From positions 460,125-524,124 of the forward strand of contig NMRA01000309.1 in assembly GCA_002633005.1 (NCBI GenBank): 64,000 bases of DNA, read 5' to 3'. Position numbers and translations under genes: made by a program. A model generated the notes under the pieces. The model was not told where the DNA came from. It saw nothing but the letters and a program-made list of their open reading frames with translations, and made no database searches. The DNA comes from Phoronis australis (taxonomy: Eukaryota; Animalia; Phoronida). Each line of letters starts with the position of its first letter. Position 1 is the stretch's first letter. Shown piece after piece: positions 1 to 64,000 of this stretch.

Positions 1-716
1 TAGTTTGCATTTTAGATACTAGGTGTCTCTTTACATTTTTTAAATTTCACTGTTTACAATTAATCTACAATAGTAAAACATGTAATGTGAGTGTAATATT
101 GTTCAATACAATGGCACTGATGGGACCATATTACTTGTTTTACAGAAAAGTCACCAAAACTGTTTTTACAAATATAAGTTTGCTAAGCTCTTTGGTGATT
201 ATTAGGTAATTTCAAACTCAAAGTTCTCAAAAATGTGCAACTTTATATGTGGGAACTCTGCAGATTTTGAAAACACTCTAATAAATGAATTAAAAAACAC
301 CAAAATAAAATTGCCCCCCTAAAGTACTCACAAAAACCATTTTCTAGAGGCCCTACAAATTCTGGCCCACCGACTATAATGATAAATATTATAACCGCCC
401 GGCCGGATTGGCTCTAGAGAGAACGGTGCTAAGCGTCTACCACCAGTATAATGTAGAAATATGTAAACCGTTACCACCTCCAGTCATTCTGTAATAACCA
501 CCTGTGAAACATAACGGAACGTCACCCTCGCAGTTGGTTTTGCCATTTGTGGTTTACATACTAAAACTAGTGATTGGGGCCTCTTGCATGTAAAAACAGG
601 GATTTACACGAGCTGGCAATATCTGTGTAAAACCTTGAAGACCGCTTTATATTCGGAATCTTCATACCGAGTGTTCAAATGTTTTCAAATCATGCAATTT
701 TCTCCTGCAAGGCTAT

Positions 717-880
717 CAGTTGAGGATTTAGAGGGGAGCCAAGGGCTCCACGGCCCTCCCTAAACCGGCACCCAGATTCCATTTGGCAGTTCGGGGGTGC
801 AAATTTCTGGCGGTCAAAATCCTGGCTAATGCTCTGCCCTGCCCCCCCCCTCCCAACTCAAAATCCTGGATCCGCCCCTG
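717..880 (+). mobile_element. Short non-autonomous DNA element (MITE family A)
   Basis: Shares the core cccagattccatttggcagttcggg...aaaatcctggatccgcccctg with copies at 6641, 8128, 9292 and 12401. CA...TG termini; flanks gctat/gctac (5-bp TSD, 4/5 match). Confidence 0.75.
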
Positions 881-1767
881 GCTACGGTCGTAGGACACTG
901 GCAGGCTTGGAATTCCATAGATTGGTTCAATTTCGCGTTGGGGTGGGCTGCTTTCGTCGATGATTTTTATTTTTTTCTCTAAGAGAAGCTCAGAAGAGTA
1001 TCTTTAGTGTTTACCTGAGCTATGATTGATTTGGTCCGATGCATTACTGTTCGAATGGTCTTTGTTGCTAATGTGTTTCAATACAAAGGTTTTGGAGTGT
1101 TGCTTTCAGGTCTAGTCATTGTCCAAAGTGTTTCATTTCAAATTCGAATGTCTTTTCCGCTCCATTTTACTTTAAAACTTCAGAATACGAAATTTATGTG
1201 AATAAAGTTATTGCCAAATGATGTTTTTAACATGAAGTTTTGTTTTTGAAACTTCAGTTTAGAGGTTTAGACTGTTTCGTTTCGAAAATCAAAATTTTCA
1301 AATTTCTGGTGGTGCGCAAAAATTAATTGAAAGGTTCTTTAAAGACTAATTGAAATTAAAATCCAATTTAATGGACTTAAAAATTTACTGTAGGAAAAGG
1401 ACCTAAAACATAAACATTTTCCTTAAGTGAGGGTCTTCTATCTTAATGAATGATCGAAACCCTTTGTGTAGTTCAAATACATTGACAAACATGATTGATG
1501 TCGTTCTACATAATCTGTTTGCAAGCAAACCTTGTTAGAACTAATCAAGTGGTCCTAAAAACAATCACTAATCCGTTGGAAACAGTGGGACCTTACTGTA
1601 TTCGTATAATACCAACTGTTTGAGGATGTTACAAGCATTACGTCCAAAAGTACATCGTGAATGTCACGCGTGCGCTGTTTTGTTTTAATTCCATTTTACG
1701 CTGTGCGCTGAGAACTGGTTTTACTTGGTGTTATAGCCACACGAAATTCGACGTGGCTTGATCAAAC

Positions 1768-2610
1768 ATGGCAAAAAAATCTTTTGGTAGTAAAACACTG
1801 GGCGAAGCACAAATGGGTCGTAAAGTCAGCATGAGTGAAGTGTCTTTGGAAACCAAGGAAAAGGTTTTCAGAGAACAACGGAAGCTACATAGGCGCCTGT
1901 CTCAAATTAATCAACAACAAATGCAGAGTAGAAAACACATGGACGCTCAACGAAAACAGCTAGAGTATGAGATGTACGGAAAGATTCTAAGGCGAACGAA
2001 GGATTTAGAAGATTTTGACAATTTGAAGGAACTGGAAAATCAAAGACGAGAAGCGAGACACACACGAAACGCTGCGTTGAGGAGTCCATTGCACACAGAA
2101 GATGTACTGAGATTGCAGGTGACGCTGAGGCCGAAAACCTCTAGTTATAATGCTATAAAAAAATCGTTAGATCGAGGGATTGGCCAAAGGACAAAAAGTT
2201 TTGTATTGCCTAGCGTAGAGGTGTGTACATCCGCTCAGATAGTGGATAGTATCATAAAAGAAAACAAACTCGATTTCATGATGAGCAACTCAGAATGCAG
2301 AAAAAAGGCCTGGAATGATTCCAGTTTGGCTCTGAAGCAATCTTTAAAGGTATTGGAAAGTTTGAGGAAAAGAGAGACAGTCGAAGCTATCGAAATTACT
2401 GAGACATCACATGCCGATACACCACGTTCTAAAATAAAAATTGACAGAAAATTAAGCGAAGGAATTAGAAAATTAAAAATGGAAGCTGACGCATTTATCA
2501 ACGCGGAAAAGGATCTTAATGGCGTCTATCCTTCGACTGAAAACCAGGGTGAAGAAAGAAAACGAAAATTGTCAACTGCAGCCGGATTACGCAAAGTAAG
2601 AATAGACTAG
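1768..2610 (+). CDS. Uncharacterised 280-aa K/R/E-rich coiled-coil protein, single coding exon (weak CCDC190-like N-terminus)
   Basis: Uninterrupted 843-bp ORF in AT-rich DNA; ATG context aaacATGG; helical segment EKVFREQRKLHRRLSQINQQQMQSRKHMDAQRKQLEYEM; AATAAA near 2807. The family resemblance is by eye only. Confidence 0.65.
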   Translation: MAKKSFGSKTLGEAQMGRKVSMSEVSLETKEKVFREQRKLHRRLSQINQQQMQSRKHMDAQRKQLEYEMYGKILRRTKDLEDFDNLKELENQRREARHTRNAALRSPLHTEDVLRLQVTLRPKTSSYNAIKKSLDRGIGQRTKSFVLPSVEVCTSAQIVDSIIKENKLDFMMSNSECRKKAWNDSSLALKQSLKVLESLRKRETVEAIEITETSHADTPRSKIKIDRKLSEGIRKLKMEADAFINAEKDLNGVYPSTENQGEERKRKLSTAAGLRKVRID

Positions 2611-2945
2611 TTCTTGTTAGACTGGTTGAACACGCAAAACAAATCGTATGAGTAACTTGCAATTCTCCTTCCTAATGTTTTCTAGCTCCACTATAAATTT
2701 CATATTGATTCTGTATCCGTAGTTATGGGGAGTGGGTGCGATGGGTGCGAAGTAGGCAAGAAAGCGTAAGGTCAGTTAATGACCATTTCACAATTACCCC
2801 CGTTGCAATAAAAAGTCATTACGGACATGGCATCTAGCTGTTTGCCGGTGACGAATCGTATTTATGGTGTTGTTTATTTTCCTCCGTCATATTAGGAATT
2901 TTATTAGCATCAAAAAGAACATTTTAAATTTTTACAAATGTAAGC

Positions 2946-3916
2946 ATCAGGTGTACCAAAAACGTTCCGAGATTCAACAGACTGTAACTTCACATGTGTG
3001 AAGACAAACGTTTCTACAATCATAGGTTTGTTATTGAAACAATAAGTATAATTACACAAAATTCGAGCTTTAAATTCACGAAAAATAAAATATCACAAAT
3101 GACTAAAGGTGAATTCATCACAGTTGCATTCAACACAATGATTTAATAATGAAAGATCTCTCAAACTTTCGCTTCCCAAGTGCTTTAAAGAACTCCCATG
3201 ACCTTTTAAACAACACTTTAACTTCACAAATGCGTCAATTATATAATAACGTGCTTCACTAAAATCTCACGTCGTCTCAAACTGGGCGTTTCTGATAATG
3301 TTTTCCACAAAACATGCCTCAGTTAATAACTGTCTTCTCTGTAGTCGTAACAAAGCAATTAACTGAGTCGACGGCAAGGCCTCACGGACAAACACAGCTT
3401 GGTGATGTTCATACATTTAGAACGTGAGTATCATGGGTGTGAAACAACATGACCACCGGACCCAAAACAGGACCACCGGTCTTACAAATGGGACTGACTC
3501 GCCATAAAACAGGACCTAGGGGGATTAACGGGTTAGAAAATGAGCCCGCTACATCTAAAAACATGACCGCCCCACAACAAAATATGGCCGCCGGGGATAG
3601 AAACACGACCACCCCATCCCTCAATTGTCATGACATGTAAAGAATTGAAAGCGAAAAGGAATAGGATGTATTGAATTGTTCAATGATATATGTATTTCCT
3701 CCATCGCAATTGCCTTTGTCGTATTTATTTTTGACCAACAGTCTTCAATTTGATGTTCTGTCAAAGCCTAATAAGTTAAGAATGCATTTTCCTAGAAGTT
3801 ATAAAAATAAACCCAATTTTATTTGTAGAAGTTTCAAAAGCACACGATCAAAGTTCAAAAGCGTTGGTGGAACAACCCTTTAAACCTTGGAACGTTTGTG
3901 TACAGTCACCCGATAT
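2946..3916. mobile_element. Degenerate non-autonomous DNA transposon (Tc1/mariner-like MITE)
   Basis: Imperfect terminal inverted repeats: atcaggtgtaccaaaaacgttccgag at the left and cttggaacgtttgtgtacagtcacccgat at the right. No transposase ORF. Confidence 0.4.
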
Positions 3917-6640
3917 AACAATTTATGTGACGTAAATTCTGAGATTTCCACAAATTTTATTAAGTTCTTTCATCAAGTGTTTATAGTTAAGGTCACATAA
4001 TTGTCTTTACCAGACTATTAGTTGGTCTTAGATTTTTTGTAAAATTGAGGCAGATTTAGATTTTTAGCCCAGCCGACGCACCCTCCTCTTCAACTCAAGT
4101 GAGTATTGATACATCAAAGAATCCAAACAGTTGTTTTAAGATTTATTGTTAGAATATCAAACAAAAGCTGTTTATTGTATAGCTCACACATGTCACTCAC
4201 TCTTGACTGGTGGCTGTTCCTCGGCAACTAATATTGCCTTATGATGACAATAATTTGGGGATTAGTAGGCGATTAGGAAGTGTAAATTTAGGAGCGCTGA
4301 CGACGAACTGAGCCTATGTAAAAGCAACCAGCAGAACTGATGCATTAAAAAAATCAGGTGAAAAGAGTTGGTTTCTAGAAATTCCCACTGCTTTTCAGCA
4401 TTTTCCTATATTATATATAAATATATATGTATGTATGTACGAATGTTTATATGTATTTGTGTATGTATATGTGTATGTATATATAGTTAACAGATGTGGC
4501 ATTACCCAAAAAGTTGCACTTTCATTTAATGCAACACGAAGGATAAAATATTTGTCCAAGTAGTACATTGTCCAAATATGGTGGTGAAGAGGCATATTTA
4601 ATAATGAAAATATTACTGGTGGTTCAAATCTTCATCGATACTAGAAGAGGATTACTTTTGCCCACACTGATGTCATCGACCAGTTCATGCAACACCCGGT
4701 TTGCCATAATTTTTTTATTTATATAATTTTATACACTGGGTACTTCATCATGATTTCTTGAAAAGGTTTCCGGCATATATCATTATCTTGAAAACTCTTT
4801 GAAAATTTGTTAGTTTTACCAAACCATCGTTCTTTCAAACGAGTCAGTCTCCAATTGCAAAGAAGCTCATAGGATTCTTTCAACTACAAAATTTTGCTGT
4901 ATGAAAGCTCACTATTATTTGAATAAACATGCGGTAATCCCGAATGCTTATTGTTACTTCCATCGCACTAAATAGTAAAATTAGAATTCTCGCACATTTC
5001 AGGTCTCAGTGGCAAGCACGGCTCAAAGTTCTTCACAGTGGAACGAGAAAAACGAATTCTCCAATTACGGCGCAAACACGCCATTCGACACCTATGATGT
5101 AAAGTCACGTGGCAAATCTCTTCGCCTCCGTCAGCAAATTTTTGCCAACAACAAGAAGTCGCTAATGCGAGCCACAGCACGTGCAATTATCTTCACACTG
5201 CCTTCGCGCAATAAGAAAAAAACACGCTCTCTTCAACATGGCGAGAAAGGCTTACAAACGGCTCATACGGTCATGCAAAACACAGCCCATCTACAAGAAC
5301 TGTCCTCATTGTCGCAGCCTGGAAATCTTGAAAGTTCTTTAAACATCCGCAAATGGATGTGTGAATAATTGACAAATTTGAAATTATGTCGAACAGGAAA
5401 TAGTCACTGCGAATAAACATCAGCGTTTTCAAGAAAAAATAGAGATGTATTGGTTGGAAGAAGTAAATGCCCGTTCAAGGAAAGTAATTCAGTTCATGGT
5501 CAGTTGAGGCTTTTCAATTGAAATTGTACTTCGATGCTGTTTAGCTGTCACTTTGGGGTTTAAAAACATTAACACGCTTATCGGATCTTAAATTGTTGGC
5601 GAACATGTCGGCAACTCAAGCAACAATTGATTCCATCACGGGTTCACCCTCCTAAGTTCTTCCGCAAACATAAAATGTTGTACGATTTCACAAAAACAGA
5701 GAGGCAATGATTCCATCGTCTGGCCTAATCCGTGAGTGACCGGGATGTAAATAAAATCAGGACAAGGATAGTCAAGGATATCATCATAGGGTCCCATCCA
5801 AGAACTGGGAATTATATCAAATGCTATACCATTAAAATCAGGAAAAGAAAACAACGCGATTCCATTGTCCATTGTCAGAGAGGAGATCCTGTTTTGCATT
5901 CCCACAAAAATTGTCTTCCGAATCAATTGCTCTAGCAAGTCTGTGCATGACAAAATTTTTCGAAGTTCTTGTCGTAGAATGTGTTATTGTATTTTAGCAT
6001 CTATTGATTTAGTCATCGTATTACACAAAGTTCACTTGCTGTTTACTGCCGTTTTCTCAGACAAGGGGATTTAATGCTTCCCAGAACTGTTTGTGAACAT
6101 ATAGTGCATTCCTTATTTTTACATGTTATTGGATTGGCTACTTCTTGTATATCTAGGCCTTCTCTGTATAATCCTTTCATTTGTATCTCATTCAGTAGCT
6201 ATAGTCATTACCATCATGTAACGTTTGCTATCTTCAATATACTACTCAAGACACGTCTCTTCTTGGTTTCCAACGAACCACCTCCGCGTACGCCACCAAT
6301 GTATCAATAGGCTACTTCCACATTTTCAAGTGAGCACAAACAAAATATATTTTTAAATAACGGACCTCTCTTAACCAAATTGTCCTGCGGGCCCAGCACT
6401 ACTAGTAGACAAACTTTAGAGAGGAAAGACGTAAGGTATGTTTTTTCATTTTCCCTTGGCGTCATGATTTTAACAACGCTGGTTCCCCGCGTGTCCGCTA
6501 CGGGGTAGATAACACGCAGGTATCAGGCAGCAGCAAGCGTTTTATCACTGGTTGATGTAACCTCGGCAGTCATTGGTTAGTTTCACAACAAAGAAAGAAA
6601 GTGACGGACTATGAACGATTTTTAGGCTTGTCATGCAAGT

Positions 6641-6804
6641 CAGTGGCGGGTTTAGAGGGGGGCCACGGGGGCCATGCTCCCCCAAAAAATATCCCAGATT
6701 CCATTTGGCAGTTCGGGAATGCGAATGCCTGAGGGGCAAAATCCTGACTAATAGTCTGCCCTGCCCCCCCCCCCCCCCAACTCAAAATCCTGGATCCGCC
6801 CATG
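6641..6804 (+). mobile_element. MITE family A copy
   Basis: cagtggcgggtttagaggggg...aaaatcctggatccgcccatg, flanked by a perfect 5-bp TSD CAAGT (6636-6640 / 6805-6809). Confidence 0.8.
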
Positions 6805-7105
6805 CAAGTGGCGTTAAAACAGACATATTTCGTTTCTGCAGTAATATTTAATAGCTGCGCCGGTTCTTGAGCACATACATGTACAAAAAATACACATCTG
6901 GCCAATCTAACCGTTGTGGTATTCATACTGTGTGAATACAGGACAGCAACGCAAACGAGTCAGCGACTGTAGCAAAATGCTCTAGGAAAAGGCATAACCA
7001 CAATTTTATGATTCACATTTCTTGAGCATGAATTTACTCGTTGTCCATCGTCATGCCAGTTTGTTTACGTAAAGCGTTATCTGTTGAGGACCGGCCAATC
7101 AGAAG

Positions 7106-7342
7106 CATGCGCGCACCAAGGGGGGGGGGTCGGGGGGCTCGACCCCCCCCCCACTTGGCGAAGTGGGCAAAAAGGTCCGCCCGAGAAAATGAGACAGTCC
7201 ACTAAACAAGCACAAATGCGCAATTCACATTGGTGCGCCCGTTTTTTTGTGTTTTTTTTAGTCCGCCGGCTATTTTGTTACCAAAAGGTCCACAACGATA
7301 GGAATTCGAGACCCTCCATATTGAAGGCTGGGTGCTCGCATG
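7106..7342. mobile_element. MITE (family B) with CATG termini and 5-bp TSD
   Basis: TIRs catgcgcgcacc / ggtgctcgcatg; perfect TSD AGAAG (7101-7105 / 7343-7347); internal G9...C9 hairpin. Confidence 0.7.
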
Positions 7343-8127
7343 AGAAGCGCCATGTAATAAAACTTCCCGAAGAAAATTAAATGATAAATGCGTACACTCG
7401 CCTCTACCAGCCTCTTACCGCCTCTAACCGCCTTCTACAAACCTTTACCCGCCTCTAAACGCATCTAACACTCAAGAGGCCCATTCTACAAAATAGTTAC
7501 GCATTACCCCCTGTTTGCAGGTATTCAAACGTTTTTTCACAATTACCTCATTCAAGGGCTTGCAGGTTTCACTTTACAGGACTTGGAATGACCAACTACA
7601 ACTATAGGAAAAACTTCCACGTGATCTGGTGATGTATTGTTCCACAAAATAATGAATAGGCTTGTGTGATAGAAATATTTCTTGTGTAGTAAAATTTAAC
7701 TGAAATAAACATTTTTGCATGAACAAAGTCAAAATAATGATGGAAATCAAATAAGAGGAAATCAAACCATAAATATGTAATCCTCTTAAAAGAAAATTCC
7801 GAGCCCTGGGTCCTGGCTTTAAGGCCACGCCCCTCAGCTTCACGTATAGGTGCAGGCGATTATCCATGGGCAGAACAGCTGCGATAAATGTGGGGCTATA
7901 GCACCCCTGTGGTGCACCGCTCATAGCCCATGGGTGGTGCAACTCTGAAAAAAGTGGGTGCTATAGCCAACTTAGCCCCCTATGGTGCGCCGCCCATGTT
8001 TCTCCTTAAGTGAACATGCATGAGCATTTGTCTGTTTGTTGGGACCCTTGTTACATCCTTTGTAACAAATATCAATGTTTAGGTCAACCATTTTCAACAA
8101 GTGGGTTTACCATTTTTATGAGATAAG

Positions 8128-8243
8128 CAGGGGCGGATCCAGGATGTTGAGTTAGGGGGCAGGGTAGAGTATTAGCCAGGATTTTGCCCGAACTGCCAAA
8201 TGGAATTTTTGGGGGGCATGGCCCCCCTCTACATCCTCTATTG
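8128..8243 (-). mobile_element. MITE family A copy, internally deleted
   Basis: caggggcggatccagga...ccgaactgccaaatggaat...ggcccccctcta is the reverse complement of the family A core. TSD not recognisable. Confidence 0.7.
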
Positions 8244-9291
8244 AAGGAAATGTAGTTTAAAAAATCTTTGATAAACAATTTAGTGGATCTGGTCTTGACG
8301 CCGGGTTTCGGTGAAAGGGTCACTTTTTGTCAAAGAAACCAATTAACTTTTGGTTTAAATCGCATACCGCTGAAACTAGTCTCAAAGTGTTCCGCTACTC
8401 AGCAGAAGTGGTTTTTGGACCACGAAAGATCTGATTGACAGACGAGTTTGTAATTGCCAGAGACCATGGTCGGCGCATATGTTGATCTGCCGTGACAACT
8501 AAAGCCGACTTCTTGAGCTATCTGTTCTCAGCCACAATATATGAAATGTAAGTTCTTTCCAAGAACAAAAATAACTTTTATGTGAGACAACTGCAAGAAC
8601 CGTAAATAGACCTATGTTCTTTTTGGAAGGCGAGTTTATAGCAGGACTAATGAGTTTGAAACTCTGTCATTATTTAAAATTTGATAATTGATGGGAAGTA
8701 CATGTCAAAAATACAATTTCAAGAATTTTAGTCCATGACATTATAATTTTGCCCGCAAATTTTCTTGAATGTTCTTATCGTCGAAAAATGGCGTAAACAA
8801 TTGTCATTTAGAAAAATTAAAAAGATTTCGTTGATCATCGAGAGCGTCACATAATTGTTACAGGGATATGGTTCAGATCCAACCCTCCAGCTGAGTTAAT
8901 GAGAAAAGCTGCTAATCAACTGACTCCAAGAAAAACACGCACGTCACAAAAAGTAAAAACGTCAGCATTTGGTGTTTTCAGCGATTAAAGAGAGGGCTCG
9001 TGTGCGGATCTTCGAATGCGGTGTCCTTGGCGCAATAAGTCGTCTGTGAGGAAGTGCTTTTCACTAAAGAGCCAGTGTATGACCATTCACAAACAGCTCC
9101 ACATGTGTTGAGTACATGTACATTATAATTGTTTGCCACAGTAAATCGGAAGGTTCAAACAGGTTTCGGGATGGTATAAACCAGGGTCATGTACTAGACT
9201 CGATTTGGCCTTGGAGGAAGTGACTAGTCCACATAGTGGCTTAAAATTTTGCGGACGGTGTAGTCTAATCATGGGTGTTATCCACACAATA

Positions 9292-9448
9292 CAGAGGCAG
9301 ATTTAGAGGGGGCCAACGGGGCACGCACCACCTAAAACTCTCCCAGATTCCATTTGGCAGTTAGGGGGTGCGAATGTCTGACTGGAAAAATCCTTGCTCA
9401 ATACTCTGCCCTGGCCCCCTCAAACTAAAAATCCTGGATACGCCCTTG
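9292..9448 (+). mobile_element. MITE family A copy
   Basis: Family A core sequence; perfect 5-bp TSD CAATA (9287-9291 / 9449-9453). Confidence 0.8.
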
Positions 9449-9489
9449 CAATAGGCCTTTTGAAATTGGCATGCGAATTCGCTGGTGAT

Positions 9490-10846
9490 GGAAATAGTGA
9501 GGAGATATTGCTGAAATCAGACAGCAAACTCGTTCAAAATGACGACTTTGAAGACGCCACAATGTCAAATTTCAACGAGTCGACTGAGAAGTCTACGGAG
9601 GAAATGTGTCCACGGAAAAGGATGAAATGGGGAAATAAAGTGTCCAAGAGAAGACGGGTTTGCAAAATGTAAAAAAGGAGACAACTGGTAACCCGGATGA
9701 CGAAGAGCAGCAGAGGCAGCAGGAGTTACTGTCAAGTCATAATCCAAATTTTACAGTTCCTGAAGCAGGGTCTACATCCGAGGTTAAACGTATCAAAACA
9801 GAAAATGCTGAAGATACTCCTGCGAAAAACGACGAAATGTGTGATATCCTAGAGTTGCCTCACGGCGCAAGTTCTTCTCTTAACATGGATGCTTCAGAAA
9901 GCATACGTCGTACCTCTGCAGGTATGGAGGATAATGGAGAGAGAGAGAGAGAAGTCGTGAAATTGGATGACGGAAACAAACTAGCCGACATTGAATATCA
10001 GGAAGTCAGTCAACCGTCATCCATAGTGTTCGCTGAAGATGCTGGTACTAGAAAAAAGTCCCTAGATCAGAAAGTAAAACCTTTGAAAGTGACAACTTGG
10101 AAGACGCTACATTGTCTGAATTCACCGAGTCGACTGAATCGACAGAATCCCCTATCATCCGGAAGACACAGTACACTCAAAACTTTGCAGCTGAGACTCT
10201 GTGCATCAAATCAATTGCGGGTATACGTCCAGAAGCTGAAAATATGCATAGTTTCGCACAGTTGCCTCAATATGCTATTTCTTCTCTAGGCAATGACCAT
10301 CGCCTCTGTTGGTCGGGCCAACATGAGAGGCGATGGTCATTGCCCATTTTCTTCTCTTGCTACAATTCTTTTAGTCACAAATCACCAAGCCAAGATCGAA
10401 CCGGGGAGAGTTGAGAATGTTCATCTTCATTTTGACACCCCGTCTCCTGTTGCAACATCGTCTCAGTGTGATTTCAACCTTTGCTACGTGAGATAATTCA
10501 GTGGACACTGAACGCAAGAAGAAAAGCAAAACAAAATTGCAAAGTAGCAACAATTCAATCACCACCGAGGACATTCGCCCAGAAGATGCCAAGAAGTATG
10601 GTTTCGCATATGTGCCTAATTGATGACCTTTCTGTTTCAGAGGACGGAGATTTTACGGATAAACGAAGTATTTTGAAACGTGAGGGACTTCTCAAACGTT
10701 TGAAATCACGATTCAGGCGAAACAGTCACGTGGGCATGGAATCTACAACTTCCTCTTTCCAGGCGCAAAGTTTCGCTTCACGATGGTGGCATTTGATGTG
10801 TTGCGCATGTGCAGATCAGAACAACTATGCCATATTCCATAACTGA
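9490..10846 (+). pseudogene. Probable decayed intronless gene for an acidic, low-complexity protein
   Basis: Chain of overlapping + strand ORFs in shifting frames (9394-9672, 9660-10289, 10097-10414, 10293-10496, 10481-10846). Internal peptide repeat DDFEDATMSNFNESTE / DNLEDATLSEFTESTE lies in two different frames. One frameshift is explained by the insertion at 10287-10347. Start position approximate. Confidence 0.5.
10287..10347. mobile_element. 61-bp palindromic mini-derivative of the Mutator-like MITE at 32495-33466
   Basis: taggcaatgaccatcgcctctgttgg...gggccaacatgagaggcgatggtcattgcc matches both termini of the 972-bp element; 9-bp TSD TTTCTTCTC (10278-10286 / 10348-10356). Confidence 0.85.
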
Positions 10847-11843
10847 CGGACTTAATTATAAGCTCAATTTGGAGAAGTTCACACTTTTAAATAACACTAA
10901 TGCTTGTTATAAAATGCGCAGCACCTGCATTGTGTTTTGCAATAATTATCTCTTGTGGGTACATACACTGAATGTAATTGCATGACGAAAGCCAAAATAA
11001 AATGAAGGTGCAGTTGTAAAGTTTGTATTAATTGGTGCTGAAGTTGAAAGTTGAGTTACTTGTTTTTCCCACTCATTAGTTCGAGAGATTTCCTTCTTAT
11101 ATACTTTATACTAAGATTGGTATCATAAGTCAGGTTACTCGGTCTTCTAGACACATGCCAGGGTGGAAAGCGTTCAGCCAAGGCAAATTATTTGGCTTTT
11201 TGAACCAGTAAAATGCCGGGATGCCAAAACGTTCCGTTTTCAGGAGCATGCATAAGGTCGTGACAGAGTGTAGCCACCACGTAACACTGCACTAACTCGG
11301 GGCAGTTGGAATATCTGATCACATCCAAATTCCAATCAACGCATTTTCACTATGGGCCCTGATTTAACTATCGTGTTAACTTTAAATTTTGTCCACACGG
11401 TATAAGCGGAGAACAATCTATTGAAACCGTGCCCACTTTTATTTCCGAAATTCCTCACATTCCATAACTGCTATTTTGCTTCACTGCATGCGAACGGAAG
11501 ACATTTAAACTTCTTTTACAGTTCAGTGCAACCTAATTACCCGACCGAGTTGAAGCCAGTTTATTAGTTATCATTTTCTCCTTTGCATTGTTTATGTACT
11601 GTAATAAAGCAGCTTTGAAGTATCTTACAAAGAAGGCTCAACCGACCTTATCAAACTGATGGCATTTTGGGAGTGGTTTGCCCAAGGTTTGGATGGCATC
11701 ATGGTACGAAAAAGCTTGTATGCAGATTTATAAGCTCAGCCGCGTGGCACACTATATCGGATAGCAACTAGGCAGATCGTACATTCCATTCATTATCTGA
11801 ATACTGAAAGCTTTTCATGTGAACGCTAATGTCTAACAATCTG

Positions 11844-11993
11844 GGCCCATTTGCATAAAAGTTATACGCCGTATAGCAACAATGACGTAGCATTATCACG
11901 CGTCACGTTGTTATTGTTGAACAATGCACCTGACGTCATGCAACAATTAAACTTATCCAGCGGATAACTTTTAAAGCTTTATGCAACTCAGCC
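11844..11993. mobile_element. PIF/Harbinger-like MITE
   Basis: Imperfect TIRs ggcccatttgcataaaag / gctttatgcaactcagcc; 3-bp TSD CTG on both sides. Confidence 0.6.
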
Positions 11994-12400
11994 CTGATGT
12001 TTTCTTATAGTCAGATGGACTTTTTCTGGCCAAGGACCAATCGCAGCTGTGGCATGTGCAACACATCCTTGTTTGGTTTGATTTCACACAACCACTAATT
12101 AATTACTACACATTTTACACCCCCATATAATGTGCCCATCAGAAACACCTCTCACTTTCTTGACCTACCACAGTCGACTGGTGTGTTGACATCATCTTTG
12201 TGACCACCACATTATCAGCTCACTACAGCCACAAACTGAATAGCTGATCGCCTGCAGGGACAGTCATGCTCAAGCAACGTCACCAATTAGAAGCATCGCC
12301 GACGTTAGGCATGTGTCGATTGATAACGCGATTACTAACCAAAACAATCCTGTCAGGTAAACCACCCTTCGAACACAACACATTGAAAAGTGGCGTAGAT

Positions 12401-12547
12401 CAGGGGCGGATACAGGATTTTGAGTTGGGGGGACAGGGCAGAGTATTAGCCAGTATTTTGCCCGTCAGGCAATCGCACCCCCGAACTGCCAAATGTAATC
12501 TGGGAGAACTTTAGGGGGGTCATGGCCCCCCTCTAAATCCGCCACTG
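12401..12547 (-). mobile_element. MITE family A copy
   Basis: TIRs caggggcggat / atccgccactg; family A core in reverse orientation. Confidence 0.75.
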
Positions 12548-13465
12548 ATAAGTGTCTCTCACATACTTATAAAATTAGTCGACTGATTCAAATTTGCGAG
12601 TTTCACATGCAGGGATGTGCCCCTCATTTCAGAAAAGGCACATGGTCAGCCATTCAATACAAGAGCATAGGCTACCCTAACCCACACATACATTTGTCCC
12701 CACATCTTAGGAAATGTAAGGGCAAGGATAGAGATGTCAATGCACTGCCTGTCACCAACACCAAAATTACCTGAATTACACAAAAATATAAGGCGGAAAT
12801 ATAAAAAAAAACAAGAATTTATTTGCCATTTAAGAAAGGAACAGTATTTTGTAAATTCCAGTTTTTAGGCACAGAAAAAAACACCCTAAGCTATAACTTA
12901 GTGGAACTGCAAGTAGGAGTCTATAAAATTACAAAAGGCACTACAATGAACTTGGTGATTCGTAGTCTCCCGCGATTGCATTGGGTAACACAGTCAATAA
13001 ACCATATATATGATGCAAGGATAATATATCACTTCAGCTTATAACAACTAGAGATGTCACAAATACAGAAACAAATCAACCACTGGCATACCACATACTT
13101 GGTAATCGTAATTGGCCAATACTACTAGAAGACCACACTAGTGGTAAAACTGCAGCTGTCGTTTCCTTGTTTTGTAGATCTCTGCGACTATTTGATGCAT
13201 CATTCTCAGACATAGTTATTAAGACATAGTGACCTTGATGCCAAATCCATTTATGCACAATTCCTTGAGGCACCATTCTCAGACAAAGTTGAACTAAGAT
13301 AAAATTCTAGATCATTCAAGTGCACTGGAATCAGTCACCAGTTCTAGAATTGCAGATTCCATGGTTATATTCAGGAGACACTATCAGTAACACAGATTAG
13401 TGGCGGTACATCCTAATGCGCCATGTCTTGTCTTGTAAATACCAGCGGTCTGAACCTTACAGCCG

Positions 13466-13797
13466 AAGTTATGTTGCTACAAGTACCTTTTGAGCACACA
13501 GAAACACATCTGGCAGCCATACATGTATTTCACACTTTCCAACTTAAAAAATACTCCAGCAATCAAGATTTTTCCAATGTGCCAGTTCAGTGATCAACAG
13601 ACCTCCAGTACATCCAATGTGTTTGAGGTCAAGTTATGTTGCTACAAGTACCTTTTGAGCACACAGAAACACATCTGGCGGCCATACATGTATTTCACAC
13701 TTTCCAACTTAAAAAATACTCCAGCAATCAAGATTTTTCCAATGTGCCAGTTCAGTGATAAACAGACCTCCAGTACATCCAATGTGTTTGAGGTCAA
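13466..13797. repeat. 165-bp tandem duplication (2 near-identical copies)
   Basis: aagttatgttgctacaagtacc... starts at 13466 and again at 13631, with only about 2 differences. Confidence 0.9.
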
Positions 13798-13845
13798 ATG
13801 GAGACTTATGAGAAGGTCACTTATCAGACTAACATCGAGATGAAG

Positions 13846-13997
13846 TGTTGTAGATGTGCTTCTGGTGAATTATATGAGCCTCTGTTAGCTACTCGCTAAC
13901 GGGCAATTGCCTATTAGCTGAATGGTTAGCACGTTTGCCGGTTTTATGGGGGTCGCTGGTTCGATCCCCAGGTCGGGTGATCTCGGCTATTACTACA
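13846..13997 (+). mobile_element. Solo LTR of a tRNA-promoter TRIM (Helenus-like)
   Basis: 152 bp, TGTTGTAG...TTACTACA termini; perfect 4-bp TSD GAAG (13842-13845 / 13998-14001); A box TAGCTGAATGG at 13915-13925; B box GGTTCGATCCC at 13958-13968; homologous to both LTRs at 15404-15917. Confidence 0.9.
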
Positions 13998-14462
13998 GAA
14001 GCATCACAGCTGGAGATGCGGGTGAGCACATTGCATTAAGCACTTGTGAACTGTCTCTACCCAATGACAAGAGACGTCAAGATGACTTAGACCAGACATA
14101 CGGGAACAATAAGCAGCAGTAAAACATCATTGGACTTTCTTGTTGATCCCTCCAATTGTTTTTGCAAACACTGTCTGAAACTTCAAAGAGTATGAAAAGT
14201 AACAATTCATAGTAACTCGAAAATATCTTTTGGTTGCCGAAAATCAAAGGTGCATAAATCACTTAACAAGATTAGAACTCCCTAATTCCTTCAAATGGCA
14301 ACTAAACCCTTGAACTTGCAGATAACGCGAACTACTTCCCACTAACAGGTAGATGTATCAGTATTGCAAATGGCTAAAGTAAAAAATGTTGTGTCTTTCA
14401 CAGGAATGTTCCTTTGGTTGAAACGAGTAATCACCTTCGGTTTCTGAACAAGTTCACCAGAT

Positions 14463-14816
14463 TTATTTCACAGTTGCCATTGGGTTCCTCAAAACCAGAA
14501 TAACAGAATCGCCTCGCAAAAACATTTTTGAAATGTAACGGTCTTTGTTCACAGGCTTCGATTTCTTTTTGCCCTTTCCAGTCTTTGGAACTTCGGTCCA
14601 CATTTCTTTCACGTTCTCCAAAACCATGTTACAATGCCTGTCAAAAGCTTTCACTCGACCAAGAAGCTTCTTGTTATTTCTGCAGTTTATGAGAACCTGC
14701 GTGTTGTTTTTGACAGAGTGTGTTAAAACTGACAAAGGTCCAGTATTAAATTCTTCCTGCTCCCGTTGCGCGAGCTCTTCTTGTGTCATTTCACCTTTGG
14801 GCTTCTGAAGAGCCAT
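14463..14816 (-). CDS. SNRPD2: Small nuclear ribonucleoprotein Sm D2 (117 aa), intronless CDS
   Basis: [31 protein letters not shown]...[35 protein letters not shown]...[21 protein letters not shown] is nearly identical to metazoan SmD2. The likely ATG is 14816, not the 14924 start of the ORF track. Confidence 0.97.
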
Positions 14817-15173
14817 GATTGCTTTGATTTTTGAAGATAAAACTTGGATGGTACAATCAGAACCGGTTTCTGACAATGGCGGCAAGTATAACGCCAACGG
14901 TGCGTGATATGTCGTAAAAGTCAACTCATTTTACCTCTATAATATAACTAACGCAAAATGTATAATCAGCATTTAAGATTATTCAAATGTTACTCTTCAT
15001 GAAACGTATAATTAACAATAATAGATATCTTCAAATTTTTACTCCAGTAAATTCTTACGACACTCTATGTTTACCTATCCCTTGGCGACACTTCCGCAAT
15101 CAGCTCCGTGAAAAATGTAGCAGCTGCTAACTAGTTTTCTTTCTCTCGTCAAAACTGTTCAGTCAACTCGGTC
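14817..15173. promoter_or_regulatory. Bidirectional promoter / 5' UTR region between SNRPD2 and DUSP22
   Basis: Divergent ATGs are only 357 bp apart; YY1-like aatggcggc near 14875 and ETS-like acttccg near 15090. Confidence 0.55.
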
Positions 15174-18100
15174 ATGGGAAATGGAATGAACAAGGTGGAC
15201 TTTTCTGGGGTATTCTTACCCTCTGCATCTGCTTATGTATAATTTCTGGCAAAAGTCACATGTCTAAGTTAGTTTAGACAAGGCACTACTACTTTCCGAC
15301 CTTGACCTTGGGAAGTCTCGACTGCAGGATTGAGCTCAATATTGAATGCGACCACATGGTTTTGGTTTGATTTTGTTGCCACACGACAACAATACAACAT
15401 AACTGTAGTAATAACCAAGATTACCCAATCCGGGAATCGAACCAGCTACCCCATGAAACCAGCGAACTTGCTAACCATTCAGCTAATAGGCAATTGCCAG
15501 TTAGCGTATAGCTAACAGAGGCTCATATGATTCACCGAAGCACATCTACAATATTTCCCCCTTTCCTACAGAAGGTGAACAACAGGATGTCTCCCATACA
15601 TATCATCAACGTCCTTGCTACCTTTACCACCACAACATCGGTGAAAACAAGGTAGTCTCTCATACAGGTCCTTGACTCCTGGAACTTTCCATGCGCGCCG
15701 TCCCGAGGTCTGCGGGAACTAGTTGGCAGTGCTTCATCGGTAGATCATCCGTTTGCTAACTACGCCATTTGCAGTAATAGCCGAGATTACCCAACCCCGG
15801 AATCGAACTAGCGACCCCCATAAAACCGGCGAGTGTGCTAACCATTCAGCTAATAGGCAATTGCCCGTTACCAAGTAGCAGAGGCTCATATGATTCACCG
15901 GAAGCACATCTACAACACAACTATCGAATTTTACCTTGCCCTTGGAAGTAGACAGTGACCACCGTCTCTTTTTGAATTACAGACTGTGAGTGTGAAGCTT
16001 CTATAGGCGCCTCAAACACCAGAAACTTTTCAGGGAATTATGTCTCACACTGGTTAAAAAATCAAAGTCACGTTGTCTCTTAGTAGATGAGGTTGCGTAT
16101 TTTTAACAAGAAACCTTTCAGAAAGAATTCACAACTGCTGGAGTATTAGTTCAAATTGGAAGGCTTTAAAAACATTAACAACCAACATATGTGTGTCTAC
16201 GTATGCATGGAAGGTACTTATAAAAATATGTCTTGGATGGTTTAGCCATGCAGGTTGGCACGTAATTTTCAGGAAAAATCTTGCGTAAATGGCTCTATAG
16301 GGTGGACAACCAGCTTTGATAGCCCATTTCAGATAATGATCAGCATCTACTGGCTGACAAGGCAGTCAAGGGATTGCGGGTGCTACCCCTTTGCTGCAAA
16401 ATTGCTTCAAACTGAATAACGTCACGTGTTATTTCGCTATTGATTGCCCATAAGCGGCTCAACCCTTCTGTAATAATAGTTCTTGGAGTATGAGCAGTCA
16501 CTTAACCTGTATTCTCAGTAAATTGTCACAAATTAAATGCTTACTTAAAGACAATTTGTTGTTCGTAAACTATCAGAAAATTGCCAAAGTGGCAAGTAGG
16601 CAAGTAACAAAGTGAAATATGTGGATATTAACATCAATCTAGTTCTGTATTTTAAAACGACTGATATAAAGCTGAGCTTTTGATTTACACCATGTACTGG
16701 TATAATATTGGATACTTGTTCCTTACCCAGATGAGAAGTGATTTCTTGGTGTACAAAGTACTGACAGTTTGTTATTCCTTGAGACCATGCTCGGCCCAAA
16801 AAATGACACACTGTGACAAGCTTACTAGTTGGTGCTTATTAAGCCCTCGAACCATTTCCAGTTTGACTAAAGGACATTTGGAGACCAATTTCGTAAACTG
16901 AAAGGGTTTAAATCAAAATGTTAAGTTTTTGTGATGTAGGACAGGTTTTTATCCGCTTTAAACAGTAGACTGCAGCACTAAATTGCCCTCATGAGTACAT
17001 TTGTTACTTGGCAAAATAAATTTCGCCAAGTATGTTGCTCTGTCACTAAGTTTGTTTTTTTACTTGGCGGAATTCTTCCGCCAAGTATGTTGGTCTGACA
17101 GCAAGTTTTTTTTTTTTGTTCGCTCTCTACAGGTCGCAATTTTGGTCCGATTTTCACGAAATTTGCACACAACGTGTAGATCGGGAACTGCTAGAATGCT
17201 ATTGTTTTTGGTCATGATCGGATACAAAATGGCGGACATGGCGGCCATTTTGTATCCGATTTCACAGTCAAATACTCGTAGAGGCCGCATTTTTCGACCT
17301 ACATGGCTGAAAATCTGTACCAATATACTAGAACGCATGTGCTACAATTGTGCAGAAAATCATTGACTTCCGGTTAAAGATGGCGGAAATATTGGACGTG
17401 GGCGAGACCATCAGTTTAGATAGAATATTGAACGGGCTTTCAGAAGATGTTTTCCATTTTTCGCTAGGACGTCTACTTCTCGAGTTATTTGAGAGTTTCT
17501 GATAACGCTGTTCCTTTGTTGAGCGCTCTTGCTGCATTGACGTTGGTTTATCTTCTATTTAAGTAGACTGTAGCCTATTTCTTATTGATTTATGACATCT
17601 AAGTTCGTCATATGAATGTTGTGATGTTGTTCATCATCGCCACCACCATCATCATATTCGTCATCATCTTCGTCATCATCTCCGTCGTTGTCTTCTCCGT
17701 TAATTTCGCCAAGTGTCGCTCAAGACTGTAGCCTTTTTCTTACTGATTTCGGACTTCTACGTTCGTCATGTGTATGTTATTATTACTTCTTTTCTTCATC
17801 CTCGCCACCATCGTCGTCATATTCGTCATCTCCGTCATCATCTTTATCGTCATCTTGTTGGTTAATTTCGCCAAGTTTCGCTCCTCGGAGCGCTTTCATT
17901 TTATTTTTTTTCAGATTTTCCCTGACATTTGTTTTCTTTTTTTTCAGATTCTCCCTGGTCTTTTTATTGGTAATTTTAGAGATGCAAAAGACTTAACACA
18001 GCTGGAAGAAAACAATATAACTCATGTGCTGTCAATTCATGACAATGCAAAGCCAATTCACACAGTATGTCTTTTGTATGAATTCCATGTACCGGGGTAC

Positions 18101-21100
18101 TAGAAATTCAGGGGTGGATCCAGGATATTTTAAAACGGGTGTCGGATCAAACATTTTTAAAAAGGGGGTTCCAAGTCAATAATTTGAAAATACAAGATTT
18201 GATATAGCCAAAATCAAGGCAAAAAATGAGGGTCCGGACCCCCTTGACACCCCTAGATCTGCCTATGAAATTGTCTTAATTGGTTATTTTATGCCTGTTA
18301 ATGTTAATTTCATTGCTTAATTTTTGGAAAATTGACCAAGTTGTAAGAAAATCTGTTGCTGAATTTTATTGAATTCCGATTTTTCAATTTTTCATTTTCA
18401 TTGAAAGTTAAATATAGATATATTATGATTTTTAGAAGTATAAACTGTGCTTTTGTGTTACCAAAACGGGTCTTCCGTTTATGACAATCTGTTATTTCTT
18501 AAAGCAGTAGGTTACCATTGGTGACCAAAATTTTAAGGATTAGATGGTCCTATCCGTTCCTCAACCAGAAACACTGAATGATCCATAGCACTTGGGATCT
18601 GAATGGCACAAACCACAAATGACTTAACTTTTATGGCCAGCTTCTTTTTTGTTTTACCCATATTTCAACATGGAGTTATTCTCACATTTATGGCTTGACC
18701 CATATTTCTCAATTTGATAGTCATAAGAGAATGATCTCCACATCTACGTCTCGCCAAAGCAGATCTAAGTAAAAGATTATCAAAATGCATTATACAGACT
18801 TCTGACAAGAAATCAGTTTTGACAAGTTTATACAGCTTTTATCATTCCATTTTTGTTTAAATTTTTTAATAAAATTATATCCATCTCCTGCATCTTGTTT
18901 GACCCACACCAGTCCAAAGAAACAAAACTTTTTCACATTTGATGACCAACAATTAAGGTTTGTTGAATTCTACCATGTCATACTGTGCATTATAGCACAT
19001 TTTAATGTACCTACTGTTCTTCTCTAAACCAGTACCTTAATACAATTCTGGCCAGAATGTGGTCTGTAAATATGCAGCCCTAGCTTGCACTAAGTAGAAT
19101 TCTTATCTTATTGGTCTGAATACCCCTAAAAATTTGTGCACATTTGAATAGAGAGTGCCTTGTGCTGCGAAAAAAACTTATGAGGATCTAACATGAAATG
19201 GGAAATTGTACATTCGATCACATTTTGACAACAACTACAATGCTCTAGACAGGTTTTAAAAGCTCTTAGTTGAAAATAAACTGTGTTGGCCTCTGTTGAT
19301 TGGCACAGCTCCGTTTTCTTAATAGGTTCTTTCTTTTATGCCATCTATTTTATTACCTATCAGTTTTGTACAACTACTTTCAGCATTTGGAGTACCTCTG
19401 TTTGATTGCCAGTGACACTCCAGGGCAGGAGCTGAAGCAATTTTTTCCACAATGCGTCGATTTTATCCACACAAGTCGACTGGCTGGAGGGAATGTCTTA
19501 GTCCACTGGTAAGGAGAGTTACGGGTAGTGAATGTTTTAGTCCACTGGGGAGGGTAGTTATCTAAGTTGTGAATGTTTTAATCTACGAAAATCGAATTAG
19601 GTCTTTTACTCTCAATAAACTTTCAAGTCTTTCCTTGAGTTGATGGTTTCGATGCTCTTGTTCATCACGCAATATTTCGAGACTAATTTTACGACAGTGA
19701 AAGACCTAATTTGATTTCCGTGGTTTAGCCAGCGGAGCAGGACGGATTTCAGCTTGAATGAAACAAATTTCAGTTGGCTCGTTCAAGAGCATACTCAGAA
19801 ATGTTACCTCTGCATAGTTCTTTTTTGTGATAGGCTTGTGTTGTTACTTGCTGCACAAATGGTGTCCCATTTTGCTTGGTAGCATATAAACAATTGTTAC
19901 TAACATTGCATTTGAAAGTCTGATATTGACCTCACCATTTCAATGGTATCACATTTCAAGATCGTATTTCAAATTTGTCTTTCTTAATTCTCTCATCATT
20001 TGATTATTGAGTTTTTCCATCTTATATATCTGTTATTATAGTAAATACTTTAATATACATTGTGTCAGCTTTTTACTATTTGGGAATTCTTTCTTTGAGT
20101 GTGCAGACATTATTACTTGATCAGCAATAGAACTTGTAGCAACGATTTCAGTTATTTCACTCTTTTTATCTTTAGCTTAGCCGGAGTGTCACGTAGCGTA
20201 ACAGTTACTGTTGCCTATCTGATGACGCATACCTCCTTTGGTTGGCGGGATGCACTGAATGCTATCAGAGGTTCTCGACAATGCGCTAATCCAAACTTTG
20301 GATTCCAAAAGCAGCTGATGGAATATGAATGTAATGAACTGGACAAGGTAAATAATGTGCTACTATCTAGTGGCTAGAAGTACACTACAGTGTATGTGGA
20401 AATGTGAAGCATACAATCTACATTTCAAGTGGGGCAAATGTTCTCATTTTTGTCAATTATGAAATACGTTGTATCATTTCAATGCCTTTTGTATTTTCTG
20501 TTCATAGAATTTTGGTTGTATCCTCAGGGATAGTACATAGACATAGTCTTATCAGTTGCTGCAGTGCCAGTTGTGCATGCAAACTGTGTTAAATACACAT
20601 TGGGGCAAATCAGTAATGGACTGGTGAAGGGGTCATGCAACTGTTCATACTCAATCTTGCAGGTAAAATTGTAACTTTTGTACAACCAACACACGTCTCA
20701 GATGGTCATGTTTTTGAACCGTCTGAGTTTACTTACGATTGTAGGCAAGGAAGCAATTCGACAAGAAATATCCCAACAACCATTTACGTGAAAACGACCT
20801 GAAGGAACTAAAGAAGCTGAGGGATCAACACTGGAAATGGGTTCTTAATGGGGACGAGGTTGATAACACCTATCAGTTGGAGGCAAATGCATACAAGACA
20901 GTGAGGGAAGACACAGCTAATAGGACCAAGTCAGCAAATGATAAGCCAAATTCTATGAAACATATGTTAGACGTCCAGAATTCTGTCGTTGAAAGTTCGT
21001 CTACACCTTTGCCTTTCGATCTCACAACCAAGACTGTGTCAAAGAGTGAGAAGGCATCAGTTGGGAATGTTGCAATGAACTGTGACAGAGGGCCTACTGC

Positions 21101-21173
21101 TAACAAGGTTGAACAAGTGGCCAAAAAGCGAGGTTCATGCTCAGTCGAGGATTTATTGGGTAGCAAGGAATGA
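15174..21173 (+). CDS. DUSP22: Atypical dual-specificity phosphatase, DUSP22/DUSP15 orthologue (~287 aa, 5 exons)
   Basis: Exons 15174-15194 (MGNGMNK, N-myristoylation motif), 17948-18064 (ILPGLFIGNFRDAKD), 19384-19508, 20176-20347 and 20745-21173. All introns GT-AG with consistent phases; catalytic HCLAGVSRS spans exons 3/4; also AYLM and NPNFGFQKQL motifs. Confidence 0.93.
15404..15917 (-). mobile_element. Complete TRIM (miniature LTR retrotransposon) with tRNA-derived Pol III promoter in its LTRs
   Basis: On the - strand: 5' LTR 15917-15770 (TG...CA); 2 nt later PBS TGGCGTAGTTAGCA (15767-15754); 216-bp non-coding interior; PPT GGAAAGGGGGAAA (15566-15554); 3' LTR 15553-15404. Flanks taac/caac (4-bp TSD, 3/4 match). 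A and B boxes in each LTR. Confidence 0.9.
17001..17532 (-). mobile_element. Degenerate Helentron-type non-autonomous element (second family) in DUSP22 intron 1
   Basis: On the - strand it begins (g)caagagcgct and ends in a duplicated hairpin tacttggcggaattcttccgccaagta; contains motifs such as tgcaaatttcgtgaaaatcgg that resemble the main HINE family. Confidence 0.5.
17563..17880. repeat. Two ~160-bp diverged tandem units with (TCA/TCG)n low-complexity tracts
   Basis: agactgtagcct.tttctta.tgattt recurs near 17565 and 17723, each followed by tcgtcatca runs and ttaatttcgccaagt. Confidence 0.6.
18109..18267. mobile_element. MITE related to family A by its termini
   Basis: caggggtggatccagg ... 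cctagatctgcctatg with a perfect 5-bp TSD AAATT. Confidence 0.65.
19582..19723. repeat. Inverted repeat (probable MITE remnant)
   Basis: ctacgaaaatcgaattaggtcttttact pairs with agtgaaagacctaatttgatttccgtgg. Confidence 0.55.
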
Positions 21174-22231
21174 TGAGGTTTTTCAGCTTTCTTGGCACTT
21201 CATTTAACATTTTCCCAGTTTAGGTAATATGTGATCACACTGAGCAGAAACACTGATGAGTGCTACAACACTAACATGTTGAATAATTGCACCAATCAAC
21301 AAGTTATAAATGTCTGTGAGTATAGCACTCTCATGGTGCAGTTTTACCAACAGGAACTTTAAATCAAAACTATTAAATAACCTGGAGTTCATTCAGGATA
21401 CAAATAAAGACTATTGTTCGTAAAGTAACATTTTAATTGAAGCAATTTATGCCTTGAGTACTCCATATCAATGTATGCACAATGCACCATAACAACTGAT
21501 TACCATCATTTAAATATGTCAACACCCATCACAATGTATAATTCCCAGAATGAGTCAACTTGTTGAAACCCTTTGCCGCAATGAATGTCGTAAATCAAGT
21601 AAATACATCATTGAATTACATACCAACTGAACTGATTAGTACTTGTTATCTCAATGATACAAACAATTGAATGAATTCTGGCTATAACTTGTGTTCAACA
21701 AATGAAGGTACACAACTCCTCGAACAGTAACTATAAACATACATTGTAATAGCTATAAGCTGTATACAAACTTGTGTACCTATCACAGAAAAAAACTAAA
21801 CGGATGACAACAGGGGACTTCGCTTCTTTTAACATCCACCATATACTGTACATGACGCTTGAATTGTAATTAAGTTATACTAGTAGAAGTGCCACAGTAT
21901 GAATGTTGCATAAAATATTACCAAACCAGTTGATCGTAATCAAATAACGAGCAATACAAACGGAGGACCCCAAATGCAGTCAAAAATACTGTGCAATATC
22001 TGCTGGGTAACAACAAGTCCCCTTATACCAAGACTGTTGATGGAGCTTTTAAGTAAAACGGCACCTCTAAAACAATGAAATTATAATTTCCTTTCATGTT
22101 TTGTCATATTCTCATGAGAACATACGATACGTTTATCACAAGTCTAATAACATGAATGATGTTGAAAGAGACTGCCTCCATGAAACAATTGAATATTAAC
22201 ACCAGCAAACTAGGACGTGGGTCTCCAATTC

Positions 22232-22583
22232 TCAGTTGTTGACCATCTGCTGATTCTCGGGAAATAACGAGGTTAAGAAAGTCCAGAAGAACGTCATGAG
22301 GATTTTTACTACTCCCGGCCGCGGTGGTATTTCAGGGACACTGTTCTCTCTACTGTTTTCGTCGTCCTCTGATGACTGTCCATCCACTTCTTCAGTCTGT
22401 AAAGTATATAACAAGTTGTCATACAACGGTCAATAAACAGTTTTCATCATGTTTTTTGTTTAACCACCAAACCTTATGACATCTACATTGGGTAAATCTA
22501 CTAAAAAATTGTATACTAAATGTATGCTGTAAATTGAAGAGACAACTCTCAGAAGCTAACAATTTTATACAAGTGCTGCTACC

Positions 22584-22620
<37 letters not shown>

Positions 22621-25600
22621 GACCTTGCTGTACTTGTTGATGAATGGGCGGTTCCTGTGCCACACGCTCCTGTTCATTTCTCTGTGCCCGCCGGCGGATT
22701 CTGAATAACCCAGTATTGTATCTACAGATAGTGACGAACACACATTAAATTCACGGCCAGGGGCAAAATCAAGTTTTGACGAGCTCACTTTCACTGAAAA
22801 TATCTTGTGAAAAGGATAGGCAGATAGAACTTTGCTAAAAAATTAACAACTCGTCACTTATTTACATCTATGGGCCTGTTTCACTATAACGCTCTCTGAA
22901 CACAACATAAAAAGATTGTCAGATGTAGGCAATTTGTAATCCTATTCTTTGACAACTGCACATGTAACACATATTTATAGAAACCATGAGAATGTTGTTG
23001 ACAGATCCAGGCAACAGTAACAAATGGTCAAAGACTGAATTGTAAGCAACAAAAAACAACGTAAATATATAAACATTCAGGCTAGGTTCTTACTTTCAGC
23101 TTTATCCTACTACGAGGACAGAAATTCTAATCAGTAAAATGCTTGGGCAGTACTCACATCCACACTAAAACGAAGAGACCAAACACGATCATGAAGCGAC
23201 CAAAAGTAGAGTAGAAGTAGAGAATGGCAAACAGCACAGCTGCACGACTCATCACATAGACCCAGTCCAGCCAATCGCGTACACCTTCGTCTTCATCATC
23301 ATCCATTATTGGGCCGCCTTGTGCATTCATGCGCATGTTCTGGTTCGCTGCCGCATTCTGTACTGGTGCTCTCTGAGGTGCTGCGGGTGCAGCTTGGGCA
23401 GGGAGTCCATGGGCAGAAGCCGATGTGGGGCTGGGTGGAACGGCGCTGTGTTGTAAACTGGAACGGAAATGGTAGTAATTAAAAAGAGCCAGGACTGGAC
23501 CTAGAAACTAAGAAAATAATATTAAAGCTATATATAAAACAAAATGAACAATATCTTATTTGAAAGCAACAAACGCATTTCAGGCTTTAACATATGACCC
23601 AGCGAAAGATATCTAGACACCCTGATGTGACGCAACTCAACAAATGGAGACGCTCAAAACACCCTAAGTTCAACTATTGGATTCAACTTTAGTTCACTTC
23701 GCATTTTTGTAAGACAGCAGAATCATCAAACATAGAAAATTAAAATGCCATGTTGGAGCATTTGAAAAACAAAAGATTGTCTAAAGTGAACATTTAATTA
23801 TGTCAAAAGAAGAGAATTCTGCTTTTAAATATCAAGTGCCTGCTTTAACACTATTTTCAGCAAAAGAATATTGATCATCTTACATAAGATAGAGCAAATA
23901 TAGTTAGTTCATTCTTACTATTGCATATATTGTGCCATCTGTTGAGCATACATCTGCTGCATCCATGCCATCTGTTGGGGATTGTAGTGATGACCATTTG
24001 AAGTTTGCTGGTGATGATGAAAATGGCTGAAATGTGAAATGATTAAGTGAGATAAAAATATTCCATCCAGCAAAACAAAAAAGATAATAGCACAAGAAAT
24101 ACCACACTCGTTTTAGTTTAGGCACAGAGTACTTAAATTGAGAGATTAAAACATCAGGAGGTGCATATTAACCCTAGCATGGATGTTTAAAAATGAAATT
24201 ATTAAGAATTTGACATGGCCATTCACCTGAACGGGCAATTCACCAATGCAAATGGTTTCACCATTATCTTCCACACAAGTCAAAAAGCCAGCGAACCAAA
24301 ACACCAAATCATTCTCAGTACAAGCCAAGCTTTTAACCTGTCCCTTACATAGTTTCAGATATAGAGGAGCTGAATTGAAATGTCTGCCACAAAGGGATAA
24401 AAATGGCAGCCGAGCTCTCCTCAACAGGAACATAAATGCTAAATTTTATGAACATCTGTCAAAGAACTTGGTATGTATTAGGCAGGCACAAAAACACAAT
24501 AAAGTTGAATCAAAGCACTTGGTAGATTAATATATGAGGCATACGTAAAAAAACCTAAATTGCCATTACAGGTAAAGCAGTAATCTCTCATTTCAATATC
24601 TTTATGCAGCAATATTTTTTCTGGCCAGTAAAATGCGAATTTAAAATAGGTTGCCATTGTTGCTGGCCAAAACATCAACACGCGAATAGAATACAACCAA
24701 AAAGATAATAACAAACAATCTTTTATAAACTTTTTCAAGTACTGAGTTAAAATTTCTGTTCTGAACATCCGTTTTTGATGGTGAACTCTACAAGATCTTC
24801 ACACTGAGTCAGAGCCCATTTTCACAAAAGTCCTCATTCCTTGAATACCTAAATGCATGCTGATAGGCCATAAGGTTAGGCTGTGTCTGTATGTGGCTCA
24901 TGCGATTCCTCAGACCATCGGGCAAAGCAGTTGGAGTGAAAGACGACTCAGATGACAAATTTCCCTGCAATACCATGTAATCATTATCTTCAAAATTGTT
25001 AATAGTTTCACCAAGGAGACATTATCAAATCTAAAAATTATAATTACGTACAAACTAGAATTTAACTATTAGGATATATTTTCTGAAAGTTCTAAGCCAT
25101 TCAACTTTATATTTATCTATAGGGACATGTGACCATGTTTTTTTAGAAAAAATAAAAAAAGAAAGGTAAAATCACACCAGAAGAAAAGTAGCAACAACAT
25201 GACTAAATTGCTGTTTAAACAAATGCTTGAGATGAAATTTCAAAAATGCTGTTGCAGTTTTATAAATTTTTATTTTGTTTTATTCAACTTTCCATTTTTT
25301 CATGATAAGTCTTATTGTTATTGACCCTCATGCACAATTGGAACATTTAAAACACAATTCTAAACAGCATTTTGGACAGCACTGCATGTATGTGAAAGTT
25401 TCGTATCAGAGGAACCATTACTGAGATATGACATTCCAAAATTAGCTAAATTCAGACACTTAAGAGCTTAACACATAAAGTACTCATCAATTATACCTGA
25501 TTCATGTCAGTTGATGTTCACTGATCAAACATTTCAAAAGTAAAAAACTTACGGCACATTCTTCAAATATTTTGCAGAAAAATAATTGCAAAAATTATCA

Positions 25601-28600
25601 TTTCCTATTTTGAAAAGGTTGTCTATCTGGCAAGAAATAATTCAGATTTCATCAGCTTTTGTGTCATGACAATCAAGAGAAAGGTAACAAAATATTTCTC
25701 TTATCTGCCATATTGTGTACTTGGTAGGTGAACATTAGTGGGATTACTACTTGCTAAGGCCAAACACTGAGAGTAATGTGACTTAGTTGGGCAGAACCGA
25801 ACTATAGTAAGACCCCTTTCAACTAATACTAACCACGTCTGGCGTAGACTGACTGGAGGGCAGAGAAGCTGTGCTATCCGCAACACTAGTGCCATCTGTT
25901 GATGAACAAACCAGGTGCATCGTGTGTGTTATACCCAGATCATCCTTAGAACAAAGAGGGAGAGTGCAAATAATTCTCACTATGCACTTAACTGATTCAT
26001 ACATTACTCAAAGTATTGCAGTTCAACACGTTGACATTTCTTAGTACAAACCATCAATATGACATTTTAGGGATAGTTAAGATGACATAGAAGTGCTCAT
26101 TTGGTGACCCGCAGTTCGCTAATATGAATTCAGACTGCATTTGGTGGCCTTTAGCTTGCCAATAAGACTTCAGATTACATTTGGAGAGCTGGGAAAAACC
26201 CCAAGTAGCCACAACAAGTATAGCAAAGTCAGACAATAATTCACTCAAAATTTGCTTCAAAATTTGTATTGACTTCCAAACTTTAAATTTTCCAGATTCA
26301 ATACGTTTGGTTCACAATTATTCTGTTTATTTCCTGAAATCAGGGCATTTCCCAGCACATATCAAACACATACCTCAAATTACAACAGGAAGTAATGAGA
26401 CAGAAGACTGAATTGTTCAGGAAAAATTGGGCGAGGTCAGAAAATAAAACAAGCACCTCTAGTGCTCTCGATCATCTGCATTCTCCATTGGAATTCAGTT
26501 AGATTGCTTCAGGGGGAGCAAACCGAAATACAACTAGGAAATATATGTGAATGAACTTGGATAAACACTGTTTAATTGACCGGAGCCGACATGGAGACCA
26601 CTGTTGGATGACTGAAAAAAGGTCAGCCTTGGATCGTGCGACTGAGATGCCTGGCATAATCAAAGTAATGTACACCGAAATTACTCAGTGAATGGTGTAT
26701 ATTTGCAGGAAAAATGGAAGAGGTATGCGTAATTTTAGTAATGATAACAGTGGCACATTGCGGCGATTTCAAACCTCAATTTTGGAGACCTCAGTTTTCA
26801 TTTGACGACCTGGAATTTTAGCTCAGCTGCATTTGGCAAGTAGATGTTAAGCTAAGTGTTGAGCACTACACAGTGTAAATTGAAATCATTTTCATCTTCT
26901 AGTAATGTCCTCCTATTAACACGATAAACACTTTAGTGTGACTGCTGAAACATAAACTTAATAATGTAATCAACAACAGTATTTCCATGGTATCTTATAC
27001 TACTTCTTTATGGGTGTGGAAATGATTCCATGGCTACATCTCTAAATTCCAGCTTTAAGTCCACAAAACACAGTCGCGGACAAGCAAACATCAAACTCCA
27101 TACAACAACTGAGCATAGTCTTAGCTACACAGTGCCATGTTGCACTTCGCCATGAATAGCTGGCTAAAAAACAAAAATCGACTTAAGACTTTTACTATCA
27201 CAAAATCAGTCTCATATTCTTTACAGTGATGAGATACTTTTTTATCGCTATTTTAAACTTGCAGTTAGCATTTACCGTATTCGCCGTAATAACCGCCCAT
27301 GCCCCTATAAGCGCCCCCCCACGCGTTTTCAGACTTTGCTGAAATAAACGCCCAGTCCATGAACGTGTACACGCGAAAAATGACGTACCTACAGTCCTAA
27401 AACTCGGCTACAGTAACGTCTTCAATTTATCAAAACAAGAGCAACGCAGAGTGTTGAAATGCGCCCACAATTGCACCGTATACGGTATCCTTCTAGGGTT
27501 GTTTATTGGTACGATAAAGTGGCCAGTAGAGGGCATATATGCAGTATGTTGTACTTTGCAAAATGGAAAGGCATGGTCATTGTCTCCTCAATAGGCTAGG
27601 GGCAAAATGTGAGTGATCTTCACAATACAAGCACATCTTATACATCAGTTGCTTAAAGCACCACAGAAACATAGAATTAAAAACAAATTTACCAACATAC
27701 GAGATTAGCACAGCATTAGAATGCCAGAAACAAATTTCTACTTGGAACTTTTCCTTCATAGTCACGAAGTAACACAAAGTATACACCTGAAGACCTATGA
27801 AAATACAGAGGTCAATGTAAAATACTAAAATTGCCACTAGAGGCAAATACTAAAATTGCCACTAGAGGCATACCGGTAGTCAGAATCATCCTAAAGTCGT
27901 CATCGTCCGTTGTCAACATCACATAAATACACTTGCTAAATTTAGTAAAGATCCTGCAAACGGTTTGGGAGATACAGCCATGGGCGCAAAAAAACAAAAC
28001 TGCCACTAGGAGGCGCCACAGTAGTCCAAATCGTCTGAAAATCATTGTCAGCTGTCTTCCTTATAGTAAGCACATACACGCCAATTTTCACAATCATCCT
28101 TTGAGCGGTTTGGTTGATAGAGGGGTGGACGCAAAAATACAGACTCGAAAACAGTAAAAATGGCCACTAGGTGGCGCAAACTACGTCGAATCCATCTGAA
28201 AACAGTAGGATAGCGTCATCTCACTAATAGGTGCCTACATACCAAATTTCATGAAAATCCGTTCAATACTTTTGAAGATACAAAGGTAAGCGTAAAAAAC
28301 TAAAATTGCCACTAGGGGGCACACCGGTAGTCGGATCCGACCAAAAGTCGTCATCTTCCGTTGTTAACATCATATAAATATACTTACACAATTTGTAAAG
28401 ATCCTGCGAACGGTTTAGGAGATACAGCCATAGGCGCAAAAAAACAAAACTGCCACTAGGAGGCGCCACAGTAGTCGAAATCGTCGGAAAATCATCGTCA
28501 ACCGTCCTCTACATAGTAAGCATATACATGCCAATTTTCACAATCATCCTTCGAGCGGTTTGGTTGATAGAGGGGTGGACGCACAAAAACAGACTCGAAA

Positions 28601-31600
28601 ACACTAAAAATGGCCACTAGGTGGTGCAAACTATGTCGAATCCATCTGAAAATGGCAGGATAGCGTCATCTCACTAATAGGTGCCTACACACTAAATTTC
28701 ATGAAAATCCATTCAGGACTTTTGAAGATATAAAGGTAAGCGTAAAAAACTTAAAATTGCCACTAGGGGGCACACCGGTAGTCGGATCCGTCCAAAAGTC
28801 GTCATCTTCCGTTGATAACATCATATAAATATACTTACACAATTTCGTAACGATCCTCCGAACGGTTTAGGAGATACAGCCATAGGCGCAAAAAACAAAA
28901 CTGCCACTAGGAGGTGCTACAGTGGTCGAAATCATCGGAAAATCATCGTCAACCGTCCTCTACATAGTAAGCATATACATGCCAATTTTCACAATCATCC
29001 TTTGAGCGGTTTGGTTGATAGAGGGGTGAACGCACAAAACAGACTCGAAAACACTAAAAATGGCCACTAGGTGGCGCAAACTATGTCGAATCCATCTGAA
29101 AATGGCAGGATAGCGTCATCTCACTAATAGGTGCCTACATACTAAATTTTATGAAAATCCGTTCAGGACTTTTGAAGATACAAAGGTAATCGTAAAAAAC
29201 TAAAATTGCCACTAGGGGACACACCCGTAGTCGGATCCGTCCGAAAGTTCGCATATGCCGTCCCATTCATATATGGAACATATGTGCCAAATTTCATGAA
29301 CGTATGTCAAAGGGTTTTGGAGATAAAGCAGCGGACGCCGGACACCGGACGGACGCCTCCCGGACGGACGCCTCCCGGACGGACGGATGGACAGAGATGA
29401 CGGCATAATGCGTCCACATATAAATATGTGGGCGCATAAAAGAATTGCATGGGTCTTCTAGACCACCAGCGGCACTGCTACCTTTGTATTTAGCCGTGAC
29501 TTTACACTTCAAAGTAACGCAGCGCTTCAAAATGAACGCAACAGCGTTGTTTCTCTCTCGCGACGACCGTGTCCCACTATGGTCTGACCTTTCGGTAGAC
29601 ACATCGACTGTCTCATGAATAAAAATAACTCGGTGTTAAACGAACATGGCCAGGAAGCGCGCGCGCTACATACATGAACCTGTCATCAAAGACATTAGTC
29701 GGGAACTATCCATTCATGAAACGGGTAGCATAGCATCGTCAAGAAATGAATATTGGCACTAATTTTCGACAGTTTCTAATACTATAAAACATGTTTGCGT
29801 TATTTTTGAGATGGATTGTTTGATTAACCATAATTGGTGTTTTTAAGCCGAATATCCGATAAAAGGACAACTGACAGTGAATGCTTACACACCCTTACAC
29901 CGAAAAATAACTGTCAGATAGTTACGTATGCATCCAGCTACACGGCGACTAATATGGGCCTTACCGAGACAAATGTCGAAAGTTTTTAGCACGAGACCGG
30001 CAAGTGCTGAATGAAACACCCTCTGGTTTAGGCCTACTGCCCGTGCAAATTTCTTTAGACACATCTAGCTAGTTAGAATGCGTGCCTCTGGCCAAAAGAC
30101 GGTCTCTGCTTTGGCAAATGAACTCTGGTGACACGCACGTGTTCGCTTATTCGCAGACGAACTTCAAAACAAACGTCACGTGACAACAACATGTTTGTTC
30201 GTCCAGACATTTTTCTCGCCATGTTGCCGATCATACATGTAGATGGCACGATGCTGCACAGATTTGTACTTAAACCTGCCGTTAATCCAGACTCCACGGG
30301 AACTTAAAAAATCTTAGAGACGCTACTTATCAAACTTAATGAGGATTTCAGGTATTTTGCTTGAGTCGAAACCATTTTTATTCAAGCATTGAAATTGCTT
30401 TATCGAAGACGGCGATTTCGAGGCAGTCAGTCGGCGAGTTTTCGCCCTGGGATTTCAGCACAATTTTCTGCAAAATGATCGTAATTTAGCAGCAAAGTTT
30501 GACAGCAATGCACCACAGTTTTGTTGAAAGTCTTTCATAGATTACATATACGTTACAGAGCATAAATTTGATGAATCTTAGCTTCCGGTTTCACCCGTTT
30601 CGGAGAACGGGTTTCAACCGCCTTGGGTTATAAGTGCCCCCCCTGAACTGAACTTTTCTAAGTGCCCTGGGCGGTTATTACGGCGAATACGGTAAGCGTT
30701 TTTCGAGTCGCTGATGGTTTCGAAACAGAATGCTAAATCATGATTAAGGAATACCGGTTTTATGAGGGAGAAAAGGGGTCATTCGATTTTTGCTTTTTAG
30801 CCAGCTTAACTGCAGTTTCAATCTTACCCTTCGTAAAATATCTTTTAGTTTGAGATGATCGTGTAGTAATTTTCCTGAGTAAATTATTCTCTGTTGGTCC
30901 TCTTTCTGAAACACAAAGATGTAGACAAGGTTGATAAACAAAACCTATATAACAAGTGATGTCAAATGCAGCCGTTCAACAAACATGAGTTGAATGTTCG
31001 GCTGACAATGTTTTCTTCAAACATTCATATTCAAAGAAGCTGACGATACACATGATACTGTTCACACCACCAGTAAAATGTTAAGTCAATGCTTGCTATG
31101 TTACTGTTCACACTACCAGTAAAATGTTAAGTCAATGCTTGCTATGATACTGTTCACACCACCAGTAAAATGTTAAGTCAATGCTTGCTATGATACTGTT
31201 CACACCACCAGTAAAATGTTAAGTCAATGCTTGCTATGATACTGTTCACACCACCAGTAAAATGTTAAGTCAATGCTTGCTATGATACTGTTCACACTAC
31301 CAGTAAAATGTTAAGTCAATGCTTGCTATAAGTAACCATACGAGAGCAACATATACGCTTAACTGACAACAAAAAGTGTTTCTGGATTAGATCCATTTTG
31401 TATAATGTTTTATTGCAAAACCACACAACAAGAAATATACTCATTCCTATTTTTACTCGAGGACAAGATATACACAAGAAGTGATCAATGCTGAGAATAG
31501 CAACAATCTTAACCCTTAACGCCTTAATCACACAAAAATCAGTTCATTGTGACATAAACTTTTCAATAAATTTCCTTGGTACGCAAGCTGTGAGCAACGA

Positions 31601-31819
31601 ATTCAAACTGAAGGAAATACAAAAACTTTACAAAATCAAAATCAGGAAAACTTGAGAGGCATGGAATTTTAAATGTCTTACTGGCTGCGATGGATAGACA
31701 TCCGACAGATGCTGTTTTAATTTTTTTACAGTCCATCCAAGAGCGCACTCTACCGTCTGGTCATCTATTTTCTGGTTGGGTGCCTTGACCACTATGGTCA
31801 CTGGCATGTTGAGATCCAT
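22232..31819 (-). CDS. HERPUD: Homocysteine-inducible ER protein with ubiquitin-like domain (HERP, HERPUD1/2 orthologue; ~384 aa, 8 coding exons)
   Basis: Exons 31819-31682, 30905-30828, 25944-25834, 24964-24849, 24026-23919, 23457-23158, 22721-22583 and 22396-22232 (1155 nt, in phase). UBL domain VKAPNQK...WTVKKLKQHLSDVYPSQP...QRIIYSGKLLHDH...HLVC; DGLRNR; MRMNAQGGP...RDWLDWVY; C-terminal TFFWTFLTSLFPE. Confidence 0.93.
22583..22621 (-). repeat. Coding (CAA)n microsatellite giving ~13 Gln in HERPUD
   Basis: Pure (gtt)n run at the 3' end of exon 22721-22583. Confidence 0.9.
27275..30692. mobile_element. Non-autonomous Tc2/pogo-like (Tc1/mariner) DNA transposon carrying a nested insertion
   Basis: Perfect ~25-bp TIRs ccgtattcgccgtaataaccgccca / tgggcggttattacggcgaatacgg; TA on both flanks; subterminal tataagcgccccc motifs; no transposase ORF; ~1.4 kb without the insert. 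Confidence 0.85.
27434..29439 (+). mobile_element. Helentron-type non-autonomous element (HINE / pearl-CvA-like) with internal satellite array
   Basis: 5' aacaagagcaacgcagag; subterminal inverted repeat atgcgcccaca / tgtgggcgcat; three ~450-bp tandem units; (GGAC)n microsatellite; 3' hairpin cacatataaatatgtg; inserted in an A run. Confidence 0.8.
31052..31329. repeat. 46-bp minisatellite, 6 copies
   Basis: Unit atgatactgttcacaccaccagtaaaatgttaagtcaatgcttgct repeated contiguously with no spacers. Confidence 0.92.
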
Positions 31820-32194
31820 CTCGTTCTGGGACAGCTTGATATTTTCACAGATAACAGGTGGTACAGTGAAAGGTTAGATGGTCAGTCACTTTTTGTTCTG
31901 AAAAAAATAGTACTAACTTCAGAGTAGGCTTTTGACTTTTTACACTAACTGTCAGTGAAGCAATGAAATCATTTCACATGTGATATAGACAACATTAATT
32001 TTGTTTTTACAGAGCATGACTATCTCGGTATCAAATTGTTTGAATGCAGTCATTAAATGTAAGTCATTAATACTAAAATGAAGTAGACCAAATGACCACA
32101 ATAAATTTAACCCATTATCTTTTTAAAGGTTGTAGCCAGCTAGCTAGCTGTGTATGATATCACCGTCTGAGCCAACTATGCTCCTGGCACACAC

Positions 32195-33626
32195 AATGTA
32201 AAAATGGCCACTGGCCGATTTGGGCAACTGAATGAAGTACTGCTCGAAAAAAGTTTGATTACGAATATTATTTTATTCAGGTTGGAAAGAACTGAAGACA
32301 TCAACTGGCCATTTTTACACTGCGTGCACTATTTTTACCGATCATGTGCAGTGTTGAAAATGGCCAGTGACTGATTTGAGTAACTGAATGAAGGAATGCT
32401 CGAAGAAAAAGTTTGATTTTCATTACTATAGTATTTGTTCGAGTTTGAAGGAATTAGACATCAACGCCAACGGCCTCCAAGTCCAAGTACCAAGTAGGCA
32501 ATGACCATCGCCTCTGTTGGCCCGAACCAGAGGCGATGCAGCTCCTATAGGCGCTCTGTACGCCGGAAGCTTTTCGGCGAATTATGCCTCGCACCGACTA
32601 AACCATCAAAGTCACGTTGTTATAAATACCTTTTGCGCATAGAGGAACACCTTAGGAGGTTGTCGATGTGTTTAATTCCTTCCAACTCGAACAAATACTC
32701 CCGTTGTGAAACTTTTTCTTCGAGCAGTCCCTATTTCAGTTCCCAAAATTGTGAAATCAACATTTTCGTTTTTTTTAACCAGGCCGAAGGTCAGAAGTTG
32801 CGGTCCTACCGCCAAACTTTGAAAGCTGAAGTTCCCGCCCTTTGCGTACATGCTGCCGGGAACCAGCCATGCATTTGCCGTGTTGTTAAACATTAAAATG
32901 TAAAATATGTGCACAAAGACTATTAAATGTCATATCAACAGCATTTATTTTTATCAAATACAAACAATAATTCATTGAAATACAATCAGTTTCAAGTAAC
33001 GCCAATTAAAGACAAGTATAAGTGGTGGCATTTTGGAAACGAACATTTGACTGACAAGACCACAATGGGTCACCTTTGGCCTATTTAAAGATTGAGGTCA
33101 TGAAGTTACATCACCTAGCGAGCGCGGTAAAAATTGGAGCGTGCGCGGTAAAAATTGGAGTGTGCGCGGTAAAAATTGGAGCGTGCGCAGCATAAAACTG
33201 GTGAGTTCACGATTTTGGGAACTGAAATAGGGACTGCTCGAAGAAAAAGTTTCATAATGGGAGTATTTGTTCGAGTTGGAAGGAATTAAACACATCGACA
33301 ACCTCCTAAGGTGTTCCTCTATGCGCAAACGGTATTTATAACAACGTGACTTTGATGGTTTAGTCGGTGCGAGGCATAATTCGCCAAAAACCTTCCGGCG
33401 TACAGAGCGCCTATAGGAGCTGCATCGCCTCTGATTCGGGCCAACAGAGGCGATGGTCATTGCCTTAGTACCAAGATGTCCCTCTCATACTCTAATCCCT
33501 ATGCGCAAAAGATACTTACCGTATAACTTTGATGTATCATTGTGAGGCATAATTCACTGACAAGTTTTCGGCGAAGAAAAAGAGTATTAGGAATCTCAAC
33601 TGGGGCCAACAGACAGTGGCCACTGT
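32195..33626. mobile_element. Old degenerate copy of the Mutator-like MITE arm, split by the young copy
   Basis: 32195-32470 (two tandem pieces) and 33476-33626 align in order with the right TIR of the young element (actgctcgaagaaaaagttt, gtatttgttcgagtt, atgcgcaaaa, gaggcataattc, gggccaacaga). Confidence 0.65.
32495..33466. mobile_element. Young Mutator/foldback-like MITE, 972 bp, ~260-bp TIRs
   Basis: TIRs ~32495-32757 and ~33204-33466 are nearly identical, which explains the mirror ORFs MTIASVGPNQ on both strands. Perfect 9-bp TSD AGTACCAAG (32486-32494 / 33467-33475); internal 21-bp repeat x3 at 33121-33187. Confidence 0.9.
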
Positions 33627-33678
33627 TTGGTAAAGTAAAGTTAGATTAAGAAGACATGGTCAGCCTGGAGTGAAGGGT

Positions 33679-33915
33679 TGATGCAACGCAGGCAGTTATA
33701 TCTCGATAATCGACTTCAAGTGCCTCAAATAAAAGTTTCTGGCGGGTGACCAGATCTCAGTTTGCGAACTAACATATATTGTTTAACTCACCGACAGTTA
33801 ATCACGTTTTGAGGAACTGAACAGTGCTTTGGAAAGTAAACTCCTCTACAAAACAGACATCTTGTTTTTTGTTGTGACGTAAATTGGCTCGGAATATTTG
33901 GCTCTTTTTGATTGG
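33679..33915. promoter_or_regulatory. Candidate ER-stress-responsive promoter between HERPUD and GDPD
   Basis: C/EBP-ATF site TGATGCAA at 33679-33686; CRE/UPRE-like GTGACGTAA abutting ATTGG at 33874-33887; second ATTGG at 33911-33915. Confidence 0.5.
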
Positions 33916-34858
33916 TCACTCTTGTGCTTCGGAAAATCCCGGTAGCCGTCAAACTTGATCTACGCAAATACCCGAGGATAGACGGGATGTCCCGAATGAT
34001 ATTGGAGTTGAATATTTTTGCAAGATGTTTGAAGTTGAATTGAATTAATTTTGAAAAATATTTTAAAACCCGTTGGATATTACAAATATTCATGAATAGA
34101 TGTAGATTTCAAGCTTTACAAATTATGCAATTGACAACTGACGCCTGACGGTGACCTAAAATAGGTTTATTTACTTCCGCATTGGAACGCCAGTGAAACT
34201 CCACCCGCGTGAGCTGTGTAGTTTCGAGTGTGGTTTTCATTCTCAAAACCTTGTTGAAGTTTTTCGAAAACCTCCAAGTGACCACCAGTATCAAACAGGC
34301 AGTCCATTCTACGTGAATGCTTAAGAATGGTGTCACAATTGTTAACAATTTGAAGAACAACCAGTCAGCTGAATGTGACCTCTGCCGTTCACCTCTAGTG
34401 CCTGTGGATATGCCAGCTGCAAGTGCTCCTTTCCACATCTTACCTTCTGCCGGTGTTTCGTTGCCAGTCTACCCTAATCTAATAGCATATCAGCGCTTAA
34501 GCTGTGACGTTCTGGGAGACATTTAAAGTGGAAGCTTATTGTATCCTGGAGCGTGTACAACAATTTCATGGTTCAACACAGCTTAGTGTTATAGTTCCTT
34601 CAATTTTAAATGTTTTTTGTAATCAGAAGAGAACTATTTGGTTAAACCTATGGCAATTGTGGTGAACACTGAAATGGCCCATCGTGAATTCCTCTTGGGA
34701 GTAATTCTTTCAGTTATCATGTCTGACAATTAATCTGTGAACTGTTGACAAGACATACAGATTTCACCTGTATTGAAGACTCGATCAGTGTTTTCCTGTG
34801 CTGTGGTTCATAAAACCATCCAGTTTGCCTGAGCACTGGCATTTGGAACCCAAGAAGA

Positions 34859-36580
34859 ATGGCGAATCATACACCGATGCAGAGCTATCGTCAGAACTAT
34901 TGCAAACTGTGCATGACAGGATTGCTTGGCTGTAGGTGGCACAGATATAAACAGTCAACCTTACACTTTACCAAAGCAGATGTGTTTTGGTTACTCTTCC
35001 TCATGATCACAGCATGCTTTGTCACCTGCTGGTTCTACTTTTGGCTCATTGCCGAGAATGATCAAGATGATTTCCACTGGTTCTTATACAATGAGCTTGA
35101 AGTCTGGTATTCCTGGCACGCCGTGCTCCTTGGAGTCACTACTGCTGTGTTCATTTACTGCGCGCTATTGTTACTTCTGACTGTCTGTCATGTTATCATT
35201 GGACATCAAGTATTTATTCACATGGGCCATAGAATAATGCTTTGTGTTATCTTAATTGGATGTGTTGCCACAATAATTGTCATATGGTACATGTGGCCAC
35301 AGGAATTTGCTGCTTTGAGTATTGCTTTCCAGATGCATGGGCCATTTATACATATCGGTCTTGTTATCTTTTTGACTGCTTTATTATGGGTATTCATTGA
35401 ACAGTGGCATAAGATCCGGCGAGTCTACATCAAAATCTTATGTGTGGTACTTTACATTGGAATAATGATACCAGTTTATGTTATGCCATTCGTGTTGCAT
35501 TCCCCGTGTGTGACACAGAACTTACCACCACGGCCACAACTGTTTGCTCATAGAGGATCATCAGCAATAGCACCGGAGAATACACTGGCGTCATTTGAAG
35601 ACAGTATCAGGTATGCTGATGGAATTGAAAGTGACGTCAGAATTAGCTGGGATGGAGTGCCCTTCATGTTTCATGATTTGACGCTTAAAAGAACCTCTAA
35701 TGTAGCTAAAATATTTCCTAGTTTTCAAAATATGAGGCCCGAACTTTTCAATATGAGTGATCTGCAGAAACTGGATGTTGGATCTTGGTTTTTGGACAGT
35801 GATCCCTTTGGAACTGTGGGAAGTTTGCCAGAAAGTCGAAGAAGTATCCTTCGTCAACAAACTATTCCTACACTTGAACAGGTCCTTAGCTTGATCAATG
35901 GTACAGATATAAAGTTTCTAGTGGACTTAATTGGCCCTCCCACTGGCCACCCATATGAATCAAACTTCTCAAAAAAATGTTTTGGTATTTTTATCAATTC
36001 TTCTTTGCCACAAGACCATTTTTACATCCAAGATTACATTTCGAAATTTACCGACATGAATTTCACATTCACCCTTCGAGGAAAAGTGGATTTGAGCCGT
36101 TTGGAAAGGCTGCATATTCATTCCATAAATGCATGGTTCACAGAATTGAGCAAGGATGATATTTTGTTGTACTTAAACCATAACATTTCTGTCAACATTT
36201 ACACTGTAAACACACGCTGGATGTTTTCCTATTATTGGTGTCTTGGCGTAACATCAGTTGCTTCCGACAAGAGTCACATGCTATCCAGGGACACGTCACC
36301 CTTGTGGATAATGACGCCTACTGTTTATAAAACAGTGTGGATCATCATAGACATCTTATCTGTTTTGGCTATAATCAGCACGTTTACCTACCCACAAGTG
36401 CGTTTGCAAAAAACCCATGAGCCAGCCGAGTTGACCATCCAAGCATTGGGAAGAAGCCGTGGTGAGCCTAAAGATCCTCAACTTCTGGACTCCAGTAAGG
36501 ACACAGATATGGAAGATATGGAGACTACTGAGATCGGTCACCACAATAGTGCACATGACAATTACGAATCTTGCCAATGA
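34859..36580 (+). CDS. GDPD5: Multi-pass membrane glycerophosphodiester phosphodiesterase (GDE2/GDE3/GDE6 = GDPD5/2/4 clade), 573 aa, intronless CDS
   Basis: N-terminal CMTGLLGCRWHRYKQ; several TM helices; SPC...LPPRPQLFAHRG..IAPENTLASF; GIESDVRISWDGVPFMFHD; IPTLEQVL; YTVNTRWMFSYYWCLGV; C-terminal TM. The exact vertebrate paralogue is uncertain. Confidence 0.9.
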   Translation: MANHTPMQSYRQNYCKLCMTGLLGCRWHRYKQSTLHFTKADVFWLLFLMITACFVTCWFYFWLIAENDQDDFHWFLYNELEVWYSWHAVLLGVTTAVFIYCALLLLLTVCHVIIGHQVFIHMGHRIMLCVILIGCVATIIVIWYMWPQEFAALSIAFQMHGPFIHIGLVIFLTALLWVFIEQWHKIRRVYIKILCVVLYIGIMIPVYVMPFVLHSPCVTQNLPPRPQLFAHRGSSAIAPENTLASFEDSIRYADGIESDVRISWDGVPFMFHDLTLKRTSNVAKIFPSFQNMRPELFNMSDLQKLDVGSWFLDSDPFGTVGSLPESRRSILRQQTIPTLEQVLSLINGTDIKFLVDLIGPPTGHPYESNFSKKCFGIFINSSLPQDHFYIQDYISKFTDMNFTFTLRGKVDLSRLERLHIHSINAWFTELSKDDILLYLNHNISVNIYTVNTRWMFSYYWCLGVTSVASDKSHMLSRDTSPLWIMTPTVYKTVWIIIDILSVLAIISTFTYPQVRLQKTHEPAELTIQALGRSRGEPKDPQLLDSSKDTDMEDMETTEIGHHNSAHDNYESCQ

Positions 36581-39500
36581 CACTGAAGGTTGGGAATGTT
36601 TCCAAACGTGACTGTGCATTGTGAAAGAGATTTCTAAAGAAACCCACAAGGAACACTTCTCATCTTGGTATAGGTCAGTAGGATAATGAAAGTACAGCTA
36701 TATATTGTTTAATTTGATGAGAACTGTAGTATAAAAAAATCTCACCTGAGAGGAAGTTTTTCTCAGTTTTTTACTCAACAGTTTACCTTAAATTTAAGGT
36801 CTTGTCATTATCAAGTTCCTCTGTACATACCGTAAATAGGAAATAAGTGTCCAAAATAAGTGAGATTCAGTTCCCAAATTTACATTACAAAGTTTCCTGA
36901 TGAAGTAAATTGAAAGTAACTCTAATTCCCATTTTCACTTTAAAAACTTTTTCAGATCAAATATTAGTTCTGTTTAAATTTAAACTTTTGTTGTTTATAG
37001 TTGATTTTATGCAACAGTTGGGTCTGTTGAATGATTTTTCAAAAATCCTGATGGAATATGAGAAAAGTGTTCAGATGTGGCTTGAAATTAAGGTTAGATC
37101 TGTATTTTCTAAACATTGCTATAATTTGAATGTTATAACATACTTTTAGCTACGTCTTTATCTACATATTTCTATGGATCTTATTCAATAGATTTAAATA
37201 TTCCAAATTTCCACATACATTCCAGTGCGAGTAAACTGAAAATGCATTTTGGATGTTATGTTTGCGCAGCTATTGTGAGAAAACGTTCGCATTTATCTTG
37301 AGTGACTGGGATTGCACTGCGCTGATGTGAAATAGTGGACCAATTGCAGATGTGTGGGTGTTGAAGATATTCAGGTTGGACTTTACTTGGTTTGAAAAAC
37401 TTTGTTGTAACAGATGCTATCAGATTTCCAAGTGACTACACTTACTTGGATAACAGTATAAGGAGTTTCAGTTATATTTTTATTTGAGTTGATTTGTGTG
37501 GAGTGGAACTATTTAAGTTGTATGCGTGTTCAGTGAAACCACGACTCAACAAAACTGCTTTATTTATAACACTTGCAAGCGTATATCATTTTGTTGCACA
37601 AGTCTCAAGCCAACTGTACTTTTCAATTTGATTAACTTGCGTTATAACGAGTATTCTTGAAATGTAGTGGAAAGCTTCATTGTGTCATGGTTTGACTGTG
37701 TGATCAAAAATACACGTACATATTAATAACAGGTGTTGTTAATGAAATACTTATTAAAATCAGAGAAATACATTTAAAAAATAAAGAGTGAGTTACGACA
37801 AATGCTTAAATTTGTTTTTAATAATGTTATGTACATAAATAAAGACAATAAAACAAAGCCATGGACAACAAAATATATGTTTAGTCATAAAAAGGGATTA
37901 CTTCCTTACTACCTAAAATGCAAACTATAAGCCATTTTACTCCACCAAACAAAACGTACCAAACCTTTACACACCACAATGATGGAAAATGATTGGCATC
38001 TCCAAGCACAAGTGGCAAGTCAACGACTTCAACAGGGCTGACATACCCACTCAAAATAAGGGCAGCGTAAACTTCACAGAGGGACATCTCTAAATTCCTC
38101 TTGGTGGGAAAATCAATTGGTTTCAAAGCAATGAAATGTTGAAACCAGTTTGAATTCAGTGGATTTCATCTACACCACCGTCGATTTTCTAAAGCATTGA
38201 GGGACAGTAGCTTCGTAAGCATCCGGCAACACCACAGATAACTAGGTGATGAGTAAAGAATGTGACGGAAAACTGCACTTATTGCACGACGACACCAGAG
38301 TTGAAAGGTCCACTGCTTTTTGGTATGACAAAGCAAATGTAGAAAAATAAAAGTTTGAAAGCCGGCCTCGAAATGCAGCGAATAGTTGCATAGATATATG
38401 CATACATACATGCATACATACATATATGGCAAATTCTCGAGGCACACATCATCTGACCACGCTGATAAATTTCACCATCCAAATGCATATTATAAATTGG
38501 ATTGCATGCCAGTCACCTATGATGTCACCAAATGCTTACGAGCTAACAACTGTCCCACAATGCATTTGAAAAACGATAGTAAAGGAATCCTTAGAATTAA
38601 TCAGTCATTAAATAATTTTCATGTCAAGGCCATTAAGTAAGAAGGAAATGTCACTTTAAAAACTGAGAGACTAACTCATCTCAAGATTTCTCTTAACAAT
38701 GTCAAATTAATCTAAAAATATTCAAAATAAGAAATTTTAAGTTACAACATATCTTTCTTAGCATTGTTTTCTGCAGACTGTGCAGATATCTGACTACCGA
38801 GAAGAAGCAAGACACTTGTTGAGAAATTTACACTTAAGTAATGGAAACTGAGAGTAGCTTAGCTGACTAATCACTTTACTGGGAGGTCATTTTGCTAGCC
38901 TACGCAAGCAAGGTCTTGAGCTGTCTCACACGATACCAGCCTTTCACTCACATTACCCATCCCGATCTTTTCTCGCCAGTAACTTGCTCTACACAAATTC
39001 CTGACAACTTTGCCACTTTTAACTTCAGACTTCTCGCATTAATAATACAGCCATTTGATTATCTACAGCTACAGTGCTGTAGGAGTCCATTTTATCAAAA
39101 GTGATATACATAGTTGCAGCTAAAAAGATGATCGCTGTATTTTTAATTAAAGGAAAACACTGCACTTGACATAAATTCGATTCGAGTTCACATTAATAGT
39201 TGAACCAAGTGCTAATAAAGATCAAAGATGAAGACATTAAGCAACACTCCTAGATAAAAGAAACCACCGGTTTCTCAGACTTATCTGGTTTTCATGTCAC
39301 AGCACAGTGCTTAGAGACGAGCAGAATAAACACTTGAAACATGCTTGAATTACACTGACCCTTTAGACACTAGCACGGGTCATTTAAAATCATTACGACA
39401 CTTAACAGCATTGCACATAGTGTACAAAGAAAGTGAGTAGGCTCGCCATCCCAATTGCTCCTTTACATTAAATGCAACTGCGAACGTAAAAAACCTCTAA

Positions 39501-40034
39501 CTGATAAAGTGAAAGTAAATCTTAAGCGTAAAATGCAATCACTGCACTCACATTTATAGTTCTTATCCTTAAGAATATATAATTTCATAGACAAAGTAAT
39601 GCTGCTGTTATGGTTAAACTTCTTTAAACGAATTCAACACTCACTACACAAACAATTGAAAAATACAACTGTAATAAGCCTCCTTGTACTTATTGCCAAA
39701 AATCAAGCTATTGCATTTGAGTCGTTCATTCAGGCTACACAAGCCTTCGATGCCTCCACTACTTGAGACAGCAAAATCACCTCGTGTTGTTTCTATGCAG
39801 AGGTCTATGCACTGTCTAAGGCAAATGAAGAGTGTGCCCAAACAGAACACTCAGTGACATCAGTGTGTGGTGTAATGTCCAGCATTTGCAAATCACACAC
39901 GTAACTACCAACAGGAGGTACATGATTCATAACAACAACGGTGCCACAGACTCTTACAATCGCATAATTGTACCTTGTCACGCTTTGTCAACAACACAGA
40001 ACAACACACTTTGAGTCATAGATGAGGTTCACCA

Positions 40035-61528
<21,494 letters not shown>

Positions 61529-62077
61529 TGCACTCTTGGTTAGGACATTGCGACACTAGGCAGAGTTACATGTGCTGCCATTCTTGTCGATCAGCTAAAA
61601 TGCACAAAATTAACAAAAACACCGTTAGGAAACAACGTTTGTGAGAAACAACATAGTTTTCATTTAAATTTTTTTTGTAAAATCAGCTGGGGGTTATTTT
61701 GCTATGAATGTACCTTCCTTGCACATGAAAATTTGACTTAAAAAACATGGTCACGTGACAACAATAAAGACACAGTAGTAAAAAGCATATTTTTGTAATC
61801 CTTAATCTTTCTCCTTTCATAAAATATACACTTTTAATGGCTATCAAAACAGTTTTTCGATATTTGACTTGAGTTGAGGTTGGCTATTAAGATCCTAGAT
61901 AACCTTGGGCATAATATGCAGAAAATCTTCAGGCATACAGGCTTCATAATGTGGTCCCAAGTCAACTCATACCAAAATCAATTTTAAAGTTTTATATTTA
62001 GTAAATTATTGATTAAAATAAAGCAAACATGTCACATTAATGTAAAATGATACGACGACAAACGTTATTAAGTAAAT

Positions 62078-62347
62078 GAATATAAATCGGTAAATAAAAC
62101 AACAAGAATGGATCAACTGAAATTTGAAATTTTCGGATGTAATAACTTCCTTTGTCAACAAAAACAGAAATAAAGTAAAATCAAACACAAAATGACAATT
62201 GACATATAAGATATGATGTAATGAATATGTCATTTTGTGTTTGATTTTACTTTATTTCTGTTTTTGTTGACAAAGGAAGTTATTACATCCGAAAATTTCA
62301 AATTTCAGTTAATCCATTCTTGTTGTTTTATTTACCGATTTATATTC
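62078..62347. repeat. Long near-perfect inverted repeat (120-bp arms, 30-bp loop)
   Basis: 62078-62197 is the reverse complement of 62228-62347, with about one mismatch. Confidence 0.92.
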
Positions 62348-64000
62348 TTCATTTTATGAAACAATAGTATCCTTGGAAGGATCTGGATCGCCTTATTTAG
62401 TTTCAGATATATTTTCTACGTTAAGTAAATGAAAAAGACAACTACGGTAATTTCTCTAACAGTTCGTACACTATTGTATGAACTATTTTTCCCTTGACAG
62501 CTTAGTGTTCCCATTAATAGAGACAAAAGTGGTCGTACTACCAATTAGAGATGAAAGTCAAGGGTTAGAGATAAAACATTGATAATAACAATGAATTAAC
62601 AAGGATGACAACTTCCGAGATGGTGGTTTGGTAATGTGAATTGTTACCAAAAGTAACAAACCATTGTCTCAGAAGGTGATGGATTCACTTCAAATGTATA
62701 GATGCTTTGTGATTTTATTATCATCCTATCCTATGTTCACAAGTTCAACAACCTTGGTTCAAGACCCCTGCTTTCAGCTACACCTTCTACCACCCGCACT
62801 GAGTTTACGACTGCAGTGCACTAGATAAAACATGTATTCCAATAGATCAGGCCAGAGAATGAGACAGTCAGTGAGATAAATTGAGCTCATTGGTTATAAT
62901 GGATTTACCAACGATTCCAATTCGATTTTTTTACGAAATTACCCAGACTGAACTAAATCTCCTAGTTTTCTTGAATTATAATTGACTGGGTAACAGAGAA
63001 TGCGAGGCAACCAAGGGGACAATGTGCCTCACTGCCACCTCTCGATTTCAGAACTTAAGGGTTGGCAATACGTTGCTGGATATTTAATTGTACATCGTCT
63101 TGAAATTATAAAAAATGCAAGTCAAAGACTGTTTTTTTATATTGCACCTCAGTCAAACAGGCGTTAACAAGTTTTACCAATGTCGCCAGTGGTTCTTCGG
63201 AAATATATTTTTTTCTGATAACTATATGCACAAGCATGAATTTACATAGGAATGATCACAATAAAGAAATGTTGTGTGCCTTGGTGTTTTAATGAAAATT
63301 CTCAAAAGTTACGGGGACGCTTAGCAGAGCAGTGGGCATTTATTCCAAAAAATTCAAAGGCGCACACGAGAACACAGTCATTACTCAAATGTTATGCGGT
63401 AACAAGAAATTGAAAGGCTGTAATAGAAGAAATGTAATCAGCAGAAAATTCTTTTATAACCAACGATTGTCAAATAAACACACGGGTGCTTACTGGTATA
63501 ACCTTCCAGTTAAGCAATTCCAAATTTCAGGTTGCAACTACGACCTGCAGGAGCGCTGACCCCGTTGATTACAACAGCACTGATTTTTGAGTACTCAGTA
63601 ACGTGCTGTTAAGAGTTTAATTCTATAACAAAACCACGGTTACCTGAATTTAGCGGCTCGTGTACAATTTTTTTTAACAACGCAGATATGTGCACAAACT
63701 ATTGCTCCCTCAGTCACCTACCGTAGGAATAATTAGAGAAACACAATGTTTCAAGGGTGGTGTATGAACTATTAGAGTGTAAAAAATATTAGAGAAATCA
63801 CCCTAGGTAATAAGATATGTTAATAGACCTCCGTAGGCAGGTAGGAGTAGACTTTGGAACTAGGTATGAAGTGACTGGAAATCCATCCAATGTCGACACC
63901 TATTTTGGGTTATTGTTTACAATCCGACTCCATTATTAAACGTACATACGTTATATTAATATTTTCTGAATCCTCTTGCCATGGTGATCATGCTGATTCC

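Follow-up and report, generated by a model that had tools for sequence, protein, structure and literature searches.

The 514-bp element at positions 15404–15917 of the window (the whole 64,000-nt stretch of Phoronis australis DNA analysed here) is a decayed full-length copy of a TRIM, a miniature LTR retrotransposon. We hold with good confidence that its family is a high-copy, non-coding TRIM of the Helenus type, likely transcribed by RNA polymerase III (Pol III) from the A and B boxes of its 5' LTR, and that a Ty3/Gypsy element likely copies and integrates it in trans. Helenus having been published in 2024, the element represents a new family and not a new class. The features of the element and its surroundings are as follows.

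14463–14813, − strand: SNRPD2 (Sm D2) reading frame, intronless, head to head with DUSP22
15174–15194, + strand: coding part of exon 1 of the host gene DUSP22; intron 1 is 15195–17947
15400–15403, no strand: left copy of the target-site duplication (TSD), TAAC on the + strand, matching the right copy at 3/4 letters
15404–15917, − strand: whole element, 514 bp, antisense within intron 1 of the DUSP22-like gene
15918–15921, no strand: right copy of the TSD, CAAC on the + strand
15917–15770, − strand: 5' LTR, 148 bp, TG...CA, its upstream hairpin damaged by a 4-bp deletion
15856–15865, − strand: self-complementary 10-mer GGCAATTGCC of the 5' LTR, directly preceding the A box; a 12-mer with a G-U end
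15842–15852, − strand: A box of the 5' LTR, TAGCTGAATGG, start 15852
15822–15825, − strand: T4 run of the 5' LTR, between the A and B boxes
15800–15808, − strand: B box of the 5' LTR, GTTCGATTC, start 15808
15754–15767, − strand: primer-binding site (PBS) for tRNA-Ser, starting 2 nt past the 5' LTR
15554–15769, − strand: non-coding interior, 216 bp
15566–15554, − strand: polypurine tract (PPT), abutting the 3' LTR
15553–15404, − strand: 3' LTR, 150 bp, TA...CA
15500–15516 and 15489–15498, − strand: hairpin and palindrome of the 3' LTR
15475–15485, − strand: A box of the 3' LTR (TAGCTGAATGG, start 15485)
15434–15442, − strand: B box of the 3' LTR (GTTCGATTC, start 15442)

The element had been predicted to lie in DUSP22 intron 1, and this was borne out: RNA reads join 15194 to 17948, and the peptide of the second exon matches DUSP22 best (E=8e-13). 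RNA ends of SNRPD2 and DUSP22 were placed at 14886 (−) and 15104 (+), about 220 bp apart. Both Helenus insertions in the window, this one and a solo LTR described below, are <1 kb from the SNRPD2/DUSP22 promoter, each antisense to its host transcript. The Sm D2 encoded here is 94% identical to Sm D2 of Lingula anatina, from which the host is distinct. The best named protein matches were to annelids, molluscs, nemerteans and brachiopods, none of them close, and place the host probably among the lophotrochozoans. A fragment of a second, unrelated high-copy repeat was noted at about 15949–16076, ~30 bp from the 5' LTR; depth there in sequencing run X1 is 1,982–7,492 against 48, with loose ends at 16035, 16075 and 16076. 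Farther away, 34814–36580 (+) holds an uninterrupted frame of ~573 codons for a GDPD5/GDPD2-like protein, possibly a retrogene. No relative of this frame exceeds about 40% identity over most of its length; the best matches, at 35–40%, are mostly annelid, mollusc and nemertean, with priapulid and frog also present.

Direct reading of the − strand confirmed the LTR–PBS–interior–PPT–LTR layout, the repeats of ~150 bp, the TG...CA ends and the TA start of the 3' LTR. By size (514 bp, <1000 bp), by its LTR pair of 148/150 bp and by its non-coding content, the element is a TRIM; coding capacity is nil, the longest stop-free frame in the whole element being 70 codons. Between the two LTRs identity is 87.7% (BLAST E=2e-41 within the window); they differ by 12 transitions and 6 transversions, a K2P distance of 0.136, and their alignment has 6 gap columns. 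Each LTR carries an A and a B box at tRNA spacing, as had been proposed, with starts 44 nt apart in the 5' LTR and 42 nt apart in the 3' LTR. The A box is located 66–70 nt inside the LTR, not at the element's 5' end. Between the boxes lies a T4 run in the 5' LTR and in the solo LTR, and TTTC in the 3' LTR. The PBS matches tRNA-Ser at 12/14 positions in this copy and at 14/14 in the loose-end consensus of run X8 (RNA). Neither the whole element nor its interior folds more than usual (z −1.36 and 0.52).

The description of the LTRs as tRNA-derived stood in part. ARAGORN found 0 tRNA genes across the window and Rfam gave 0 matches at E≤1 on 15200–16100, hence no tRNA, 5S or ribozyme family there. 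Because neither program calls a tRNA, the label rests on the A and B boxes, the distance between them and a resemblance to Helenus LTRs.

A solo LTR of the same family, overlooked in the original prediction, lies nearby, antisense within the continuously transcribed 3' region of SNRPD2.

13846–13997, + strand: solo LTR, 152 bp, flanked by GAAG/GAAG
13884–13900, + strand: hairpin of the solo LTR
13902–13911, + strand: palindrome of the solo LTR
13915–13925, + strand: A box of the solo LTR
13942–13945, + strand: T4 run of the solo LTR
about 13958–13968, + strand: B box of the solo LTR

It is 90.5% and 88.7% identical to the element's two LTRs, and its TSD is perfect (GAAG, 4/4; chance 0.56%). 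An X5 contig skips exactly 156 nt here (152 + 4), with 4 letters fitting either side, and is the empty allele of the solo LTR. We rejected splicing as the source of the skip, none of the five possible cut positions giving GT-AG or CT-AC. Support for the empty allele is this one contig; the joint is not among the rows listed for the other seven runs. The empty allele fixes the length of the TSD at 4 bp and means that at least one other haplotype lacks the insertion. The SNRPD2 3' region also contains a tandem duplication of ~165 bp at about 13465–13800, recognised from a 165-nt step back in X3 and in two X6 reads, with loose ends at 13631 in 76 X6 reads and in X3 and X5 contigs. This duplication may vary between haplotypes.

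At the full copy the TSD is imperfect, GTTG against GTTA in element sense, and contigs back both flanks. A match of at least 3/4 occurs by chance in 6% of random pairs from the window, so taken by itself the 15404–15917 copy argues only weakly for a TSD of 4 bp. The predicted TSD therefore stands as to its length, which the solo LTR with its empty allele fixes, while the 15404–15917 copy itself offers only 3/4.

Evidence for the family came from public sequencing runs of the same organism (X1–X8), whose contigs or reads were placed on the window. X1 yielded 1871 contigs placed on 2.6 kb and X2 yielded 933. Summed depth in X1, which is not a copy number, was 195,881 over the solo LTR, 12,884–16,416 over the interior and 48 over unique flanks; by this depth LTRs are roughly ten times commoner than interiors. 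The element thus belongs to a large, high-copy family. In X2, 41 and 48 contigs depart from the LTR precisely at its first and last base, and their low agreement beyond these ends (~0.4) points to many different flanks. Run X3, labelled 'DNA?', has depth that follows transcripts (131 on SNRPD2, 0 at 14905–15078, 57 on DUSP22 exon 1), with 3–5 on intron contigs, and behaves as RNA.

X1, X2, X4, X6 and X7 each have a purine-tract consensus immediately before the LTR. In X8 the position before the LTR is dominated by one abundant host transcript, and the tract appears in 12 reads that depart 2 nt farther from the LTR. Past the other end of the LTR, the X8 consensus is AA followed by TGGCGTAGTCGGCA, which is the start of a human tRNA-Ser antisense template given in PMC3299991; the X7 consensus differs from TGGCGTAGTCGGCA by one letter. 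The 14-nt PBS match is scored against that human template. Contigs of X2 and X4 pass from the end of one LTR back into the next, one of them with 248 letters between. The family has interior length variants: the PPT-proximal interior (15554–15690) varies, and some contigs hold a much shorter segment. The layout thus recurs in other copies, both the LTR–PBS and the PPT–LTR junctions having been found, and the loss of layout or of a constant TSD elsewhere, which the original prediction had named as grounds for abandoning it, was not observed.

Within the family the boxes are well kept. The complete table of solo-LTR variants at ≥15% of reads has 18 rows, of which none falls in the A box or the T4 run, and the variant listed for the B box (13966) concerns an unconstrained letter. 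By these reads the boxes are conserved in the family, and the second ground named against the original prediction, boxes not conserved, was not observed either. Hairpin variants comprise one in the loop, one that preserves a G-U pair and one insertion confined to X8. For the palindrome a single row is listed (13904), mostly on one strand of X8 and at 1.5% of X2 depth.

These results bear on two other readings of the element's structure. One takes the repeats as two independent tRNA-derived SINE copies that landed 216 bp apart by chance. Each repeat does have a SINE-like A/B head, and a lone copy is present in the window. We consider this reading next to impossible: the repeats have TG...CA ends and no tail, a PBS and a PPT stand at the exact junctions in many other copies, contigs run from LTR through interior to LTR, and the duplication at the empty site is exactly 4 bp. 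An identity with SINE2 elements fails on the junction reads, on an A box 66–70 nt inside the repeat and on the TG...CA ends, PBS and PPT. The other reading concerns only history. With a 12% LTR difference and a 3/4 TSD, the 15404–15917 copy may be recombinant, a chimera of two family members that arose through template switching or recombination and not a single old insertion. The LTRs resemble each other less (87.7%) than each resembles the unlinked solo LTR (90.5% and 88.7%), and the TSD has its one mismatch. Independent decay of an old copy would be expected to give the same identities, however, and 3/4 of the TSD letters do match (6% by chance). We regard a chimeric origin as rather improbable, and it would leave the element's class unchanged.

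We compared the family with Helenus (TRIMp3), which comprises TRIMs with tRNA-like LTRs and, in animals, 4-bp TSDs (Kojima 2024, Biology 13:119, PMC10886601). The reference to this group in the original prediction was correct. The family has the features of animal Helenus: <1 kb and non-coding, with A and B boxes in two LTRs, a PBS complementary to a tRNA 3' end, a PPT, a 4-bp TSD and solo LTRs, and without a functional tRNA. Box A (TRGCY...YGG) is present in 3/3 window LTRs and the GGTTC form of box B in 2/3, the 5' LTR having AGTTC. The PBS, matched to the human tRNA-Ser template, lies just past the 5' LTR and the PPT adjoins the 3' LTR. The 4-bp TSD was seen at the two sites examined (4/4 at the solo LTR, 3/4 at the full copy), and repetitiveness is evident in full-length copies and solo LTRs. 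At 150/216/514 bp for LTR, interior and whole, its size is near those of the Ser-primed mytilid families Helenus-2_MyGa (144/226/514), Helenus-2_LimFor (141/251/533) and Helenus-2_MoPh (156/268/580). Its PBS begins TGGCGTAGT, whereas the Ser primer sites in Fig. S2 of PMC10886601 are two other types.

The suggestion that the family might be new also held up, no match being found among the published animal Helenus consensus sequences searched (supplement parts 5–9, by eye). Seven window motifs gave 0 matches in the whole PMC10886601 supplement, where a control motif gave 3 and where line breaks can hide a match. Our literature search found no further paper devoted to Helenus, TRIMp3 or LTR-11_DR beyond brief mentions of the name.

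Other TRIMs are less similar. In Cassandra of plants and Ajax of nemerteans, likewise TRIMs, the LTR also contains an internal promoter for Pol III, but that promoter is 5S-derived, and Ajax has 5-bp TSDs and uses tRNA-Leu (PMC10886601). We rejected identity with either, there being no 5S match in Rfam at E≤1 and the boxes being of tRNA type. The biv-TRIM of Satovic et al. (2019) is also a lophotrochozoan TRIM; as described in PMC6934838, it differs in having no canonical PBS and in carrying its inverted repeats in the interior, not in the LTR.

Pol III transcription, like mobilisation by Gypsy, is likely in this family and putative in Helenus generally. Type 2 Pol III promoters are expected to start transcription 7–16 nt upstream of the A box. 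In the life cycle that we propose, Pol III would start about 7–16 nt before the A box of the 5' LTR, read the PBS, interior and PPT, and then terminate within the 3' LTR; the product would be an RNA of about 400 nt whose two ends carry a short repeat. The Gag, RT, RNase H and integrase of a helper would package this RNA, prime on tRNA-Ser and insert the copy, and recombination between LTRs would leave solo LTRs such as 13846–13997. The palindrome would lie at or across the 5' end of the RNA, and whole in its 3' LTR part. There the 10–12-mer would most likely pair two RNAs (dimerisation) or both ends of one RNA; this is the least certain step. We modelled the dimerisation role on Ty3, whose RNA dimerises in vitro via a short palindrome near its 5' end, according to PMC11381356. 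The PBS is already explained by tRNA-Ser.

The helper is likely a Gypsy element, by analogy from the 4-bp TSD and from PMC10886601, where the PBSs of animal Helenus are said to resemble Gypsy PBSs. Kojima lists no Gypsy partner for Ser-primed families and writes that the means by which a TRIM stays dependent on its helper are not known (PMC10886601). The 64-kb window contains no RT-like frame.

How a Pol III transcript could read through the 5' LTR yet stop in the 3' LTR is unaddressed in PMC10886601. The T4 run between the boxes of the 5' LTR is conserved, so Pol III must read through it. Short U runs in human cells terminate Pol III transcription efficiently only where RNA structure is close by, as reported in bioRxiv 2020.09.11.294140, and PMC7215508 reports tandem read-through for Cassandra. 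When U3 is included, as in the 3' LTR, the predicted stem finishes 0–3 nt short of the T run in both copies that retain T4. Only weak structure is predicted for transcripts that begin 10 nt before the A box; those that begin 16 nt before it regain pairing beside the T run in two of the three copies. Compared with shuffles, the folding from U3 to the T run scored z −2.3 for the solo LTR (only one stronger), −1.64 for the 3' LTR and −0.02 for the 5' LTR. Variants at 13863, 13936 and 13939 preserve the stem, and that at 13934 breaks an outer pair. Most published module-bearing families, by eye, have no T4 at that place. Hairpin-assisted termination is thus a speculative, family-specific model: the z-scores disagree, pairing returns with an earlier start, and this T4 is absent from most other families.

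A separate question is whether the genomic RNA of the same TRIM is made by Pol II instead, through host read-through or a U3 promoter, with the tRNA-like unit kept as an RNA structure or a TFIIIC site. Family reads come from both strands (X6 interior, 35–47 sense against 23–25 antisense), as fits passive transcription inside host genes, and three RNA runs gave no pile-up of molecule starts or ends within an LTR, in libraries that may not retain short non-polyadenylated RNA. Both-strand reads and the lack of sharp ends agree with Pol II, as do the conserved T4 inside the 5' LTR unit, the T4–T6 that by eye directly follows the B box in many published Helenus LTRs and Kojima's statement that the Helenus promoter is without experimental validation (PMC10886601). 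Yet the boxes are the best-kept part while the cloverleaf has been lost, the interior T4 at 15644–15647 belongs to this copy and not to the family (at 15646, 99% of X1 depth has something else), and Cassandra is reported to be Pol III-transcribed (Kalendar 2008, as cited in PMC10886601). The absence of the interior T4 from other copies is as expected under selection against Pol III stop signals, at one site only. We therefore judge Pol II synthesis of the genomic RNA to be a minority prospect and retain transcription by Pol III as the likely course.

Going towards the A box, the LTR of this family has first a hairpin (GTTAGC-5 nt-GCTAAC) and then the self-complementary GGCAATTGCC, a module that by eye extends well beyond this family. 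As a 12-mer, GGCAATTGCC has a predicted self-duplex energy of −19.6 kcal/mol but forms a hairpin of only −4.2 kcal/mol. Perfect self-complementary 10-mers occur at 0.19% of window positions, or 0.78% with G-U allowed. Self-complementary or inverted 8–12-mers were found at the same place in 54/76 non-insect animal Helenus LTRs (PMC10886601 Data S1, counted by eye, not by script; insect, fungal and plant families left out). By group these were 18/18 chordate, 33/51 bivalve, 3/3 nemertean, 0/3 Lingula and 0/1 ctenophore. Families are related, so the 54 module-bearing LTRs are not 54 independent events; six of them are readable only as odd-length repeats with one unpaired centre and one contains an ambiguity code. 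Module sequences vary by lineage (GGGTTAACCC, GAAGTACTTC, GGAGATCTCC, AGGCCATGGTCT and GAGCCGGCTC, for example), and G-U pairs are often used; differing sequences with frequent G-U pairs point to pairing as RNA. Most of the stretches are complementary through the centre, which a hairpin loop does not need and a two-strand duplex does. The main text of PMC10886601 contains no 'palindrom', 'hairpin' or 'dimer', and its Figure 2 alignment may show the region.

Module-bearing LTRs include bivalve Helenus-1_CVi, -1_CGi and -2_PiNo, nemertean Helenus-1_LiLo, ostariophysan LTR-11_DR and coelacanth LTR2_Lch. The window family shares with these a self-complementary 8–12-mer directly 5' of the A box and, in most, a short hairpin upstream. 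It differs in its palindrome sequence and in its hairpin arms (TTAGC/GCTAA, against the common CTAGC/GCTAG), and by eye it bears no likeness to them in U3, U5 or interior. In Helenus-1_LiLo and Helenus-1_CGi (PMC10886601 Data S1) we noted by eye that the pre-hairpin U3 can also pair with the tRNA-like unit on its D-arm side; such pairing would enclose the module in a multi-branch fold.

We also queried metagenome contigs. An exact 20-nt family motif gave 0 matches, and a degenerate module pattern gave 11 loci, five of which (L003, L005, L008, L010 and L011) are Helenus-type LTRs; the other six, having no downstream boxes, were set aside as chance matches. A profile of the three window LTRs scored three of the loci at E=0.0011, 0.015 and 0.056, the loci having been pre-selected by the pattern. 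Across the three window LTRs and five loci, 94.1% of 68 cells were paired and 2/9 pairs were changed on both sides; shuffles reached as high a count in 3/500 cases. This test favours the structure but is partly circular, some of the pairs having been imposed by the search pattern, and it counts for little. By eye, L005 resembles Helenus-2_CVi, L008, L010 and L011 resemble Helenus-1_CVi, and L003 resembles Helenus-4_PeMa. The contigs with these five loci are probably animal host DNA.

On sequence comparison, the module suggests one shared lineage and a candidate RNA dimerisation or end-formation signal. It would argue for a common origin of most non-insect animal Helenus, where the published view has separate origins in molluscs and fish (PMC10886601). 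We put forward only tentatively, and doubt somewhat, a joint reading in which the module is a conserved RNA element that unites coelacanth, sturgeon, carp-like fish, bivalve and nemertean families and this one in a single ancient or horizontally spread lineage; it would dimerise a gene-less RNA made by Pol III for packaging in Gypsy particles, and a U3-dependent stem by the T4 run would stop Pol III in the 3' LTR and not in the 5' LTR.

To what is known the element adds one family, a Ser primer type not described before and, probably, a further host lineage. Presence/absence polymorphism of the solo LTR, inside a housekeeping transcript, suggests that the family moved during the history of the species. 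The module is a concrete candidate for a cis-signal common to deuterostome and lophotrochozoan families, and may be the one new point.
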